Below are positions 1 through 64,000 of a stretch of DNA of 64,000 bases, piece by piece. The stretch is from NCBI GenBank assembly GCA_038883775.1, contig JAVZLM010000008.1, positions 62,618-126,617 on the forward strand, in the 5' to 3' direction. Source of the stretch: Candidatus Bathyarchaeia archaeon. Its GTDB lineage: Archaea > Thermoproteota > Bathyarchaeia > Bathyarchaeales > Bathycorpusculaceae. The position numbers were made by a program, and so were the translations under genes. Under the pieces are notes generated by a model, which made no database searches, was not told where the DNA came from, and saw only the letters and a program-made list of their open reading frames with translations. Each line of letters starts with the position of its first letter. The stretch's first letter is position 1.

Positions 1-450
1 GCGTTTTTTGTTCCATTTTATCCCTTCGAAGCCGAAGCCGTTGAAGCACCAGCCAAGTATAGGCTTGTCCTATTCAGAAGGTTTATGGTTAGAGTTGCAG
101 AGGAAATAGCCAAAAAACATGAAATAAAGGCTTTAGGAAGCGGCGAGAATCTGGCGCAGGTTTCATCCCAAACCTTAGAGAATATGGCCGTAATAAGCCA
201 AGCAACAACGCTTCCAATACTAAGACCGTTGTTGACATATGAGAAGAATGAAACGGTTAATTTAGCAAAACAAATTGGAACTTTCGAAATTTCCATTCAG
301 CCATATAAGGACTGTTGCACCCTATTTTTAACAAAGCATCCAGCAACAAAAGCCAAACTAGAAATTGTGGAAGCCTTTGAAAAGAAAATGAACCTAAACG
401 AAGCCATAAAAGAAAGCCTCGAAAAAACCGAAACTGTAGAAATAAAGTAG
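1..450 (+). CDS. thiI: tRNA 4-thiouridine synthase ThiI, C-terminal part (truncated by window start)
   Basis: Frame open from base 1; GENLAQVSSQT, ILRPL and PYKDCC motifs typical of ThiI. Confidence 0.9.
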   Translation, partial: AFFVPFYPFEAEAVEAPAKYRLVLFRRFMVRVAEEIAKKHEIKALGSGENLAQVSSQTLENMAVISQATTLPILRPLLTYEKNETVNLAKQIGTFEISIQPYKDCCTLFLTKHPATKAKLEIVEAFEKKMNLNEAIKESLEKTETVEIK

Positions 451-518
451 GCTAAACCGAAAATCTAGAGAGGGAGGGTCACTATTGGCTGATTTTCAAA
501 CCAAAAGTATGGAGAAAA

Positions 519-866
519 TTAACGTTTCTTTCTCTTCGCCTTCTTCGTGTCATCAAATTTTCTCTTTTTCTTTCCAAAAAATTCTGGATACCGCTGCACA
601 TCCTCATGAATTGGTCTTGGAATATTAGTTCTTGGAAAATAAGCATCCATACGCCCTTCAGGAGGCACTAATGGATATTTTGGCTTTTCCTTTTTGTAAA
701 CAAAATGATAGAGAAAATAAAGGTATACAAGGAAACAGCCAAAAAAAGAAAGCGAGTAAAGAAACAATTTAGCCAAAAGAGAGAAGAAAATGAAGGGTGT
801 GAATAGGCAGATTCCAAAAATAAGGAAAAACCAAAATTTAATTTTCCTCTTCAAAGCCTTCTCCAA
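519..866 (-). CDS. Small membrane protein with basic C-terminus, unknown function
   Basis: 115-aa ORF with two hydrophobic segments. Confidence 0.6.
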   Translation of the reverse strand: MEKALKRKIKFWFFLIFGICLFTPFIFFSLLAKLFLYSLSFFGCFLVYLYFLYHFVYKKEKPKYPLVPPEGRMDAYFPRTNIPRPIHEDVQRYPEFFGKKKRKFDDTKKAKRKKR

Positions 867-950
867 ACAATCTTCGCCAAACTAACTATTACGCTTTATG
901 CTCTTTTCAGTTTGCCTTTAAATAACCAAATAAGAATATTTCTTTTAGCC

Positions 951-1850
951 ATGTCCTCTGCTGAAATCGCCGTTCAAGTGTTCCGCACACTAGAAAATGA
1001 AGACATTAGAATACTGCAAGTCATAGAAGCAGCAAAAAGCAAACATGAATTTGTTCCAAAAGAAATTATAGCAAAATATGCAAAATTCAGCCCAGAAGAA
1101 ACAGAATTTCGCCTAAACCGCCTAAACAAATTAAAACTCGTATACAGAATGAAGGGCGCCTATGTGGGCTACACGCTAAATTATGCGGGCTACGATTGTT
1201 TAGCAATAAACGCCCTCGTAAAAGCTGGAATAATCGAAGCCTTCGGAAAACCTTTAGGCGTAGGCAAAGAAGCGGACGTTTACGACGCCCTAAACCCAAA
1301 AGGCGAAAGAATAGCCGTAAAATTCCATAGACTGGGCAGAATAAGCTTTCGCCAAACAATAAGAAAAAGAGGCTACATAACTGAGCATGCCAACTGGCTT
1401 TATCAATCAAGACTTGCCGCAGAAAAGGAATTTGAAGCCTTAAAACTTGTCTTTCCATGCGGTGTTGCTGTTCCGAAACCCATAAGCCAAAACCGCCACG
1501 TCCTAGTCATGGGAATGATTGAAGGCGCAGAACTGGCCGAATACAAGGAAATTCCAAAACCAGAAAAAATTCTCAAAGAAATATTGCGTAATGTTAGAAA
1601 AGCCTATTTCAAAGCTGGTGTAATCCACGCAGACCTAAGCGAATACAATGTTCTCTTAAAGCCTAACATGCACATCCTAATCATAGACTGGCCCCAATAC
1701 GTTAGAAAAGAGCATCCTAATGCCCAACAACTTCTAACAAGGGATGTCAAGAACATTCTGGAATATTTTAAGCGCAAGCACATGGTGAAAATAAAACTGA
1801 AAGAAGCCTTAGAATATGTGGCTGGTAAAAGCAGAATAATAAGCGCTTAA
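951..1850 (+). CDS. rio2: RIO2-type serine/threonine kinase
   Basis: N-terminal winged helix, GVGKEADVY, HADLSEYN and IIDWPQ motifs; ATG at 951 chosen as start. Confidence 0.93.
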   Translation: MSSAEIAVQVFRTLENEDIRILQVIEAAKSKHEFVPKEIIAKYAKFSPEETEFRLNRLNKLKLVYRMKGAYVGYTLNYAGYDCLAINALVKAGIIEAFGKPLGVGKEADVYDALNPKGERIAVKFHRLGRISFRQTIRKRGYITEHANWLYQSRLAAEKEFEALKLVFPCGVAVPKPISQNRHVLVMGMIEGAELAEYKEIPKPEKILKEILRNVRKAYFKAGVIHADLSEYNVLLKPNMHILIIDWPQYVRKEHPNAQQLLTRDVKNILEYFKRKHMVKIKLKEALEYVAGKSRIISA

Positions 1851-2080
1851 TGCACATCAAGTACAATGTAGAGAATGTTGTTTCCCCGCAACAAAACATT
1901 CCCATAATTCGTGATTAACTGGTCTTCTCTGCACTCCGTCGCTCCTTCCAAAAGAATATTCATGTGACCATCACATTTAATCATCTTCCCCTTGTACTCG
2001 CATCCGTTTTTTAGCACTACGGCAATATTGGCATTTAACTGTTTAACAAGCACATTCAAAGGCTTCTTACTTGGCTCCAT
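1847..2080 (-). CDS. Sm-like (Lsm/SmAP) RNA-binding protein
   Basis: Sm1 (GKMIKCDGHMNILL) and Sm2 (LLRGNNI) motifs, 77 aa. Confidence 0.92.
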   Translation of the reverse strand: MEPSKKPLNVLVKQLNANIAVVLKNGCEYKGKMIKCDGHMNILLEGATECREDQLITNYGNVLLRGNNILYIVLDVH

Positions 2081-2132
2081 GACAGCACCAGATGATTATT
2101 TACCTTAATACTCATATCCAAAACCACCAAAT

Positions 2133-2145
2133 ATAAAAGTTTTAT
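2133..2145. repeat. Left target-site duplication ATAAAAGTTTTAT
   Basis: Exact direct copy at 7619-7631; abuts the left terminal inverted repeat. Confidence 0.85.
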
Positions 2146-2166
2146 CCCCAAACCCAAACCCAAACT
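2146..2166 (+). repeat. Left terminal inverted repeat C(CCCAAA)3CT
   Basis: ccccaaacccaaacccaaact; reverse complement of the right end apart from unit number and terminal base. Confidence 0.85.
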
Positions 2167-2228
2167 TTAAAAATTGAGACCGAAGAACCGTGCAGAAGTA
2201 GACCAAAAGCACTCAGAGAAAGCGCATA

Positions 2229-2573
2229 ATGTTTATATTACCCTCCCCGAGACATCGATTTATGGGCAACTTTAACGTTTTATATCTTAATCAGATTATT
2301 TGTATTGCAATTGCGTTGAATGAACATGGAATTTTGTTGAACCTTGATGATATGCAAATGGGTAGATTAAGTCCGAAACTTTTGGGGGACATAAACATCG
2401 TTCCAATATCTCGGATATATCCTATTCAATTAACTTTGGAAGTGAAAGAAAAAATGAAATCCATTGGTATTGTTGATTTTTGGGATTATTTATTTTACCA
2501 AGAAACAAAAATTAGACAAGAGAAGAAAGACAAAATTGGACGAAGGTCCAGGAAAAGACTTTGGATATTTTAA
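2229..2573 (+). CDS. Hypothetical protein (element cargo)
   Basis: 114-aa ORF just inside left TIR; no recognisable motif. Confidence 0.45.
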   Translation: MFILPSPRHRFMGNFNVLYLNQIICIAIALNEHGILLNLDDMQMGRLSPKLLGDINIVPISRIYPIQLTLEVKEKMKSIGIVDFWDYLFYQETKIRQEKKDKIGRRSRKRLWIF

Positions 2574-2582
2574 ACGTAAACG

Positions 2583-2682
2583 TAAACATTGAAACCTTTT
2601 AGCATGAACGTTTTATTATGGATATTTTCCATAGAAAAGCATGGAAAAGGTATGGAAAAGAAACGTTCCTTTTTAATGTTTA
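2583..2682. repeat. Nested inverted repeats (candidate origin or bidirectional terminator)
   Basis: Arms 2583-2594/2671-2682 (11/12), 2606-2613/2661-2668 (8/8), 2625-2633/2651-2659 (9/9). Confidence 0.55.
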
Positions 2683-2684
2683 GG

Positions 2685-3188
2685 TTAAAGTTCAGAACAT
2701 TTTAAAATAGGTTCAGTTTTAAGTTTAGGTTTTTGTTCAAGTCTTCTAATAATGCCCTTGACGATTTTTCTGTAAGCCAAAAACTCAGCAATTTGGTTCT
2801 CTTGAGAGCCATATCTAAACACAATGCGTGGCTCAGGCTTATCCTTCTTCGCAGAAACTCTGAGAGTGCTTCCTTCTTTAATTGCTTGCATAGTAAACCA
2901 TTTCTGAAGATTTTTGTTCTGGGAGAGTAGGCTAACCCAAGCCATGATTTTAACGTTCTTTTCCCATGAAACCTTTTTGTCAAAAACGACATGATAACTG
3001 TTTTTTGAGCTTTTGAGAATAATGAACCCTTTTAATTTGAACCATCGCATTGTTCTCATCGCCCAATATTTGACGGTTCTAAACTTGGTTTTATCAAAGT
3101 CAAGTTTAACCGTATTTTTGTCGGTTATTCCCATGATGAAAGGCAAATTGTTGTTTTCAGCTTTCGATTTCTTTTTCAATCCATTCAC
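2685..3188 (-). CDS. Minimal archaeo-eukaryotic primase (AEP/Prim-Pol)-like protein
   Basis: VKLDFD (motif I DxD), KSSKNSYHVVF (motif II His), TLRVS; third acidic residue not obvious. Confidence 0.6.
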   Translation of the reverse strand: MNGLKKKSKAENNNLPFIMGITDKNTVKLDFDKTKFRTVKYWAMRTMRWFKLKGFIILKSSKNSYHVVFDKKVSWEKNVKIMAWVSLLSQNKNLQKWFTMQAIKEGSTLRVSAKKDKPEPRIVFRYGSQENQIAEFLAYRKIVKGIIRRLEQKPKLKTEPILKCSEL

Positions 3189-3468
3189 CTTCTAAGCCAT
3201 ATTTTTCTGGATTTTCTAAGAAGCTTTTAGCCGAAACATGAACAAACCCTTTTGGCATGAATTGATGCGCCTTAATCACGGCTTTGTAAAGCTCTTTTCC
3301 TTTACCATGAAACTCATATCTTCCACTTTGCTCAATTGTTTTGGTTCTCTTAGTCTTTTTCCAATACCTTTGACGTATTCCGTCTTTGCGTGTTTTCCAA
3401 TATCTTTGACGCACATAAACCTTAGCTTCATAAGAACCGTAAACAGCTATCTTTTTCGTTTCAGCCAT
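3157..3468 (-). CDS. Basic hypothetical protein with duplicated RQRYWK motif
   Basis: GGTGA SD before ATG at 3468; co-oriented, overlapping operon layout. Confidence 0.65.
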   Translation of the reverse strand: MAETKKIAVYGSYEAKVYVRQRYWKTRKDGIRQRYWKKTKRTKTIEQSGRYEFHGKGKELYKAVIKAHQFMPKGFVHVSAKSFLENPEKYGLEGEWIEKEIES

Positions 3469-3492
3469 TAACATCACCTTTATCTCTTAATC

Positions 3493-4023
3493 TTAAGGTA
3501 AAATCGCATTTTTTCTCGAAGATTTAGCCTTCTTTTTGTGCCATAAACCGTATTTATGTCTAATTTTCAAAATTGCTATAAACAATTTGTCTAAAACTTC
3601 AATTGAAAGCTCTTGTGCTATCCATTTTTCCGTTTGCGGATTACTTACTGTAACAAATTTCGTAGCTGGGCATTTTTTATCGTGGAAAACCGTAATAAGC
3701 CATTTTTCAACCCAGAATTCAAACTCTCTCTCCAAATTTGGGTTTTTATCAAGACGCTTAAACGTAGCATCCTTAATCGTTCCAATCTTAACAGGCAAAC
3801 CACTCTTAGTTTTCCCTTTAATATGCAAATCCTTAAACTCAATTGGAAAAGGTTGCGGAATCCAAGGCTCTGGAATCTTACTCTTAAGAGTAAAATACGT
3901 TAATATCCATTGTTTCTGCTCATCTTCACTCATACTTTTCCAATCCTTAGGAAAAACAACATCTTCAAAAGCCACACTTACCCACCTTTCCCATTCTCTC
4001 AAGAAGCCAAGCTTCAACACCAC
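3493..4023 (-). CDS. Hypothetical protein (element)
   Basis: 176-aa ORF in the leftward operon; true start may be GTG at 3975. Confidence 0.6.
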   Translation of the reverse strand: MVLKLGFLREWERWVSVAFEDVVFPKDWKSMSEDEQKQWILTYFTLKSKIPEPWIPQPFPIEFKDLHIKGKTKSGLPVKIGTIKDATFKRLDKNPNLEREFEFWVEKWLITVFHDKKCPATKFVTVSNPQTEKWIAQELSIEVLDKLFIAILKIRHKYGLWHKKKAKSSRKNAILP

Positions 4024-4375
4024 TAAGGAAATCAGAAAAAGAGAGATATTGAACCCATTGATAGCGAACTTTCAGTTTTTGCTTTAGCTTTTTTGTTGGA
4101 ATATCACCTTCAAGCCACTCATTAACCCAAAACTGCCTTTCAGCATTAGGCATAGGCTCTAAAACCAAATAACGACGCTTTCGATAGTCAAGCTCAATGG
4201 CTAAAACATGGTTGTCTCTCATATATCGCTTAAGCAAAGGCTTAATCTGTTCAACTGCATACCTTAACGTTTCTCGCTTATGTTTTGAAGTAGGCTTTAC
4301 CTTATCAAAAGCTTCTTTTGTCAAACGTAAAGCTTTTAACTGACCTTCAACATTTATACTCATATCTAACCACAT
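3965..4375 (-). CDS. Hypothetical protein (element)
   Basis: 136-aa ORF in the leftward operon. Confidence 0.6.
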   Translation of the reverse strand: MWLDMSINVEGQLKALRLTKEAFDKVKPTSKHKRETLRYAVEQIKPLLKRYMRDNHVLAIELDYRKRRYLVLEPMPNAERQFWVNEWLEGDIPTKKLKQKLKVRYQWVQYLSFSDFLSGVEAWLLERMGKVGKCGF

Positions 4376-4413
4376 CCTTTTTCTTTTGTAAACTTTGAAA
4401 GTCAGTGAAGACG

Positions 4414-4932
4414 TTAGTCTTCTTCTGTTTCTTCGCTTTCTTCAGTTGAAAACCAAGCGTATTGTTCTTCTGAAGGTTCTAAAGGCTCAAATTTCTCTGC
4501 AAACTCTTCAAGCGAAGGCTTAATGAAATAGCCTTCATACCCTATTTGCAGTTTTTCTTTGACTTTTCTCCATTGTTCAGGCGTTAAGTCCTTAAGCTTC
4601 CATCCCTTTTCGCTAAACTTAGCAATGAAACCGTCTTCGCCATCTATCTCAAAACCACCATAGTAAGTTGTGCATTCATTGAGTAATGCATCAAGTTCTT
4701 TATCTGGAATAACAGCCTCTGGATTAGGTTCAGCGGGTTTTTCTATCTCTTCAAAGTATTTTCTGAGAGCCTCACGCACTATTGAGCCTCTGCTTACGTC
4801 TCTTTCGTAGGCTAAATCCTTCAGTTTTTTGAGCCATTTTTCTGGAAGCATTATTTGAACACGCACTAAAGACTCATCGCTATCCAAGTCGGGAACTTTT
4901 TTCATTTCCAAATCTTCAATTTTTTCGGACAT
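4414..4932 (-). CDS. Ribbon-helix-helix (CopG-like) DNA-binding protein with acidic C-terminal domain
   Basis: VRVQIMLPEKWLKKLKDLAYERDVSRGSIVREALRKYF fits the RHH pattern; GAGGT SD. Confidence 0.8.
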   Translation of the reverse strand: MSEKIEDLEMKKVPDLDSDESLVRVQIMLPEKWLKKLKDLAYERDVSRGSIVREALRKYFEEIEKPAEPNPEAVIPDKELDALLNECTTYYGGFEIDGEDGFIAKFSEKGWKLKDLTPEQWRKVKEKLQIGYEGYFIKPSLEEFAEKFEPLEPSEEQYAWFSTEESEETEED

Positions 4933-4984
4933 ACTTATCTACCTCATAAATTACCTAATTACCGAAAGATTAATAAACCCTACC

Positions 4985-4998
4985 GTAACTATAGTTAC
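4985..4998. promoter_or_regulatory. Perfect 14-bp palindrome GTAACTATAGTTAC, candidate operator in divergent promoter
   Basis: Lies between divergent RHH and wHTH genes. Confidence 0.55.
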
Positions 4999-5012
4999 CT
5001 TAGGGATACGTA

Positions 5013-5549
5013 ATGAAAGAAAGAATGGGAGAAAAATCGGTTCAAATAGGCAAAAGAAACAAAGCCAAAATTATAGCTGAACTAATCAAAAATCCAATGA
5101 CATTCACGGAATTGAAAGAAACCTTAGACTTCTCAGCAAAAACTCTGATGTTTCATTTAAGAGATTTGGAAAATGAAGGTTTAATACGACGAATTTTAGA
5201 AGGAAAATCCATTCTTTATGATGTCATAAAACCGAAAAGCGTCATTGAGCTTAGAAAACAATTCCTTTCAGAACTTCTAAACTTAAAAGCCTACGATGTA
5301 GCTTTAAACGAAAAGACAAAAGCATTATACTATCAATTTTTGAAAACTCTCAAAGAAAGCATTGAAAAGCCAGAACCAGAAGCAAAAACCACAAAAATCA
5401 TAGCTAAAACCATTGAAATTCCAAAAGGATTCAAAGGAACAATAAAACAAAAGATAACCAATATGTATGAAAAACCAGAGCTAAAAGAAACCGAAACCGA
5501 ACAGTTGAAACCTTATTCCATGAAAAGAAAAAAGAAGGTGAGAACATGA
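5013..5549 (+). CDS. Winged helix-turn-helix protein (ArsR/HxlR-like)
   Basis: PMTFTELKETLDFSAKTLMFHLRDLENEGLI; ATGA overlap with cas1. Confidence 0.8.
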   Translation: MKERMGEKSVQIGKRNKAKIIAELIKNPMTFTELKETLDFSAKTLMFHLRDLENEGLIRRILEGKSILYDVIKPKSVIELRKQFLSELLNLKAYDVALNEKTKALYYQFLKTLKESIEKPEPEAKTTKIIAKTIEIPKGFKGTIKQKITNMYEKPELKETETEQLKPYSMKRKKKVRT

Positions 5550-6631
5550 GAGCAAAGCTTCAGAGAATCGTTATAGATAATTGTGGCTCGTATTTAGGAA
5601 TGCAGAAAGGCTGTTTTGTTGTTAAGGATAGAGAAGGTAATGTTCAAAGGTTTCCAATGTTTGAGAATGAAATCGGCGAAATTGTCTTGACAGGTGGGAA
5701 CTTTGTTAGCACAAGTGTTTTAGCGTCTTGTGGTTTCTGGGATATTCCAATAACTATTATGACAAAGAACTTTAAGCCTATTGCTGTTCTTAAAAGCTTA
5801 GATGATGATAGCCATGTTAAGACACGCATTGCTCAATATGAAGCGTTAAAGAATGGAAAAGGCATAACCATAGCCAAAACCATTGTAGAGTCAAAAATTG
5901 AAAGCCAAAACATAATCCTCAAAAGATATTCACTCAAACAACTTGACATTATGACTTTGAAAGCCAAAATTGAAAAGTTAGAATCCAATAACCTTAAAGA
6001 CTTGAGAAAAAGGCTCTTACCGATAGAAGGCAAAGCTTCAGAACACTATTTCCATGAAATCTTTAAGCTGTTTCCAAAAGCCATTAGAACAGAACAAAGA
6101 AAAACTTGGAAGGCTTATGATAGTTTAAACAACACTTTCAACTTAGCCTATACGCTTTTGAAGTTTAGAGTTCACTCTGCAATTTTGAAGGCTCACTTAG
6201 AACCTTACTTAGGGTTCATGCATTCAGAACAACATGGTAAGCCTTCTTTGGTTTGCGATTTTTGTGAGCTTTACCGCTACATAATAGACTCATTCCTAAT
6301 TGACTTCTCGCAAAATCTAAAACCCAAAGATTTCATTGTTAAAACTGAATGGTATTCCACGAATCGTTTAGGCAAAAGGCAAGTTTTGAACCGTGAAAAG
6401 ACTAAGGAATTAACTGAAAATCTTAATCGGTTCTTTGAGACAAAAGTGCCAATAAGCAGAATAAGATACGGTTTTAAACAGCAAATTGAAACATTGATTA
6501 ATGAAGAGGCTTTGCTTTTTGCGAAGTATCTTCGAGACGAAAGGGAACAATGGATTCCACGCATCATTCAACTAAACCCTTTTTTCCATCCACGTTTTAT
6601 GCGTATGAGAAAAAACTTTTTATCTTTTTAA
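5546..6631 (+). CDS. cas1: Solo Cas1 endonuclease/integrase (casposase-like)
   Basis: N-terminal GSYLG beta-domain; catalytic E (IEGKAS), H (LGFMH), D/E (SLVCDFCELYR); NNTFNLAY helix. Confidence 0.93.
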   Translation: MRAKLQRIVIDNCGSYLGMQKGCFVVKDREGNVQRFPMFENEIGEIVLTGGNFVSTSVLASCGFWDIPITIMTKNFKPIAVLKSLDDDSHVKTRIAQYEALKNGKGITIAKTIVESKIESQNIILKRYSLKQLDIMTLKAKIEKLESNNLKDLRKRLLPIEGKASEHYFHEIFKLFPKAIRTEQRKTWKAYDSLNNTFNLAYTLLKFRVHSAILKAHLEPYLGFMHSEQHGKPSLVCDFCELYRYIIDSFLIDFSQNLKPKDFIVKTEWYSTNRLGKRQVLNREKTKELTENLNRFFETKVPISRIRYGFKQQIETLINEEALLFAKYLRDEREQWIPRIIQLNPFFHPRFMRMRKNFLSF

Positions 6632-6659
6632 TCGAAAGGATACTGTGAAGAGATGAGTA

Positions 6660-7568
6660 TTGGTGGTAAATAAACTGGCAATCGCAGGAAGCATTGTTGC
6701 TTTTATTAGTTTGCTTTTCCCGTGGTGGTCTCTCGAAGCTAGTATTGTTGGAGTGTCCCCAGTAACTTTCCACGTATATCCTGGATGGTTCAGTGGTAAT
6801 CTAAATGATGTGGTTAATGTTTTTCGTAAACTTGACATAACTCTCGGCGTAAATTTTTTCGAAGAGTGCGTAGGTGCATTAGCAACGTTTGGTATACTAT
6901 TTTGTTCAGGGATTCTCTTTGCATTGATTGGAGCTTTTATCAGAAGTAACATGGGAAGGGGAATTATTGCACTCGGGTTTTTCTTAATCTTATGTGGTAT
7001 TTATGGTTTTTGTTACACATGGAACAAACTATTTTACCTATTACAAACTCCTATTTCATTTTCACATTCTGAATTGTCACCATTATTTTCTGTTACGTGG
7101 GGTTGGTCATATGGTCTCTATATCGCCATCTTTGCTTTCCTTTTATTGTTGGTGAGTGTTGCATTTCATCCAGTAGAAGTTAAAGCAAAAGAAGAAGTAG
7201 AAATTGAAAAAAAGCCTTCAGAGCAAAAACATATATTCAATAGGACCAAAAAAAGGACCTATTTAGAGTCGATAATGGAAGCACGAGCAAGGGAGATGGG
7301 TCCACCTCCTCCTCCACCTCCTCCTCTCCTATGTAGATTAAGGCTTCATCGGTGGAGGTATTATGGTCAAGATGTTGTGGTTACTGTTCGAGAATACGTA
7401 AAGGTTGGAGACGCACGTATACCAGTTAATGAAGGAGTGAAGCTCATTAATAATAAAAGAAAATGTGCACGATGTGGTATAAAACAAGAGGCAAACATTT
7501 TTACTAACGAAGATGGAACACTCTCTATGAGAGGATGGAGAGAGTCGAATAATTCGCAAGGTGATTAG
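6660..7568 (+). CDS. Membrane protein with poly-Pro linker and C-terminal Cys/His zinc-ribbon-like domain (element cargo)
   Basis: About four hydrophobic segments, Pro8 run, LLCRLRLHRW...RKCARCG. Confidence 0.7.
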   Translation: MVVNKLAIAGSIVAFISLLFPWWSLEASIVGVSPVTFHVYPGWFSGNLNDVVNVFRKLDITLGVNFFEECVGALATFGILFCSGILFALIGAFIRSNMGRGIIALGFFLILCGIYGFCYTWNKLFYLLQTPISFSHSELSPLFSVTWGWSYGLYIAIFAFLLLLVSVAFHPVEVKAKEEVEIEKKPSEQKHIFNRTKKRTYLESIMEARAREMGPPPPPPPPLLCRLRLHRWRYYGQDVVVTVREYVKVGDARIPVNEGVKLINNKRKCARCGIKQEANIFTNEDGTLSMRGWRESNNSQGD

Positions 7569-7591
7569 TCAGTCTTGCACACCCCCTCGTT

Positions 7592-7618
7592 AGTTTGGGT
7601 TTGGGTTTGGGTTTGGGA
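7592..7618 (+). repeat. Right terminal inverted repeat AG(TTTGGG)4A
   Basis: agtttgggtttgggtttgggtttggga; inverted counterpart of 2146-2166. Confidence 0.85.
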
Positions 7619-7631
7619 ATAAAAGTTTTAT
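7619..7631. repeat. Right target-site duplication ATAAAAGTTTTAT
   Basis: Exact direct copy of 2133-2145. Confidence 0.85.
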
Positions 7632-7806
7632 GAAAAACTATTCCGAAAAATAAAGCAAATTAATTCGTCTTTCCAAATTCTAAAGCTTTTTCCAAAATAA
7701 ATCGCTTTTTCGCAAAGACTTATTTAGAAAACTCAAATTTAAAGGAGAAAATGTTCCCAAAGAATTAAAACGAGAAAGTTTCCTATTGCATAATGGAGGA
7801 TAAAAC

Positions 7807-9330
7807 ATGCATGAAGTGCACGTTGACGGAGAAACCTTAACCATCGAAGACGTTGTAAAAGTTGCAAGAGAAAACGCAAAAGTCGTAATATTAGAAAAAG
7901 TAAAAGAGAAAGTGAAGAGAAGCCGAGAAGTTTTGGAAAAACTCGTCAAAGAAGGACAAATAATTTACGGCGTAAACACCGGCTTCGGCGCTTTAAGCAA
8001 CAAAATCATCACGCCCGAAGAAAACAGAAAACTGCAAACAAACCTCATCAGAAGCCACTCCACATGCGTTGGAAAAAACTTAAGCACAGAAATTGTCCGC
8101 GCCTTAATGCTTTTACGAGCGAATACGCTTGCTAAAGGATATTCTGGCATACGCTTAGAAACACTTGAAACCATAGTAGAAATGCTAAACAAGCGGGTAC
8201 ACCCAATAATCCCAGCAAAAGGCTCTGTTGGAGCAAGCGGCGACCTAGCCCCACTATCACACATGAGCTTGGTGCTTATAGGTGAAGGAAAAGCCGAATA
8301 CAAAGGCAAAACGATGAATGGAAAAGAGGCAATGGAAAAAGCCAACATAAAACCCATCCAACTAGAATTTAAAGAGGGCATAGCCCTAAACAACGGCACC
8401 CAACTAATGACAGCCATAGCTGCACTAACGGTTTATGACGCTGAAAACCTAATTAAAACAGCGGAAACTGCAGCAGCTTTAAGTCTCGAAGCATTGAATG
8501 GCGTTTCCGACGCCTTCCACGAAAAAATCCACAAAGTAAGACCACACAATGGACAAGCAATAACGGCAAAAAACATAAGAGAAATGATTATCGGAAGCCA
8601 ACTCGTCCAAACTGGAAAAGAAGCCTTTGAAAGGTTGAAGCATCCCCACGACCCCTACAGCCTAAGATGCATACCACAAATTTTGGGCGCCGCAAGAGAT
8701 GCCACCGCCTACGCAAGAAGGGTTGTGGAAATTGAAATCAACTCCGCCACAGACAATCCACTAATTTTTCCAGAAGAAGAACTCTGCCTTTCAGGAGGAA
8801 ACTTCCACGGGCAACCCATATCGCTTGCCATGGACATTCTCGGAATAGCCCTAACCATAATCGGCAACCTCTCAGAAAGAAGAACAGCAAGACTCCTCGA
8901 CGAAAAACTCAACAATGGCTTACCAGCCTTCTTAATCCCACCAGAGGCAAAAACAGGATTAAACAGTGGCTTAATGACCCTACAATATACAGCAGCCGCC
9001 CTAGCCTCAGAAAACAAGGTTTTAGCGCATCCAGCATGCGTAGACTCAATTCCAACATCAGCAAACTTCGAAGACTTCGTAAGCATGGGAACAACAGCAG
9101 CCCAAAAAGCCATGCAAATCCTAGAAAACACAGAGTATATAATAGCCATAGAACTTCTCTGCGCAGTCCAAGCAATAGACCTCCGAGGACCAGAAAAACT
9201 CGGAAAAGAAACCAAAAAAGCCTATTCAGCCATCAGAAAGATGGTGCCTATGCTTAAAGAAGATAGGGTATTAAGCGAAGACATAGAAAAAATTAAACGT
9301 GCTATGTATAATCTTTTAAGGCTTGAATAA
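7807..9330 (+). CDS. hutH: Histidine ammonia-lyase
   Basis: YGVNTGFG, MIO-forming GASGDLAPL, DPYSLRC, GGNFHG. Confidence 0.92.
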   Translation: MHEVHVDGETLTIEDVVKVARENAKVVILEKVKEKVKRSREVLEKLVKEGQIIYGVNTGFGALSNKIITPEENRKLQTNLIRSHSTCVGKNLSTEIVRALMLLRANTLAKGYSGIRLETLETIVEMLNKRVHPIIPAKGSVGASGDLAPLSHMSLVLIGEGKAEYKGKTMNGKEAMEKANIKPIQLEFKEGIALNNGTQLMTAIAALTVYDAENLIKTAETAAALSLEALNGVSDAFHEKIHKVRPHNGQAITAKNIREMIIGSQLVQTGKEAFERLKHPHDPYSLRCIPQILGAARDATAYARRVVEIEINSATDNPLIFPEEELCLSGGNFHGQPISLAMDILGIALTIIGNLSERRTARLLDEKLNNGLPAFLIPPEAKTGLNSGLMTLQYTAAALASENKVLAHPACVDSIPTSANFEDFVSMGTTAAQKAMQILENTEYIIAIELLCAVQAIDLRGPEKLGKETKKAYSAIRKMVPMLKEDRVLSEDIEKIKRAMYNLLRLE

Positions 9331-10240
9331 CTTTCTCGGCTACAGCAAAAGCAAGCCTTTTAAGGGTTTCCTCACAACTTGCCGCCAGATGCGGTGTAAG
9401 AATAACATTATCAAGCCTTGTTAAAGGATTATCTGAACTTAAAGGCTCAGATTCAAAAACATCCAAGGCTGCCCCAGCCACTTTCCCAGAAACCAAAGCC
9501 TCATACAATGCTTTTTCGTCTATAACAGCGCCCCTAGCCGTGTTAACAATAAAAAGGCCACGCTTCATTAATGCGAACTCCTTAAAGGAAATCATATGAT
9601 GAGTTTCAGAGGTTAAGGGAACATGAATAGATATTATGTCAGACTCCGCTAAAAGTTCATTAAAAGTGACATATTTCACTCCAAGCTGCTTTTCAAGTTC
9701 GATGCTTCTCTGTCGCTGATAATAAATTAAGTTAACGTTAAAACCGCAAAGCCTTTTTGCAACGGCGCTTCCAATCCGTCCAAGCCCTAGGATCCCCACA
9801 GTCTTACCCATAAGCTCAGCACCCACCAAACAACCGTATTTCTTATTCCACTCGCCTTTCCTAACTGCATCATCAGCCAATGATATCTTCCGCAAAAGAG
9901 CTAACATAAGCCCAACAGTGAATTCAGCTACGCTATCAGTTAATGCCTCTGGAGTTCGAACTATACGGATACCCTTTTTCTCTGCAAAATCCACATCAAT
10001 ATGGTCTATGCCTACACCATGCACACCAATAACCTTAAGCTTCTCGGAAACCTCCAAAACTTTTCTTGGAATTTTTATGAAACCCCTCGAGATAAAGGCG
10101 TCAGCCTCCCTACAAAACTTTAAAATATCCGTCCAAGTAGCATTAGGACCAAGTTGAATTACTTTTCCATATTTTTCTAAAACCTCTATTCCATAAGAGT
10201 TAATGGGCTCTATTACAAGAAATATGAAACTTTTACCCAT
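9302..10240 (-). CDS. D-isomer-specific 2-hydroxyacid dehydrogenase (SerA/glyoxylate reductase family)
   Basis: GLGRIG Rossmann motif, NTARG, LDVFESEP, TPHLA. Confidence 0.9.
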   Translation of the reverse strand: MGKSFIFLVIEPINSYGIEVLEKYGKVIQLGPNATWTDILKFCREADAFISRGFIKIPRKVLEVSEKLKVIGVHGVGIDHIDVDFAEKKGIRIVRTPEALTDSVAEFTVGLMLALLRKISLADDAVRKGEWNKKYGCLVGAELMGKTVGILGLGRIGSAVAKRLCGFNVNLIYYQRQRSIELEKQLGVKYVTFNELLAESDIISIHVPLTSETHHMISFKEFALMKRGLFIVNTARGAVIDEKALYEALVSGKVAGAALDVFESEPLSSDNPLTRLDNVILTPHLAASCEETLKRLAFAVAEKVIQALKDYT

Positions 10241-10301
10241 AACCCTCCACCTTCAATAACATACATAAAATAGTGTCCAAGCTAAATTTATGATGCTTTA
10301 G

Positions 10302-10434
10302 TCGGGCGGGCAGGATTTGAACCTGCGACACTCCGGTTTCCGCTTTGCGCTTGTGCGCTTGGTAGGCTGAAATGGGCACCCACCATGGGTGGATGTCTAC
10401 AGCCGGAAGCTCTACCAAGCTGAGCTACCGCCCG
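10302..10434 (-). tRNA. tRNA-Tyr(GTA) with 59-nt intron at 37/38 (10338-10396)
   Basis: C1:G72 and A73, stem TCCGG/CCGGA, loop CT-GTA-G|A, GGTTCAAATCC T arm, BHB central helix CUGU/GCGG. Confidence 0.93.
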
Positions 10435-10487
10435 AACCAAAATTTCTAAAATAAGAAGATTAGATTTATCCTTTTCGTAGTTTAACT

Positions 10488-10691
10488 TCACTTAGCCTTT
10501 CTGTATGATTTAAGCCAAAGGGCTCCCCAAATTATGGCAAAGGCTATCGTTGTCCAAAATAGGAATATCAACATTTTAACAGCGCTTGAAGCCATCTCCT
10601 CAAACATTTTCCAAGCCTTCTCACTTAACACTTTGCCCTTAAAGGTTAAAAACAAAGTTTCAACCTTCGAAATAAGCACATTAACAACCAT
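10488..10691 (-). CDS. Small membrane protein
   Basis: One hydrophobic segment followed by basic tail; start uncertain. Confidence 0.4.
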   Translation of the reverse strand: MVVNVLISKVETLFLTFKGKVLSEKAWKMFEEMASSAVKMLIFLFWTTIAFAIIWGALWLKSYRKAK

Positions 10692-10790
10692 ATTTTAAAT
10701 GAGGATATATGCCAACATGAATAGCAAGCGTTTTATAAACAAAACGCTTATAAAATTTCAACCGAACTGAGAGAAAGGAGAAGGCTTCCA

Positions 10791-12695
10791 TCACACTTTT
10801 CTGATTTTACGCAAATCATAACAATAATACCAAGCAGTCCAACCAGAACGAAAAGCCTCTTCACCTTTCTTTCTTCTCCTAAGATAAAGCCAAATCAGCA
10901 ATGGTAGAATTACCAAAACCAAAAGAGATAGCAAAACTAAAAAGAACCACCAAGGAAGAACCCAACCAGCCGTAGTAGAAACAAACACAGCTTTTAAATT
11001 GTGATTTTGATTCATCAAAACCGAAAATGGATTGGTCGAACCAACATTTACGCCATCCAATTCCCAATGATCAAAAGTATAATTTTCACTCGGAATAGCC
11101 CTAACTTGAACTGTTTGACCAGCAGAGTAAGTGTATGTTCCAGGGGCAGGATTTGTTGTTCCGCCAACAGTAGCTGTTATTGTAAGCGTGTATATCACTA
11201 TTTGTAAATAGTGCGCCGTTAAATTATGTGGAGCCGCCATATGAACCGTGATTGAATTGACCGCAATAGCTTGGACAACACCATCAACTTCCCAAAATTG
11301 AAAACTGTATCCTGAAACCATTGGAGCAGTTACCGTTACGCTCGATGATTCATCATACCAGCCTTCTCCGGAAATAGTGGCAATACCAAAGGGATCGGTT
11401 CTAATAGCCAAATAATGTTGAGTTTTCCAGTTTGCAATCGCGTTTTTAGGACCATCCATAACTATAGGATTACTTTGTGCATAATTCGTCCCAGAAGCAT
11501 TTCCATTCCAGCATATAAATACTCGCCTCGTTCCATTTTTATGATCTAAAATTTCAATGTTCAATCTTGCGTATGTTGTAGACCCAGCATCATACCATCC
11601 TGCACCCTCTGGAGAACCGTATGGAGAATCTACAATTAAATAGTATTGGAGTATGTAGTGCGCCGTTGCTGTATGATTTGCGTTCATAAAAACATTAATT
11701 GAATGAACCCCAAAAACTTGAGAGATACCATCAACATCCCAATAAGCAAATTTATAACGAATACCAAATGAAACTAATACGATATCTGGTGCTGTCAAGC
11801 TAACGGTGGTGCCTTCTCCATACCATCCCTCACCAAAAATCGTCACAACATTAGAAGGAATAGTTCTAACGTCTAGAAAGTAAAGCTGTCCGATTATAAT
11901 AAAACTTTTTAAAACTTCGGGACAATATGGAACACCGCCAAGTTCGGGAAGTGCAGTGTAAGCACAAGCATAAACAGTAGCGCTTCCTACGTATGCAGTT
12001 TTTGGTAAATATAAGAAAACGTTAGCATATGCTAAAGTTTCATTTGGTGGCACCGAAAAATTCTGTAACTTCACTGCATTTACGCATACATTTAGGTTGT
12101 CGTAAACTGCTATAACTAACATGGCTGTTTTCTCAGTCATTGCAATACTTCGCAGTGCAATATTCACTCCCAAAATACTCCCTCTTGTAAAACTTTCCTG
12201 TTCGAGATAAGCCTCATTTATAGTTCTCAATGACTCTATTTTTACAATCCATCCAACCTTAAAGACTACAGAATCTTGGACGATGACATCCCCGATTCTA
12301 ACACTACCAATAACTGTCCAATCGCCAAATGTAGTTTCATTCAAAAGCGCTATACGGAAACTTATCTTTGCAAGACCATCTTCATTAGTTAATGCGCTTC
12401 TAACGAAAGTTATGTTTTCAATAGGGTTATGTGGACCTATTATTTGAAAAGCAACGAGAAGATTACTTACAGGGTACTCATTATAAGTAGTTAATGCATA
12501 AACTTGAACTTCCTCTCCAAGGCCAAAGGCATCGCTTCGTGTATTTGGTCCCTTTCCACTGTAAGGCTCTTTTTGTGTAAAGAGGTCTATTTTTCCACCA
12601 GAGCTTTCTGGAAAAGCAATTTTCATGTTTGGCAATGACAAACTAAGGATGATTATTGTTAGCATTAAAGCTAACTTTTTTAGTTTAGCCTTCAT
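10791..12695 (-). CDS. Secreted, C-terminally anchored surface protein with repeated beta-sandwich (InlB B-repeat-like) domains
   Basis: Signal-like N-terminus, repeated G-x-GWY...F-x-x-W-x-x-DG units, C-terminal TM helix plus RRRKK. Confidence 0.8.
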   Translation of the reverse strand: MKAKLKKLALMLTIIILSLSLPNMKIAFPESSGGKIDLFTQKEPYSGKGPNTRSDAFGLGEEVQVYALTTYNEYPVSNLLVAFQIIGPHNPIENITFVRSALTNEDGLAKISFRIALLNETTFGDWTVIGSVRIGDVIVQDSVVFKVGWIVKIESLRTINEAYLEQESFTRGSILGVNIALRSIAMTEKTAMLVIAVYDNLNVCVNAVKLQNFSVPPNETLAYANVFLYLPKTAYVGSATVYACAYTALPELGGVPYCPEVLKSFIIIGQLYFLDVRTIPSNVVTIFGEGWYGEGTTVSLTAPDIVLVSFGIRYKFAYWDVDGISQVFGVHSINVFMNANHTATAHYILQYYLIVDSPYGSPEGAGWYDAGSTTYARLNIEILDHKNGTRRVFICWNGNASGTNYAQSNPIVMDGPKNAIANWKTQHYLAIRTDPFGIATISGEGWYDESSSVTVTAPMVSGYSFQFWEVDGVVQAIAVNSITVHMAAPHNLTAHYLQIVIYTLTITATVGGTTNPAPGTYTYSAGQTVQVRAIPSENYTFDHWELDGVNVGSTNPFSVLMNQNHNLKAVFVSTTAGWVLPWWFFLVLLSLLVLVILPLLIWLYLRRRKKGEEAFRSGWTAWYYCYDLRKIRKV

Positions 12696-12831
12696 TGTTA
12701 TCAAGCGTTTATTAAATGCTGAATTCTTTAACAAATATTCCGTAATCATGAATATTACTATAAAGGATGCGTTTTTAGGCATTCAATCTTATGTTGTTTA
12801 TAAGAAAATGTTAAAGAAAATTGAAGGTGTT

Positions 12832-12928
12832 TGGCGGGCCCGACGGGAATTGAACCCGTGACCCCCGGGTTTCTCTGCGTTTTTTGGCTTAAAAGCCCGG
12901 TGCTCTATCCTTACTGAGCTACGGGCCC
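12832..12928 (-). tRNA. tRNA-Lys(TTT) with 19-nt intron at 37/38 (12871-12889), CCA encoded
   Basis: GGGCCCG/CGGGCCC acceptor, CCGGG-CT-TTT-A|A-CCCGG, BHB helix CUUU/AGAG. Confidence 0.93.
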
Positions 12929-13003
12929 TTTTAGGCTTTCGCTTTTAGAAGATTTGTGAGGGTGTTTTTTAGGGTTTCGATTTGTTTTGCATTTTAAAAA
13001 GGT

Positions 13004-13375
13004 TTAGGTGCTGGATTGTACTTTTAGGAGGCCTGTTATGAAATTTTTTATTTTGTCGTTGGCGCTTAGTATTGTTTCTATTGTTTTTTTGCCTTTTTCT
13101 GTTAGTTGGTAGACTCTTTTTCTTTCGTTCCATGTTCCTTCTATTAGGCCGTTTCTTTCCAGTGAGTATAGGAGGGAGTAGACTGTTCCTGAGCTTACGA
13201 GGAGGTGGAATTTGTTGTGGATGAAGGAGATTACATCGTAGCCGCTTAGGGGTCCGTTTCTTAGTTCTGCCAATATTATTATGTCCATGAAGTTTTTGAT
13301 TATGCGCTCGTGCATTTTCTTTAATATTTTTCCTTCCAATCTTTCACCGCCAACAATTATTGTGAGCGCCGTCAT
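13004..13375 (-). CDS. PadR family transcriptional regulator
   Basis: GYDVI...SSGTVYSLLYSLERNGLI...YQLTEKG. Confidence 0.9.
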   Translation of the reverse strand: MTALTIIVGGERLEGKILKKMHERIIKNFMDIIILAELRNGPLSGYDVISFIHNKFHLLVSSGTVYSLLYSLERNGLIEGTWNERKRVYQLTEKGKKTIETILSANDKIKNFITGLLKVQSST

Positions 13376-13425
13376 GTTTGTTCACATTTTAAGATTTTAG
13401 GTTAGATATAAATATTTAAATTTTA

Positions 13426-13444
13426 TTCTAATTCTGAATTAGAA
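13426..13444. promoter_or_regulatory. Inverted repeat TTCTAATTC-T-GAATTAGAA, candidate operator
   Basis: Perfect 9-bp arms in the divergent PadR/CdvA-like intergenic region. Confidence 0.45.
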
Positions 13445-13699
13445 GTTGAAACAGATTACGACAAGTATAAACTTCTCAACCTTCATAAAACTTCACACAA
13501 TAATTCCTTTACAAAATGTTTATGACGAATTAAATGTTTCAACGTTTAGTTATATAAGAAGTTGACAACATTTCCAAATTTTAAAGATAATTTCTCATTT
13601 TAAAGCCAAAAGCCTATACTTTTAACAGTCTGAAATATATCTGCATGTTAAAAAGTGTTATTTCTTTTTTAAAGGCATAAAAATGGACGGTGTCAATAA

Positions 13700-14281
13700 T
13701 TGATTTCGTGGAAGCACTCTTTTAGAAGATTAAACGAAGAATACGAAATAGCAAAGAAAAAGAAGCAAGCTTTGGACAATTTGTTGGAAAATGGCAGAAT
13801 TTCGCAGCCGACGCATGAAATGTTTGATAAGGAAATTGCTGAGGCTATTGCGGAAATTGAGAGGCAGAAGAGGGATTTGCTGGAGAAAATGAATTCAAAG
13901 ATTAGGGAACTTGAAAGCCAAATTAAAACCTTGGAGGTTTTGGTTGCAAACTACGAGATTCAACATGTCACAGGCGAAGTGGAAGAGGAAGTGTATCAGC
14001 GAGAGATTAACCTTTTATCGGTTGGGCTTGATACTGCAAGGAAGGAGTTGGATGCCATTAAAGAAGCATTTAACCAGCTTTCAGGCAATACGCAAATCCC
14101 AACAGCAGCCGAAGTTGTTCCGCCGCAAGAAATTCAACCGCAAATACAAGAGACTGAAGTTGGCGTAGCCAAAGTGGAAGTTGTAGAAGTTAAGGAGGCA
14201 ATTCCTCAGACTTCGCAGGAGCAGATTCAAGAGAATCCACAAGTAACAGAAACGCCACCAACGGAAAAGACGGAAAGCTAA
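13700..14281 (+). CDS. CdvA-like coiled-coil protein
   Basis: KKQALDNLLENGRIS...YEIQHVTGEVEEEVY parallels the coiled-coil region of CdvA at 43580-44311; acidic, low-complexity tail. Confidence 0.75.
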   Translation: MISWKHSFRRLNEEYEIAKKKKQALDNLLENGRISQPTHEMFDKEIAEAIAEIERQKRDLLEKMNSKIRELESQIKTLEVLVANYEIQHVTGEVEEEVYQREINLLSVGLDTARKELDAIKEAFNQLSGNTQIPTAAEVVPPQEIQPQIQETEVGVAKVEVVEVKEAIPQTSQEQIQENPQVTETPPTEKTES

Positions 14282-14355
14282 AGAATCACAATATTTTCCT
14301 CTTTTTCTGTTTACAAACTCTTATAATAAACATTTCTTACCTTCTTTGAGGAGAA

Positions 14356-15435
14356 ATGCAAATGTCTGAAAAGGTTATTATGACTTTCCATGAAAAGTTT
14401 AGGCAATATGACTTAGGCGAAGGACACCCCTTCAGAGGAGACAGATTCATAAATGCCATAAAGTTTTTCGAAACTCAAGGAGTATTCAGCCTTCCTAAAA
14501 TTGCGCTAGTTGAACCGCAACAAGCGTCAAGGGAAGACTTGCTAAGGGTTCATGATGAAAGTTATGTTGATTTAATTTTCCGCTTAGCGAAAGAAGGAAA
14601 ACCTTATGATATGGAGACTCCTGTTTCTCAAGAAATTCTTGAGGCTGCACTTTTAATTGTTGGCGGCGCAATAGAATGTGGTAGAGCAGTTTTTGATGGA
14701 AAGGCGAGAAGGGCAATTTCTATTGGTGGAGGTTATCATCATGCTGGAAGAAACCATGGCGGCGGATTCTGCTTATTTAATGACATAGCCATTTTGGTTG
14801 AGTATTTACGAATTGAATATGGCGTCAAACGTTTTCTTGTTTTGGATTATGATGTCCACTTTGGGAATGGCACAAGCGACATTTACTATCGAGACCCAAG
14901 CGTGCTCTACATATCATTACATCAAGACCCACGCACAATTTATCCTGGAACTGGATTTGTTTGGCAAATCGGCGAAGAAGCAGGGGAAGGCTACAATGTT
15001 AACGTGCCCTTGCCTCCGGGAACAAGTGATGAAACGTATCTTTATACTTTAAGCGAAATTTTTGTCCCTTTAGCTGAAGAGTTTAAGCCCGAAATAATTA
15101 TTGCCAATGGCGGAAGCGACCCTCATTTTGCGGACATGCTCGGCGATTTAAGTTTAACCGTTAAAGGCTTTTTCGAGATTGCCAGTTTAATTCGCGAAAG
15201 TGCTGAAAAAGTTTGTAATGGAAAGCTTGTTTTGATGCCTGGAAGCGGATACAACCCAAAGGTTTTGCCCCTTTGCTGGTATGCGCTTATTGCTGGAATA
15301 GTTGGCTTAGAAGAAATAAACATTAAAGACCCTTACAATCCGCCAGAAGAACCACCATATTGCCGAAAGAAAGCTGAGGACACAATTGGAGAGCTAAAAA
15401 GTTTGTTGAAGAAAAAGTGGACATGCTTTAGATAA
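14356..15435 (+). CDS. Zn-dependent deacetylase (histone deacetylase/AcuC family)
   Basis: GGYHHAG, GFC, DYDVHFGNGT, SLHQ, GSDPH motifs. Confidence 0.92.
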   Translation: MQMSEKVIMTFHEKFRQYDLGEGHPFRGDRFINAIKFFETQGVFSLPKIALVEPQQASREDLLRVHDESYVDLIFRLAKEGKPYDMETPVSQEILEAALLIVGGAIECGRAVFDGKARRAISIGGGYHHAGRNHGGGFCLFNDIAILVEYLRIEYGVKRFLVLDYDVHFGNGTSDIYYRDPSVLYISLHQDPRTIYPGTGFVWQIGEEAGEGYNVNVPLPPGTSDETYLYTLSEIFVPLAEEFKPEIIIANGGSDPHFADMLGDLSLTVKGFFEIASLIRESAEKVCNGKLVLMPGSGYNPKVLPLCWYALIAGIVGLEEINIKDPYNPPEEPPYCRKKAEDTIGELKSLLKKKWTCFR

Positions 15436-15437
15436 AG

Positions 15438-15788
15438 CTAAACTTTTCTTTCAATTGGTTTTGCGATTACTGCTGTTCCGTATGCTGCGAAGACTGTAGC
15501 TGTTCCTTGGAGTACGTCGCTAGTTTCAAAATCTACGCCAATAACAGCGTTTGCACCTATTCTTTTGGCATTTTCAACCAGCCTATTCAAAGATTCTTTT
15601 CTAGCTTTTTCGCATTCTGAAGTGTAAGCTGTTACTTCCCCTCCAAAAATTCCTTCAATGCCAGCAACTATTTTTCCGCCAACTCCTCTGGTGCGTACCG
15701 TCAATCCATGAATGGTGCCTAAAACCTTCACTATCTCGTATCCTGGCAGTTCGGGTGTTGTTACGACAATTATTTCTTTTTCACTCAT
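15438..15788 (-). CDS. YbjQ/UPF0145 family protein
   Basis: GGEVTAYT...GANAVIGV...AYGTAV. Confidence 0.9.
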   Translation of the reverse strand: MSEKEIIVVTTPELPGYEIVKVLGTIHGLTVRTRGVGGKIVAGIEGIFGGEVTAYTSECEKARKESLNRLVENAKRIGANAVIGVDFETSDVLQGTATVFAAYGTAVIAKPIERKV

Positions 15789-15870
15789 TTTAGTTTTAAC
15801 CCAGAGAACTTTAATACTTAAAACTATTTAATTTGATTTCTCATCAGCATAAGCATAAGGAGTAAAAATT

Positions 15871-16995
15871 ATGGAAAATATTGATAGGATTCGTGAATTG
15901 TTTCCAGTGACCAAGAATAAGGTTTTCCTAAATCATGCTGCCCAATCGCCTCTTCCAAAACCAGTTGCTGATGCTGTTTGTAGGTATGCTGAAGATTTCT
16001 CGAATTTCGGAGACACTTCGATTGAATGGAGCGATGGCGGAAAACCATTATTTGCAAAATTGATTGGCGCGAAAACGGAAGAAATAGCTTTTATTGAGAA
16101 CACTTCTGTGGGCGTGAATATTGCCGCTAATGTGCTTCATTATTCGCCTGGGTCAAAAATTGTCACAACAGATTTGGAGTATCCTTCAGTAGTTTATCCT
16201 TGGCTTCGCAGAGGCTTAGGCGTGAAAGTGCATTACGTTAAAAATGTTAATGGCAAAATTTTGCTTGATGATGTGGAGAAGGCTGTTGACGACAAGACGG
16301 TGGCGGTTGCAGTGAGCCACGTTGAATACGTTAATGGTTTTCGAAATGATTTGCGAGCCATAAGCGAAATAGCCCACAAACATGGGGCTTACCTAATTGT
16401 TGATGCAATACAATCCGCTGGAGCCATACCAATAGACGTTAAAAGAGATGATGTGGATTTTTTGGCAACAGCATGCTACAAATGGCTTTTAAGCCCGCCC
16501 GGGGCTGGCTATCTATACGTGAAAGATGAGCTTATTGAAAGGTTTGAGCCGCCCTTTGTTGGTTGGGCAAGCGTGAAGCCAGAAGTATTTGAGACAATAG
16601 ATTTTTGGGACATTTGGAGTTTGAGGCTTTCGGAAACGGCAAGCCGCTTTGAAGTTGGCTCACCAAGTTTCATAAGTTTAGTAGGCGCCGCAGAAGCACT
16701 GAAATTGCTGTTGAATTTTGGCATAGAAAACATTGAAAAGAGAATACTTAAACTGACGGATTATTTGATAGAGGTCATAAAAAGTTTAGGGTTGGAACTT
16801 TTCACTCCAGAAGAGCGACAACATCGTTCTGGCATAGTCTTGTTTAAAATACACAAACCGCAAGAATTCGTTGCCAAACTGCGCCAAAAAGGGATTGTTG
16901 TTTCTGCCAGAGCTCATGGAATAAGGGTTTCGCCCCACTTTTACAATACTGAAGACGAAATTGATAAGTTGATTGAAGAAATCAAGAAATTGTAA
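15871..16995 (+). CDS. Class V PLP-dependent aminotransferase (cysteine desulfurase-like)
   Basis: FLNHAAQSP, VDAIQSAG, CYKWLLSPPGAG, IRVSPHFYN. Confidence 0.9.
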   Translation: MENIDRIRELFPVTKNKVFLNHAAQSPLPKPVADAVCRYAEDFSNFGDTSIEWSDGGKPLFAKLIGAKTEEIAFIENTSVGVNIAANVLHYSPGSKIVTTDLEYPSVVYPWLRRGLGVKVHYVKNVNGKILLDDVEKAVDDKTVAVAVSHVEYVNGFRNDLRAISEIAHKHGAYLIVDAIQSAGAIPIDVKRDDVDFLATACYKWLLSPPGAGYLYVKDELIERFEPPFVGWASVKPEVFETIDFWDIWSLRLSETASRFEVGSPSFISLVGAAEALKLLLNFGIENIEKRILKLTDYLIEVIKSLGLELFTPEERQHRSGIVLFKIHKPQEFVAKLRQKGIVVSARAHGIRVSPHFYNTEDEIDKLIEEIKKL

Positions 16996-17015
16996 GCGTG
17001 TGAAAACAGAAAAGG

Positions 17016-17507
17016 ATGTTTTTGATGCTTAGGATAGAGAAGGTGGATGAAAGCAACAAACAACAGCTTATAAATTTTCTAAAACTGGACGTTATAAAGC
17101 ATGTTTTTGCAGTATATGACCTTCAACATGATCCAAACCACACAGTTATATGTGCAGCCCTTGAAAATGGAAATCTGAAGGGATATATCCTAACTTACAC
17201 GGCGCTGCAGTTTCCAACCTATGGAGTTTTCATAAAAGACGAATTGGTCTCATATGCAAGCTCTTTTCTGCAGCTTCCACAAGTTTGGATGATGGGTGGA
17301 GTTTACACTCATCCAAATCATAGGAATAAAGGATATGCAACATTAGCCACATCTGCAGTAACGGAAGAAGCATTAAAAAATGCTGATTCGGCCGCCCTAT
17401 TTGTGAGGGCAGATAATTATGCAGCCATTAAAGTTTATGAGAAAATTGGTTATAGAAAAATAGGCGAAAAACTTTGGGTTGACGTGGGAACTGGACTGAA
17501 GCCCTAA
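17016..17507 (+). CDS. GNAT family acetyltransferase (possibly internally shortened)
   Basis: VYTHPNHRNKGYA and NYAAIKVYEKIGY motifs. Confidence 0.8.
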   Translation: MFLMLRIEKVDESNKQQLINFLKLDVIKHVFAVYDLQHDPNHTVICAALENGNLKGYILTYTALQFPTYGVFIKDELVSYASSFLQLPQVWMMGGVYTHPNHRNKGYATLATSAVTEEALKNADSAALFVRADNYAAIKVYEKIGYRKIGEKLWVDVGTGLKP

Positions 17508-17513
17508 AAGGCG

Positions 17514-19967
17514 TTAATATTCGCTTGTGAAACTTATTTCTGGAAATTCTCTGACTTGTCTGCCCTTACCTTTTTCGGATAAGATTTCAAGCTGCAGGAT
17601 TTTGCATGTTCCAGCAATGTCTTCTTTGTTTTCGCTGATTATTCGCGCAAATTCGCTTTTTCCAGCATATGTTTTCACTCTTTTAATTGGCATGTTGAGG
17701 GGTTTTCTCTTCTCAGCCTTTTCCCTTCTAATTTCTGTTATTAAAGCCATTACTAAATCGCCTTTTCTTTCAGCTTCCTCATCCAAATTTTCCATTTTTG
17801 TTTCTGGCCAAGGTGTTAATTGTAGGCTTTTTTGTCCTATGTTTTCAGCGTATATTGTTTGGTAAATTTCCTCTGTTATGTGAGGCGTTATAGGAGCTAG
17901 CAACTGAATTATGCGGTATAGAACATTGTAGAGAGTGAACTGCACAGCCTTTCTTTTTTGTTCTCCGTAAATTTCTGGTTTGTAAAGCCTGTCCTTTACG
18001 GCTTCTATGTATTGGTCACAGAAAATGTGCCATGTGAAGTTGCGAATTTCCTCAAGTGCTGTGTTGAATTGGCAGTTTTCTAAGGCTTCCGTAACTTTTT
18101 GTGTAACCTTCTCCAGTTTGCTTAAAATCCATTTGTCTAAAAGTTGCAAGTCACCTTTCTCTTCTGCTTTATAATCCTTTAATTGGGTGCTGGTGAATCG
18201 TGCCGCATTCCACAATTTAGTCAAGAAGCGCCTTCCATAATCCACATCTTGCCATCGGAATGGAATGTCCGAACCCGTGGCTCCACCACCAGCAGCCCAT
18301 TGTCTTGTTGCGTCTGCACCATATTTTGAAAAAACTTCTAAGGAAGGCACGTAATTTCCCAAAGACTTGTGCATCATTCGCCCGTCTGTGCCTAAAACCA
18401 TTCCGTTGATTAGGCAACTCTTGTAGGGTTTCTCATCAAATAAAGCGAGATGCCTAACCATCAGATAATAAGCCCATGTACGGATAATATCAACGCCTGA
18501 TGGGTGCATATCCGCCGGAAAAAGCCTCCGCCAATCCTTTCTGTCTGGCCAGCCAGCATGGACTGCGCATGTTATTGAGGAGTCAAACCATGTGTCTAAA
18601 ACATCTTTTTCGGGCTTGAACTTTTTTGAGCCACATTTTGGGCATTCTGCAATTTTTGGATTTTCTATTTTTGGGTCTATGGGCAGCCATTCTGGTTCAG
18701 CTAGAATTGTTTCGCCGCAGTTTTGGCAGTACCATATTGGTATGGGCGTTGCAAAGACCCTTTGGCGGGATATCACCCAGTCCCAGTCAAGGGATTTTGC
18801 CCAGTTTATCAGGCGATATTTCATATAGTCTGGATACCACTTAACCTCTAAAGCATTCTTTTCCAGCTTATCCGTGAGGATGCGCGTCTTCATGAACCAT
18901 TGTTCTCTTTCAAGAATTTCTATTGGAGTGTGGCATCTCCAGCAAACACCAACCTCCTGCGTGAGAGGTTCAGTTTTTTCTAGAAGACCATCTCTTTTTA
19001 AATCTTCTACTATGGCTTTTTTCGCTTCTTCGATGGTTAATCCAGCATATTTTCCAGCATTCTCTGTCATCCTTCCTTTCTCGTCTATGCACATTATGAC
19101 TGGCAAATTATGCTTCACAACGCTTTTTACGTCAGCCTTATCTCCGTAAGTGCATATCATCACCACACCTGTTCCGAATTCGGGTTCAACAAGCTCGTCT
19201 GTGATTATTTCAACGATTCGATTGGTTGTTGGCACATGAATCTTCTTGCCAACGTACTGTTTATAACGTTCATCGTGGGGGTTTACGGCAACGGTTACGC
19301 ATGCTGGAATGAGCTCTGGTCTTGTGGTGGCTATTGTTAGGAAACCGTCGCCTTCCAGTTTAAATTTGATAAAATGTAGGTTTGCAGTTCTTGTTTCATA
19401 TTCTACTTCGGCATCGGCTATGGCTGTTTCGCATCTTGGACACCAGTTAACTGGATGGGTTCCACGATAAATGAAGCCTTTCTTATATAACAGAACGAAG
19501 GAGAGTTGGGTGCGCCTCCAATAGTTCGGGTCCATAGTCTTATATTCGGTTGTCCAATCTATTGAGCATCCAAGCCGGGTGATGGCTTCCTTCATAAGCC
19601 CTATATACTTTTCCACATGCTCTTCACAGAGTTTTCTAAACTTGTCTGGTGGTAAGTCTGTCTTCTTGATTTTATGTTTCTTTTCAACCTCCACTTCCGT
19701 TGGCAAGCCGTGGCAGTCCCATCCTTGGGGAAAATAAACATTATAGCCTCTCATGCGCTTGTAGCGGGCTACTATGTCAAAGTATGTCCAATTCAAGACT
19801 AAACCCATGTGAAACTCGCCGGAAGGATAGGGCGGAGGCGTATCAATGCTAAAAACTGGACGCTTCTCATCCTTCCAATCAAAACGGTAAACACCCATCT
19901 CCTCCCACTTCTCTTGCCACTTCCTCTCAATTTCAATGGGATTGAATTCTTTAGGCAAAGGCTTCAT
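17514..19967 (-). CDS. valS: Valyl-tRNA synthetase
   Basis: IDTPPPYPSG, GWDCHGLP, DWVISRQR, DTWFDS; start approximate. Confidence 0.95.
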   Translation of the reverse strand: MKPLPKEFNPIEIERKWQEKWEEMGVYRFDWKDEKRPVFSIDTPPPYPSGEFHMGLVLNWTYFDIVARYKRMRGYNVYFPQGWDCHGLPTEVEVEKKHKIKKTDLPPDKFRKLCEEHVEKYIGLMKEAITRLGCSIDWTTEYKTMDPNYWRRTQLSFVLLYKKGFIYRGTHPVNWCPRCETAIADAEVEYETRTANLHFIKFKLEGDGFLTIATTRPELIPACVTVAVNPHDERYKQYVGKKIHVPTTNRIVEIITDELVEPEFGTGVVMICTYGDKADVKSVVKHNLPVIMCIDEKGRMTENAGKYAGLTIEEAKKAIVEDLKRDGLLEKTEPLTQEVGVCWRCHTPIEILEREQWFMKTRILTDKLEKNALEVKWYPDYMKYRLINWAKSLDWDWVISRQRVFATPIPIWYCQNCGETILAEPEWLPIDPKIENPKIAECPKCGSKKFKPEKDVLDTWFDSSITCAVHAGWPDRKDWRRLFPADMHPSGVDIIRTWAYYLMVRHLALFDEKPYKSCLINGMVLGTDGRMMHKSLGNYVPSLEVFSKYGADATRQWAAGGGATGSDIPFRWQDVDYGRRFLTKLWNAARFTSTQLKDYKAEEKGDLQLLDKWILSKLEKVTQKVTEALENCQFNTALEEIRNFTWHIFCDQYIEAVKDRLYKPEIYGEQKRKAVQFTLYNVLYRIIQLLAPITPHITEEIYQTIYAENIGQKSLQLTPWPETKMENLDEEAERKGDLVMALITEIRREKAEKRKPLNMPIKRVKTYAGKSEFARIISENKEDIAGTCKILQLEILSEKGKGRQVREFPEISFTSEY

Positions 19968-20040
19968 ACCCAACATCTCAGTAGCCATTAACTTTAGGAA
20001 AGATAAATATACGAGTAAATAACAATTACCCCCACCCAAA

Positions 20041-20136
20041 GGTTTGGGGGAGCTGGGTTATGACCCGGCTGAGAGGACGGCTGAAAGCCGTCGACCCCTA
20101 GAACCTGATCCGGATAATGCCGGCGGAGGGAAAACC
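20041..20136 (+). ncRNA. TPP (THI-box) riboswitch
   Basis: GGGG...GCTGAGA...ACCC...GAACCTGATCCGGATAATGCCGGCGGAGGGA consensus; P1 GGTTT/AAACC; directly upstream of thiamine salvage genes. Confidence 0.92.
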
Positions 20137-21426
20137 GTGAAAAAGAGTAAAAAGAAATTTGGCTTTAAGCTGCCTCCAGAATGGGGAGCAGATCCAGTAC
20201 CATCGGAAAAGAAGATTTTGGGGTTGTTTGATTATTTCATTTTATGGTCTAGCTTGGCTGTTGGTTTGCTTGTGCTTCAGGCTGGCGGTTTGCTTGTTCC
20301 TGGCTTGTCTTTGGTTGAAGCGGTTGCTGTGGCTGTTTTGGGTTCTGTTGTTGGTTCGTTGATGTTGGCTTTGGCTGGTGGTTTAGGAAGCAAATATGGC
20401 ATACCAACGATGGTGAGTTTGAGGGCGGTTTTGGGATTGAAGGGCTCTTTTGCTCCCACAATACTTAATGTGATTCAGCTTATTGGGTGGGCATCCTTCG
20501 AAATAATAATAATGGCAAATTCAGCCATAAGCATTACAGGCTCATTTTTAGGTCCATACACTTTATACTTTTGGATTATAGTTTTTGCAGTTTGGTGTTT
20601 TCTCTTATGTGTTGGAGGACCATTAGTTGTTATAAGACATTGGTTAGAAAAATTTGCCATCTGGTTCACTTATGGAACAGCCATCTACATAACCTACATA
20701 GTTCTTTCAAAATTCCCCCAGCTGTTGGCTTCGACTGGAGATGGCACTTTGTCCATACCACTAGCCTTAGACCTTGTTATAGCAATGCCAATATCATGGT
20801 GGCCATTAATATCAGATTATAACAGGTTTTCAAAAAGTGAAAAAGACGCTTTTCTAGGAACCCTTTCAGGCTATACTTTCGCAAACTCTTGGTTTTATGC
20901 TTTAGGCGCCTTGCTTGTTTTAGCTTATCCCGAAGAAAGCATAATTTACTCAATAGCTTCCATAACTTTTGGAGGTTTGGCTTTAACTTTGCTTTTGATG
21001 GATGAAACCGACAATTGCTTTGCAGACATATATTCTGGAGCTGTTTCTATACAAAATATCTCGCCAAAAACTAAACAACTAAAAATCGTTGCCGCAATAA
21101 CCGTTGTAAGCGCTTTATTAGCAGCTTTGATGCCTACTGAATGGCAAACAGCCTATGAAGGTTTCCTATTGTATATAGGAGCTGTTTTTGTCCCTTTGCT
21201 TGGCGTTCTTGCCGTGGACTTTTACCTAATCAGAAAAAGAGCATATAGCTTAGAAGAATTTTATTCTACGAGTAAAGGTTTAAGGGTTAAGCCCATAATT
21301 TCTTGGTTTATAGGCGTAATCGTATACTTCTACTTCATATTTTACAATTATACTACATGGGGTTCAAGCATACCATCCTTCATAATTTCCGCCTTTATGC
21401 TTTATGTTTTGGAGAAGGTGATTTGA
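20137..21426 (+). CDS. cytX: NCS1/cytosine-permease family transporter, CytX-like (putative HMP/thiamine precursor uptake)
   Basis: About 12 TM segments, MPISWWPLISDYNRF; GTG start after the riboswitch. Confidence 0.8.
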   Translation: MKKSKKKFGFKLPPEWGADPVPSEKKILGLFDYFILWSSLAVGLLVLQAGGLLVPGLSLVEAVAVAVLGSVVGSLMLALAGGLGSKYGIPTMVSLRAVLGLKGSFAPTILNVIQLIGWASFEIIIMANSAISITGSFLGPYTLYFWIIVFAVWCFLLCVGGPLVVIRHWLEKFAIWFTYGTAIYITYIVLSKFPQLLASTGDGTLSIPLALDLVIAMPISWWPLISDYNRFSKSEKDAFLGTLSGYTFANSWFYALGALLVLAYPEESIIYSIASITFGGLALTLLLMDETDNCFADIYSGAVSIQNISPKTKQLKIVAAITVVSALLAALMPTEWQTAYEGFLLYIGAVFVPLLGVLAVDFYLIRKRAYSLEEFYSTSKGLRVKPIISWFIGVIVYFYFIFYNYTTWGSSIPSFIISAFMLYVLEKVI

Positions 21427-21427
21427 A

Positions 21428-22801
21428 ATGTTCGAAATAAGAAAAGTGCAGCGCAAAATTCCAGTGGCGATAACGATTGCTGGAAGCGATTCTGGAGGAG
21501 GCGCTGGAATTCAAGCAGACCTTAAAACCTTTGCAGCCTTAGGCGTTCACGGCACAACGGCAATAACTTCGGTTACCGCCCAAAACACCTATTCCGTTAA
21601 GGCTGTTGAAGACTTGAAACCAGAAATTATCCGCGAACAAATTAGGGCTGTGGCTGAAGATTTTGGCATAGACGCTGGAAAAACTGGAATGCTCCACACA
21701 TGGGAAATAATAGAAACTGTTGCCTCTGAAGTTTCAAAATATGATTTTCCATTAGTTGTTGACCCAGTCATGATTGCAAAATCTGGAGCGCCACTACTAA
21801 AGCCAGAAGCCATAAACGCATTAAAGAATCGTTTGCTGCCTTTAGCCACAGTTTTAACTCCAAACAAGCTTGAAGCTGAAAAACTTTCAGAAATAGAAAT
21901 TAGCAATTTAAAGAAGGCTGAAATTGCAGCTAAAAAAATTTCTGAAATGGGACCAAAGGCCGTGGTGATTAAGGGCGGACATCTAGAAGGAGAAGAAGTA
22001 ACAGACATTCTCTTTTATGAGGGCAAAATTAGAAAGTTCAGCGCTCCAAGAATTGATTCAAAAACCACCCATGGAACTGGATGCAGCTTTTCCGCCGCTA
22101 TCGCTGCAGGACTTGCCAAAAAATTGGATATTCCAACAGCTGTTGAAAACGCCAAAAAGCTTGTGACTTTGAGCATAAGGTTTGGCTTAGAAATTGGAAA
22201 GGGGTATGGTCCAGTAAATCCCATGGCGCATCTTTACCGTGAAGTCTCAAAATATTATGTTCTGCAGAATCTGGAAAAGTCTAAGGCTTTGCTTGAAGCA
22301 AACTCTGAAATTGCCATGCTTATCCCAGAGGTGGGCATGAACGTCGCCATGGCTATTCCCCATCCAGAAAGTGTTGAGGATGTAGCTGCCATAGACGGCA
22401 GAATAGTGAAAACAACTGAAGGCGTTAGAGCAGTTGGAAATCCAAAATTTGGCGCTTCTCGCCATCTCGCCAAATACCTTCTTGAAATTGTTAAGCATGA
22501 TGAGAATAAAAGGGCGGCGATAAATCTGAAATTTTCAGAGGAAACTCTAAAGATTTTGGAAAAGCATAAAATGATAATTTCTTTCTATGACCGCACAAAA
22601 GAGCCAGAGGAAATAAAAAGGGTTGAGGGAATGAGTATACCATGGGGCGTAAAGGAAGCTATAAAGAAAACTGGAAAGGCTCCAGACGTGATTTACCATA
22701 GAGGCGACATTGGAAAAGAACCGATGATAGTGGTTTTTGGCGAAGGCGCCTACCAACTAGCTGAATTTGTTGTTAAAATTGCAAGGGAGAGCCAAAGGTG
22801 A
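21428..22801 (+). CDS. thiD: Bifunctional HMP/HMP-P kinase and ThiN thiamine-phosphate synthase (ThiDN)
   Basis: AGSDSGGGAGIQADLKT, THGTGC; C-terminal IPEVGMN...GKEPMI ThiN domain. Confidence 0.93.
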   Translation: MFEIRKVQRKIPVAITIAGSDSGGGAGIQADLKTFAALGVHGTTAITSVTAQNTYSVKAVEDLKPEIIREQIRAVAEDFGIDAGKTGMLHTWEIIETVASEVSKYDFPLVVDPVMIAKSGAPLLKPEAINALKNRLLPLATVLTPNKLEAEKLSEIEISNLKKAEIAAKKISEMGPKAVVIKGGHLEGEEVTDILFYEGKIRKFSAPRIDSKTTHGTGCSFSAAIAAGLAKKLDIPTAVENAKKLVTLSIRFGLEIGKGYGPVNPMAHLYREVSKYYVLQNLEKSKALLEANSEIAMLIPEVGMNVAMAIPHPESVEDVAAIDGRIVKTTEGVRAVGNPKFGASRHLAKYLLEIVKHDENKRAAINLKFSEETLKILEKHKMIISFYDRTKEPEEIKRVEGMSIPWGVKEAIKKTGKAPDVIYHRGDIGKEPMIVVFGEGAYQLAEFVVKIARESQR

Positions 22802-23376
22802 ATCAAGCTCACATTAAAAAGTTAGCCCTCGTAATAGTTTTTTCAGCTTTAGGAACAGCAATTTCGCCATTCACATGGTTTTATGCTTTTGGAACAAAGG
22901 CAAATCCAGCACAACACATGATAAACGCCATACTTGGAGCGCTTGCAGGTCCACTCTGGGCAGCATTAGCCGCAATTATAATAGGCATCATGCGAAACAT
23001 GTTGGGTGTGGGAACGATCTATGCCTTTCCAGGGGGTATACCAGGCGGCATAGTTGTTGGCATAATATACTGGGTGCTTAAACGTTTAAAAAGAAGCGAA
23101 AAAACAGCTTTAATTTCAGCTCTCACAGAACCAATAGGAACAATACTCATAGGCGCTCCCTTAGCCCTCTTCTTAATAGCTCCATGGATAGGACCTCAAG
23201 GCTATTCAGCAACCCTTTTAGAATTAATAGCAAATGAGGGACCAACATTTGCATTCTTAACATTTGGATTTTGGTGGGCTTTAAGCTGTGTTCCAGGAAG
23301 CATCATAGGGTTTGCAATTCTCCTAATTTTGAATAGGGTTGGAATAGATAGGGAGACTTTGTTTGGAGAGAAATAA
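22798..23376 (+). CDS. thiW: ECF transporter S component ThiW
   Basis: PAQHMINAI, GTIYAFPGGIPG, EPIGT; thiamine operon context. Confidence 0.85.
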   Translation: MNQAHIKKLALVIVFSALGTAISPFTWFYAFGTKANPAQHMINAILGALAGPLWAALAAIIIGIMRNMLGVGTIYAFPGGIPGGIVVGIIYWVLKRLKRSEKTALISALTEPIGTILIGAPLALFLIAPWIGPQGYSATLLELIANEGPTFAFLTFGFWWALSCVPGSIIGFAILLILNRVGIDRETLFGEK

Positions 23377-23938
23377 ACAAAAAATTCATTTGAAGGGCAA
23401 AGAAATTCTTGGAAAAAAAGTTTTAATTCTAGGAGAGGCTGGTTCTGGAAAAACTAGGCTGACAGCACAACTCCTTAAGGAACTGATGCAATTAGTGAAT
23501 TCTGAAAATATAACCGTTATTGATTTGGCTCCAAAAAGGGTTGGCAAGTTTGGCGGAAAACTAACAGATTATTTGGAAATAGGTGGCAAAGTTAAATATT
23601 ATTCGCCAAAGCATGTTTACACGCCTAGGCTATCTGGAAAATCGCCAAAACAAATTTTGCAATATGCGGAATTGAATAAGAGGAACATGCAGCCATTATT
23701 TGACGAATTTATTCAGAATGCCACTGAGGTTCTTGTGATAAATGATATAACCCTTTATCTCCATTGCGGCGAATTAGAAACAGTTTTAGAATGCGTAAAG
23801 TTGGCTAAGACTTTCTTAGCCACCGCCTATTATGGCTCGAAGCTTGCAGAAGATTTGGGAACTGGAATAAGCTTAAGAGAAAGGCAATTAATCGATAGGT
23901 TAGCTGCTTTCATGGATTTGGTTGTCAAAATTAGTTAG
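23363..23938 (+). CDS. P-loop NTPase of unknown function
   Basis: Walker A GEAGSGKT. Confidence 0.7.
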   Translation: MERNKQKIHLKGKEILGKKVLILGEAGSGKTRLTAQLLKELMQLVNSENITVIDLAPKRVGKFGGKLTDYLEIGGKVKYYSPKHVYTPRLSGKSPKQILQYAELNKRNMQPLFDEFIQNATEVLVINDITLYLHCGELETVLECVKLAKTFLATAYYGSKLAEDLGTGISLRERQLIDRLAAFMDLVVKIS

Positions 23939-24717
23939 TTTAAAAGAATTCTTTCAGCGCCTGTATAGATGTTCATTCGGTTTCCGCGTACAAACCCTAT
24001 GAGGGTTAAGCCTAAATCCTTAGCAATAGCAACGCCAAAATCTAATGCTGCAGCCAAAGAGGCGATTATTGGTAAGCCAACTCTTGCCGCTTTAAGAACC
24101 ATGTCGCCTGTTAACCTTCCACTTAGGGCGAGAAAGCATGTGCTAAAGTCTATTTTGTTTAGCGCTGCCGTACCAATTACCTTGTCAACGGCATTGTGAC
24201 GACCAACATCCTCAGCAAAAGCAGCTAGTTCTCCGTCACTTTTGTAAATGGCGGCGACATGGACCCCGCCAGTTTTTCTAAAAGTTTCTGCAATAAAGTT
24301 CAAGTTTTTTACACTGTTTAAGATTGTTTCTGCTTTCACTTTTAGGTTTGAGTTGATTTTTGGAATTTTTCTAGAAAATGGGTAAGCAAATGGGCTTCCG
24401 CAGGCGGATGTGATTATGCGAGAAAAATGTTGCGAAAGCTTCAGCCTTTTTTCCACGTCTATATTAGATTTGATTTTGACATGGCATGTTTCGTTTTTTA
24501 GGTTTACCTCTTCTATTTCTTCCAAGAATTTCAGAATCCCTTCGGAGAGTAAGTTTCCAATGGCTAGTTCTTTTAGGTTTGATGGAGAACAGAGAATGGT
24601 TGCGTGATGGGTTTTGTTTATGAATATGTGGAGTGGCTTTTCTTCTGCCACGTAATCCTTCACTTTATTAGCTTCTCGGGCTGAAATGTCAATTTTAACT
24701 ATTTCGACCTCACGCAT
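23935..24717 (-). CDS. fdhD: Formate dehydrogenase accessory sulfurtransferase FdhD
   Basis: TSACG, FRKTGGVH, EDVGRHNAVDK. Confidence 0.93.
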   Translation of the reverse strand: MREVEIVKIDISAREANKVKDYVAEEKPLHIFINKTHHATILCSPSNLKELAIGNLLSEGILKFLEEIEEVNLKNETCHVKIKSNIDVEKRLKLSQHFSRIITSACGSPFAYPFSRKIPKINSNLKVKAETILNSVKNLNFIAETFRKTGGVHVAAIYKSDGELAAFAEDVGRHNAVDKVIGTAALNKIDFSTCFLALSGRLTGDMVLKAARVGLPIIASLAAALDFGVAIAKDLGLTLIGFVRGNRMNIYTGAERILLN

Positions 24718-24734
24718 TTTCGATACCCTCCTCT

Positions 24735-25613
24735 CTATTTTTTAACTTCAGACAATACGAAATTTACGATTTCGTCGGCAATATTCACTTTGGTTACTGA
24801 CTGCAAGCCTCTCCATCCTGGTTGACTGTTAACCTCAACAACTAATGGTCCTTTTGGGCTTTCTAGAATGTCTACGCCAGCAATTTTGCAATCGATTAGT
24901 TTTGCAGATTTAACAGCCAAATCTTCCATAGCCTTATCAAGCGTGACTGGTTCGGGTCTGGCTCCTTGACTGTAATTTGTTTTCCAGGTGTTTGAAACAC
25001 GGCGCATGGCTGCAACCACATGGTCGCCGACAACGAAGGCACGGATATCGGAAAATCCATGGTGTATAAACTCTTGGATGTATATGACGCCGTGATAGAA
25101 GGTTATGTTTCTAAAAATTGTTGAGGCAATTTCCGCATCCTTAACCCTTGTTGAGCCTATTCCTCTGGAGCCGAAAAGGGGTTTAACAACGACGTCTCCG
25201 CCAAGCTCATTAAACGCCTTCAAAGCTTCGTCGACGTTTTCTGTTACTGCTGTGCGTGGTACTGGAACGCCATTTTCTTCCAAAATTGCCAAAATATCAT
25301 ATTTATCAACGCAATGTTCAATGGCTTCAGGCGGGTTTATAACATAGAAGCCTAAACGTTGAAGCCTATAAAGCATGTCCATCCTAAAAACTATCTCTTC
25401 TAGCGAACCACGCCCGATGGGACGAATTATTAGGGCGTCTAAATCTTCTAAGAGGCTTATGTTTCCAACTTTCAAGTATGGCTTATAGCCTATGTGAGCT
25501 GTTAATTGTGGAAAGCTGAAGCAGGTGTGGGGAATTTTGCGTTTTGTTAAGGCTTGTCTAAGCTGGGATGAGCTCCAAGAATTTCTGTTTCGGGTAACAA
25601 TTCCAATTTTCAA
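24735..25613 (-). CDS. RimK-family ATP-grasp ligase (tetrahydromethanopterin:glutamate ligase MptN-like)
   Basis: VVKPLFGSRGIG, WKTNYSQG, EVNSQPGW; H4MPT gene neighbourhood. Confidence 0.85.
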   Translation of the reverse strand: MKIGIVTRNRNSWSSSQLRQALTKRKIPHTCFSFPQLTAHIGYKPYLKVGNISLLEDLDALIIRPIGRGSLEEIVFRMDMLYRLQRLGFYVINPPEAIEHCVDKYDILAILEENGVPVPRTAVTENVDEALKAFNELGGDVVVKPLFGSRGIGSTRVKDAEIASTIFRNITFYHGVIYIQEFIHHGFSDIRAFVVGDHVVAAMRRVSNTWKTNYSQGARPEPVTLDKAMEDLAVKSAKLIDCKIAGVDILESPKGPLVVEVNSQPGWRGLQSVTKVNIADEIVNFVLSEVKK

Positions 25614-25803
25614 AAGCGAAACCTTCTAATTGCTTAATCTGTGAAGATACTAGAGAAAAGAATTTAATTAACGATTTGGTGTTTCACTCAGTTTTTGGCT
25701 GTGGCTTTGAATTATGGATGATTTGCGCATAATGGAAAAAATAAGAATAGACATCACATGGAAAAGGCTGCAAAAATATTCCGTTAACAGCGATTAACAG
25801 AAG

Positions 25804-25992
25804 TCATCTAAGATTTACTGGACATTTTGGACATTTTAAATGGTAAGTTCTTTGGCTACCAAGGTGAGGTTTGGAAGCGGATAAGGCAGATTTGTGTGGG
25901 GCGGGCATAACCTCTGAAGTGCCTGGCGAAGATTGGTTTAGCCTTGAGACGTGAAATTTGTGACCGCAAATGGAACAACGATAATTGTATGC
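25804..25992 (-). pseudogene. Start-less 62-codon frame encoding a CxxC...CxxC zinc ribbon
   Basis: Translates AYNYRCSICGHKF...HLKCPKC; GAGGTG SD upstream but TAA where a start is expected. Confidence 0.4.
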
Positions 25993-26014
25993 TTAATTGC
26001 ACCTCTTTCTTCTT

Positions 26015-26452
26015 TCAGGTAACTTTTTGGATGGTGTAAATTCGGTTAAGGTAACGAAAGTCATAAAGTATTAGTTTTTTATTTTTTCTCTCCCAGTTCA
26101 AGAAGAAAACTATTTTTGTTACATAGGTTGTAGGAACCGCTGGAAGAAGAAAACTAACCATCGGCACTCCCACTGATGGGCCGTAATTGAAGAGCAGAAA
26201 AACTAAGCAAAACACCGTGGGCATGCCAACGAGTAAAGTCAACATCAAAGTTTTAAGAGTAGTCTTGAATTCGCCATTAATTTCAAGACTACAACTTTGC
26301 CTCCATGCAATCAGAATTCCTAAACCCGAACCAAAAACTACTCCAAGACAGCTAAGGATGATATTAAAATTAACGATTGTTGAATCAAAAAAGCATATTA
26401 AAGCCCATAGCAAAAACAGGACACCATCAAAGAACACCGCTCTCGGTTTCAA
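26015..26452 (-). CDS. Hypothetical membrane protein
   Basis: 145 aa, about four hydrophobic segments. Confidence 0.65.
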   Translation of the reverse strand: MKPRAVFFDGVLFLLWALICFFDSTIVNFNIILSCLGVVFGSGLGILIAWRQSCSLEINGEFKTTLKTLMLTLLVGMPTVFCLVFLLFNYGPSVGVPMVSFLLPAVPTTYVTKIVFFLNWERKNKKLILYDFRYLNRIYTIQKVT

Positions 26453-26617
26453 CTCTCGAATCCCATAAATAATTGAAACAGAATGAGCCTATTAAATTTT
26501 CCACTTCATCAGAAAACTTCACTTAATAAAGGTTATCAGTATCTTAAGGAGGGCTTGTTTTATGTGATTATTCTGTTAATGATGATTAAAAGAGCAAGTT
26601 TCCGTGTCTTGCAACTT

Positions 26618-27553
26618 TTAAAACTTGCGAATGCAACCAATCAGTTTCTCAGCATTATCAAATCTTTCTGAAAGGTCAAATTCCAAGTAGGCACCATACG
26701 CATTAAAGTATGGTGCGCCTTTCCGTGAGAAAAGCGTTAAAATCATGCCTTCATGGTCTATTTTGAAGCCTTCATGGCATGGCTCATGTCCCCTAATAAG
26801 AAATTTCACATTAAACCTTTCAAGAATTTCCCTGGTTACTTTTTTGCCAAAGAGTTTTCCAGCTCCTCTTGGCGAGGCGCATGATTCGCTTATCCAATCG
26901 TTTGGGTCGTTCCAGAGTATTTCTTCAAGAAAGGGTTTTTCGGGGTGGTTTTTGTGGGCGTAAGCCAAATCCAACAGGGTTTTGGCTGTTGTTGGTAAGC
27001 CTCCGTGAATCATTAAGCAGCGTTCTTCAACAAAAACTGTAGTGTATAAGCAGCTGAACAGCTCGCGAATTTTTGTGTAGGCTTCCCTCCATTTCTCGCC
27101 AAATTTCATCTGAAACTCTAAAGGCAAATCATGCGGCGACGCAAGAAGGTCTTCTGGACCTTCATGGTTTCCACGCATCAAAACCACCTGCGATGGGAAA
27201 AGAAGCTTCAACTTTAAGACCGTGTGGTAAATTTCTTTTGAGTATTCTCCTCTGTCGCCATAATCCCCCAAAAAAATTAGAAGTGCATCGGGGTTTTGGT
27301 TCATTTTTTGCAGAAAACCGCTTTGTTGAAAGATTTGGATTAGACTTTCTAAATCGCCATGTAAATCGCCAATTATTAAGACTTCACCTTGAGGTTTTAC
27401 GCTTACAAGCCTTCCAATGATATTTAAGTTTCCCATTTTCCCATTTTCTTTTGAAAGCATTTGCGTGGCATCTTCAACCAATTTTACAAAGTCATCGCAT
27501 TGAATTTCCAAGGCTTCTTTAACAATTTCTGAAAAGTTTGCTTGCAAAATCAA
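26618..27553 (-). CDS. PPP-family serine/threonine protein phosphatase
   Basis: GDLHG, GDYGDRG, RGNHE, HGG, LWNDP, SPRGAG, RGHE. Confidence 0.92.
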   Translation of the reverse strand: MILQANFSEIVKEALEIQCDDFVKLVEDATQMLSKENGKMGNLNIIGRLVSVKPQGEVLIIGDLHGDLESLIQIFQQSGFLQKMNQNPDALLIFLGDYGDRGEYSKEIYHTVLKLKLLFPSQVVLMRGNHEGPEDLLASPHDLPLEFQMKFGEKWREAYTKIRELFSCLYTTVFVEERCLMIHGGLPTTAKTLLDLAYAHKNHPEKPFLEEILWNDPNDWISESCASPRGAGKLFGKKVTREILERFNVKFLIRGHEPCHEGFKIDHEGMILTLFSRKGAPYFNAYGAYLEFDLSERFDNAEKLIGCIRKF

Positions 27554-27561
27554 TCCTCAAA

Positions 27562-28842
27562 TTATTCAATGTGAACCTTTTTACCAGCAAAATCCAAAAT
27601 GTTCTTCTCTATTTGATTTTTGTGACTCTGAATTTTTTCCATTGCGGCATTAATTGTTTGTTCTAGAACGCTTTCTTCAGATTCTAAAGCTCGCTTTTTC
27701 TGCTCAAGCCTATCAAGATTTTCTTGAAGCTTTACCAAGCCACTTCTAGTTTCGGCTACTTCCGCAGATGCAGAAAGCTGCCTTTTCTGAAGAACAATAT
27801 CCATACATTTTTGGTGCAAATCCATTAGAGAATTCTTGTTAAGAATGTTGTTTATGGCTTGCTCAGCCTTTCGCATCTTATCCGGTTTCAGCTTAAGCTT
27901 ACCACCAGCCATTGCTTGGGCTAACTTTTGGAGAATTTGCCTCAAAAGTGGATAGCCAGCCTCTTCTGTGGAAAAAGCTTCCATTGGATTTTCCAGATAT
28001 TGATTTAGTTTGTTAACTTCTTCTGGGGTTAAACCGCTCTCTTCACCATGAAGCGCTAAGGATTGAAGTTTTATGAAGGGCTTTTGAAGATGCTGCAAAT
28101 CCCGCTTTAATTCACTGTTAAGGGCTTCTATTTCCAAATCTAATTGGCTTAGCTGACTTATTCCTCCTTTGCTCTTTAATTCAGCCATTCTTTTTTGAGT
28201 TTCAGAAATTTCCTCCTCAACCGAAGCCTTTTCAGCCTCTACATTTTTCTTCTGGTCACCTAATTTTACAAGTTCTTTTTCCAAAGCTTGGAGTTTTTCA
28301 ATAAGCTGGAAAGTTTCCTCCAAGGTTTTGGTTTTAACATACTCCTTTGTTAGGAAATCGTTAAGTTCCTTAAGCGACGCTTTCGCCCTCTCAAAGACCG
28401 TTAGGAATTTTCTTCTGTCAAGAATAAAGAAGGGTGAAATTCTCGGAAACCAGTTTCTAATATCAACTTCTGTCACCAAAAACGCCCTTTGAGTTTCTTG
28501 AACAAAATCGCGAATACCATCATAAGAAACCTTCTCTGGAACTTCAATCTGCCGCATTCTATCCAGAAACAAACGCGAAAGCTTGTTTAGGGCTCTGGCT
28601 CTCCCATAAGTTTTCATATTCCTTTTCTCAATCTCTTTACTACTATTATCTAGGAGCATCTTGCTCGAATCCGCAAGGCTTTCAATGGATTTACGCATTT
28701 CATCAAGCAGTTTTTGAGCCTTAGCATGGACGGGAACAAAAATTGAGCCTGTCTCCTTTTCAAGCCAACCCCTAACTTCGCTGGAGGAGAATTTTAAAGC
28801 GTCAGACACGGAGTTTCCCAATAGAAGATACTCATAAGCCAT
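27562..28842 (-). CDS. Long coiled-coil protein of unknown function
   Basis: 426 aa, E/K/L/Q-rich heptads; 8 bp upstream of the phosphatase. Confidence 0.8.
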   Translation of the reverse strand: MAYEYLLLGNSVSDALKFSSSEVRGWLEKETGSIFVPVHAKAQKLLDEMRKSIESLADSSKMLLDNSSKEIEKRNMKTYGRARALNKLSRLFLDRMRQIEVPEKVSYDGIRDFVQETQRAFLVTEVDIRNWFPRISPFFILDRRKFLTVFERAKASLKELNDFLTKEYVKTKTLEETFQLIEKLQALEKELVKLGDQKKNVEAEKASVEEEISETQKRMAELKSKGGISQLSQLDLEIEALNSELKRDLQHLQKPFIKLQSLALHGEESGLTPEEVNKLNQYLENPMEAFSTEEAGYPLLRQILQKLAQAMAGGKLKLKPDKMRKAEQAINNILNKNSLMDLHQKCMDIVLQKRQLSASAEVAETRSGLVKLQENLDRLEQKKRALESEESVLEQTINAAMEKIQSHKNQIEKNILDFAGKKVHIE

Positions 28843-28900
28843 ATTTATTTTTCGAAAACTGACACTCTTTTTTGAGTAGAAACTTATATATGAGTAACAA

Positions 28901-29566
28901 ATGAATGCAATACCGCTGGTGAAATGGGTGAGTTATGCAAAAAATGCAAGACAAATAGTTTTCGTCGCAATGATGGCAGCACTTGGAAATGTCATGTTCA
29001 TTATATCTCAGACAATTTTTAAAACAACCCAAATAGCACTAGACCTTTCCCACATTGGAACTTTGATTGCCGCTGTTTATGGCGGTCCATGGATAGGACT
29101 ATTAACAGGTTTAATTGTAGGAATAGGTCCAGGTTTATACTTTGGATATTTGGGGGGAAGCTTGGGTTTGCTTGGAGTTATAGGTTTGCCGCTCGGAAAG
29201 GCTTTAACTGGTTTAACGGTAGGCTATTTAACGCGATTTTTAAAGTCAGCTTGTGTGAAATATCCATCTTGGAAGGTAACTTTTGCAACTTTGGTGGGTT
29301 ATCTACCTGAATGCATATTTACGTTGTTTTACTTTGAGGGCTTAGTGGTTATTTTGCTTCCAGAGGTCGCCGCAAATTTCATTATGTGGTTTGGTTCAAT
29401 GCATGCTCTTGTGCTTTCGATATTGGCAAAGGCTTGGGTTGAGATGATTCTTCTCGGGGTTTTCATGGGTGCCCTTGTCGGAAACAATGGTTTTAACGAT
29501 TTTGTGAACAAAGTCTTCACAAACCAGTCGTTATTACAGAAACTTGAAACAAACAAAAATAGTTAA
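28901..29566 (+). CDS. ECF transporter S component-like membrane protein
   Basis: AMMAAL...YGGPWIG pattern, about six TM segments. Confidence 0.75.
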   Translation: MNAIPLVKWVSYAKNARQIVFVAMMAALGNVMFIISQTIFKTTQIALDLSHIGTLIAAVYGGPWIGLLTGLIVGIGPGLYFGYLGGSLGLLGVIGLPLGKALTGLTVGYLTRFLKSACVKYPSWKVTFATLVGYLPECIFTLFYFEGLVVILLPEVAANFIMWFGSMHALVLSILAKAWVEMILLGVFMGALVGNNGFNDFVNKVFTNQSLLQKLETNKNS

Positions 29567-30525
29567 AAACCTAAAGATTTCGCCAGTATTTCAATGTTAA
29601 TTTCTCCAGCTTTAAATGAGCTGCCAGTTTTCACATTATTGATTGTTATGACTGCTGGTGCGAAGAGGTTTGGGTCTATTTTGTAAAAGTCATAGTTTGC
29701 TTCTTTGAAAATTTCTATGAAGGGTTTGCCATAATTTTTAGACGCCTTAGACGGCGCCTTCTCCACAATTTTTTTCAACGCTTCTTCATCTTCATGTTCA
29801 ACTATGAAGTAGGTGATTCCGCCGTAGAGGATTGCATCGTTTGTTCTTGCCATTGCCCTTGTGAATTTCGGATGGATTGGTGGGATTGGGGCGCATCCGC
29901 AAGCGTACAATATTGTTTTTGGGTTTAATCCTAACTTTCTGAGTTTGTGGATTCCGGTCTCAACTATTCTCCCCGAAACTTGTATGGCACCACTTATGCT
30001 GGCTGTAGGCGTCAAAATCACAGCCAAATTTTCAAGTGAAATTTTGCAATCTTTCGCGAATCTTTCTAAGAGTTTTTCTGGTGGTGGCTTATCTGTTTCT
30101 AGAACTATGATTCCCTTGTCAAAATCATCCTTATACCCAATTTCTTCGTATATCTCCTTAGGCTTTAGGGCTAAGGCTCTTGCTGGTCCGGAGCCTATTG
30201 CAAAGTAATCGCCTTCCTTTATTTGCCAACCCGCATATTGCGAACCTAAAGTTGCAATGGTTGGATGGTCTGTATAAACGAAAATTGACGGAAACTCCAG
30301 ATCACCATATTGCTTATTGATTATTTCAGTTTTTCCGCAACCTCCCATGCAAATTTCCGTTATGAGTTTTCCAGCTTGAAATCCTCCATTGGCTTTTACT
30401 CCAGCATCAACAATTGTTGCGCCAGAACTTGCTTTTTCCACTTTTACGCCATAAAATTCTGCGTTATTGCAGAGTTTTTCCAAGATTTTCCATGCCAAAC
30501 GGTTAACACTTAAATTTTTTTCCAT
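29563..30525 (-). CDS. mch: Methenyltetrahydromethanopterin cyclohydrolase
   Basis: LGSQYAGW, GSGPARAL, RIVETG, NDAILYGG, FYKIDPNLFAPA. Confidence 0.95.
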   Translation of the reverse strand: MEKNLSVNRLAWKILEKLCNNAEFYGVKVEKASSGATIVDAGVKANGGFQAGKLITEICMGGCGKTEIINKQYGDLEFPSIFVYTDHPTIATLGSQYAGWQIKEGDYFAIGSGPARALALKPKEIYEEIGYKDDFDKGIIVLETDKPPPEKLLERFAKDCKISLENLAVILTPTASISGAIQVSGRIVETGIHKLRKLGLNPKTILYACGCAPIPPIHPKFTRAMARTNDAILYGGITYFIVEHEDEEALKKIVEKAPSKASKNYGKPFIEIFKEANYDFYKIDPNLFAPAVITINNVKTGSSFKAGEINIEILAKSLGF

Positions 30526-30537
30526 AATTTTTCTCCT

Positions 30538-31362
30538 TTAAAGAAGTCTTTCATAGTGGCTTAAGTGGGGATTCTTTTCTTTGGAAACATAAAGTTTGCC
30601 TTCGCCATTTTCAACGAGGTCTCCGAGGAATAGGTAGAAGGGTCCGGTAACTGTTTCGCCTTCCTCAATTTTCACTTTTTCCTTTATACTGTCAATTGTA
30701 AAGGTTGGAAGAACAGATTCTAAAGAGCCTCCAACAACTATTTTTCCGCCCTTCATGCAGGCTCCAACCCTTCCACTAGAATCTTTTTCAACAAGTATTG
30801 TTCCATCCCGCATGCGCAAACCCACGAATTGACCAGCATTCCCATAAATTTTTATTAACCCATTCTTCATGTAAGCGCCAGCCTCATTCCCGACATTTCC
30901 GTATACAACGATTTTGCCGTCACGCACGCCTTCGCTGCTTCCACGGTAAGGAGCACCTAAATAGTCGCTGGCATTTCCATGAATTTCGATGGTTCCGCCT
31001 TTCATCATTGAGCCAGCCCATCCGCCAACATTTCCGTAAACGGTTATTTTTCCGCCTTTCATTTCTTCGCCTAAATGCATGCCAACATCGCCGTGGATTA
31101 TGATTTCGCCGCTTTTCATGCTTGCGCCTATTCGTCTAACTTTGCTTATGTTGCCGTTTATGGTTATGACTTCCTTTTCCTGCGGGTTTTCTGTTCTGGT
31201 TTCTTCAACCTTGAAGAGTTCTTTAAGCGTTTTTTGTTTGTTTCCTTCCCAGATTTTTAGCTCCTCAATTTCTTTGATTGCCTTGCCATGGAAAACGTCT
31301 GGGTTTACGCATTCGGCAATTATTGGAAATTGGAAATCCTTTTTTGGAGTTAGGGTTATCAT
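30538..31362 (-). CDS. fwdC: Formylmethanofuran dehydrogenase subunit C
   Basis: Repeated G-x-x-M-x-x-G-x-I-x-(I/V)-x-G beta-helix. Confidence 0.93.
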   Translation of the reverse strand: MITLTPKKDFQFPIIAECVNPDVFHGKAIKEIEELKIWEGNKQKTLKELFKVEETRTENPQEKEVITINGNISKVRRIGASMKSGEIIIHGDVGMHLGEEMKGGKITVYGNVGGWAGSMMKGGTIEIHGNASDYLGAPYRGSSEGVRDGKIVVYGNVGNEAGAYMKNGLIKIYGNAGQFVGLRMRDGTILVEKDSSGRVGACMKGGKIVVGGSLESVLPTFTIDSIKEKVKIEEGETVTGPFYLFLGDLVENGEGKLYVSKEKNPHLSHYERLL

Positions 31363-31363
31363 T

Positions 31364-33055
31364 TTAAACCTTTGCCTCTGCATTTATTGGCTGCGAAATT
31401 TCAAGATAGTCTTCTGTTACCGGATAATTTTCACATTCAACAGTCCAATACTCTCTAAATCTTCGCCGCATATCCTCACTTATCTTTGCTGGTTCGGAAA
31501 CTTTGACGTCAAGCCACATGGTGGCACCATCCAAATGTTTCACAATTTCCCCATTTTTGGCAACAATTTTTCCACTTTTAATCGTGTAAGCAGCCCTCTT
31601 GAAGGCTTTCCTCACAATCCGATACTTCCTTGAAGGGTCAATTGTTTCGGGGTTTAGGTTGTATATGGCTATGTCCGCATCTGCCCCCACGCCCAAGTGT
31701 CCCTTATTTTTTAGCCCTAAGGCTCTTGCTTGTCCAGCCCGCGTCATTATGGCAATTTCCTTAAAAGTTAATTCTCGGTGTATGGATGGGAGAAGGCTTC
31801 TACTTCCTGCTCTTGGATTAATCTTTTTTAGGGTTGCTTCTCTGGCTTTTCTGCTCATAAGCCATGCAATAATTCTTGGATAAGCCGTGAAGGGGCCGCC
31901 GTTTGGGTGGTCTGTGGTTAAGAAAATTTTCCATGGGTCTTTTATTAGGAGGGCTAGTTCTAAGCCTATGGACCATTGGATGGCGTGGACATAGCTTTTT
32001 CGGCGGTAGTGGAAGGGCACTATGCCAGCGCTTGTTTCTGTTTCCACATCATGATTAACCCATTTGTTTCCGCTTAACTCGTAAAGCGTATACTGGAAGG
32101 GACCGTCAGCCGTCATGGTTGTCGTGTCTGTAAAAATAACTTGTCCCATATCCAAAGTGACATGAGAATGAGCATTGACATAATTGGCAATTTCCTCCGC
32201 CCCCGATTCTAGCGTTCTCCAATCACTGCCCTTGAAGGCTGAAAACTGGCAGTGCGTTATGTGAATTGCAGGCTTATTTTCAGTGGCTAAATCCTCAACA
32301 CATTTCATGGTTTCCAAAGCCGTTAGATAGTTTCCAGGCTTTCCAAGATTGTTTGTGTGAACGTGAATTGTGTGGGGCAAATTTAGAAGTCTATTCACTT
32401 TGCAGAGCCCACGAAGGATTTCGCGAGGTGTTATGCAGAAATATGGGATTTGGTCGTCGAGGCTTTTGACGTTGCTGCCGAAACCCCAAGCTTCTAGACC
32501 GCCTGGATTAACAATTTTTATGGCATAGCCCTTCGTTGAAGTTATTATCCAAGCCACATGTTTTGCGCACTCCTCAATTTTTCCAGCGCTTAAATATTCA
32601 AGCACAAACCACCAGTCGCCCAACAGTGGATAACTAGCCTTATCTACCAGTGGCGTGTCGCTTAACTCTTCATGCGTATGTTTAGCCTCAAGCGGAGGCA
32701 TTGAAGGATTCATTATCGTTGTATAGCCCATTCGTGCATAACGATAACCAGTGGTGAATGTTGATGGAATCGAATAGCCAACCCCAGACCTTGTTACGGC
32801 TGTTTTAGGCTCAAAATCCCTAAAATGATCTTCTGGTCTTAAGAGCCTACCACTGTTCACTTCGGAACCAGCAATGTGACAGTGAATGTCCACGCCGCCT
32901 GACATAACCATCATACCGGAAGCGTCTATTTTTCTTGCTTTGCGCTCGTTAACCTTTTCAACAATTTTTCCATTCTTGACGGGTATGTCCATTTTTTCGC
33001 CGTCAACGCCATTAATGGGGTCGTAAACAAAGCCATTCCTTATTAAAAGCTCCAT
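31364..33055 (-). CDS. fwdA: Formylmethanofuran dehydrogenase subunit A
   Basis: DIHCHIAG, YARMGYTT, HVHTNNLG, TTDHPNGGP. Confidence 0.95.
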   Translation of the reverse strand: MELLIRNGFVYDPINGVDGEKMDIPVKNGKIVEKVNERKARKIDASGMMVMSGGVDIHCHIAGSEVNSGRLLRPEDHFRDFEPKTAVTRSGVGYSIPSTFTTGYRYARMGYTTIMNPSMPPLEAKHTHEELSDTPLVDKASYPLLGDWWFVLEYLSAGKIEECAKHVAWIITSTKGYAIKIVNPGGLEAWGFGSNVKSLDDQIPYFCITPREILRGLCKVNRLLNLPHTIHVHTNNLGKPGNYLTALETMKCVEDLATENKPAIHITHCQFSAFKGSDWRTLESGAEEIANYVNAHSHVTLDMGQVIFTDTTTMTADGPFQYTLYELSGNKWVNHDVETETSAGIVPFHYRRKSYVHAIQWSIGLELALLIKDPWKIFLTTDHPNGGPFTAYPRIIAWLMSRKAREATLKKINPRAGSRSLLPSIHRELTFKEIAIMTRAGQARALGLKNKGHLGVGADADIAIYNLNPETIDPSRKYRIVRKAFKRAAYTIKSGKIVAKNGEIVKHLDGATMWLDVKVSEPAKISEDMRRRFREYWTVECENYPVTEDYLEISQPINAEAKV

Positions 33056-34510
33056 TTAGGATGCCTCCGCCCTTCTCTTCTTTATTCTCCTAACTTCTGC
33101 AAGGATTCTCCTCAAAATTTCCTCGTCTGAAAGTACTCCCCTAGGCGGGTCAACAACCTTCTTAAGCGGAAGCGGAACATGATCCATACGATAGGCTGTT
33201 CCGCCAGCCTCGATGCCAACAAAAGCCGAAGGCAAAACAACATCAGCCATTTGGGCTGTTACGTTCATGTGAGGGTCTATAACTATCAAGGGATTCTTGA
33301 CTAAGTGTTCGGCCGCTGCCTTTGGAAAGTTTGCAACAGGGTCTGAAGCTATTATTAGGGCTGCGTCTGATTCTTTACGCAAGAGAACGTCAACCACGGA
33401 TGTCTCGCCAGGATTGTAGCGAGGATAGCCCAGTGAAAAGTCCACTGCGTATGGGTAGCCAGTTTGCCACGTGAAGACTGTGTTGGCGCCTGTAACGTTG
33501 AAGTGGCCCCTCATTGGCATTATCACAAATTTTGTCCGCATGTTCAAGTCCCGAACTAGAGAGAGAGCGGCGTCAATGTTTCTCAATTTGCCACTGCTCA
33601 TTGTTAATCCAAGCCCAAAAAATAACACTCCAAAATCGCACCTAATCATTAAGTCGGCAACTTCTTCCAAATACTCCACTGGAACTCCAGCAACGGTGTC
33701 AACATCAATTTCTTGGTCTCGAATTAAAGCCCTAAAGGCTTGGAGAAGCTCATAATCCTTGTTTGGCTCGACTTGGATGAAGTAGTCGGCGATTTCTGCA
33801 GACTTTGTCTTTCTAACGTCAATAACTATGAGTTTTCTGTCCTCTTTCTGAAGTGTTGAAGGAGGCTTATTCCTAAGGTGTGACGGAACGGAAGACTTTC
33901 CCTTAAAAAACACTCTCCTAATTGCGCTTTCAATTTTCTTCCTAACAGTGGATGCTTTAATCTTGTTTAAGTAGCCTCTCCAAGCACTTTTCTCAAAGCG
34001 CCCCTCAGAAAAGGCTGTATACCTTTCTATGTGGCGTGGATGAGCACTCCAAGGATTGCTGCCCCAGTAAACGACAAGGTCTGCCCTATGCCTAATCTGC
34101 CCCAAAGTGCATGAAGGAATCCCAACCTCTTGAATGCTCAAAATTGACGGCCCATGGCAAACTACTGAAGTATTATCAATTACTCCTCCAATTTCTTCGG
34201 CTAATTCTAAGCCTAAGCTTATGGCTTCGCAGCTTGTTGAACTCCAACCATACAAGATGGGATAGTTGGCGTCAGCCAAAATTTCCGCAGTCCTTCCAAT
34301 AGCGTCTTTCCATGAAGTTTTGACGAGTTCACCATTCTTTCTTATGAAGGGCTTTAGAAGTCTATGCTCGCTGTTGTAGCCAAGAAACTTTGATTCACAC
34401 ATGGCACAGCCATTTTTGACCTTAACTATCCTTCCATCCTCAACCGTTAATTCTATGTCATCGCATAAGCTTCCACATATAGGGCATGTCACAGCCTTAA
34501 CAACAGTCAT
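33056..34510 (-). CDS. fwdB: Formylmethanofuran dehydrogenase subunit B
   Basis: CPICGSLCDD, catalytic VCHGP (Cys form), AHPRH, MRGHFNV. Confidence 0.95.
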   Translation of the reverse strand: MTVVKAVTCPICGSLCDDIELTVEDGRIVKVKNGCAMCESKFLGYNSEHRLLKPFIRKNGELVKTSWKDAIGRTAEILADANYPILYGWSSTSCEAISLGLELAEEIGGVIDNTSVVCHGPSILSIQEVGIPSCTLGQIRHRADLVVYWGSNPWSAHPRHIERYTAFSEGRFEKSAWRGYLNKIKASTVRKKIESAIRRVFFKGKSSVPSHLRNKPPSTLQKEDRKLIVIDVRKTKSAEIADYFIQVEPNKDYELLQAFRALIRDQEIDVDTVAGVPVEYLEEVADLMIRCDFGVLFFGLGLTMSSGKLRNIDAALSLVRDLNMRTKFVIMPMRGHFNVTGANTVFTWQTGYPYAVDFSLGYPRYNPGETSVVDVLLRKESDAALIIASDPVANFPKAAAEHLVKNPLIVIDPHMNVTAQMADVVLPSAFVGIEAGGTAYRMDHVPLPLKKVVDPPRGVLSDEEILRRILAEVRRIKKRRAEAS

Positions 34511-34917
34511 TTAGATTCCTTCCCAAACTCTATCCTAAGAAGCTCTTTTAAACCTAAGATTGGCTTGTCTGGTGCAGGTTGGACTTCGGCTGGAATTCCC
34601 TTGAAAGATGGCATTCCAATGCCATGAGTTTCAGGATTAACTATAACATTTGCCCATGGACCATAAGGAATAAAAATCACGCCTGAATGGGGAGCCCTAA
34701 GAGACTTCAAAGCTTTAACAACAACAGAACCATAATCCGTTGAAATTATAACGTTAGTCTTCTCCTTTATGCCAAGGCTCTTCAAATCTTGAGGGTCCAT
34801 GTAGCAGACGGAAACGCTTTCTACATACTCCCTTGAGGATTTTCCACGTTCCTTTCCGACACCTTGCTCTATTGTTCTTCCAGTAAGCAATGTCACACGC
34901 AGTTTTGGCTTATCCAT
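34507..34917 (-). CDS. fwdD: Formylmethanofuran dehydrogenase subunit D
   Basis: LLTGRTIEQG, FIPYGPWAN, GMPSFKG. Confidence 0.92.
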   Translation of the reverse strand: MDKPKLRVTLLTGRTIEQGVGKERGKSSREYVESVSVCYMDPQDLKSLGIKEKTNVIISTDYGSVVVKALKSLRAPHSGVIFIPYGPWANVIVNPETHGIGMPSFKGIPAEVQPAPDKPILGLKELLRIEFGKESK

Positions 34918-35051
34918 GTTTAACACACATTGGGAAGGTAAATTGTGCGACAATTATTTAATTAACTTTTATCTTCTTGCCTTAATAATTGGAAAGGCTT
35001 TTAAGTCAAGGATTATAGTGAAAAGGTGCTTTAAATTTGAATTAAGGTTGA

Positions 35052-36005
35052 ATGATGTTGGTTAAGGAAGTAGTCATAGAGGTTAAAGGTTTAATAAAAC
35101 ATTACGGTGAAGTTAAAGCTCTCGACGATGTTTCCTTCACTGTTGAAAGAGGCGAAATTTTTGGGCTTTTAGGTCCAAATGGAGCTGGAAAAACTACTTT
35201 GATTGAGATACTTTGTGGTTTGAGAAGGTTTGATAAGGGAGAAGTAACGGTTCTTGGTTTGGATTTGGCTAAAGAAGCCTATAAAATTCGCAGTTTAATT
35301 GGATTTTCTCCGCAAGAAACCCTTCTCTATGATTTATTAAGTGTATATGAAAATCTTAGTTTTACAGCTTCTCTTTATTCGCTATCTTCAAAAAGGTTCA
35401 AGGAAAGGGTGGAGTTTCTCTCAAAGGTTTTGGGCATAGGCGAGTTTATGAAAAAGAAAGCAAAGGAACTTTCAGGAGGAATGAAAAGAAGAGCAAACTT
35501 AGCAGCTTCAATAATTCATGACCCACCTATGGTTATTTTAGACGAGCCAACAGTTGGCTTTGACCCTAACGTGAAGAGAGAGTTTTGGGAAACAATAAAA
35601 ATGCTTAAGCGTGATGGAAAAACCGTGCTGCTTTCAACCCATGACATGTATGAGGCTGATGAGCTCTGCGACAGAGTCGCCATAATAGATAACGGAAAAA
35701 TAGTAGCCATAGACAAGCCGCAAATTCTTAAGGAAAAAGTGGGCGGAAAAGCATCTATACTAATAAGAGTAAAAGAGCCCCAAACAGAAAAGGCATTAAA
35801 ACTGCTAAAGCCATACGGTTACACTTTCAAAGATGGCGAAATACAAATTTTCACTGTTGACCCATGGAAAATTATGCCAGAAATATCAAACATGCTCCTT
35901 TCCAACAAGGTTTTAACGGAGAAAATTGAGGTTTTGGAACCAACGTTAGAGGATGTTTTCGTAAGGTTGACTGGAAGAAAACTTTTGGAGGAAGAATCCA
36001 AATGA
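35052..36005 (+). CDS. ABC-2 type exporter ATP-binding protein
   Basis: GPNGAGKT, LSGGM, ILDEPT. Confidence 0.93.
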   Translation: MMLVKEVVIEVKGLIKHYGEVKALDDVSFTVERGEIFGLLGPNGAGKTTLIEILCGLRRFDKGEVTVLGLDLAKEAYKIRSLIGFSPQETLLYDLLSVYENLSFTASLYSLSSKRFKERVEFLSKVLGIGEFMKKKAKELSGGMKRRANLAASIIHDPPMVILDEPTVGFDPNVKREFWETIKMLKRDGKTVLLSTHDMYEADELCDRVAIIDNGKIVAIDKPQILKEKVGGKASILIRVKEPQTEKALKLLKPYGYTFKDGEIQIFTVDPWKIMPEISNMLLSNKVLTEKIEVLEPTLEDVFVRLTGRKLLEEESK

Positions 36006-37117
36006 ACCCAATAATTGGCGTAGCCATAAAAGACATTCGCACATTTTACAGAGAAAAAGGGACACTTTTCTGGACGATAGCCTTTCCAGTGCTCGTGATG
36101 CTCTTATTCTCCGCCATATTCGGAAGGGAAGTACCATTCACAGCAAATATAGGCGTTGTCAACCAAGACTCTTCTAACGTGTATGGAATAGCCACAAATA
36201 TCATTGCAGGGCTTAACCAAACAGAAGTTTTCAATGTAAAAACCTTTGAAAATAAAACCGACGCATTAAAGGCTTTAAATGCCACAGAAATTCGTGCTGC
36301 CATCACAATTCCAGAAGACTTTTCAATAAACATTACAACTGGAAAACCAGCGCATGTTTTATTGGCTGTTGATGAAACTAATCCAGACGTGGCTCGAATT
36401 GTTAGGGATATAATCAAAACCTTCTTCACCGAATTTTACAAACAATTGAATACAAACTTTAGTGAACCCATATCTGTGGTTGAAGAAGTATCACTAACGC
36501 GTGAGAAAGTTGGCTACAAAGAGTATATTCTTCCAGGCATGTTATGTTATCCGCTTTTGTTCTCCAGCATGGTTGTTTCCACAGGCGCAATAGTTTACGA
36601 AAGGGAAAGGGGAACACTTAAACGTATTAGGGCTTCGCCCATACACCCGTTAAATATGCTTTTTGGCAAGACCATTGCTGCACTTTTCCAAACAGCCATA
36701 ACAATCCTAATAATAGCTGCTTTAGGCTTTTTAGTGCTTAATCCAAAAGTAAACTGGAACATTCCACTATTAACGCTAATACTGTTTTTGGGTTCAATGA
36801 GTGGCATAGCAATAGGCTTACTAATCTCATGTATTGGAAGGTCTCCACAAGAAGCTTCGGGAGCAGCCACAACAATAGGCATAGTGCTTCAATGGTTCAC
36901 TGGAATGTACTTCCCACTAGAATACCTTCCAGAATATCTTCAACAAGTGGGCAGAATTGTACCGATGACCTATGCAGCCCAAGCCATAAGAGACGTAATG
37001 ATTCGGAATGTGACGTTAAATGATTTGCTTCAGCCAATAATAACGCTTGCAACCTCAGCAACAATACTATATATTGTTGGAATTTTCCTATACAAGAAAT
37101 GGGTTGAAAAAGAATAA
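36002..37117 (+). CDS. ABC-2 type exporter permease
   Basis: ERERGTL motif, 1+5 TM layout; overlaps the ATPase stop. Confidence 0.9.
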   Translation: MNPIIGVAIKDIRTFYREKGTLFWTIAFPVLVMLLFSAIFGREVPFTANIGVVNQDSSNVYGIATNIIAGLNQTEVFNVKTFENKTDALKALNATEIRAAITIPEDFSINITTGKPAHVLLAVDETNPDVARIVRDIIKTFFTEFYKQLNTNFSEPISVVEEVSLTREKVGYKEYILPGMLCYPLLFSSMVVSTGAIVYERERGTLKRIRASPIHPLNMLFGKTIAALFQTAITILIIAALGFLVLNPKVNWNIPLLTLILFLGSMSGIAIGLLISCIGRSPQEASGAATTIGIVLQWFTGMYFPLEYLPEYLQQVGRIVPMTYAAQAIRDVMIRNVTLNDLLQPIITLATSATILYIVGIFLYKKWVEKE

Positions 37118-37151
37118 AGCTTAAAAAGGCAATGTAATTAATTACACTGCT

Positions 37152-37940
37152 GTGTTGAAAATGAAACTCTCATCTAGACAGGTAGCCTTAACCGCCATCT
37201 TTGCAGCCCTATACGCAATAATCTCAAGACTTCCAGGAATACCCATAATTGGAGCACCCACCAAGATCGAACTGATTGTAATTTTAGATCCTATTGTTGG
37301 AATTTTGCTTGGACCCTGGATTGGCGGGTTAACCTCTCTTTTAGGCAACTTTGTGGCGTGGATAATTCCATCAACAACCTTTTATGGCCTGCTAAATCTT
37401 CCATGTGGACCCATAGCAGCCATCGTGAGTGGAAACTTGGCGAGAAACGCTAAAAATGCTAACTGGAAATTTGCGGCAGTAATATATGCTGTAGTCATAG
37501 GAATTTGGTATTTAACTCCTCCAGGGCAGGAAGTATTTTATTATCCGTTTCTTCATCTGACAGCTTTTGCTCTCATACTGATTTTCAGAGAAAAAATTCA
37601 CAATCTCTTAAATGCAGAGGCAAATCTGAAAAAGATTTTGGGTTCAATAGTGTGCTGTTTTGGAGGCATAATGGCAAATCATATGGTTGGAAATTTAATA
37701 TTTATTGGTTCAGTTGGATGGTATATTTCACTTAAGGATGTAAAAAATGCTTTAAACAATCTTGGATTTTTCTGGTTAAAATCTGGTTTGCCTCAACCAA
37801 AAGATCCGCTTGGAGCAATTTTCGCCACAATACTGCCAATAACAGTCGTTGAAAGATTAGTGATGACGGTTGTTACAGTCTACATTGTTTATGGACTTAT
37901 ATTTGCTTTAAGAAAAAGTGGTATGGTAAAGCTGGGATAA
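37152..37940 (+). CDS. ECF transporter S component-like membrane protein
   Basis: AIFAALY...GILLGPWIG pattern. Confidence 0.75.
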   Translation: MLKMKLSSRQVALTAIFAALYAIISRLPGIPIIGAPTKIELIVILDPIVGILLGPWIGGLTSLLGNFVAWIIPSTTFYGLLNLPCGPIAAIVSGNLARNAKNANWKFAAVIYAVVIGIWYLTPPGQEVFYYPFLHLTAFALILIFREKIHNLLNAEANLKKILGSIVCCFGGIMANHMVGNLIFIGSVGWYISLKDVKNALNNLGFFWLKSGLPQPKDPLGAIFATILPITVVERLVMTVVTVYIVYGLIFALRKSGMVKLG

Positions 37941-37942
37941 GA

Positions 37943-38158
37943 ATGAATGATAAAGCCTCTCGCATACTTTATTTTATGCTTTTTATTTTAGGCTGGATTG
38001 GAATATTTTGGACGGTGTATGCCTTTTTTCTAAACGCTTACAATGGCACCATGGAAATTATTACCGAAAACCCCTCGTTCTATACATTGCTCTGCGTTTC
38101 GCTAATAAGCATAGCTACAGCATTCATACTTGAAAAAACTGTTCAAACGAAACAGTGA
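37943..38158 (+). CDS. Small two-TM membrane protein
   Basis: 71 aa, starts 2 bp after the preceding gene. Confidence 0.6.
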   Translation: MNDKASRILYFMLFILGWIGIFWTVYAFFLNAYNGTMEIITENPSFYTLLCVSLISIATAFILEKTVQTKQ

Positions 38159-38162
38159 CATC

Positions 38163-39239
38163 TTAAAACCGTGATTTTACAATTTTAAGAACCTGTTCAT
38201 AATATTTTGGGCCATAGGTTAATGTTATTTGGTGAAAATTTCCATGATGCGTTTCCACTTTTTCAAGGTTTCCCTCCACATAGATGATTTCGTCCTTCCA
38301 GGCTTGCATCCTAAATTCTTCAAGATAAGAAACAATTCTTTTAACATCGCAATTTTTGGGACCCTTAACGATCTCAAGCACCTCCACCTGATACACTGAA
38401 GGCATAAAAAAGCCGTCTAAGTCATCTTTCACTCGTAAAAAAACTTTAATCCAACCCTCATGCGTTATTTTTGCAAATTCTTCATACTCGTTTTGAATTT
38501 CACCCCATTCCTTTACTGGTTCAAACTCAACCTTTATTGCCCGTCCAGATGCTTTATCGTTGAAAATTCCATAAATTAACTTTCTCTTTTGATGCCATAC
38601 AAACGCTTGAGGATTAAGGTTTCTAAATCGCCAATTCTTTCCTTTAACTGGCTCGTCATTTACAAATTCATTTTCCAGCAGAGAACTTTTATTTCCATAA
38701 AGCTCTTGTAGAACTTCGCGTATTTGCATTACATTTTGCCTTCCATAAACAATTAGATCGATATCAGAGAATTTTGGATGATAAAACCCATGAAGTAACG
38801 ACCCAAAAACCCCAAAATTCTTCGTTGACAAACGGGAGTTTGCAGTTACTGTTTCTAGAACATCTTGTAAAGCTTTCAATAACTCGTCTTTTGGTTTCAT
38901 TGAAATAAGCCTTTCAAGCTCTCTTTCTGGCTTTCTCACTTCTGCAATGTTATGATGTTTGACGCCCACAACTTTCCTGTTAAGAGGCTTGTGGAAAATC
39001 ATGTGTTCTGGAAAATTCCTTTCAACAAACTTCCAGCCTTCATCTTCATAAAATTTGTAGAAAACATGTTTTTCATCTGTTCTATAGGCTTTTGGATTTT
39101 CTGATTTGAAAATTTCTGCTGGAGCATATTCAACATCGCATATATAACCTTCAAGCGGATGTGTGTAACCAAAAACACGGAAGACCAAGCCTTCCCTTGT
39201 TACAATTGCGTCTCGGTCCCTAAGCCTTAAACCGGCCAA
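38163..39239 (-). CDS. Pol-beta-fold nucleotidyltransferase domain protein (COG1665-like)
   Basis: GVFGS...SDIDLIVYG signature. Confidence 0.8.
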   Translation of the reverse strand: MAGLRLRDRDAIVTREGLVFRVFGYTHPLEGYICDVEYAPAEIFKSENPKAYRTDEKHVFYKFYEDEGWKFVERNFPEHMIFHKPLNRKVVGVKHHNIAEVRKPERELERLISMKPKDELLKALQDVLETVTANSRLSTKNFGVFGSLLHGFYHPKFSDIDLIVYGRQNVMQIREVLQELYGNKSSLLENEFVNDEPVKGKNWRFRNLNPQAFVWHQKRKLIYGIFNDKASGRAIKVEFEPVKEWGEIQNEYEEFAKITHEGWIKVFLRVKDDLDGFFMPSVYQVEVLEIVKGPKNCDVKRIVSYLEEFRMQAWKDEIIYVEGNLEKVETHHGNFHQITLTYGPKYYEQVLKIVKSRF

Positions 39240-40252
39240 ATGTGTTCTTCCTCACTTGTACCCGTTCCAATGACAACTTGATGGAAAATTTCACCCGTCT
39301 TAACATTTTCAACGCGTTCCAGTATTCCGGAAACATTAATGGCATTTCCTTTTTTAGCAACATTTCTATAGCATCCAATCATGGATACTACAAGTTTTGG
39401 AATTAACTCCTTTGGAAGCTCTGAAAATGGGTTGGCTGGTTTGTAGTTTTCAATTTTGTATATTGCTGGACGGAACATAGCTTCACTGTCATCTTTAACT
39501 GTGCATTGAAACTTGACGGGGTTTAAGGGCTTATATTTGAACTCTCCATATTTTGTATTAACTTCTTCTGGTTTTCGAACGGCATTATACATGAAAATCT
39601 TGTTTTTGTATCGTCCCTTGTAACGCCTAGCAGCATATAAGCGATTCTTGAACACGTAATTTAAGGCTCCAGTTTTAACAAGTTTGTCTATTGTTTTTTC
39701 TAACTTTCGAAAGTTTTGTGAACCATACACGACTATATCTATGTCCGACTTGGATGAGTGCATGTTTAGGGCTATAGAGCCATGAACGCCAAAATCTTCT
39801 ATGGCAACACTCGACTCGCTTGAAAGCAAACTTATAAAATCTAATGTCATTTTTTGTAAAGTGTCCTTGCTCTTAGCTTTAATTAACAAACGCAGACATT
39901 CTCTGGGAACATAAACCTTCTTAATAGAACTTAAGGGTGCGCTGATAACCTCTTTTTCACGGTAAGGGCAAAAATATACATAACATGGAAAACTTTTCCG
40001 AAAAGCTCCAAGAAACTCCTGATAATTTTTGGCGGTATAAAGTTTTTCAGCTCTAAAAAGCTTCAGCTTTCCGTATTTCCATGATCTTTCCAAAAATTGG
40101 ATGTTAAATAATGGTCTAAATTTGGATGGAATGTATTTTAAAAAGGCAAAAACTCGACTGCTTGGATGTTCATACCCAAAAACATTGAATACAACTCCTT
40201 CTGAAGTCACGAAGGAATCTCCATCGCAAGGAATCCAGTCTTCAATTGTCAT
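39227..40252 (-). CDS. Pol-beta-fold nucleotidyltransferase domain protein (COG1665-like), paralogue
   Basis: GVHGS...SDIDIVVYG signature. Confidence 0.8.
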   Translation of the reverse strand: MTIEDWIPCDGDSFVTSEGVVFNVFGYEHPSSRVFAFLKYIPSKFRPLFNIQFLERSWKYGKLKLFRAEKLYTAKNYQEFLGAFRKSFPCYVYFCPYREKEVISAPLSSIKKVYVPRECLRLLIKAKSKDTLQKMTLDFISLLSSESSVAIEDFGVHGSIALNMHSSKSDIDIVVYGSQNFRKLEKTIDKLVKTGALNYVFKNRLYAARRYKGRYKNKIFMYNAVRKPEEVNTKYGEFKYKPLNPVKFQCTVKDDSEAMFRPAIYKIENYKPANPFSELPKELIPKLVVSMIGCYRNVAKKGNAINVSGILERVENVKTGEIFHQVVIGTGTSEEEHIWPV

Positions 40253-40343
40253 TTCTAGCCACCTTGATAAAATTAGGTGAAAAACCTAAAAATCTATTGA
40301 TTAAGCGTAATATTTTAAAATATGTTAATACAAGCAAAATGGT

Positions 40344-40823
40344 GTGAGCTATGTGAGCGAAGATTTACATCCCTATGTAGTGTTTCTTCCATCTAAGCAA
40401 AAAAGCAAAGTTTTAAGTGCAATTTTTGGTTCAAAAGCAGCCATCGACTTTTTAAAATTTTCACTCAGCCAAGGAATCTCAAATAAAATCTATCAGAAAG
40501 ACCTCATTAGAAAACTTAATTATTCGAATAAGACAATTATCGAAAACTTGAAGTCGCTAACTAACCTTGGAATTTTAGAAGAGGATATGGAGAAAACCAA
40601 GCAAGATGGACGCATTGTATGGGTTAAGTCTTATAGGCTTTCAGATTTGGGGAAATGGTTTGCTTTATTGCTTGCTGAAGAGAAGGATTTAAGTGAGAAG
40701 GAGAAAGCGGAGATACTGCAAAACATTTTTAAAATTTACATTCAATGGGTTAAGGGGCTTTCAGAAAAACTTCACGTAAACAAGAAGGAATTAGAAGAAA
40801 TCTTCAGGGAAGAGATGAAATGA
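40344..40823 (+). CDS. Winged-helix DNA-binding protein
   Basis: YQKDLIRKLNYSNKTIIENLKSL...YRLSDLG. Confidence 0.7.
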   Translation: MSYVSEDLHPYVVFLPSKQKSKVLSAIFGSKAAIDFLKFSLSQGISNKIYQKDLIRKLNYSNKTIIENLKSLTNLGILEEDMEKTKQDGRIVWVKSYRLSDLGKWFALLLAEEKDLSEKEKAEILQNIFKIYIQWVKGLSEKLHVNKKELEEIFREEMK

Positions 40824-41356
40824 AAAAACCATTAGCTATTGCGGTTGTTGGAAGCAAAAGCTCTGGAAAGACAACAACAATAGAAACCCTAACAAGAAAA
40901 TTAACAAAGAAAGGCTATAAAATCGCAGCTATTAAGCATATTCCAGAACCAAACTTCACCATTGACCATGCCGGAAAGGATACTTGGAGATTCGCCCAAT
41001 CCGGAGCAAAAACAATCATAAGCGTATCATCAAATGAAATAGCCATAATAGAAAAAGCGAATATGAAAAATTTTTCGTTGAAAGAAATTCTGAAGAAATG
41101 TAAAGGTCACGACATAATTTTCATTGAAGGATTTAGAAAAATTGTTGGCAAAGACAAGAGCATATACAAAATTGTGGTTACAAAATCTGCCGAGGAAGCA
41201 TCGGAGGCTGTTAAAAATTTTGAGCCTCTGTTGGCTTTTACTGGACCATATTCGACTGAAGCCTTATATCCAAAAATTCCCTATGTGAATTTGATGAAGA
41301 ATCCAGAAAAAATTGCGGAAATTGTGGAAAGAGTTGCCAAGGGATTTTTGCCTTAG
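40820..41356 (+). CDS. mobB: Molybdopterin-guanine dinucleotide biosynthesis protein B
   Basis: GSKSSGKTT, AIKH, GKDTWRF, IEGF. Confidence 0.9.
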   Translation: MKKPLAIAVVGSKSSGKTTTIETLTRKLTKKGYKIAAIKHIPEPNFTIDHAGKDTWRFAQSGAKTIISVSSNEIAIIEKANMKNFSLKEILKKCKGHDIIFIEGFRKIVGKDKSIYKIVVTKSAEEASEAVKNFEPLLAFTGPYSTEALYPKIPYVNLMKNPEKIAEIVERVAKGFLP

Positions 41357-41481
41357 TTTGGTTTGTGGAGGTTTGGAGATTTTGTTTAAGGGGGAGAAAG
41401 GAGTTTTAAAAGAAGAAAGGAAGGGATTTTCTCCAAACCTTTCCACCCAACTTTAAGGCTTTCCTCATTGGCACCTCCCTT

Positions 41482-42648
41482 TTAAAGAGCCTTGAAGGCT
41501 TCAAACCAGCGGTTATAAAGCGCCAGCATATCAAGGGAAACACTTGGCTTTCGCTCTTCCAATATTTGTCTAAAATCATCCATCGTTAAGAATCTCGGCT
41601 TAGCCAACTTATTAGCCGCTTGACCAGACTCAAAGAACTCACCTATAATTTTTAGCTGGGCTGATTGGCAAACATCTCTTATGTCGCTTCCAGAAAAGCC
41701 TTCAGAAATTCTCGCTAACTCGTGAAGGTCAACGTTTGGAGCCAGCTTCAAGTGGCTTGTGTAAAGCTTAAACATCATCAAACGCGTGTGATGGTCTGGA
41801 AGCGGCACCAAAATTCTCTTTTGAAATCTTCGGATGAAAGCCCAGTCCAAATCCCAGGGTTTGTTTGTTGCTCCGATAACGTAAACGTGAAGGTTCTTAC
41901 CCTTATCTATGATGCCGTCGGTTTCTTTCAAAAATTGGTTTCGAACCCGAACTTCCCCGCCAACCTCATTTGAATGACGCCCCATAAGCGAATCCAACTC
42001 ATCAATAAAGACTATGGCGGGTTTTCCTTCAGCAGCTGATTTTCTGGCAGAAGCAAAAAGTTTTGCAACATTCTGTTCAGCTTCACCCAACCATTTAGAC
42101 ATTATAGAGGCTGCATCAATAGAAATGAAAGTTGCATCTATCTCCGTAGCGACAGCCGCAGCCAACAAAGTCTTTCCACAACCAGGCGGACCAAACAAAA
42201 GAATGCCTCTTGGCCAGCCTAAGGGGAAGAGGTCTGGTCTTTGAACTGGGTAAACTATGGCTTCTTTAATTGCCTTCTTTGCATTTTCTAAGCCGATAAC
42301 TTCTTCCCATTTCACGTTTGGTTTTTCAGTAACTATTAATTCCTCATAAGTTGACTTGCCCTGGCTGGTTCTGGCGCCACCTTCAACATTAGCGGCTTCT
42401 TCTTGCGGCGGCATGGGCGCTGCGCCTTGCAAAGCCTTTATTCTTTCTTGATAAGCGATGGCTCTTTGAATATAGACCTTGTTTAAGCTGTATTCAGGAT
42501 ACAATTGTACAAGTTTTAGAAGGCTTTCAATGGCCTTTTGATACATGGTTATTGCCATACCCCGCGAACCTTGCTTATCCAAGCGAACAGCTTCCAAGGC
42601 GTAATTAGTTGCGGCTTTTTCAAGTTCTTGAGAAGCGCTCATTTTCAA
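41482..42648 (-). CDS. cdvC: Vps4-like AAA+ ATPase CdvC
   Basis: N-terminal MIT domain, GPPGCGKT, SKWLGE, FIDELD, ATNKPWDLD. Confidence 0.93.
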   Translation of the reverse strand: MKMSASQELEKAATNYALEAVRLDKQGSRGMAITMYQKAIESLLKLVQLYPEYSLNKVYIQRAIAYQERIKALQGAAPMPPQEEAANVEGGARTSQGKSTYEELIVTEKPNVKWEEVIGLENAKKAIKEAIVYPVQRPDLFPLGWPRGILLFGPPGCGKTLLAAAVATEIDATFISIDAASIMSKWLGEAEQNVAKLFASARKSAAEGKPAIVFIDELDSLMGRHSNEVGGEVRVRNQFLKETDGIIDKGKNLHVYVIGATNKPWDLDWAFIRRFQKRILVPLPDHHTRLMMFKLYTSHLKLAPNVDLHELARISEGFSGSDIRDVCQSAQLKIIGEFFESGQAANKLAKPRFLTMDDFRQILEERKPSVSLDMLALYNRWFEAFKAL

Positions 42649-42654
42649 ACGCTC

Positions 42655-43548
42655 CTATCCGGATTTTAATTCAATTTTTATTTTTCCTTTCGCACCCAAA
42701 CTTTCAAGAGCCTTCTCAATTTCCTCATAAGAGGCTTTCAAATCAGCCGAACAACGTTTTAGATCTATTTCTCCATTACTCTTCTTAACATAATCGAGAA
42801 GAACATCTTCTAATGAGGGTTTTTCAACTTTAAGGGAAATTTCTTGAATTTCAGCTTTCTTAAAAGAAAGAAGGGTTTGGGAAGAATTTCTCTCAGAGTC
42901 CTCAACTGTTTCATGCGCTAATGCCTGCGAACAGTTAGCAGCTAAGGCCACCATTTCTTTCAATGTGGTTTTTTCAGGTTCTGGCGTTTCTAAAGTGGCG
43001 GGCGGTTCAGGGAGCTCCTCACTCAATTTTCGCTCGAGGTAGCTTGAAACTTCTTTTAATATTTCTTCCCCACCGGGTGTTTTCTTACCTACTGGGATTA
43101 GGGTTTCGTCTGCTGTTATTTTTGTTGAATATAATGTTTCGCTTATTGTTTCGTTAACCTTGCTGAGTTCGGATGAGACGTCTGGCAAAACTTCATACAA
43201 CTGTTGTGAAACGCTTTGGAGAATTTTTAAGGCTGGTTTTAAGTCGAAAACTATGTCGCTTAACTCCTTTATCGTTTCAAGTCTGAGGATCACACGTTCT
43301 ATGGCTAACTCCACATTATAAAGAAACTTTATCAACTTCCTAATTTCTGCAATTTCGTTGGCGCAGAGCGCTGCCCTTTCCTTATTCTTATTGTTAAGGG
43401 CGTTTATGCACGTTTGAAAGAGGATTCTATCTCTTTCTTTTAACCTAAAACTTGCCTGTTCAAGCTTATTGCGTTGAACCTTTAAAGTTTGTATTGATTT
43501 TATAACTACTTCACGGAGTGGAGGGCTTTGGCGAATAAATCCTTTAAT
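42655..43548 (-). CDS. cdvB: ESCRT-III protein CdvB with C-terminal winged helix (probable ATT start)
   Basis: Snf7 core homologous to 44328-44990 extends 71 codons upstream of the TTG at 43335; ELPEPP motif; wH tail. Confidence 0.85.
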   Translation of the reverse strand: MKGFIRQSPPLREVVIKSIQTLKVQRNKLEQASFRLKERDRILFQTCINALNNKNKERAALCANEIAEIRKLIKFLYNVELAIERVILRLETIKELSDIVFDLKPALKILQSVSQQLYEVLPDVSSELSKVNETISETLYSTKITADETLIPVGKKTPGGEEILKEVSSYLERKLSEELPEPPATLETPEPEKTTLKEMVALAANCSQALAHETVEDSERNSSQTLLSFKKAEIQEISLKVEKPSLEDVLLDYVKKSNGEIDLKRCSADLKASYEEIEKALESLGAKGKIKIELKSG

Positions 43549-43579
43549 AGCTTTTCCCTCCGCCCGCTACTTTATGCGT

Positions 43580-44311
43580 TTATATGCTTGCCTTTCCCAT
43601 CTCTTTCACGTAAACAATTACAGGCGGCTCAGGAAGTTCTGGAGTGCCGGGCAATGATGTTGAAGCTTCGGTTATTTCTTTGCTTTTCTCTTGTTCTAGT
43701 GGTTTGGGCGTTTCACCCAATAGAATGTTTGTAAGCTTGTTTTTTGTTTGTTCCAAGTCGCTTTTCTTTGCGTTAACTCTTTTCAGGTTTTCTTGTATTA
43801 TGGAAAAGGCCGTTTCATAAGACTGGTCGTCTATCTTTCCAATTTCGTGTTCAAGTTCAAGATGAACCAAAGCGTAGTTAAGTTCCTTAATTTCGTTGAC
43901 GCATTTGGCTATTTCCTTGTCTATCTCTTCTATAAGAGATTGAGCCTCAGTTTTCAGCTGGTTTAATGCGCCATCAAAGTTGCTGTGAAGTTCTTCGTAG
44001 AGTTCTGATGAAATTTTCTTCTTTTCTAAAAGTTCTTTAAGGGCTTGGTTTTTGCGCCATAAGAGGGGGATTTGATCGCATAGAAGGTTTGCTTCTGCTT
44101 TGATGTGAGATATGAGCGTAACATCTGTGCCATCGAATTTTAGGTGTTCCATTGAGTATTTTAGGAATTTTCCGTCGCCCAGCTCTACGAAGACGGCGTC
44201 AAATTTTCCGCTTGGAGTTAAAGCGAAAGAAGCTATTTTGCCTATTGAATATCCATATTCATCTTTAATTTGTTTTCCAAGAGAAAGAAAAGGGTTGGGG
44301 TTTTGCGACAT
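43580..44311 (-). CDS. cdvA: Cell division protein CdvA
   Basis: N-terminal GKQIKDEYG beta-barrel, coiled coil, C-terminal PVIVYV peptide; operon with cdvB and cdvC. Confidence 0.85.
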   Translation of the reverse strand: MSQNPNPFLSLGKQIKDEYGYSIGKIASFALTPSGKFDAVFVELGDGKFLKYSMEHLKFDGTDVTLISHIKAEANLLCDQIPLLWRKNQALKELLEKKKISSELYEELHSNFDGALNQLKTEAQSLIEEIDKEIAKCVNEIKELNYALVHLELEHEIGKIDDQSYETAFSIIQENLKRVNAKKSDLEQTKNKLTNILLGETPKPLEQEKSKEITEASTSLPGTPELPEPPVIVYVKEMGKASI

Positions 44312-44327
44312 GCTTTCTCCCCCGTGT

Positions 44328-44990
44328 TTAAGAGGTTTCTGTTGGCGCCTTTTCGCCTATTGGAGTTGTTGGGATTCCTGGCGGCAGTTCTGGGAACTTT
44401 TCTTTGATTCTTTGTTCTGCGACTGTGGCGGCTTCTGTGAGAATTTTCTGAGCGTCCTCGTTTACTGTGTCAAAGTTTAGGGTCATTCCAGAACTTTGTC
44501 CAGCCTCAATCATTATGCCGCTTAAAATGTTGCCTATTTCGCCAAGTTCAGTTTCTGCTTCTGGGAAAACGCTTGCAAGTCCAGCTCTCACAGACCTTAA
44601 AACGCCCACTGCTGGTCCTAATGTGGATACTACGTCTCCAAGTTCTGATACAGTTCGTAACCTTAATACTATCTGTTCAAGGGCAAGCCTAGCATTCATT
44701 ATCAGTTTTTCCATTTTGCGAATTTCAGCTAACTCATTGGCGAAAACGTTTGCGCGGGCGGTGTCATGCTTTGTGTAGGCGTCAACTATCCTTGCAAATA
44801 TTGCCTTATCTCTTTGGCTGAACCTTTCAGAAGCTTGATCCAACTTTTGAACTTGCAATTCAATGCGTCTTACAGCAAAGTCTAAGCGTGGCTTTAGAGG
44901 ACCTGGTGGTCTCACGGCCTCTTTTATGCGGGTTGTGAAGGGTTGTTCTTCTCTTCTGCTTTCCCATTTTTTACCAAATCTTTCAGACAA
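44328..44990 (-). CDS. ESCRT-III paralogue CdvB1/B2 (Snf7 family)
   Basis: ANELAEIRK...LEQIVLRL...EKFPELP; GGAGGT SD before TTG at 44990. Confidence 0.9.
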   Translation of the reverse strand: MSERFGKKWESRREEQPFTTRIKEAVRPPGPLKPRLDFAVRRIELQVQKLDQASERFSQRDKAIFARIVDAYTKHDTARANVFANELAEIRKMEKLIMNARLALEQIVLRLRTVSELGDVVSTLGPAVGVLRSVRAGLASVFPEAETELGEIGNILSGIMIEAGQSSGMTLNFDTVNEDAQKILTEAATVAEQRIKEKFPELPPGIPTTPIGEKAPTETS

Positions 44991-45058
44991 ATGAATACCT
45001 CCGAAAAGAGAAGGGCGCAAAGAACAATCTTATACATTGTTAATATGTTGAAAACATG

Positions 45059-45072
45059 TACGTATATACGTA
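45059..45072. promoter_or_regulatory. Perfect 14-bp palindrome TACGTATATACGTA upstream of the cdv operon
   Basis: Self-complementary; about 70 bp upstream of the first cdv gene. Confidence 0.45.
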
Positions 45073-45216
45073 GAGCTATATGCCCCGGAAAAAACGGTTT
45101 TGGGCTTTAGTTGGAAAAATAAAAGATGCGATTGCTGGTTTTGGACTAATAGACATAAATGTGTAAGTTAGACTAAAAAGAGGCTTAATTTGAATTCTAA
45201 GCAAAGGTGAAATTAA

Positions 45217-45435
45217 ATGGGTGAAAGGTTAAAGGTTTTCGGATTAGTGGCGCTCTTAGGATTCATGGCGGGAATCATAGCCCAACTCACAGCAGACTAC
45301 GTTATTCCAGCGCTTCTAGAAGTGTTGCCAGTTCTCGTTCAAATAAGATTCTTAGTTTCAGGGTTTGCAGGAGCATGCCTAACGCTGGTCCTAATAAGCA
45401 TTTGGGCTTACATCACTGGACCTACAGAAACATAA
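45217..45435 (+). CDS. Small two-TM membrane protein
   Basis: AGGTGA SD, 72 aa, divergent from the cdv operon. Confidence 0.7.
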   Translation: MGERLKVFGLVALLGFMAGIIAQLTADYVIPALLEVLPVLVQIRFLVSGFAGACLTLVLISIWAYITGPTET

Positions 45436-45596
45436 ATTCACTATTTCCCTTTCTTTACTTACAAATTTTTAGCTTATATGCCATTTTTGGACTCAGGAGC
45501 GGAAAAAGCAATCATCCGCTTTAGGGTCATTGTACCTCGATTACGTCATCGTCCGTAATTGAATTGCTTATCAAAAGTTATTTAGTTTTCGGACAT

Positions 45597-46142
45597 TTAG
45601 GCAATGTATGTTTTTGTTACATCCAAAATTTCCTTGTCAGTTAATGCATAAACCAAGTTTACATCTTTGTTCCATTCTTTAACATACATTAGAGGCTGGT
45701 TAATTATTTTTTCAGTAGGGTCCACGTGAACCCAACAGTTGTTAATGAAAATTTCAACCCAAACGTGATCTCCAGCTGCTTTCTTTGACTTGTCTCTTAG
45801 GGTCGAACAATCTATAACTATGCGGCTTTTATAGCCATTCGCCAATAGCAAACCATTGTATAGTAGTGCGAATTCTCCACATCGCCCTTTAGATTGGCGA
45901 ATTATTTGTATGGGCAATTCGGCACGGGGTTTCGGTAGTTCTTCTCTAGTGTATTTGAGGTATCTATGTTCCCAATCCAACAGCTCTCTCCAATCTAAAT
46001 TTTCGATAGGATCATGTAAAACAGATTTTGTGAAATTAATAAGCTTCGCCCTATATTCGGGTGTTGCCATTTTCGCGTAACGTTTCTGGTAAATTTCCAC
46101 AATCTGCGGATAGCGAGATTGCTTAGTCGAATTGTTTCTCAT
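45597..46142 (-). CDS. Transglutaminase-fold protein resembling the peptide:N-glycanase core
   Basis: Cys-His-Asp triad: GRCGEF, DHVWVE, WVHVDPTE. Confidence 0.8.
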   Translation of the reverse strand: MRNNSTKQSRYPQIVEIYQKRYAKMATPEYRAKLINFTKSVLHDPIENLDWRELLDWEHRYLKYTREELPKPRAELPIQIIRQSKGRCGEFALLYNGLLLANGYKSRIVIDCSTLRDKSKKAAGDHVWVEIFINNCWVHVDPTEKIINQPLMYVKEWNKDVNLVYALTDKEILDVTKTYIA

Positions 46143-46232
46143 TTGTATTCACTCAGAATAGTTTTGCCTATTTTTCTGAAAAGCTTTAGTTTAAAAGTTG
46201 AAACATATCAAATTTGGTATGAGGTTATCATA

Positions 46233-47024
46233 ATGTGTGGCATATTTGGCTTTGCGCTAAATAGGCATGTGCCAATGGTTAAAGTTTTTAGGGTTCTCCA
46301 GAAATTAGAGGCGCATAAATATCCAAATGAGCCTAGACCAGTCGGCGGTTTCGGCGCAGGTGTAGCTATTCTCAAAAAGGGTAGAAGTGTTTTCTTGGAG
46401 AAAATTGGCAAGCCTTGCGATGTTTCACCAGCAAGACGTTTATCTGAAATAGTTAACATTGCAGAGGCTTCGGTTCTAATTGCGCATGTGCGAATGCCAA
46501 GCCCCCAATTTATGGAAACTGCAAAGTTTAAGGAAGCTGCACAACCTTACGTTACGCAATGCCTTGCTGACTCAACCATAATTTCAGCCCATAATGGAAA
46601 TGTAACAAATTATAAGACTATACGGGAAAAACTAGCCGCAAAACACATTTTTGAGTCAGAAAAAATAGAACTAATCGATTCCGAAATTATCCCACATTTA
46701 TTTGAAGAACTTTTGCTTGAAAAAGCCGATCCAAAAAAGGCAATAGAAGTGCTCTTCCAAACTTTGGAAGGGTCAAACACTTTAAGTCTTTTGCAAATAG
46801 GGGCTAATCACTTGTTATTGCATTTTGTTCATAAGGGAAAAACTAGAGGGTTAACAGTTTGGAATAATAATGAGGGAGAAGTTGTTTTCTGTTCTAGAAA
46901 AGAGCCTTTGATGGAGGAGTTTGGCGATGTTCTAGGTGAAGGTGAGTTCAGGGAAGAAGTTTTTATTCATTACGGAGAAGAAGCCAGTTTGAAGATGACA
47001 GTCCCTCTTTCGAGTTTGCTGTAA
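46233..47024 (+). CDS. Class II (Ntn) glutamine amidotransferase-like protein
   Basis: MCGIFG N-terminal Cys, AHVR, AHNG, DSE. Confidence 0.85.
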   Translation: MCGIFGFALNRHVPMVKVFRVLQKLEAHKYPNEPRPVGGFGAGVAILKKGRSVFLEKIGKPCDVSPARRLSEIVNIAEASVLIAHVRMPSPQFMETAKFKEAAQPYVTQCLADSTIISAHNGNVTNYKTIREKLAAKHIFESEKIELIDSEIIPHLFEELLLEKADPKKAIEVLFQTLEGSNTLSLLQIGANHLLLHFVHKGKTRGLTVWNNNEGEVVFCSRKEPLMEEFGDVLGEGEFREEVFIHYGEEASLKMTVPLSSLL

Positions 47025-47066
47025 AACATAATAAGGGGCTTAAACTTAAAATAATTTTGAAAGTCC

Positions 47067-47633
47067 ATGTCCCAATTAAGTAGGCATTTGCAACCAGATG
47101 AGAAGGTTTTATGGAGTGGCAAACCAGTTTTCATACCCTTCATATTTTCCGGACTTATCGTGGTTCCAGTTATTGGAATTGTGTGGCTAATTTTCGCTAT
47201 GTTTTTTGTGTTATCTGCTATTTCGATGAGAGCGCCCATGTTTCCGTTTATACTCTTCAGCTTATTCGTCATTTTGATGGGTCTCGGTATAATTTTGGGT
47301 CCAGTGTTTGTTGAGTTTCTAAGGTATAGAAATACGGAATACATGATTACTAACCAGCGTATCATCGCACAGACAGGAGCTATAGGAATCGACACAAGAT
47401 TCGTTGAACTTAACAGAATTCAAGAAGTATACGTAACTGTCAGCTGGTTGGATAAAATCTATGGAACAGGATCCATTGTGGCTGTCACTGCGGGTTACGT
47501 TCCAGTTGGCGTACCAAGTCCCTATAACCCGCTTGTGCGTCCAGCTTTAAAGGCTATAAGCAACCCTTACGAAGTTCAGAGACTCCTTCAAGAAGCCATA
47601 AGAAGGGCAAGTGGTTCCCGTAACAAGATTTAG
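47067..47633 (+). CDS. Membrane protein with bacterial PH domain
   Basis: DEKVLWSGKP, two TMs, YMITNQRII, GTGSI. Confidence 0.8.
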   Translation: MSQLSRHLQPDEKVLWSGKPVFIPFIFSGLIVVPVIGIVWLIFAMFFVLSAISMRAPMFPFILFSLFVILMGLGIILGPVFVEFLRYRNTEYMITNQRIIAQTGAIGIDTRFVELNRIQEVYVTVSWLDKIYGTGSIVAVTAGYVPVGVPSPYNPLVRPALKAISNPYEVQRLLQEAIRRASGSRNKI

Positions 47634-47683
47634 TAAAGAATAAGTGGAATTTTGCTCACTTTAATCTTTGGCGCTATTGACTA

Positions 47684-50590
47684 ATGAAGAGTTTCTCGGA
47701 ATCTAATGTTTTCAATACTCTTGCCCCACCAATTCAAGAAGGATTAAAGGAACTTGGCTTTTTAAAACCCACTTTGCCGCAGGTCATGGCTATTCCGCCA
47801 ATTTTTGCTGGAGAGAACGTGCTTTTGATTGCGCCAACTGGGACAGGAAAGACAGAGGCTGTTCTCCTTCCAATTTTTTCAAAACTAATTCAACAGGAAA
47901 AGAGAGACGGCATAATAATCGTTTACGTTACACCTTTAAGGGCTTTAAACCGTGACTTGTTAAAGCGTTTATCTTTTTGGGCTAATCGTTTGGACATTTC
48001 AATTGAAGTTAGACATGGCGATACAGAGTTAAGGCTACGGAGACGACAGGCTGTTTCGCCGCCACAAATGCTTGTTACCACGCCCGAAACGCTTCAAGCC
48101 ATTCTTCCAGGCTCACGCATGCGAAAGCACTTAAGCCATGTACAATTTGTTGTTGTGGATGAAGTGCATGAATTAGCCTCTAACAAGCGTGGCGTTCAGC
48201 TAACAATTGCCTTAGAACGACTGTATGAAGTTGTTGGGAAGGAGTTTCAGAGGATTGGTTTGTCAGCAACCGTCGGCAATCCAGGTGAAGTCGCAAAATT
48301 TATTGCTGGGGTAAATAGAAGCGTAAAAGTTGTTCAGGCTTTATTGCCGAAGGGTTATAGGTATCACGTGGAAAATCCAGCGCCAACAGAAGCCGACTAC
48401 GAACTGGCTGGAAAACTTCAAACTTCGCCAGAAGCTGCAGCCAGAATTAGGCGCATAGCTGAACTTGTTGACGCTCATAAGTCCACATTAATTTTTGTGA
48501 ATAGTAGACCCAACGCTGAGATGTTAGGGTATAAGTTTAGTCAATTGGGAAGGGCAGATATAGCTGTACATCATGGTTCTATATCAAAGGAGGAGCGTAT
48601 TCAAATAGAGGATGATTTTAAGGCTGGAATTTTGAAGGCAATAATTTGCACAAGCACTTTAGAATTGGGCATAGACATAGGCGACGTAGACTTGGTTATT
48701 CAATATCTTTCGCCTAGGCAAGTTAGCAGTCTAATCCAAAGAGTTGGGCGCAGCGGTCACCGTTTAGACATGCTTTCTGAAGGAGTTATTATAACAGCTT
48801 TTCCAGATGACACTCTTGAGTCTACTGCAGCCATAAGAAATGCTTATGAGAACAAAATTGAGCCAGTTTTGATTCATTATAACGCCTTAGATGTTTTAGC
48901 GCATCAAATTATTGGAATATTAATGGATAAGGGCACTGTAGAATTAAAGAAAGTTTTGGAAATTGTGCAAAGGGCATATCCATACAGAAAAATTACTCAG
49001 AAAACCCTTTTGGATGTGATATACTTTTTAGACAGCCTTAACGAATTAAGATTTGAGGAAGAAGGAAAAGTTTTGAGAAAAACACGCAAAACAAGAGGCT
49101 ACTACTATGAAAATTTAAGCATGATTCCAGACGAGAGGCGCTACCCCATAATAAACGTAATTTCAGACAGAAAAATCGGCACATTAGGCGACGAATTCAT
49201 GGCTTTGAGAGCTCGCATAGGCCTAAACTTCATTGTGAAGGGGAAAGTTTGGCGCATAGTCCAAATAGAAGAGGAAACAGGAACAGTTTACGTTGTCCCT
49301 TCAGAAGACACTTTTGCGGCTATTCCAGGATGGGACGGAGAAATGCTCCCAGTCCCATTTAACTTGGCACAAGAAACTGGAAGGTTAAGGGAAGAAATTA
49401 GAAAAGCGTTAATGGAGACTGGAAAGACTGCAGAAGCAGTAAAGAGACTTGCTGAAAAACTAAAAATAAATGAGAGTGTTTTATCAGACGCTGCAAGGGA
49501 AGTTGAGGAACACATAAAGCAGGGAGCCCCACTGCCAACACATAACCACATTCTAATTGAAGCCTTTGAAAAATACCTCATAATCCACGCTTGCTTTGGC
49601 GAAGCAGTAAACTCCACTTTAGGAGGCATATTCGACGCAATACTTTCAGACAGAGAAATTATAACTGGATGGTGGAATGACGGTTACAGAATACTAATTG
49701 AAACTTCAAGAAACCTAACGCAGCAAGAAGTTGAAAAAATGCCAGAAACTCTCTTTAAACTTTCTGATGAAGAAGTGGAGAAAGCCTTCAAAGATTATTT
49801 AGAGGCAAGGTTCCCATTCGCTTACAAAATGAAGTTTGTAGCCGAACGTTTCGGAGCATTGCCTCGTAGAAAAACTATGGGTCCAAAAAGGCAGAGCCAA
49901 CTTCTAAACCAGTTTAAGGGGACGCCAATTTATGATGAAACCTTGCGAGAAGCCATGTTGGAAAAGGTGAACGTCGAAAAAGTGAAGGAAATAATGCAGG
50001 CAATTAAAGATGGAAAAATGAAAGTTAGCACTTTATATCGCCATGAAAAGCCAACGCCTTTAGCCTTCCATATTCTGGCGAAATATTCGGACCTTTCGGA
50101 GTTAATGGCTCCCGAAAGAGTATTGTTAAATAACATAGAAAAAATGAAAAAAGCTATTGAAGCAAGAACAGTCACGCTACTGTGCATGTCATGTGGCGAA
50201 TGGGCATGCGAAGAAAAAATCAGGGATTTGCCACCACACCTAACATGCAAAAAATGTGGGTCAAGGCTTTTGGCGCTTTTACATCCGAAACAAGATGTCA
50301 ATCATTTAAAAGAATTTTTGAAGAGAAGACGTGAAGCAAAAGAGTTCAGCGAAGAAGAGCTTAAAGAATTAACGAACGTAAGACGTACTGCTGACCTAAT
50401 TTTAAGTTATGGCAAGAAGGCAGTTATAGCCTTGGAAGTTAAAGGAGTTGGTCCAGAAACAGCTTTTAGAATTCTCGGAAAAATGCACCCAAGAGAAGAC
50501 GAATTTTACATCGACTTATTAAAAGCAAAAATTCAGTATCTGCGAACTCGAGAATATTGGAAAGATCGAGAAAACCGAATACGCGCATGA
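47684..50590 (+). CDS. lhr: Lhr-family ATP-dependent helicase
   Basis: APTGTGKT, DEVH, LSAT, QRVGRSGH; C-terminal CxxC pairs. Confidence 0.9.
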   Translation: MKSFSESNVFNTLAPPIQEGLKELGFLKPTLPQVMAIPPIFAGENVLLIAPTGTGKTEAVLLPIFSKLIQQEKRDGIIIVYVTPLRALNRDLLKRLSFWANRLDISIEVRHGDTELRLRRRQAVSPPQMLVTTPETLQAILPGSRMRKHLSHVQFVVVDEVHELASNKRGVQLTIALERLYEVVGKEFQRIGLSATVGNPGEVAKFIAGVNRSVKVVQALLPKGYRYHVENPAPTEADYELAGKLQTSPEAAARIRRIAELVDAHKSTLIFVNSRPNAEMLGYKFSQLGRADIAVHHGSISKEERIQIEDDFKAGILKAIICTSTLELGIDIGDVDLVIQYLSPRQVSSLIQRVGRSGHRLDMLSEGVIITAFPDDTLESTAAIRNAYENKIEPVLIHYNALDVLAHQIIGILMDKGTVELKKVLEIVQRAYPYRKITQKTLLDVIYFLDSLNELRFEEEGKVLRKTRKTRGYYYENLSMIPDERRYPIINVISDRKIGTLGDEFMALRARIGLNFIVKGKVWRIVQIEEETGTVYVVPSEDTFAAIPGWDGEMLPVPFNLAQETGRLREEIRKALMETGKTAEAVKRLAEKLKINESVLSDAAREVEEHIKQGAPLPTHNHILIEAFEKYLIIHACFGEAVNSTLGGIFDAILSDREIITGWWNDGYRILIETSRNLTQQEVEKMPETLFKLSDEEVEKAFKDYLEARFPFAYKMKFVAERFGALPRRKTMGPKRQSQLLNQFKGTPIYDETLREAMLEKVNVEKVKEIMQAIKDGKMKVSTLYRHEKPTPLAFHILAKYSDLSELMAPERVLLNNIEKMKKAIEARTVTLLCMSCGEWACEEKIRDLPPHLTCKKCGSRLLALLHPKQDVNHLKEFLKRRREAKEFSEEELKELTNVRRTADLILSYGKKAVIALEVKGVGPETAFRILGKMHPREDEFYIDLLKAKIQYLRTREYWKDRENRIRA

Positions 50591-50655
50591 AAGCCGAGAT
50601 CATAGTTTAAGACTATTATTTTTAAAGAATTAACTTAAACAAGAATAGTTTAACG

Positions 50656-51822
50656 CTAATAGGATTTTGGTAATCCTAAAACGTGTTGTCCGATGAAGGC
50701 TAATGCCATTTGCTGCGTGACCGGAGCCAGTCGAATGAGGTTTATTTCTCTCCACCATCTTTCCACGTCATATTCTACAGCATAGCCGTATCCGCCGAAA
50801 GTTTGCATTGCGTGATAAACAGCGCTTGTGCCAGCTTCTACAGCGGTTACTTTTGCCATGTTTGCTTCTGCGCCGCATTCCATCCCCTTGTCATAAAGCC
50901 ATGCAGCCTTATAATTTAAAAGTCTAGCAGCTTCAATTCTTGCTTTAGCCTCTGCCAATGGAAACTGAAGCGCTTGATGCGAACCGATTGGTGCATCAAA
51001 AACCCTTCTTTCTTTTGCATATTCTACAGCCTTTCTTATTGCTAGAAGACCTAGGCCGCAAGCTGCGGCTGAAAAGGACATGCGTTCTGGATTAAGCGTA
51101 TCCAATAGAAGATACCAGCCTTTGTCAACTTCGCCGAGCAGGTTTTCTGCTGGAATTTTAAGGTCGTTTATGTAAACTTCAAAGGTTTTTGAGTAGTTGA
51201 TTCCATGTTTTTCTATAGGGATGATTTCGATGGCTGGGTTTGGCAAGTCCACAAGGAAAAGGCTTAAGCCCAAAGTTCTTTTCGGAGCCTTTTCCAATGG
51301 CGTTGTTCTTGTTACTAGAAGCATTCCTTTGGCTCTATCAGCGCCTGAAATAAACATTTTCTGACCATTAACCCTATACCAGTCTTCTTCTTTTACGGCG
51401 GCTGTTTTAATGTTTAGCGTATTCGTTCCAGCGTCTGGTTCTGTTAGGGCTAAACAGAACTCTAAACCTTTGGCGATTTTTGGCAAATATTTCTCCTTTT
51501 GCTTTTCATTTCCATGCTTTACTATGGATAAACCGCCAAAAACGGAAGACAAACAAAGGAACCATTCTCCAGCCAAACCGCAACCTTCAGAAACAAGTGT
51601 TTCCATAGCCAAAAGCATTTCAAACATTCCCATTCCGCCGCCGCCATACTTCTCTGGAATTATTATGCCTGGAAAACCAGCATCCACTAGGCTTTTCCAA
51701 AAGTCTTCTGGAAACTCGTGTTTCTTGTCTTTCTCTCGCCAATATTCTGGTCCAAAATCTTTAGCTATGTCAGACGCTGCCTCCACAATCATTTTCTGTT
51801 CAGCGGTTAACTCAAAATCCAA
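50656..51822 (-). CDS. Acyl-CoA dehydrogenase
   Basis: LTEPDAGT, NGQKMFIS, QTFGGYGY. Confidence 0.92.
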   Translation of the reverse strand: MDFELTAEQKMIVEAASDIAKDFGPEYWREKDKKHEFPEDFWKSLVDAGFPGIIIPEKYGGGGMGMFEMLLAMETLVSEGCGLAGEWFLCLSSVFGGLSIVKHGNEKQKEKYLPKIAKGLEFCLALTEPDAGTNTLNIKTAAVKEEDWYRVNGQKMFISGADRAKGMLLVTRTTPLEKAPKRTLGLSLFLVDLPNPAIEIIPIEKHGINYSKTFEVYINDLKIPAENLLGEVDKGWYLLLDTLNPERMSFSAAACGLGLLAIRKAVEYAKERRVFDAPIGSHQALQFPLAEAKARIEAARLLNYKAAWLYDKGMECGAEANMAKVTAVEAGTSAVYHAMQTFGGYGYAVEYDVERWWREINLIRLAPVTQQMALAFIGQHVLGLPKSY

Positions 51823-52068
51823 ACTTTACCACCAAAGTTATTGCAGAATAATTTTGAAACCATATAAAACTCTTTCTTGACAACTGCCGACAATTATATC
51901 CTATAACGCGCAAAAATATAAAATGGGCTTAGAGACAAAACTTTAGACCCGAAGTATATTCTAAATTATAGGAAGAATGTGACATAAATGGCGGTATCAG
52001 AACCCGAAATGCCATGAATGTTAAATCATAAAAGTGTACGATTATTGAAACGAAATAAAAGAGAGAAG

Positions 52069-52614
52069 CTAAAGCTCAAGTGAAACGCCATAAGAGTCTT
52101 TAAAGAATATTTCCTTAAACGCCTTTCTAGGTCTTGGTGGCGGGCTTTCGTCTGGAACGCCTATGGGGAGTAAGGCAACAACTGCCAGGTTTTCGGGAAT
52201 TTTCAAAATCCGTTTAACCTCTTCTTGGTTGAATGCTCCAATCCAACATGTTCCGTATCCAAGGGCGGTTGCTGCCAAAACCATATGTTCTATGGCTATC
52301 ATTGGGTCTTGTAAATGGGATATTCTTGTTGTTGAAGGTGTGTAAGGCATTTTTACGGAAGAAGCGCTTGGGTCGCCCAAAGCTGCAATTATAACGCCTG
52401 CGTCTGCAATGAACTTTTGATTATTTGCCGCTATAGACAATGCCCTTCGTGTTTCTGCATCCCTTACAACTATGAAATACCATGGCTGACGGTTGCCGCC
52501 AGAAGGAGCCAAACGCCCAGCCTCTAAAATTTTTCTTAAATCTCCATTCTTTACTGGTTCTGGCTTGAACCTTCGTATGCTTCTCCTTTTTTCAATAACT
52601 TCAAATATGCTCAT
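52069..52614 (-). CDS. Nitroreductase family protein
   Basis: RRSIRRF, APSGGNRQPW, GYGTCWIG. Confidence 0.92.
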   Translation of the reverse strand: MSIFEVIEKRRSIRRFKPEPVKNGDLRKILEAGRLAPSGGNRQPWYFIVVRDAETRRALSIAANNQKFIADAGVIIAALGDPSASSVKMPYTPSTTRISHLQDPMIAIEHMVLAATALGYGTCWIGAFNQEEVKRILKIPENLAVVALLPIGVPDESPPPRPRKAFKEIFFKDSYGVSLEL

Positions 52615-52753
52615 ACTCTTCACTTTTGTTTTGTTTTATGAAATTCAACCTAAAATAATTTAGGTTTGCGGTGTGGGTGGATAAGTCAATTTTATATGAA
52701 TGGCTGTTAAATTATAAGATGCGCATCGGTTTGATTATTGGAAAGTGCGTTAA

Positions 52754-54097
52754 ATGAGGAAAACAATATTTAAGAAACTTGAGGCTCAGGGTTTAATCGC
52801 AAACTATAACCATTATAGAAAAAATTTGCCTCCAAAGCTTCCAGAAAGAGTTTTCATTTGGGACGAAACTCTTAGGGAAGGAATCCTAACCCCAACAGTA
52901 CTTCTAACCTATGTGGAGAAGGTTAAGCTTGCCAAAATGATGGATGAAATAGGTGTTTCCCTAATAACTGTTGGTTTTCCAGCTATATCCGAAGAAGAGA
53001 GAAACGATGTAAGAAGAATTGCAAATGAGGGCTTTCAAAATGCACACTTGGCAGCATCAGCACGCATAATTAAAAGCGATATAGATGCTTGCTTAGAATG
53101 TGGCATAAGAGAAATCTTAATTTCCACGCCTTTTAATGGATTAAATCTTAATTATAGGCTTAAAATGACAAAAGAACAAGTTTTAGAAAAAACCGTAGAA
53201 GCCATAGAATACGCAAAAAAGCAAGGAGCAAAAGTTGATTTTACTTTAGAAGATGCTTCTAGAACGCCACTTGAAGATATTTTACAAATTTTTGAGGCTG
53301 CTGTGAAAGCTGGAGCAGAAAGATTAGTAATTGCAGATACTGTTGGATTTTTAAGACCATTATCTATGCGCTATCTTATATCCCATATAAGAGAAGAGCT
53401 TTCACAAAAATTCAACAAGGAAATTCCCCTATCAGTACATTGCCACAACGATTTTGGTTTAGCAACAGCTAATACCCTCGCCGCCGTAGAGGAAGGCGTA
53501 AGTTATGTGCACACTTGTGTTGCTGGTTTTGGTGAAAGGGCGGGATTAGCGCCTATGGAAGAAGTTGTGGTTGCTTTAGAACTACTTTATGATATAGATA
53601 CTGGCTTGGATTTGAAGAAACTTTATAGACTCGCACAGTTAGTTGAGAAAAGTTTTGCATTACCAATACAATATCATAAACCAATAATTGGCGAAAACGC
53701 TTTTTCCTACGAAGTAGATGAACATATCCATGGCATGCTGGCCCATCCTCTAATATATGAGCCTTTTCCACCAGAAATAATCGAAAGAGAAATCACTTTT
53801 TATCTTGGAAAACAAAGCGGAAGGCACCTTGTGGAAAACCGCTTGACATCAGTAGGAATCAAAGCCACTCCATGGCAGATAGACGAAATAGTCAGAAGAA
53901 TAAGGAATGCACAAGAAAGTCAAGACAAAGGCGGAACACAGATGACTTTTTACCAAATAAAAAAACTTTTGAAGGATTTGAGGAAGGGCTTAACAGAGGA
54001 GGAATTCTGGAAAATAGTTGAACAAGTAACAAAGCAAAAACCAAAAATCTCCATAAAACCCGAAACTGAAAAACTTTTAGAAACAACAAAACAATAA
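52754..54097 (+). CDS. DRE-TIM metallolyase, isopropylmalate/homocitrate/citramalate synthase-like (divergent)
   Basis: DETLREG, EDASR, DTVG, HCHNDFGLATAN, GFGERAG. Confidence 0.8.
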   Translation: MRKTIFKKLEAQGLIANYNHYRKNLPPKLPERVFIWDETLREGILTPTVLLTYVEKVKLAKMMDEIGVSLITVGFPAISEEERNDVRRIANEGFQNAHLAASARIIKSDIDACLECGIREILISTPFNGLNLNYRLKMTKEQVLEKTVEAIEYAKKQGAKVDFTLEDASRTPLEDILQIFEAAVKAGAERLVIADTVGFLRPLSMRYLISHIREELSQKFNKEIPLSVHCHNDFGLATANTLAAVEEGVSYVHTCVAGFGERAGLAPMEEVVVALELLYDIDTGLDLKKLYRLAQLVEKSFALPIQYHKPIIGENAFSYEVDEHIHGMLAHPLIYEPFPPEIIEREITFYLGKQSGRHLVENRLTSVGIKATPWQIDEIVRRIRNAQESQDKGGTQMTFYQIKKLLKDLRKGLTEEEFWKIVEQVTKQKPKISIKPETEKLLETTKQ

Positions 54098-54128
54098 AAC
54101 TCACCTAATGTTTAAGCGGGTGGGCGCG

Positions 54129-56090
54129 ATGAGAAAACCCCTTTGGACACCGTCGCAAGAACGCATAAAAAAGGCTAACATAACCCGCTTCATTGAATTT
54201 GTAAACAAAAAATGCAACCTAAAAATAGATTCTTACAGTGAGCTTTATAAATGGTCCATCGAAAACATTCCAAACTTCTGGGAGTGCATGTGGGAATTTG
54301 CCCAAATAAAAGCCTCCCGCAAATACGACATGGTGGTTGACGATTTAAGCAAGTTTCCCGGCGCGCAATGGTTTGTTGGCGCTCGGCTTAACTTTGCAGA
54401 AAACCTCTTAAAACATAGAGACGAATATCTCGCTTTCATATTTAGAGGAGAAAACCAAAAAACAAATAGACTAACCTACAAGCAGCTTTATCATTCCGTA
54501 GCCCAATTAGCAAACCCGCTGCGCGAAATCGGAGTCAGTCCCGGAGACCGTGTAGTCGCTTACATGCCAAACATCACAGAAACGCCGATTGCCATGCTTG
54601 CGACAACAAGCATCGGCGCCATATGGTCTTCATGCGGAACAGAACTAGGTCCGGGCGCCGTTATAGACCGTTTTAGCCAAATAAGTCCCAAAGTCTTGTT
54701 TACTGTTGATGGTTATCCATATAAGGGAAAAACCTTTGATGTTTTGGCTAATGTCGAAAAAATTGTGAAGGGCGTGCCTTCCCTTGAAAAAGTTATTGTA
54801 GTTCCTTATGTGGCGGAAAAGCCTAACCTTGCAAATGTTCCAAAATCAGTAAACTATAGCGATTTTGTATCTTCACATGGACAAACAAAGATTGAATTTG
54901 AACAGTTACCAGCAGACCATCCCATATATATAATGTTTTCTTCTGGGACTACTGGTAAGCCAAAATGTATGGTTCAAGGCGCTGCTGGAATTCTAATAAA
55001 CCATCTTAAAGAGTTAATTCTCCACACAGACCTGAAACGTGAAGACAGGATTTTCTATATAACCTCTCCAAGCTGGATGATGTGGAACTGGTTGATTAGC
55101 TCCCTAGCTGTTGGCGCCACCATTGTATTGTATGATGGTAACCCTAATTATCCAGACTGGGGCGCCATGTGGAAACTTGTCCAAGAAGAGAAAATAACAA
55201 TCTTTGGCTGCAGCGCTAGCTACATAAACTACTTAAGAAGTGTGGGCGCAAAACCAGGAAAAGTTTACGACTTATCATCCTTGCGCGAAATATCTCAAAC
55301 AGGCTCGCCCCTTTCGGCTGAAGGCTTTGAATACGTTTACAGAGAAATCAAAGAAGATTTGCATTTCAACTCTATTTCTGGAGGAACAGACATAAACGGT
55401 TGCTTCGCCGCTGGAACACCCATCCAACCTGTATATGCTGGAGAACTTCAAGGTCCAGCATTAGGAATGAAAGTAAAAGCTTATGATGAGAAAGGCGATT
55501 CTGTGGTTGACCGTGAAGCAGAGCTTGTTTGTGAAGCCCCAGCGCCTTCAATGCCAATTTATTTCTGGAACGACCCAGACGGCAAAAAATACAGAGACGC
55601 ATACTTCAGCTTCTACCCTAACGTTTGGCGCCACGGCGACTGGATTCTAATCCACAGCGACACTGGCGGAATAACCTTTCTTGGACGCTCAGATTTTACG
55701 CTAAAGCCTTCTGGAGTGCGCATAGGCCCAGCCGAAATCTACAGCGTAGTAGAGAAATTTGAAGAAGTTGCTGATTGTGTTGTTGCTGGACAAGATTGGA
55801 AAGGCGACCAACGCATAATTCTCTTCGTAAAACTCGCTCCCAAATTCAAATTAACTGAAGAATTAAAGAACAGAATTAAAAAGGCCTTAAGGGAGGAGGC
55901 TTCTCCAAGGCATGTTCCAGCATTAATCATCGAGGCGCCTGATATTCCATACACCTTCAACATGAAGAAAGTTGAAAGTGCAGTTTCGAACATAATAAAT
56001 GGTAGACCTGTCACAAACAGGGATGCCCTAATCAATCCGGAATCGCTTGACTTCTTCGAAAAGATTCTTCCAAAACTTCAAAAAGAATAA
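54129..56090 (+). CDS. Acetoacetate--CoA ligase
   Basis: GARLNFAENLL, FSSGTTGKPK, WMMWNW, SISGGTD. Confidence 0.9.
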   Translation: MRKPLWTPSQERIKKANITRFIEFVNKKCNLKIDSYSELYKWSIENIPNFWECMWEFAQIKASRKYDMVVDDLSKFPGAQWFVGARLNFAENLLKHRDEYLAFIFRGENQKTNRLTYKQLYHSVAQLANPLREIGVSPGDRVVAYMPNITETPIAMLATTSIGAIWSSCGTELGPGAVIDRFSQISPKVLFTVDGYPYKGKTFDVLANVEKIVKGVPSLEKVIVVPYVAEKPNLANVPKSVNYSDFVSSHGQTKIEFEQLPADHPIYIMFSSGTTGKPKCMVQGAAGILINHLKELILHTDLKREDRIFYITSPSWMMWNWLISSLAVGATIVLYDGNPNYPDWGAMWKLVQEEKITIFGCSASYINYLRSVGAKPGKVYDLSSLREISQTGSPLSAEGFEYVYREIKEDLHFNSISGGTDINGCFAAGTPIQPVYAGELQGPALGMKVKAYDEKGDSVVDREAELVCEAPAPSMPIYFWNDPDGKKYRDAYFSFYPNVWRHGDWILIHSDTGGITFLGRSDFTLKPSGVRIGPAEIYSVVEKFEEVADCVVAGQDWKGDQRIILFVKLAPKFKLTEELKNRIKKALREEASPRHVPALIIEAPDIPYTFNMKKVESAVSNIINGRPVTNRDALINPESLDFFEKILPKLQKE

Positions 56091-56096
56091 GTAAAA

Positions 56097-57434
56097 TCAA
56101 ATAGCCTTCCTTAAGTCCTTAACTCTTTTAGATTTTCCAACGAATCTTGGCAATGTACCATATGGAACCAATTCCACGTTTGCTTTCACACCAACTATAG
56201 ATTTGACTTGTTCTTCTATTTCTTTAGCCAAACCTTGAAGCTTCAACAAATCCCCACTCACACTTTCATACAGTTCCTTGTTTGGCTCTAAACGTAAAGT
56301 CATGATGTCGAGCTCCTCGGGTCTTTCAATAACTATCTCATAATTTTCCGAGGTGCCCCTCACAGTTAACAATGCATGTTCAACGGTTTTCGGCCAGAAT
56401 TTTACGCCTCTAACCTTTATCATGTCATCTGCCCTTCCATAAACTCTTCCCATTCTTGCAAGGGTTCTGCCGCATGAGCACTTTTCGGTTTTTAGGAATG
56501 TTATGTCGCCTGTTCTAAATCTGAGGACTGGAGTGGCTTCTCTGGTTAAAGTTGTCAGCACCAATTCGCCTGTTTCACCTTCCTCAACCCTTTCGCCAGT
56601 TTTTGGGTCAATTATTTCTGGCAAGAAATGGTCTTCCTGAATGTGAAGTCCATCATGTTGCTGGCATTCCACGGAAACACCAGGCCCAATAACTTCTGAC
56701 AAGCCATAAATGTCGAAGGCTTCTAACCCTAAAAGTTCTTCAATTCTTTCCCTTAATTCTTCCGACCATGTTTCGGCGCCGAATAAGCCGCTTTTCCATT
56801 TCAATTCTTTTGTTGGGTCTATCCCCATTTTTTCCCTTGCATATCTGCCAATATGGGCTGCGTAACTGGGTGTGCATGCAAGAATAGTGGTTCCATACTC
56901 TTTTGCGAGGGTTATTTGTCTTTCTGTCTCGCCTGCTGCTATTGGTAGTATTGTTGCGCCTATTTCTAATGCCCCATAATGGAAGCCCAAGCCACCTGTG
57001 AATAAGCCGTATCCATAGGCGTTTTGCACGATGTCACCCTTTTTTGTTCCGGCAGAAGCGTATATTCTTGCCATAACTTTTGACCAAACTTCCAAGTCGC
57101 TTTTAGTATAGGCGCATGTGGTTGGGTGTCCGGTTGTTCCAGAACTGGCATGCAGCTCGAGAACGTCGCATAAGTTTGCAGCCAGCATTTCATAGGGGTA
57201 GGCTTTCCGCAAATCTTCCTTTTCTGTAAAAGGTATTTTTTCTAAATCATCCAAACTTTTTATGTCGTTGGGCTTTATTCCAGTATCGTTAAACTTTCTT
57301 CTGTAAATTGGAACTTTTTCATAACAATATTTCACCATTTTTGTTAGCCTTTCTTCCTGCAATTTTAAAAGCTTATCCCTAGACATCTTTTCAAATTCTG
57401 GTTGAAAAATCCAGCTTCCAACAGAACCCTTCAT
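56097..57434 (-). CDS. paaK: Phenylacetate--CoA ligase family protein
   Basis: HASSGTTG, YGYGLFTGGLG, DIYGLSE, GRADDM. Confidence 0.88.
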   Translation of the reverse strand: MKGSVGSWIFQPEFEKMSRDKLLKLQEERLTKMVKYCYEKVPIYRRKFNDTGIKPNDIKSLDDLEKIPFTEKEDLRKAYPYEMLAANLCDVLELHASSGTTGHPTTCAYTKSDLEVWSKVMARIYASAGTKKGDIVQNAYGYGLFTGGLGFHYGALEIGATILPIAAGETERQITLAKEYGTTILACTPSYAAHIGRYAREKMGIDPTKELKWKSGLFGAETWSEELRERIEELLGLEAFDIYGLSEVIGPGVSVECQQHDGLHIQEDHFLPEIIDPKTGERVEEGETGELVLTTLTREATPVLRFRTGDITFLKTEKCSCGRTLARMGRVYGRADDMIKVRGVKFWPKTVEHALLTVRGTSENYEIVIERPEELDIMTLRLEPNKELYESVSGDLLKLQGLAKEIEEQVKSIVGVKANVELVPYGTLPRFVGKSKRVKDLRKAI

Positions 57435-57554
57435 TTTTCCACCGTATATTTCCTTATCATGTAAAGGCAATCAAATTAAATTTTGTGATATGTTGCTGTG
57501 AAATAGGTTGATTCGTCAAACATCTTGATGATCAATTTTACTTAGCTCCCGTCT

Positions 57555-58598
57555 TTATAGGTTTAGTTGCCTTTTTATTTCAGATAACTCTTCTTCGCTT
57601 ATTTTCCTTGGATAATTGTAAATTGGTCCGCTTGGCTTTTCATTGTAGTATGGACGATTGCAGTTTGGGCATCCTGAAGTAAGGAAGGGTTCGCCCGATT
57701 GAATGGTCTGTAGTAAAGTTTTTTTGTCAACTCCAAAATCGCTTATGCAACCTTCACCATTAAAGTGCATGTTCTCGCATCTGGTGATTCCATGAACTAT
57801 TAGGTGTCTGGCAATTTGAATTCGCCTATAAACTTGAATTGATGGTTGGGGAATGCTTTCTAATGCTGTTCCAGCAATTGGTGTGAATGCGAAAAGCGCT
57901 GGCAGAACACCCAGGTCAACACATTGCTGAATTGTTTCAATCATTTCCCTTTCAGTTTCTCCCAAACCAACAATAAGATGCGTGCTGACTTTTCCTTTTC
58001 CGAAAATATGAACAGCTTCGCTTAATAGTTTAAATTGATTTTTCCAACGATAGGGACCTCCAGCTGCAAACCCCTTAATTATGTCAAAAAGTTTTTCAGA
58101 AGCAGCATCTAGTGGAATGCCAATTCTTTCGGCTCCAGCTTCAGCCAACACTTTTATGTTTAGGTTATTTTTGGGTTGACATGACACGGATATAGGAGCA
58201 TTAACTTTTTGGCGAATGGTTTTTATGAGAGCTTGCAGATGTATGAAAACTTTTGGATAGTTTAAGGCTTGAAAGCAAACACGCTTTATTTCACCCTTTT
58301 TCACCGCTTCATCTATTTTATTAAACACTTTTTCTGTAGAAAAAACTGGCCATGAAACTCTTGAAAGCATGTCACTTCTACCGCTGCTTCCTCTAGCTTG
58401 GGAACAAAAACCGCAGTTTGCTGTGCATTTTCCTTTTTTATACGTCATCAGATAAGCAGTTGTCGGTGCAGCTTCAAGCTTTCCGATTAAAAGCCCAAGA
58501 ACTAAAGCTGACCCTAATGAAACCCGAATTTTTTTTGGTAACTCCTTCTGGTGGAAGGTGCTTTGCGGTTCTGTTGAGTTTTTCATGGAGCGCTTCAT
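57555..58598 (-). CDS. Radical SAM protein, archaeal lipoyl synthase subunit LipS2-like
   Basis: CTANCGFC plus C-terminal TSGCPNCNRP motif. Confidence 0.78.
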   Translation of the reverse strand: MKRSMKNSTEPQSTFHQKELPKKIRVSLGSALVLGLLIGKLEAAPTTAYLMTYKKGKCTANCGFCSQARGSSGRSDMLSRVSWPVFSTEKVFNKIDEAVKKGEIKRVCFQALNYPKVFIHLQALIKTIRQKVNAPISVSCQPKNNLNIKVLAEAGAERIGIPLDAASEKLFDIIKGFAAGGPYRWKNQFKLLSEAVHIFGKGKVSTHLIVGLGETEREMIETIQQCVDLGVLPALFAFTPIAGTALESIPQPSIQVYRRIQIARHLIVHGITRCENMHFNGEGCISDFGVDKKTLLQTIQSGEPFLTSGCPNCNRPYYNEKPSGPIYNYPRKISEEELSEIKRQLNL

Positions 58599-58696
58599 TA
58601 GGTGAATTCCCTATTAGGGCTAAAAAACATTTGGAATTTCTTTTGCGTATCGAAACTTTTAAATGCGTTTCTGCAAACCCATAAAGGGCGATATCT

Positions 58697-59545
58697 ATGA
58701 AGGCTTTCATTTCAGTAGACATGGAAGGAATGCCTTATGTAGTCATTCCAGGACACTTGGGCATAAAAGGAACGTTATATTCTGAAGCGAGGAAAGTTGC
58801 CACGAAAGTCATGTTAACTGTAGCTGAGGAGCTAAATAAAAATGGGTTTGACGAAATAGTTGTTGCTGACAGTCATGGACCAATGGTTAACCTTTTGGTT
58901 GAAGATTTGCCAGAATATGTGGAGCTTGTTAGGGGTTATCCAAGACCAGCGAGCATGGTTGCAGGTGTAGAAGGATGCGACATTGCCTTGTTCCTTGGAT
59001 ATCACGCTAAATTCGGCACATCCAAATCCACATTTGACCACACTTATAGTGGTGGAAGCATTAACAAGGTTAAAGTTAATGGTGTTGAGGTAAGCGAATT
59101 TCTTCTGAATGCTTATGCAGCTGGAGATTTTAAAGTGCCAGTGGTTTTAGTCGCGGGCGAAGCTCAACTCCTAAAAGATGATGTTAGGAAATATGCACCA
59201 TGGGCTGAAACAGTAGCCTTAAAACATTCTTTAAGTAGACTTTCAGCCAGAAGCTTTAGTTTGGCAAGGATTGAGAAGGAATTGAGAGAGGCTACTAAAA
59301 GGGCGGCAACTAATTTTAAACAAAAAAATGTCAAGCCACTCACAGCAGAAAGGCCAGTTAAAATGGAGATAACTTTCTTAACAAGCCATTTTGCAGACGC
59401 CGCTGAACTGTTGCCGATCATCAAGAGGGTTGATGGATTGAACGTGGAGTATACGGCAACTAATATCATTGAAGCCTATAAAATATTCGAGTTACTGGTG
59501 CTTGCAGCAAGCGGCATCTCGGCTCTACTTCAAAACGTTCAGTGA
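58697..59545 (+). CDS. M55 family D-aminopeptidase (DppA-like)
   Basis: ISVDMEG, DSHG, GYHA, HTY. Confidence 0.92.
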   Translation: MKAFISVDMEGMPYVVIPGHLGIKGTLYSEARKVATKVMLTVAEELNKNGFDEIVVADSHGPMVNLLVEDLPEYVELVRGYPRPASMVAGVEGCDIALFLGYHAKFGTSKSTFDHTYSGGSINKVKVNGVEVSEFLLNAYAAGDFKVPVVLVAGEAQLLKDDVRKYAPWAETVALKHSLSRLSARSFSLARIEKELREATKRAATNFKQKNVKPLTAERPVKMEITFLTSHFADAAELLPIIKRVDGLNVEYTATNIIEAYKIFELLVLAASGISALLQNVQ

Positions 59546-59634
59546 TTCCGCTTTACAATATAGTGTTCCGTTGACTAAAGATTTTGAATTCATAAATATT
59601 TTATCTAAAAAGAGTTAGATGAAAATTTCAGTGT

Positions 59635-59985
59635 GTGAAAATGCGAAAGTCTAAACTTGAATGCTACGAGGAAATTTTAGGAGCATTAGTTAAGAAGCCC
59701 TTAACCATAGATAGAATAGCTTACGAAACCAACATGGACTGCGGCGTTCTTGAGCGACGACTTGAATTCTTAATTAAGAATGGTCTTGTAGAAGAACGAG
59801 ATTCAGACAGAAAAGTGCTTTATGCAATCACGGAACGTGGTGTGGCGGTTTTTAAGACTCTTAACTTTCAGAGGTATCTTGAAAAGGTTGTGAGCAACAT
59901 CAGAATTATCGACGAAGCTACACATATTGTTCCTACGATTTCGGAAGGACAACGAAAGAAGACATTGGAAAACGAAAACTATTAA
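59635..59985 (+). CDS. Archaeal winged-helix transcriptional regulator
   Basis: RKSKLE...LIKNGLV...YAITERG. Confidence 0.8.
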   Translation: MKMRKSKLECYEEILGALVKKPLTIDRIAYETNMDCGVLERRLEFLIKNGLVEERDSDRKVLYAITERGVAVFKTLNFQRYLEKVVSNIRIIDEATHIVPTISEGQRKKTLENENY

Positions 59986-60018
59986 AAGAAACGGCGGATG
60001 CTTTCCTAAGAGAATGCC

Positions 60019-61002
60019 ATGGCACAAATTTCACCAGAAAATGTCTGGCAAATGAGCGAAAAGCAACTTGTAAACCTATTAGATGCCAATTTATTGCCTT
60101 TAAAAGTTGGGAAAATCCATTTTTACGCTCCAAGTTTCATGTATTATAAAACAAGCCAATACTCTTCTTCGCCTATCACTTTTCCAACAATATCCATAAC
60201 TGGAAAGGGTTGTGCCCTTAAGTGTAAGCATTGTGGAGGGAAAGTTTTAGAGACCATGCATTCGGCAACTACACCCGAAAAACTTTTTGAGTTATGTGCC
60301 AAGCTTAAAAAAGAGGGCGCATTAGGCTGTCTTATTAGTGGTGGATGCTTACCCAACGGTTCTGTTCCTCTTGAAAATTTTGTTGATGCTATTGGAAGGG
60401 TTAAGAGGGATTTCGGCTTAACGATTTTCGTTCACACGGGCATAATTGATTCTTTTATGGCTAAGAGGCTTAAGGAGAATGGGATTGCCGCTGCATTAAT
60501 AGACATTATAGGTTCAGACGAAACAATTAAAGAAATTTACAACCTAAACGTAACAACTGAGGATTACGAAAAATCTCTTAAAGCTTTAAGGGAGGCTGGC
60601 ATCTCTTTTGTGCCTCATGTGATTGTTGGGCTTCATTATGGAAGACTAAAAGGCGAATTTAACGCTCTAAAAATGATAGCCAAATACAAGCCTTCAGCAA
60701 TAGTCATTATAGCGTTTATGCCTATTCGTGGAACTGAAATGGAGAAAATTGAACCGCCAAAACCAATAGATATAGCAAAAGTTATAACAGTTGCGAGGAT
60801 AATTTTCCCACAGGCGCCAATAGTTCTTGGGTGTATGCGCCCAAAGGGTAAACATCGCATTGAAACTGATATTCTGGCTATTAAAGCTGGAGTAAATGCA
60901 GTTGCGTTTCCAACGGAAGAAGCCATAAAATTCGCTAAAAGCCGAGGAAGCAAAATTTTCTTTTCACCATTCTGCTGCTCAAAAATTTACATAGATTTTT
61001 AA
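60019..61002 (+). CDS. Radical SAM protein, archaeal lipoyl synthase subunit LipS1-like
   Basis: CALKCKHC, LGCMRP and C-terminal CC motif. Confidence 0.78.
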   Translation: MAQISPENVWQMSEKQLVNLLDANLLPLKVGKIHFYAPSFMYYKTSQYSSSPITFPTISITGKGCALKCKHCGGKVLETMHSATTPEKLFELCAKLKKEGALGCLISGGCLPNGSVPLENFVDAIGRVKRDFGLTIFVHTGIIDSFMAKRLKENGIAAALIDIIGSDETIKEIYNLNVTTEDYEKSLKALREAGISFVPHVIVGLHYGRLKGEFNALKMIAKYKPSAIVIIAFMPIRGTEMEKIEPPKPIDIAKVITVARIIFPQAPIVLGCMRPKGKHRIETDILAIKAGVNAVAFPTEEAIKFAKSRGSKIFFSPFCCSKIYIDF

Positions 61003-61004
61003 GC

Positions 61005-61241
61005 TTAAATTCTCATAAAAAATGAGTGTTTCAAGACGTTTCTGAACTCATTTTTTAACTTTACAAATTGAGAACTTAATCTTTCTGCATCTTTTTTCGC
61101 CATTCCTCGGTTGATAAGCTGTTTTTCAAAGGCTTTTCTCGCTTTCCGTACATTCCACCCAAAGGTAAACCACAAAACAAGAAGGAAAAGGGACAGACGA
61201 GTTAGATGGAGGGCTATGCTGAATATGCTGCCAATCTTCAT
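61005..61241 (-). CDS. Small single-TM hypothetical protein
   Basis: AGGTGA SD; follows 61259-61657. Confidence 0.65.
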   Translation of the reverse strand: MKIGSIFSIALHLTRLSLFLLVLWFTFGWNVRKARKAFEKQLINRGMAKKDAERLSSQFVKLKNEFRNVLKHSFFMRI

Positions 61242-61258
61242 GCACTAAGACTCACCTT

Positions 61259-61657
61259 TTAATCCTCACGTTCTTTCTCTTCTTTGCCAAAGTGTTTCTC
61301 AGCTAATTTTGCTTTGATTTTTCTTGAAAGCTCTTCGCCTATATCCTCGCCTTTTTCAGAAGCTATCACAAGTTTTCTTTCTCCACCTATACCCTTAAGG
61401 ATATCTCCAAGGCTTGTGAATACTGAAATATAATTTTCCGTCATCTTAACAGCGGTCTCTTCAGGCACACCTGCCTCCTTCAATTCTTTGTAAAAAGCTG
61501 CCGCTGCCTTTCCCATGTCTCTTCCCGTCTCCTCTGAGAATACGCTGTTTAGAATTGACTTTATCAGGTTTGGGACTTCTCTAGAAACAACGCTGAGCAC
61601 ATCTTTAAGTTCCTCAATATCCTTTTCTCTTTCCTTTTTCTTTTCTTCATAACTCAA
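61259..61657 (-). CDS. Conserved-looking hypothetical protein
   Basis: GGAGG SD; MGKAAAAFYKELKEAGVPEE segment. Confidence 0.7.
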   Translation of the reverse strand: MSYEEKKKEREKDIEELKDVLSVVSREVPNLIKSILNSVFSEETGRDMGKAAAAFYKELKEAGVPEETAVKMTENYISVFTSLGDILKGIGGERKLVIASEKGEDIGEELSRKIKAKLAEKHFGKEEKERED

Positions 61658-61935
61658 TTTTCTATTCCTCCCAAAAAAGAAAGCTTGAGTAGCATATTTA
61701 TTTATTCTGGAAAAAAGTGGTCAAATCAACGTTTACCAACCTTTGTAACCTATTAGTTAAGGATAGTTTATTTTCTATGCTTCACATACTTTCCGCCAAT
61801 TAATAATTAACCAAAATTAGTCTCTTTAGTCAAAAGTCTACATAACTTTGTTTTACGTAGAGGAGAAAATTTCCCACCCTAGCACCAAATCATGTAGAAA
61901 ATCAATTAAATTTTTGGTCACGCTAAAAGGATGCT

Positions 61936-62484
61936 TTACAACTTGATGCTTACTTCAACGCCGCCTGCACTTGCTGGCACATATTTGCTTGAATATCTTC
62001 TTGAATGTCTTACATAATCAAGATAATCTGGCGCATTCTCCGCGTTGTCTGCAACTACGACGCTTCCTTTGTGGAGTTTGTTCTCAACTAGTTGTAAATA
62101 GTTTAGGTACTCACTTTTTTCAGCGTCTATAAAGACAAGATCAAACGTGCCCTCCAGTTTCGGGATAATCTCGAGCGCATCGCCGACCATCAATTCTACG
62201 GTTGGCGGTATTTCCGCCTTTCTTATGTTCTCTTTAGCTATTTTTGCGCTGCTAGTATCTTTCTCAATAGTGATTAAGTGAGCATCGCTGCTTAACTCCT
62301 TTCCCATCAAAATTGCTGAGTACCCAACAAGTGTTCCAATCTCTAAAACGCGTCTAGGTTTGATTTCACGAATAACTTCTACCAGAATTTTGCCTCTGCT
62401 CCCTACGATAGGATGAGGCAACAGCTCCCTTCTCGCTTCATATTCAATTTTTCTCAAAACTTTTTCTGCCTTACTCCGAACCAT
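61936..62484 (-). CDS. SAM-dependent O-methyltransferase (caffeoyl-CoA/COMT family)
   Basis: VLEIGTLVGYS, FIDAEK, VADN. Confidence 0.9.
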   Translation of the reverse strand: MVRSKAEKVLRKIEYEARRELLPHPIVGSRGKILVEVIREIKPRRVLEIGTLVGYSAILMGKELSSDAHLITIEKDTSSAKIAKENIRKAEIPPTVELMVGDALEIIPKLEGTFDLVFIDAEKSEYLNYLQLVENKLHKGSVVVADNAENAPDYLDYVRHSRRYSSKYVPASAGGVEVSIKL

Positions 62485-63016
62485 TTTCCTTCACCTCAAT
62501 GAGCGCTGTCAATCGATCCTTGAAACTTATTAGTTTATTCATGTTAGAAGTGATCTTGGAAGGATCCACACGTTTTAAGTCCTCAAGATACGATAGATAA
62601 CTACTCATTTCTGTTATAATGTCATCCAACGATTGCCGTTGCCTTATCGGCATACCACATAACCATTCAAGTTCCTTTTTTCCTTTTTCTGTGATTTCAT
62701 ACCGTCCGTCTTCACATTTCCTAATGCTTTCTTCTTTACAAAGTTCGGCTAGTAGCGGATAAATGGAGCCGGGTGAGGGCCTCCAATCACCTTGGCTCGC
62801 AAATTCTATTTGATTTATTATTTCATATCCATTTCTTGGCGCTTGTTGAAGTATTGAGAGCACCCATGTTCTGAGGTTTCCTCGCCTGTGGTGATGTCCG
62901 TGATGTTTTGTTCCATGCTCATGCAGATGCCCAAAATGGCAGTCATGGTTTGAATGGTGATGCTTGTGATGTTCTCTTTCATGGTATTCATAACTATTTC
63001 CAAACATGTCTGTCAC
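62471..63016 (-). CDS. PadR family regulator with His-rich N-terminus
   Basis: NGYEII...WRPSPGSIYPLL...YEITEKG. Confidence 0.88.
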   Translation of the reverse strand: MTDMFGNSYEYHEREHHKHHHSNHDCHFGHLHEHGTKHHGHHHRRGNLRTWVLSILQQAPRNGYEIINQIEFASQGDWRPSPGSIYPLLAELCKEESIRKCEDGRYEITEKGKKELEWLCGMPIRQRQSLDDIITEMSSYLSYLEDLKRVDPSKITSNMNKLISFKDRLTALIEVKENGSE

Positions 63017-63035
63017 TTATTATAATCGTTTAATC

Positions 63036-63059
63036 GATATATCGAATATTCGATATATC
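63036..63059. promoter_or_regulatory. Perfect 24-bp palindrome GATATATCGAATATTCGATATATC, probable PadR operator
   Basis: Lies between a TTTATTAA TATA-like box (minus strand, ~63060-63067) and the PadR start. Confidence 0.7.
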
Positions 63060-63212
63060 TTAATAAACCTTCCGCTTCAAAATTTTGTTAAGCCTCTGCT
63101 GAGAATCTTATCTCTGGAAAATGTTTAACAAGCATGCTCAATAATTAAGAAAGTTTTATCCACACAGTAGATCTCTGCATGGTGACAGTTTAAACCCTTA
63201 GGTGAGATTTAG

Positions 63213-63295
63213 TGCGGGGGGTGGGGTTTGAACCCACGCAGCCCTACGGCAGCAGGTCCTAAGCCTGCCTCCTTTGACCACTCGGACACCCCCGC
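63213..63295 (-). tRNA. tRNA-Leu(TAG)
   Basis: GCGGGGG/CCCCCGC-A acceptor, GCAGG-CT-TAG-GA-CCTGC, long variable arm. Confidence 0.95.
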
Positions 63296-63463
63296 AAGGG
63301 CTTAATTTTCAGAATTTGAATTGGCAGCCTCTTTTATATTTATTTTAACCTTGAGGTGGTTTATTCATGGGGAGAATGGTTGTTGAAGGGAGAAAGGAAG
63401 AAGTAGAGTTTGCCATTCTCTCCACACATCTAATTACAATATAGTTAATCAATGATTTAAGCT

Positions 63464-63808
63464 CTAACCTTCCAGAAAATAATCGAAAGCTCTAAATCTT
63501 CTTTTGAAAGTTTTCTTAAAGTGGAAAATAACGCCTCGGTGGCCTAGCCTGGTGGGGCATCGCCTTGGTAAGGCGGTGGTCGCGGGTTCGAATCCCGCCC
63601 GAGAACCGCTTTGGGCGGTCGGGAAGCTTTGATTTGAATCCGCCCCACCGTAAGATTCGCGGTTTAGTGTTTTTTGGATGTTTAGGTTTGATAGATAGTT
63701 GATTGCTTGTTTTAAGGCGTTTTCTGTGAATGCTGAAACGTTTATGCCATATTCTTGTGCTTGTTTTAGGATTTGGGTTTCTATTAGGATGCTTGTTCGG
63801 GTTTTCAT
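63464..63808 (-). CDS. CcdA-like/RHH small DNA-binding protein; frame runs antisense through tRNA-Thr
   Basis: RTSILIETQILKQAQEYGINVSAFTENALKQAI resembles CcdA-type antitoxins; the C-terminal half is the tRNA antisense. Confidence 0.55.
   Translation of the reverse strand: MKTRTSILIETQILKQAQEYGINVSAFTENALKQAINYLSNLNIQKTLNRESYGGADSNQSFPTAQSGSRAGFEPATTALPRRCPTRLGHRGVIFHFKKTFKRRFRAFDYFLEG
63533..63628 (+). tRNA. tRNA-Thr(GGT) with predicted 22-nt intron at 70/71 (63604-63625)
   Basis: TCGCC-TT-GGT-AA-GGCGG anticodon arm, GGTTCGAATCC T arm; acceptor GCCTCGG/CCGAG|GC-T complete only after BHB splicing. Confidence 0.85.
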
Positions 63809-64000
63809 TTTTGTTCACGGTATATACTTGTATGCAGTTGAGAATAAAAGGTTTGTGGTATATGTGTTGTATTTTGTTTTATAGGTAAGATGTGTCTGGG
63901 TAAGGTAATCCTAATTTTTTCCTTCTTTCAAATTCTTTCTGAACTTTGGGGATTTGTATGGCGAATTTGACGTGATAGCATCGGTTGCTGTCGCAATATT

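Follow-up and report, generated by a model that had tools for sequence, protein, structure and literature searches.

A 5.5-kb block in the genome of a hot-spring Candidatus Bathyarchaeia archaeon is, judging from its sequence, a recently inserted mobile element. We estimate at about three in four the probability that it is a casposon-like element, now integrated but mobile in the recent past, of the 'family 5 casposase' kind, in which a Cas1-family protein would carry out integration while a small archaeo-eukaryotic primase-polymerase-like (AEP-like) protein and a basic beta-hairpin protein would together supply DNA synthesis. The block lies in the window, i.e. the whole 64,000-nucleotide stretch that was analysed (GCA_038883775.1, contig JAVZLM010000008.1, positions 62,618 to 126,617). 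An earlier note on this DNA had proposed an undescribed mobile Cas1 element without family B polymerase (PolB), marked by a set of ribbon-helix-helix (RHH), winged-helix (wHTH) and AEP genes. The mobile element stands, with Cas1 as its only candidate integrase, its termini, its duplication and its lack of PolB; the undescribed status and the RHH/wHTH signature do not.

The insertion and its empty site

Sequence and repeat analysis bear out the previously described 5473-bp block (2146-7618), bounded by inverted termini and an exact 13-bp flanking duplication (Table 1). The inner termini (2147-2166 and 7592-7611) are 100% complementary over 20 nt. Across the whole 1.69-Mb assembly, the hexamer motif of the termini is confined to the two ends of the element, and the 13-mer ATAAAAGTTTTAT, in the element's orientation, occurs only at the two flanking positions. 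Because this 13-mer is a near-palindrome, the window taken alone would also allow a 33-nt inverted repeat (94% complementary) that includes it. The two 13-mers are a target duplication instead, because empty sites hold a single copy: in four of four same-genus genomes (G001, G002, G003 and G004, with one mismatch in G001) the Lsm flank is joined to the hutH flank through one 13-mer, and a contig from another hot-spring run (X3 record 17) fuses position 2140 straight to 7627, again leaving one copy. The proposed insertion between Lsm (PF01423, 3.5e-18) and a hutH-type aromatic amino-acid lyase gene (PF00221, 9.6e-200) is thereby confirmed.

Table 1. Features of the element and its target duplication (positions in the window)
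Feature	Position	Strand	Remarks
13-bp target-site duplication, left copy	2133-2145		ATAAAAGTTTTAT, read in sequence
Left terminal inverted repeat	2146-2166	+	C + (CCCAAA)3 + CT
114-aa ORF	2229-2573	+	doubtful gene, possibly cargo; no family match; no relative in other elements
AEP-like protein, 167 aa	2685-3188	-	second core gene; PF24387 E 3.6e-5; 19/22 elements
Basic protein with long beta-hairpin, 106 aa	3157-3477	-	third core gene; overlaps start of AEP-like gene
176-aa ORF, leftward operon	3493-4023	-	no family match
136-aa ORF	3965-4375	-	relative in one other element (L097)
Ribbon-helix-helix protein, 172 aa	4414-4932	-	PF01402 E 1.6e-5, above cut-off; relatives in 3/22 elements
ArsR-type winged-helix protein, 178 aa	5013-5549	+	PF01022 E 1.9e-7; stop overlaps cas1 start
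Cas1-family integrase ('family 5'-type casposase), 361 aa	5546-6631	+	PF01867 E 4.2e-51; 22/22 elements
Predicted membrane protein with proline run, 302 aa	6660-7568	+	cargo; no family match; no relative in other elements
Right terminal inverted repeat	7592-7618	-	AG + (TTTGGG)4 + A
13-bp target-site duplication, right copy	7619-7631		exact match to left copy ATAAAAGTTTTAT

Among the genes of the block, the ribbon-helix-helix protein is likely a regulator, and the call of the 176-aa ORF is uncertain because a 183-aa ORF overlaps it on the opposite strand. As noted earlier, a Pfam scan of the ORFs and a repeat search found no cas2, PolB or CRISPR array within the block. CRISPR genes do occur elsewhere in the genome: on contig C17, a C-terminal Cas1 fragment at the very start is followed by cas2 and, further on, by cas4.

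The element family and its Cas1

The related solo-cas1 loci with hexamer termini that the earlier note had suggested looking for exist, in a family that comprises at least 536 metagenomic loci. Twenty-two distinct elements are complete; they span 1.7-11.5 kb, and all have hexamer termini (2-6 units) and a 13-bp AT-rich duplication (0-1 mismatch). Their genes keep a conserved order and orientation. Cas1 is the sole gene common to all of them (22/22), followed by the AEP-like gene (19/22), whose presence had been pointed out in the window and which is the second most conserved gene of the family, and by the basic beta-hairpin protein (16/22); L091 (1966 bp) is a minimal element of two genes, the AEP-like gene and cas1. 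Only 61-71 bp separate the end of cas1 from the right end of the element in L080, L083 and L091, which makes the position 3' of cas1 one of variable cargo. An HTH-type ORF of some family lies directly upstream of cas1 in about 10 of the 22 elements, but the window's own wHTH cluster is found in four and the RHH protein in three, too few for the RHH/wHTH/AEP set to serve as a signature. The duplication is richer in A+T than the flanks (87% versus 61%), and its position-specific consensus is nTWAAAnTTTTAY. In five of the 22 elements the left flank is the right end of another copy, forming tandem insertions; the regenerated target is thus reused, as is known for casposons (PMC4779613).

Neither PolB nor any tyrosine recombinase, serine recombinase or DDE transposase was detected among the ORFs scanned against Pfam (those of the window, 37 from the first related loci, some of them outside complete elements, and 113 from the other 17 elements). 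That all 22 complete elements lack PolB speaks against a deletion derivative, a possibility also raised earlier; the block would then come from a PolB-bearing casposon and, no longer autonomous, would depend on a full-length relative for mobilisation or replication in trans. Cas1_1244, the most distant family 5 member, does adjoin a DNA polymerase B according to PMC9755687 and resembles, by eye, the outgroup representatives of our tree. Yet such an outgroup-type Cas1 occurs in only one of 301 sampled Bathyarchaeia genomes, PF03175 is absent from the genome, and its two PF00136 matches (818- and 909-aa frames) are on other contigs, away from cas1. Moreover, the elements keep their own conserved gene set rather than random deletion end points. 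We therefore regard a deletion derivative as very improbable.

The cas1 gene is intact, in agreement with the earlier reading of a solo gene with its E/H/D-E residues: across 31 aligned relatives, E161, H226 and D238 do not vary and E241 is at least 90% conserved. The window's Cas1 also bears a 16-17-aa C-terminal extension that its relatives do not show. Element-borne Cas1 proteins form their own clade (30 rows, SH-aLRT 99), apart from family-1 casposases and from the CRISPR-linked Cas1 of Bathyarchaeia, which is found at loci with cas2 and cas4. The tree comes from a quick search with casposase references of family 1 only, and at that resolution it does not place the clade nearer to casposases or to CRISPR Cas1. 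We give next to no credence to the notion that the block is a decayed CRISPR-Cas adaptation-module remnant, or a host-domesticated solo Cas1, that mimics an insertion. It is true that the protein passes the generic NCBIfam cas1 model (TIGR00287, E 1.2e-50; 172.5 bits for a cut-off of 71.7), that CRISPR Cas1 4n06 (2.3e-20) is its best solved-structure match, ahead of casposase 6opm (6.3e-15), and that the genome holds cas1-cas2-cas4 on C17. Against this, none of the subtype-specific NCBIfam Cas1 models scores above its own cut-off, and the C17 fragment shares 93% identity with Cas1 from L063, a member of the separate CRISPR-linked clade and not of the element clade. The block itself has inverted termini and a duplication, without cas2 or array, and its absence from all four congeners, each with a clean single-copy site, refutes the remnant or domestication reading.

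The AEP-like protein and its hairpin partner

The assignment of the small protein to the AEPs is a weak one. PF24387 matches the window's protein at 24 bits (cut-off 27) and 33 of 56 AEP-like relatives at E<=0.01, all below the gathering score. Residues D30, D32, S60, S61, Y65 and H66, which make up DxD and S-S-x3-Y-H motifs, are invariant in the 56 sequences, down to about 41% identity. AEP motif III is a third conserved acidic residue, and none matching it was found in the alignment. With the AF2 model (pLDDT 82), VIA returned LigD polymerase (Z 7.2), AsfvPrimPol (7.0), pol-alpha primase (6.5) and RepB' (6.3); annotated AEP enzymes scored 5.4-7.2, a range that the tool calls common, and the best row (8.6) is an uncharacterised protein. 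Long fold alignments are dominated by AEP enzymes, and Foldseek gave no match at E<=0.001. The AEP-like proteins are 150-175 aa in length, as compared with 256-391 for the matched targets with AEP domains.

The gene is missing from three complete elements (L020, L024 and L110), so integration does not require it in cis. In the sample of 301 Bathyarchaeia genomes, no more than 5 kb separate it from a cas1 of the family 5 type in eight genomes, plus one with fragments; in 10 of the 19 genomes with an AEP-like match, no family-5 cas1 was detected on the same contig at E<=1e-40. Where present, the basic beta-hairpin protein is always encoded just upstream of the AEP-like gene; a fold search with its model (pLDDT 82) found no match (best Z 3.2).

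These observations must be weighed against another reading, unlikely in our view, of a Cas1 cut-and-paste or host-replicated transposon, in which the AEP-like protein is a DNA-binding or regulatory accessory and host enzymes synthesise all the DNA. Salgado et al. (2022, PMC9755687) argue for such non-self-replicative transposition, and this reading would agree with the sub-threshold Pfam matches, the missing third acidic residue, the small size of the protein and the intact ends and duplications of the three elements without the gene. It accounts poorly for the retention of the gene in the other 19 elements, including the two-gene one, at a fixed position and orientation, and the invariance of the DxD and H motifs is the pattern of a catalytic site rather than that of a mere DNA binder.

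We thus favour integration by Cas1 with DNA synthesis by the AEP-like and hairpin pair. If it acts as characterised casposases and Cas1-Cas2 do, the integrase would bind the (CCCAAA)n termini and join their 3' ends to both strands of an AT-rich, roughly palindromic target with a 13-bp stagger, and gap filling would then duplicate the 13 bp. The leftward operon encoding the basic beta-hairpin and AEP-like proteins would be a second core module standing in for the DNA synthesis of PolB, by filling gaps at integration joints and/or by copying the element, starting at its repeat termini. The winged-helix protein, translationally coupled to cas1, may contribute end-binding, much as the fused C-terminal HTH of family-2 casposases does. 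Cargo enters beside either end; in this copy it is the 302-aa predicted membrane protein.

Relation to family 5 casposases and other systems

The Cas1 family is not undescribed, as had been supposed: by eye, the element's Cas1 appears to belong to the 'family 5 casposases' proposed in 2022 from hot springs (Salgado et al., Front Microbiol, PMC9755687). Conserved blocks of our family are common to Cas1_938, _1200, _1269 and _1219 of its supplement, and Cas1_1269 looks nearly identical to the L025 Cas1 of the element clade. Both the published genes and ours are solo, hot-spring cas1 genes with catalytic residues kept and no fused C-terminal HTH; most family 5 members lack PolB, and some contigs have inverted termini. 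That paper rests family 5 on six sequences, calls their neighbours 'poorly conserved hypothetical proteins' and concludes that the elements are non-self-replicative; the words 'primase', 'TSD' and 'direct repeat' do not occur in it. What the present analysis shows instead is a conserved module of AEP-like and hairpin proteins, termini made of hexamer repeats, a 13-bp duplication for which a target consensus can be drawn, insertions in tandem, hosts among the Bathyarchaeia, empty sites and the family of at least 536 metagenomic loci. In the literature searched, we found no report of the AEP-like partner, the duplication or target motif, the tandem insertions, the host or the empty sites.

Classical casposons of families 1-4 (Krupovic et al. 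2014, 2016, 2017) likewise have a Cas1-family integrase as only recombinase, terminal inverted repeats, an AT-rich target that is conserved in part, tandem integration into a site already duplicated, and solo ends. The lengths of the duplications are also close: 13 bp here, compared with 14 bp for M. mazei and 15 bp for A. boonei in vitro (PMC4779613 and PMC9939771). However, classical casposons are defined by the very polymerase that our elements lack, and they measure about 8-20 kb, whereas our elements are far smaller (1.7-11.5 kb) and end in short tandem hexamers of variable number; the element's Cas1 falls outside family 1, the one casposase family represented in the tree.

A second parallel is with CRISPR-associated primase-polymerases (CAPPs), AEP enzymes which, according to Zabrady et al. 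(2021, PMC8211822), bind Cas1 and Cas1-Cas2, perform strand-displacement synthesis and are able to fill in or displace strands at intermediates of integration. There, as here by predicted fold, a protein with the AEP fold is genetically linked to a Cas1 integrase, and the CAPP Prim-Pol domain 7nqd aligns to the AEP-like model (Z 5.7, 105 residues). A profile search of solved structures gave no sequence similarity to CAPP. CAPPs are larger, multi-domain proteins within CRISPR-cas operons with cas2 and arrays, whereas the AEP-like gene lies inside a transposon with neither. The Cas1 of archaeal type I CRISPR adaptation shares fold and catalytic residues with the element's protein, which strongly passes generic Cas1 models. 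CRISPR integration duplicates the repeat as insertion duplicates the target here, and the palindromic AT-rich 13-mer, which is regenerated beside every insertion and comes with tandem copies, is reminiscent of a rudimentary repeat-insert-repeat array. The element nevertheless has no Cas2, leader or array, its insert is the element itself, and its clade stands apart from the Cas1 that is linked to cas2/cas4 in this class of archaea.

This Cas1 family was named in 2022 and the anatomy of its elements had not previously been worked out; what we describe is a real mobile element, one of a known but thinly described kind, whose architecture is new and testable.

Insertion between the Lsm and hutH genes

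The Cas1-encoding element is a block of 5473 bp lying between an Lsm gene and a gene for an aromatic amino-acid lyase of the hutH type, at a site 53 bp upstream of the Lsm start codon with divergent genes on both sides. Its left terminus reads C(CCCAAA)3CT and its right terminus AG(TTTGGG)4A, and ATAAAAGTTTTAT is present in two exact copies immediately outside these termini. The inverted termini and the exact 13-bp flanking duplication claimed in the earlier note are thus both real: the terminal inverted repeats have arms of 20 nt that are 100% complementary, and the two 13-bp copies are identical. The block has a G+C content of 35.9% vs 39.7% for the window. Within the assembly of the host genome (1.69 Mb, 28 contigs, 91% complete, 5% contamination), the terminus motif is restricted to the two ends of the element, and the 13-mer in this orientation to its two flanking positions.

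The 13-mer resembles its own reverse complement and, within the window alone, could just as well belong to the outside of an inverted repeat of 33 nt (94% complementary). In a DNA search of 41 genomes (the host and 40 relatives), the flanks were found adjacent to each other in same-genus genomes, the two alignments overlapping by 13 bases. Read directly in G004, one of four congeners, the empty site is ...CCACCAAATATAAAAGTTTTATGAAAAAC...; G001 has the same sequence with one mismatch, G003 agrees with G004 as far as the end of the locus, and G002 differs at one flank position. The empty site that the earlier note expected in relatives therefore exists, with a single 13-mer between the Lsm and hutH flanks in all four congeners. 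A 936-nt contig from another hot-spring run (X3 record 17) joins window position 2140 straight to 7627, also with one copy. Both junctions of the filled site are spanned without difference by independent contigs (X1 records 1 and 8), from a run that may be the source sample. Since the relatives have single-copy empty sites, the block was inserted in this lineage and the flanking direct repeat is its duplicated target; the element has demonstrably been mobile on a recent time scale. We considered, and rejected, that the 13-mer is part of the inverted terminus or an att core used by a site-specific recombinase: the 13-mers differ from element to element, a single copy stands at the empty site, and there is no recombinase besides Cas1. 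Two joints in X1 contigs, 2080 to 7825 and 2089 to 7826, were considered as excision products and also rejected: the intergenic sequence of these contigs differs, and they were taken to come from other organisms.

Features of the element and its surroundings (window coordinates)
Feature	Position	Strand or operon	Match or remark
Lsm gene	1847-2080	minus	PF01423, E 3.5e-18
13-mer, left copy	2133-2145
Element (block)	2146-7618
Left arm of inverted repeat	2147-2166
AEP-like protein, 167 aa	2685-3188	leftward operon	PF24387, E 3.6e-5, below cut-off; overlaps the gene of the 106-aa protein
Basic (hairpin) protein, 106 aa	3157-3477	leftward operon
Ribbon-helix-helix (RHH) protein	4414-4932	leftward operon
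ArsR-type winged-helix protein, 178 aa	5013-5549	rightward operon	PF01022, 1.9e-7
cas1	5546-6631	rightward operon	PF01867, 4.2e-51; TIGR00287, 1.2e-50
End of Cas1 reading beyond relatives	6577-6631
Membrane protein, 302 aa	6660-7568	rightward operon, after cas1	without relatives
Right arm of inverted repeat	7592-7611
13-mer, right copy	7619-7631
Aromatic amino-acid lyase gene, hutH type	7807-9330		PF00221, E 9.6e-200
tRNA match	10302-10434	minus	133 nt
tRNA match	12835-12928	minus	94 nt
TPP riboswitch	20036-20148	plus	78.2 bits, E 9.8e-14, above Rfam gathering score

The leftward operon also holds two ORFs of no assigned family between the RHH gene and that of the 106-aa basic protein, and in the rightward operon the stop of the winged-helix gene overlaps the start of cas1. 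A Pfam scan of the ORFs of the block gave no cas2, no family B DNA polymerase (PolB; PF00136 and PF03175 had no match), no tyrosine or serine recombinase and no DDE transposase, and no array-like repeat was found in window 1900-7900; the block lacks cas2, a CRISPR array and PolB in these scans, as claimed earlier. The two PF00136 PolB genes of the host lie on other contigs, C5 and C1, and its genome has no PF03175 match. Cas1 extends 16-17 residues beyond the end of its relatives (361 aa vs 343-346 aa), which suggests, from the alignment, that its stop codon was lost where the membrane-protein cargo joined. Elsewhere in the window there is a TPP riboswitch, and two tRNA matches that are much longer than mature tRNA and are likely intron-containing tRNA genes.

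A family of compact elements with a reusable target

Searches of relatives, and of the regions around the matches, revealed further cas1 copies of 53-69% identity beside the same hexamer termini. A protein search returned 1788 Cas1 clusters at E<=1e-10; 85 Cas1 at E<=1e-30 came from 1.84 billion representatives searched without a profile, and three loci from a single-Cas1 search of genome contigs. Scanning metagenomes with an alignment of 17 family members yielded at least 536 loci with relatives among 600 pattern-matching stretches examined; viral contigs gave three loci for the family and none for the outgroup Cas1 protein P0147. The best 80 of the at least 536 metagenomic loci, together with 13 previously retrieved ones, were scanned for complete elements, defined by at least two CCCAAA units with an inverted run 1.2-25 kb away and by 13-mers directly outside the termini matching with at most one mismatch. 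The 23 rows obtained represent 22 distinct elements, since L135 repeats L019; loci that failed were mostly short contigs, too short for both ends. The 22 elements span 1676-11451 bp, carry 2-6 hexamer units per end and have an exact 13-mer in 20 cases.

When the ORFs of these elements were clustered, Cas1 was found in all 22, the AEP-like protein in 19 (its gene is missing from L020, L024 and L110) and the 106-aa basic protein in 16. A 262-325-aa protein with a faint AAA-lid match and a small treble-clef zinc protein occur in six elements each, the winged-helix type of the window in four and its RHH type in three, and there are 60 singletons. Gene order is fixed: a module reading leftward has the basic protein gene and then the AEP-like gene, a module reading rightward has an HTH-type ORF and cas1, and extra genes lie between these modules and the termini. 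At the lower end of the size range, L091 (1966 bp) consists of the AEP-like gene and cas1 only, and L123 (1676 bp) has a 65-aa ORF besides the two. Cargo genes include a methyltransferase, a lipocalin, a GNAT acetyltransferase, RNase III and a 1633-aa STAND-like NTPase. Pfam scans of 37 ORFs of the first related loci (some outside complete elements) and of 113 ORFs from the 17 remaining complete ones detected neither PolB (PF00136/PF03175) nor a recombinase besides Cas1 in the 22 elements. Hence the alternative raised in the earlier note, that homologous elements all carry PolB, applies to none of the 22 complete relatives.

Several single loci deserve mention. In the largest element (L158, 1227-12677; 11.5 kb), the 1633-aa protein shows faint STAND/AAA NTPase matches and is accompanied by an RNase III-like gene; this cargo may be a defence-type passenger. 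In genome G014, contigs C40 and C43 terminate in 5-6 hexamer units (L027 8534-8569, at the end of C40; L028 26-55, at the start of C43), with the same 20 inner bases in inverted orientation and an identical 13-mer outside, and the assembly was probably broken inside an element at its long termini. L079, a contig of 6.5 kb that its source attributes to an Aenigmatarchaeota MAG, carries a Cas1 83% identical to that of the window together with an AEP-like gene; the other named relatives are all Bathyarchaeia, and L079 is either a binning error or a transfer between phyla.

Aligned on their ends, the 22 duplications give the consensus nTWAAAnTTTTAY. They are 87% A+T vs 61% in the 12-bp flanks, and many are partly palindromic; some registers in our table of duplications are shifted by 1-3 bases, so that the length is 13-14 bp for the family and 13 bp in the window. 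Five of the 22 elements adjoin, on their left, the right end of a further copy that is often degenerate, and one adjoins a left end on its right. That five left flanks are copy ends means that the regenerated target is reused, giving end-13mer-end arrangements. The order of right end, 13-mer and left end of the next copy can be read in L019 (6736-6778) and also in L112, L115, L131 and L158. Such tandem copies form a repeat-insert-repeat layout, which arises when the regenerated target is used again. According to the available text of PMC4779613, classical casposons likewise make a duplication, of 14 bp and with an AT-rich part, and have tandem copies sharing one duplication; the AT-rich target and its tandem reuse are common to both.

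The host belongs to Bathyarchaeia, to judge by the names that sources give to near relatives of its Cas1. Within Bathyarchaeia, the three-unit terminus pattern occurs in 19 of the 301 genomes sampled (a reversed-pattern control overlaps the repeat itself and is not independent, so that only this count is used), the AEP-like gene in 19, and a Cas1 scoring like that of the window in about 19, a score-based figure obtained with our own threshold of 229 bits on the outgroup profile. Eight of the sampled genomes, plus one with fragments, have AEP-like and cas1 matches no more than 5 kb apart on the same contig; ten genomes with an AEP-like match have no such cas1 among the matches listed on the contig concerned. 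Internal stops are found in several copies of the family. The host genome itself holds a second family element, running off a contig end (C28:4752-5075), with a variant terminus of CCCAAAA-type units beside an AT-rich 13-mer and the last ~90 residues of a Cas1 87% identical to that of the window. Short C-terminal remnants of Cas1 (74-82% identity) lie at C1:2685-2839 and C3:177168-177269.

The host also has a CRISPR adaptation module, cut by a contig start: C17:1-1931 begins with the last 68 residues of a Cas1, followed by cas2 (PF09827, 5.3e-18), an antitoxin-like (UPF0175-like) gene, a PIN-like gene and cas4. This Cas1 fragment is not related to the clade of element Cas1; it is 93% identical to the cas2/cas4-linked Cas1 of L063, from a related genome, which falls into a clade with cas2 and cas4 in its loci. 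The cas2 on C17 is the only one of the genome, Cas2 having no match on the element's own contig (C8). A search for exact 24-mers recurring at least three times found no CRISPR array in the assembly; arrays often go unassembled. The only place with such 24-mers is C4:38703-39198, a repeat of at least four copies with a period of ~156 nt, a spacing that is not CRISPR-like.

Cas1 and its AEP-like partner

Across 31 aligned sequences (down to 29% identity), E161, H226 and D238 of Cas1 are invariant and E241 is conserved in at least 90%; by the equivalence in the available text of PMC9939771, they correspond to the catalytic positions E141/H208/D218/D221 of E. coli Cas1. The TIGR00287 alignment covers the protein up to residue 333 (of 361), so that neither an extra domain nor a fused C-terminal HTH would fit. 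Subtype-specific Cas1 models score far below their cut-offs (Cas4g/Cas1g 133.7 vs 560, I-D 127.5 vs 385), and a search of solved structures ranks a CRISPR Cas1, 4n06 (2.3e-20), ahead of 6opm, the M. mazei casposase (6.3e-15).

To place the protein we built a quick maximum-likelihood tree of 81 rows: the window Cas1, eight element Cas1 from the related loci, 14 near homologues, 24 distant representatives, 30 Cas1 from a phylum-wide genome sample and, with casposase families 2-4 left out, four family-1 casposases, two of which lie 5 kb from a protein-primed PolB. All element-borne Cas1 fall into one 30-row clade (SH-aLRT 99), nested in a 42-row clade (94) that also takes in the outgroup representatives. 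This larger clade, the family-1 casposases (four rows, branch 2.31) and a CRISPR-linked clade (15 rows) form a three-way split, with 20 further CRISPR-type rows beyond the node. The Cas1 is thus neither a stray of the local CRISPR clade nor demonstrably the sister of classical casposases. As regards the placement suggested in the earlier note, separation from the local CRISPR-linked Cas1 in a clade of its own holds; a grouping with casposases does not come out of the three-way split, in which family 1 is the only reference. Among the 301 genomes, the outgroup type of Cas1 was found in a single Bathyarchaeia contig (G491:C92, 5191 bp), where a Pfam scan of ORFs up to 2868 placed an HxlR-type HTH upstream of cas1 and a Schlafen/AlbA_2 fragment; this contig has no inverted termini. 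The linkage of the outgroup clade to PolB rests on a single published case (in the available text of PMC9755687).

Compared with casposons as defined by Krupovic et al. 2014, the element has the catalytic Cas1-family integrase, the terminal inverted repeats and the target-site duplication, but it lacks the element-encoded family B DNA polymerase of a "self-synthesizing" element. It differs from a CRISPR-Cas adaptation module in having neither adjacent cas2 or array nor a match to a subtype-specific Cas1 model. The closest published relatives are the "family 5 casposases" proposed from hot-spring metagenomes by Salgado et al. 2022 (PMC9755687), six solo Cas1 near subtype I-A. In the available text of that paper these have kept their catalytic residues and are without a C-terminal HTH, PolB lies beside the most distant member only, inverted repeats occur in some contigs, the neighbours are called poorly conserved hypothetical proteins, and the elements are concluded to be non-self-replicative; the words "primase", "TSD" and "direct repeat" do not occur in that text, figures aside. 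Our element agrees with that description in the absence of nearby cas genes and of PolB, in its catalytic residues and in the missing fused HTH. Compared by eye with our alignment, the sequences of the available supplement visibly belong to the same family, and Cas1_1269 is nearly identical to the Cas1 of L025, a member of the 30-row clade. The element therefore belongs to a kind already named, with almost no anatomy described in the available text, and cannot be called an undescribed system as the earlier note had it. Full-text literature searches returned no report connecting casposons with Bathyarchaeota/Bathyarchaeia and nothing related for casposase and prim-pol; for casposons and archaeo-eukaryotic primases they returned, among others, PMC4779613, PMC6563490 and PMC8211822, whose available text treats unrelated elements or CAPPs.

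The partner protein of this Cas1 has 984 relatives at E<=0.001, nearly all unnamed. AEPs (archaeo-eukaryotic primase-polymerases) are marked by a DxD motif, then a histidine motif and then a third acidic motif. In 56 aligned sequences D30-x-D32 and S60-S61-x3-Y65-H66 are invariant; Q101, K104, R110, K114 and K117 are also kept (in 18 and then in 56 sequences), and neither alignment has an invariant third acidic residue. The window protein reaches 24 bits against PF24387, with a cut-off of 27, and 33 of 56 relatives match this profile at E<=0.01 (best E 3.6e-5), none of those listed lying above the cut-off. The AlphaFold2 model (pLDDT 82, pTM 0.65) predicts a beta-alpha-beta-beta-alpha-alpha-beta core. 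Against solved-structure sequences the family profile found nothing (best E 0.23, a myosin), and Foldseek gave no match of the model at E<=0.001; its best natural matches are AsfvPrimPol (8.2e-3, probability 0.99) and then LigD-type polymerase domains. With a Foldseek-independent aligner (VIA), the top row is an uncharacterised H. pylori protein (2atz, Z 8.6), followed by a LigD polymerase (7.2; 98 aligned, rmsd 2.9), AsfvPrimPol (7.0), pol alpha primase subunits (6.5 and 6.4), a RepB' primase (6.3), the CAPP Prim-Pol domain (5.7), human PrimPol (5.6) and P. horikoshii primase (5.4), the AEP rows being interleaved with small ferredoxin-like folds. A viral model library returned archaeal filamentous-virus proteins and primase-helicases at 1.4e-3 and weaker, and a language-model look-alike search put a "primase 1D family" cluster at rank 26, which is no more than a lead. 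Motifs, profile and fold matches combined make a predicted AEP catalytic core likely. The 106-aa hairpin protein has no Pfam, NCBIfam or PHROG match of note; its model predicts a long beta-hairpin and a small alpha/beta unit and found no counterpart in the fold search (best Z 3.2).

Proposed mechanism and significance

The ends, the duplication, the empty site, a conserved gene set and the absence of PolB or another recombinase form the observed basis of the mechanism that we propose. By analogy with casposases and Cas1-Cas2, Cas1 would join the 3' ends of the hexamer termini to positions staggered by 13 bp in an AT-rich palindromic target, and repair would then duplicate this target. The AEP-like protein and its basic partner may provide the DNA synthesis of the element, as conservation, motifs, fold and the CAPP precedent (in the available text of PMC8211822) would suggest; one may speculate that synthesis would start or slip on the repeats, in keeping with the varying count of terminal hexamers. 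The main rival explanation keeps this role for Cas1 and gives the AEP-like protein no polymerase role: it would accommodate the three elements without the gene and the missing third acidic residue, and it has to face the retention of the gene in 19 elements, down to the one with cas1 as its sole companion, and the invariant DxD and histidine motifs.

We tentatively go one step further and propose, at a probability of roughly one in three, that these are distinct self-replicating Cas1 transposons, in which a mini primase-polymerase and Cas1 suffice for copying and insertion. Synthesis by the AEP-like enzyme, with the hairpin protein as a helper, would begin at the telomere-like (CCCAAA)n ends, which would explain why the number of units varies from 2 to 6 and differs even between the ends of one copy. 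Each insertion regenerates the palindromic 13-bp target, whose reuse builds repeat-insert-repeat arrays.

Casposons are the proposed ancestors of the CRISPR adaptation machinery. To our knowledge few of them have been studied, and all those studied carry PolB. With 1788 Cas1 clusters, at least 536 loci in metagenomes and about 19 of 301 Bathyarchaeia genomes, the present family is abundant, and it shrinks to a 2-kb, two-gene unit, a very small test system. It is suited to asking how, in the absence of Cas2, Cas1 selects so short a palindrome as its target and fixes the stagger at 13 bp, whether PolB can be replaced by an AEP-type enzyme in a Cas1 element, and how tandem repeat-insert arrays arise. 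The conserved AEP-like partner changes the view of family 5 in the available text of PMC9755687, as non-self-replicative elements with unconserved neighbours. Should the AEP-like protein prove inactive, the element would still be a well-delimited compact Cas1 transposon with a defined target. If the self-replicating reading is true, the family would be a natural counterpart of the Cas1-primase-polymerase partnership in CAPP systems and the nearest present-day model for the transition of a Cas1 transposon into a CRISPR adaptation module.

Follow-up and report, generated by a model that had tools for sequence, protein, structure and literature searches.

The question raised by this locus is whether a tRNA gene that looks broken at the end of its acceptor stem is a dead by-product of integration or the precursor of a working, spliced tRNA. 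The window, that is, the whole stretch of 64,000 nucleotides analysed here, comes from the genome of a hot-spring archaeon (Candidatus Bathyarchaeia archaeon, GCA_038883775.1; hereafter G000), the assembly of which is 91% complete and consists of 28 contigs. The window ends where contig C8 ends, and positions given without a contig name are window positions. Read straight through, its tRNA-Thr(GGT) gene has GCCTCGG as the 5′ strand of the acceptor stem (63533-63539) and, as the 3′ strand, CCGAG (63599-63603) followed by AA (63604-63605); pairs 1-72 and 2-71 are broken, just as the first-pass annotation of this DNA had claimed. The explanation that we favor, and consider somewhat better than evenly probable, is that an element integrated in tRNA-Thr(GGU) brings a BHB intron with it and so would repair the tRNA that it disrupts. 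The parts of the gene are as follows (G220, G117, and G590 are three further genomes of the family, the last with two copies, A and B).

63533..63603, plus strand: tRNA-Thr(GGU) bases 1-70, the 5′ exon (ARAGORN, Rfam tRNA model, sequence); bases 1-27 are host-derived and bases 28-70 are att core.
63604..63625, plus strand: candidate BHB intron of 22 nt at tRNA position 70/71, the start of the attP arm (sequence; identical in G220, G117, and G590-B, with loop-only changes in G590-A).
63598..63623, plus strand: BHB core, with helix H at 63598-63601/63620-63623 (4 bp), bulge 1 at 63602-63604, helix h′ at 63605-63609/63615-63619, and the loop at 63610-63614; bulge 2, at 63624-63626, comes just after.
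63626..63628, plus strand: 3′ exon G71-C72-U73, from the element arm (sequence; the same GCT lies directly after CCGAG in 19 relatives).

The sequence beyond the acceptor strand possesses a central helix of 4 bp (CCCG/CGGG, in which tRNA bases C65-G68 pair with CGGG), an inner helix of 5 bp (ACCGC/GCGGT), and two bulges of 3 nt each on opposite strands, A69-G70-A and A-A-G71. If each bulge were cut behind its second base (AG|A and AA|G), 63604-63625 would be excised and CCGAG joined to GCU, yielding an acceptor stem of 7 bp followed by U73. The motif with its 4-bp helix and two 3-nt bulges, and the restoration of stem and U73 upon removal of this segment, had likewise been proposed in the first-pass annotation, and inspection of the sequence bears both out. 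Exon sequence provides the 5′ strand of the central helix, as in the canonical intron geometry described in the accessible text of PMC4090602. Applied to the unspliced gene, ARAGORN returns a 75-nt tRNA-Thr(ggt) at 63533-63607, and the Rfam tRNA match covers model positions 3-68 only. Genome-wide, 42 of the 45 Rfam tRNA matches are full length (1-71); the remaining three are the tRNA-Thr of the window, a weak match at C5:81298 (model 9-63), and a 45-base match over the second core copy, on contig C19 (listed as model 1-71). After splicing in silico, ARAGORN calls the product a 74-nt tRNA-Thr(ggt). As a separate observation on this genome, tRNA-Arg(TCT) carries an extra insert of approximately 17 nt in its D-loop, and ARAGORN misses that gene unless the insert is removed.

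How readily such a motif would arise by chance was estimated with the 5′ exon held fixed, a canonical BHB ending in GCT being scored in 400,000 sequences per null. Downstream sequences sampled in this genome gave 126/400,000 with an inner helix of at least 3 bp and 23/400,000 with one of at least 5 bp; the corresponding figures for shuffles of the real arm were 630/400,000 and 133/400,000. A chance origin of the motif (3e-4 to 1.6e-3) is unlikely, its probability being small, yet not negligible.

It might also be supposed that the tRNA works unspliced, the 22 nt being kept as a hairpin that bulges between positions 70 and 71. On paper, looping it out leaves G71-C72 able to pair with G1-C2. The insertion would presumably hinder the synthetase, 3′ processing, and the binding of elongation factor, and to our knowledge no tRNA with such an insertion in its acceptor stem has been described. 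Moreover, bulge sizes, the 4-bp helix, and cut positions fit exactly the EndA substrate as set out in the accessible text of PMC4090602, and we regard an unspliced tRNA as scarcely probable.

The provenance of the 22 nt is revealed by what overlaps them on the opposite strand and by a second copy of the tRNA 3′ part elsewhere in the genome.

63560..63603, no strand assigned: 44-bp att core (tRNA 28-70), repeated exactly and in direct orientation at G000:C19:285-328 (self-BLAST of the genome, k-mer scan).
63560..63808, minus strand: int(N), 83 aa, the N-terminal portion of an SSV-type integrase gene that has been partitioned (ORF list, translation, Pfam CcdA at E 1.3e-5).

The core copy on C19 continues with a native 3′ end, GCT TATTT. 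Int(N) starts with MKTRTSILIE and is composed, in order, of a CcdA-like ribbon-helix-helix (RHH) domain, a linker, and the translated att core, its frame continuing to 63464 when the element is integrated. Int(C), on C19 from 284 to 3, and int(N), from 63808 to 63560, are open and in frame across the core, and together they align, in order, to full-length integrases of 348-376 aa that carry PF07362 and PF16795. The C19 fragment aligns to the PF16795 proteins P0003-P0005, and its G590 counterpart, P0006, carries PF16795; Pfam returned no match for the 94-aa C19 fragment alone. The integrase family comprises 322 homologues at E<=1e-20, several of which are named as Bathyarchaeia integrases. On the minus strand the 22-nt insert encodes FPTAQSG of Int(N), and insert, GCT, and trailer together encode SFPTAQSG. 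Since an integrase gene is split in frame across a tRNA repeat, the "intron," the GCT, and the trailer are element DNA, that is, an attP arm, and it is nearly certain that the locus represents the attL of an SSV-type element. The direct tRNA repeat that characterizes both ends of such elements is present at 44/44 bases in G000 (on two contigs). An uninterrupted tRNA is not rebuilt: identity stops at G70, and GCT appears only after 22 nt. In the first-pass annotation the intron was said to interrupt the region that integrases usually target; this has to be inverted, as the insert starts directly after the last base of the target (tRNA 28-70).

Sister elements in the same genome, located at tRNA-Gly(TCC), tRNA-Gly(GCC), and tRNA-Val(GAC), have rebuilt uninterrupted genes, from which it follows that the intron is no general need of the integrase family. 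Contig C13, considered as the body of the Thr element, was rejected: it consists of cellular DNA plus the separate element at tRNA-Gly(TCC), and its int(C) piece shares only 55-60% identity with the Thr-type integrases. Among other integrases with a Thr core, P0009 and P0014 read KP-RAGFEP and EP-RAGFEP, respectively, and can encode only the native ...CCGAGGCU... end. P0007, a full-length Thr-core integrase 63% identical to that of G590, reads GS-RAGFEP; because Ser before the core cannot encode G71, the P0007 arm also leaves the tRNA after G70. Its upstream peptide can be back-translated to a 24-nt BHB plus GCU, a test also passed by 7.8% of peptides after shuffling and by 1.1% of natural windows, and the apparent BHB compatibility of P0007 is only a lead. 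When a source for P0007 was sought in 401 class genomes, the nearest match reached 54% identity, or 68% across part of the protein, and viral contigs gave none.

In G000 neither junction is more than 400 bases away from a contig end, and the interior of the element, which would lie between the end of C8 and the start of C19, is unassembled. This is compatible with a chimeric assembly, the chromosome having been joined to a free circular element via the shared 44 bases and the real chromosomal tRNA being intact. A search of sequencing runs listed no RNA data set containing the locus, the one run labelled metatranscriptomic being marked "probably DNA." The Logan contigs of four runs (X1, X2, X4, and X8), for which no joints were reported, also break inside the tRNA, and are uninformative on splicing, the empty site, and the circular form. 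Against a chimera, no contig joining the left flank to the native end (the empty site) was found in G000 by k-mer scan, and G220, G117, and G590, each assembled on its own, show the same tRNA-core-arm junction. That of G590 is found 204 kb into a contig of 391 kb, on which a 4.8-kb element has both its ends. An assembly chimera is accordingly given very little credence.

Relatives of the host were examined through 19 tRNA-Thr(GGT) loci, which are those that the top matches yielded when 40 related genomes were searched. In all 19 of them CCGAG is followed directly by GCT, with no insert, and one, from the same genus, has an identical tRNA. In the same-genus genome G001 the intact tRNA adjoins tRNA-Leu(TAG) and the DNA downstream matches G000:C2, not C19; synteny at the empty site thus gave no answer. 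The arm itself was found after tRNA-Thr(GGT), by BLAST and pattern search, in 4 of 332 family genomes belonging to three genera, namely G000, G220, G117, and G590 (two copies). The D-arm and T-loop of the G220, G117, and G590 hosts differ from those of G000. No other Thr(GGT) gene was found in these three genomes, where further CTTGGTAAG sites proved not to be tRNAs. Two additional pattern matches were false positives, the one in G455 because it is not a tRNA, and that in G351 because a native GCTCCA is combined with a chance downstream match.

These data bear on the simplest rival, an ordinary, vertically inherited host intron to whose origin the C19 copy and the integrase fragments are unrelated. 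Such an intron would have to be absent from the 19 relatives, including the same-genus genome with the identical tRNA, and present in four of 332 family genomes, spread over three genera; it would also have to be contiguous and in frame with int(N) sequence in every instance and, at G590-B, joined to int(C) through the core in an attP-like arrangement. What speaks for it is the older arm copy of G590, which is flanked by cellular genes, no native end having been found. We consider a host intron of this kind very improbable. The insert is the element's attP arm and not an old host intron: absence at attR and in the 19 relatives, combined with presence at attL in four genomes, is the pattern that the attP-vectored gain proposed by Sugahara et al. 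2012 would give.

The other three genomes present the junction in different states. No attR was found in G220. In G117 the attR is situated on another contig and has 43/44 core bases followed by GCT; int(C) is frameshifted and int(N) is without the RHH domain. This element is dead, its host living with the attL gene. Copy A of G590 possesses the full tRNA, the arm, and int(N). Copy B, 4.8 kb downstream on the same contig, has the core from tRNA base 28 onward; to the left of this core is an int(C) that looks intact, and to its right come the arm with GCT, approximately 70 bases of int(N) linker, and then cellular metabolic genes. Here the arm is connected to int(C) through the core with a continuous frame. 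The G590 assembly yielded no copy with a native 3′ end. The simplest history has two steps: all that remained of an earlier element was its arm, which became the 3′ end of the tRNA, and a second element later entered the intron-bearing gene.

Alignment with G000 reveals that the arm (insert, GCU, and trailer helix) is identical at 40/41 positions in G220 and 36/41 in G590-A. The linker coding sequence shows 46/68 and 47/68 identities, and that of the RHH domain 69/96 and 68/96, respectively. The arm is, in other words, far better conserved than the adjacent integrase coding sequence (about 70%), a conservation that could reflect a DNA-level role in attP.

The arm reaches beyond the 3′ exon, into a strand that is complementary to the tRNA body.

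63631..63643, plus strand: trailer strand of a 13-bp outer helix; it pairs with 63582-63594 (T-stem 5′ strand plus T-loop), 65/65 cells being paired in 5 sequences.

The first-pass annotation had allowed the motif an outer helix of only 1 bp. The single pair G64-C72 is indeed there; the word "only" does not hold, as a 2x3 internal loop is followed by the 13-bp helix, with h′ on the inner side measuring 5 bp. Depending on how the outer side is classed, it is either the relaxed (HBh′) form or an h that is interrupted. Across the five arm copies, which represent one element lineage and are not independent, 115/115 cells of the full structure are paired (20/20 for H alone). The outer helix has four one-sided changes, all to G·U, and no two-sided ones. 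H and h′ are invariant in all five sequences, and no pair displays a compensatory change; the structure therefore rests on conservation, on change confined to the loop, and on the four G·U-compatible changes. A search for covariation in relatives had been suggested at the outset, and its outcome is divided: the hairpin is kept in three other genomes, yet two-sided changes are nil.

RNAalifold independently predicts the outer helix, H, and h′. In folds of the whole pre-tRNA the outer helix belongs to the MFE structure at both 37 and 70 °C. The BHB fold of G000 lies above the MFE by 2.0 kcal/mol at 37 °C and 2.5 kcal/mol at 70 °C, the MFE being a competing hairpin, CCGCCCGAG/CUUUGGGCGG; in G590-A it is the MFE itself. 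In the ensemble, H forms with a probability of 0.62 in G000 and of 0.96 in G590-A, and single-sequence z-scores are ordinary. G590-A has three substitutions within the insert, all in the 5-nt hairpin loop. They are non-synonymous (two amino acids) and abolish the competing hairpin; being adjacent, the three changes may constitute a single mutational event.

Does the host require this gene, and could it process the transcript? A single Thr(GGT) gene was found in G000, which answers the earlier suggestion to look for a second one; the other threonine tRNAs are Thr(TGT) and Thr(CGT). ACT and ACC account for 7,009 of the 16,533 Thr codons (42%) in 662 long ORFs, and the cell presumably needs the tRNA-Thr(GGT) gene. 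Two EndA paralogues (PF01974) are encoded on C5, at 152.3-153.1 kb and 84.0-84.6 kb. The best PDB relatives of one are 3p1z_B, 2cv8, and 3ajv_B and those of the other 5x89 and 1a79; one paralogue most resembles the catalytic subunits that crenarchaeal heterotetramers contain. RtcB and archease are encoded on C13. By analogy with the enzymes treated in the accessible text of PMC4090602, the endonuclease of G000 would have α2-β2 architecture and broad specificity.

The most serious competitor is that the locus is an integration scar and nothing else. The attP would match the tRNA as far as position 70, and the attL copy would be broken; the BHB-like fold and GCT would be by-products of inverted tRNA-like repeats in the arm, retained for integrase binding or for coding; and the cell would survive by wobble or through an empty-site subpopulation. 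The first-pass annotation posed intron and scar as alternatives, and the evidence does not divide so neatly. An att copy with a native end does exist, on C19, as a scar would imply; at the same time the hairpin is conserved, and there is no second Thr(GGT) gene to be found. Also compatible with a scar are the nature of the arm, which codes for integrase and includes the T-arm in inverted copy, the count of zero compensatory changes, the presence of Thr(TGT) and Thr(CGT) genes, and an assembly that at 91% completeness is divided among 28 contigs.

Several observations sit poorly with a scar. Identity between element and host runs some 27 bases (44-70, through the T-arm) past the anticodon stem-loop, the part used by integrases according to the accessible text of PMC8371274, which is sensible only if the tRNA is rebuilt. 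A motif with exactly GCT has the low chance probability given above (3e-4 to 1.6e-3). The arm is better conserved than the N-terminal domain of the integrase, and within it the loop changes are non-synonymous and the stems are without synonymous change. A 13-bp inverted repeat 36 bases apart is ill-suited to the core site of a recombinase. G117, with its dead integrase, and G590, where the native end is absent, keep the gene, no other Thr(GGT) having been found there. Wobble or an empty-site subpopulation would have to serve 42% of the threonine codons (ACY), and G000 has no empty-site contig. Taken in this light, a mere scar is unlikely, at a level that still deserves to be taken seriously.

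The reading preferred here, in which the arm supplies a functional intron at 70/71 and EndA and RtcB splice it, is in our judgment fairly probable. The window holds the left junction (attL) of an element inserted in the single tRNA-Thr(GGU) gene that the G000 assembly yielded. Integration relied on an SSV-type ("suicidal") tyrosine integrase with attP inside its own gene, and recombination occurred within the 44-bp core corresponding to tRNA 28-70. Beyond the core, the arm contributes the 22-nt insert, then GCU, and then a trailer complementary to the T-arm. Junction anatomy, split integrase, conservation, and fold are observed; transcription across the arm, cleavage, and ligation are steps that we infer. 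The tRNA promoter would drive transcription across the junction, and the trailer would pair with the T-stem 5′ strand and T-loop over 13 bp. Because the trailer holds the T-stem 5′ strand, C65 would be available for the central helix, and C65-G68, thus set free, would form that 4-bp helix with the CGGG of the insert. EndA would cut the resulting BHB after G70 and after the last A of the insert, RtcB would ligate G70 to G71-C72-U73, and the trailer would be trimmed. Decay of the element would leave the intron behind as a host intron.

Searches of viral, genome, and metagenome contigs did not recover the free attP DNA of the Thr element. Int(N) found no match in the viral contigs, nor did the exact arm pattern. 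The genome contigs, searched for closer relatives of the arm, gave two distant or partial matches only, and in the metagenome contigs there were two matches, restricted to the RHH domain.

The closest precedent for the window locus is that of Caldiarchaeum subterraneum, in which the gain of an intron by tRNA-Thr(GGU) via an intron-containing attP was proposed (Sugahara et al. 2012, PMC3293823; repeated in PMC8371274). As far as the accessible text of these sources goes, the two cases have the isoacceptor, tRNA-Thr(GGU), in common, and differ in anatomy. The Caldiarchaeum intron is at 24/25, in the 5′ part and beside a putative pNOB8-type recombinase, and its attP state was deduced from fosmid heterogeneity in a single population; that of the window is at 70/71, just outside the 44-bp core. 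Here, unlike in Caldiarchaeum, the insert lies antisense inside an SSV-type int ORF that is split by integration, and a 13-bp T-arm/trailer helix is present; the arrangement recurs in four species-level genomes, which include an attP-like junction and decayed elements.

SSV-type "suicidal" integrases have the attP inside the int gene (PMC3293823 and PMC8371274, accessible text). The element of the window resembles the SSV1 type in that its core of 44 bp is the 3′ part of a tRNA and in that int is partitioned into int(N) and int(C), overlapping the rebuilt tRNA and the direct repeat. In the SSV1-type cases described in the accessible text an uninterrupted tRNA is restored, whereas here the last three bases come only after the 22-nt insert; the N-terminal CcdA-like RHH domain is a further difference from the SSV1-type integrase.

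In the Crenarchaeota, and the Thermoproteales in particular, non-canonical BHB introns are described as having a motif that can be transplanted to any tRNA position, in association with α2-β2-type endonucleases (PMC4090602, accessible text). The 4-bp helix, the two 3-nt bulges, and the cuts within the bulges are shared with these introns; the 3-nt 3′ exon and the overlap with a protein-coding gene are not. The positions listed in the accessible text of that source (3/4, 20/21, 22/23, 25/26, 29/30, 30/31, 45/46, 53/54, 56/57, 59/60 "etc.") do not include 70/71. The first-pass annotation knew of no described intron at 70/71, and the literature searched, a set in which the primary position catalogue and paper supplements were not contained, likewise produced no report of an intron at that position or inside an integrase ORF. 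Acceptor-stem insertions are said to be only "few" in the accessible part of a 2026 preprint (10.64898/2026.10.13.758758). A long helix outside the tRNA body that presents a relaxed BHB is also a property of the split tRNAs of Nanoarchaeum equitans, to go by the accessible text of PMC4090602; unlike in that organism, the helix seen here is intramolecular, its strands being the T-arm of the tRNA itself and the 3′ trailer, and transcription would yield the tRNA in one piece.

How introns arrive at non-canonical positions of archaeal tRNAs is a matter on which the 2026 census of Asgard tRNA introns, to judge from its accessible part, tested mobile elements and found no general route, leaving the route of arrival open (10.64898/2026.10.13.758758). 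The present locus would provide a second and anatomically clearer case of an attP-borne intron, a single proposal (PMC3293823) having been published before, in that attL, attR, an attP-like junction, and the split integrase can all be identified and the states observed extend from an element that seems intact to an intron on its own. A more far-reaching proposition, for which we hold the case to be evenly balanced, is that a Bathyarchaeia SSV-type lineage carries a ready BHB intron, together with the last three bases of the tRNA, inside its own int. Integration would install this intron at 70/71 of the host's only tRNA-Thr(GGU), the host would then depend on the splicing of element-derived sequence, and decay, as in G117, or deletion, as in G590, would leave a genuine host intron. 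If this is true, the birth of an intron has been caught at several stages, with the attP of a mobile element as the vector, and one and the same stretch of DNA would serve as protein-coding sequence on one strand and as intron on the other. For the annotation of tRNAs in metagenome-assembled genomes it would also mean that apparent damage to a tRNA gene at an integration junction is no proof that the gene is dead.

The source genome (G000) holds a second SSV-type integration on contig C3, where an element of approximately 5.9 kb occupies tRNA-Val(GAC), with the following features:

G000:C3:1623-1666 and 7528-7571, 44-bp direct repeat identical to the 5′ half of tRNA-Val(GAC)
G000:C3:1664-2488, same sense as the tRNA, C-terminal integrase part, int(C)
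G000:C3:7338-7490, same sense as the tRNA, N-terminal integrase part, int(N)

At this site the tRNA-Val(GAC) gene is rebuilt uninterrupted. A third element (L102; G000:C13:13955-16981) adjoins tRNA-Gly(TCC), the 3′ end of which is intact, CCA included; its int(N), which possesses a ribbon-helix-helix domain, lies antisense to the tRNA, and a C-terminal int(C) piece is found at the contig end. The remainder of C13 is cellular DNA, including RtcB and archease, and another tRNA-Gly(TCC) copy is located on C4. The small contigs C12, C13, and C14 carry second copies of tRNA-His(GTG), tRNA-Gly(TCC), and tRNA-Cys(GCA), which may reflect either a strain mixture (contamination is estimated at 5%) or element-linked duplication. 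An int(N)-like remnant, showing 39% identity to the full-length integrase homologue P0004, was also found outside the window at G000:C8:38821-39057, where its reading frame enters an intact tRNA-Gly(GCC) at the tRNA's 3′ end.

Further tRNA genes of this genome bear introns or inserts, the identities of the first two below being those assigned by ARAGORN on the contig:

Window 10302-10434, minus strand, tRNA Tyr-GTA with an intron of about 62 nt at the canonical position
Window 12835-12928, minus strand, tRNA Lys-TTT with an intron of about 20 nt at the canonical position
G000:C5:81274-81370, plus strand, tRNA-Arg(TCT) with an extra D-loop insert of about 17 nt

Judged by eye, UUGG/CCAA pairing with 3-nt bulges is possible in the tRNA-Arg(TCT) insert. 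ARAGORN detects this gene only once 14-20 nt are taken out, and its Rfam alignment is confined to model positions 9-63. The window also contains a TPP riboswitch match at 20036-20148 on the plus strand (78 bits, E 1e-13).

Partial tRNA-Thr copies occur in two other genomes. That in G023 (L032; C2:48321-48347) comprises 27 bases, namely the T-arm and the acceptor through G70 followed by an A, and lies in sense orientation within a coiled-coil-like ORF (...NEVAGSNPARED...); its identity to the tRNA ends directly after G70, again as at the candidate-intron locus. In the attR core copy of G117 (L063; C8:23347-23390), a single base departs from the tRNA sequence and changes the anticodon GGT to GGC.

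On the integrase sense strand, the trailer that follows the candidate intron and GCT (window 63629-63650), together with the homologous arms (A2), resembles a second, degenerate tRNA-Thr fragment, in which the 3′ side of the anticodon stem is joined to the 5′ half of the T-arm. The attP region therefore contains an inverted pair of tRNA-like pieces. Att switching by inversion is discussed for suicidal integrases in PMC8371274, and the inverted pair may be a trace of such a switch.
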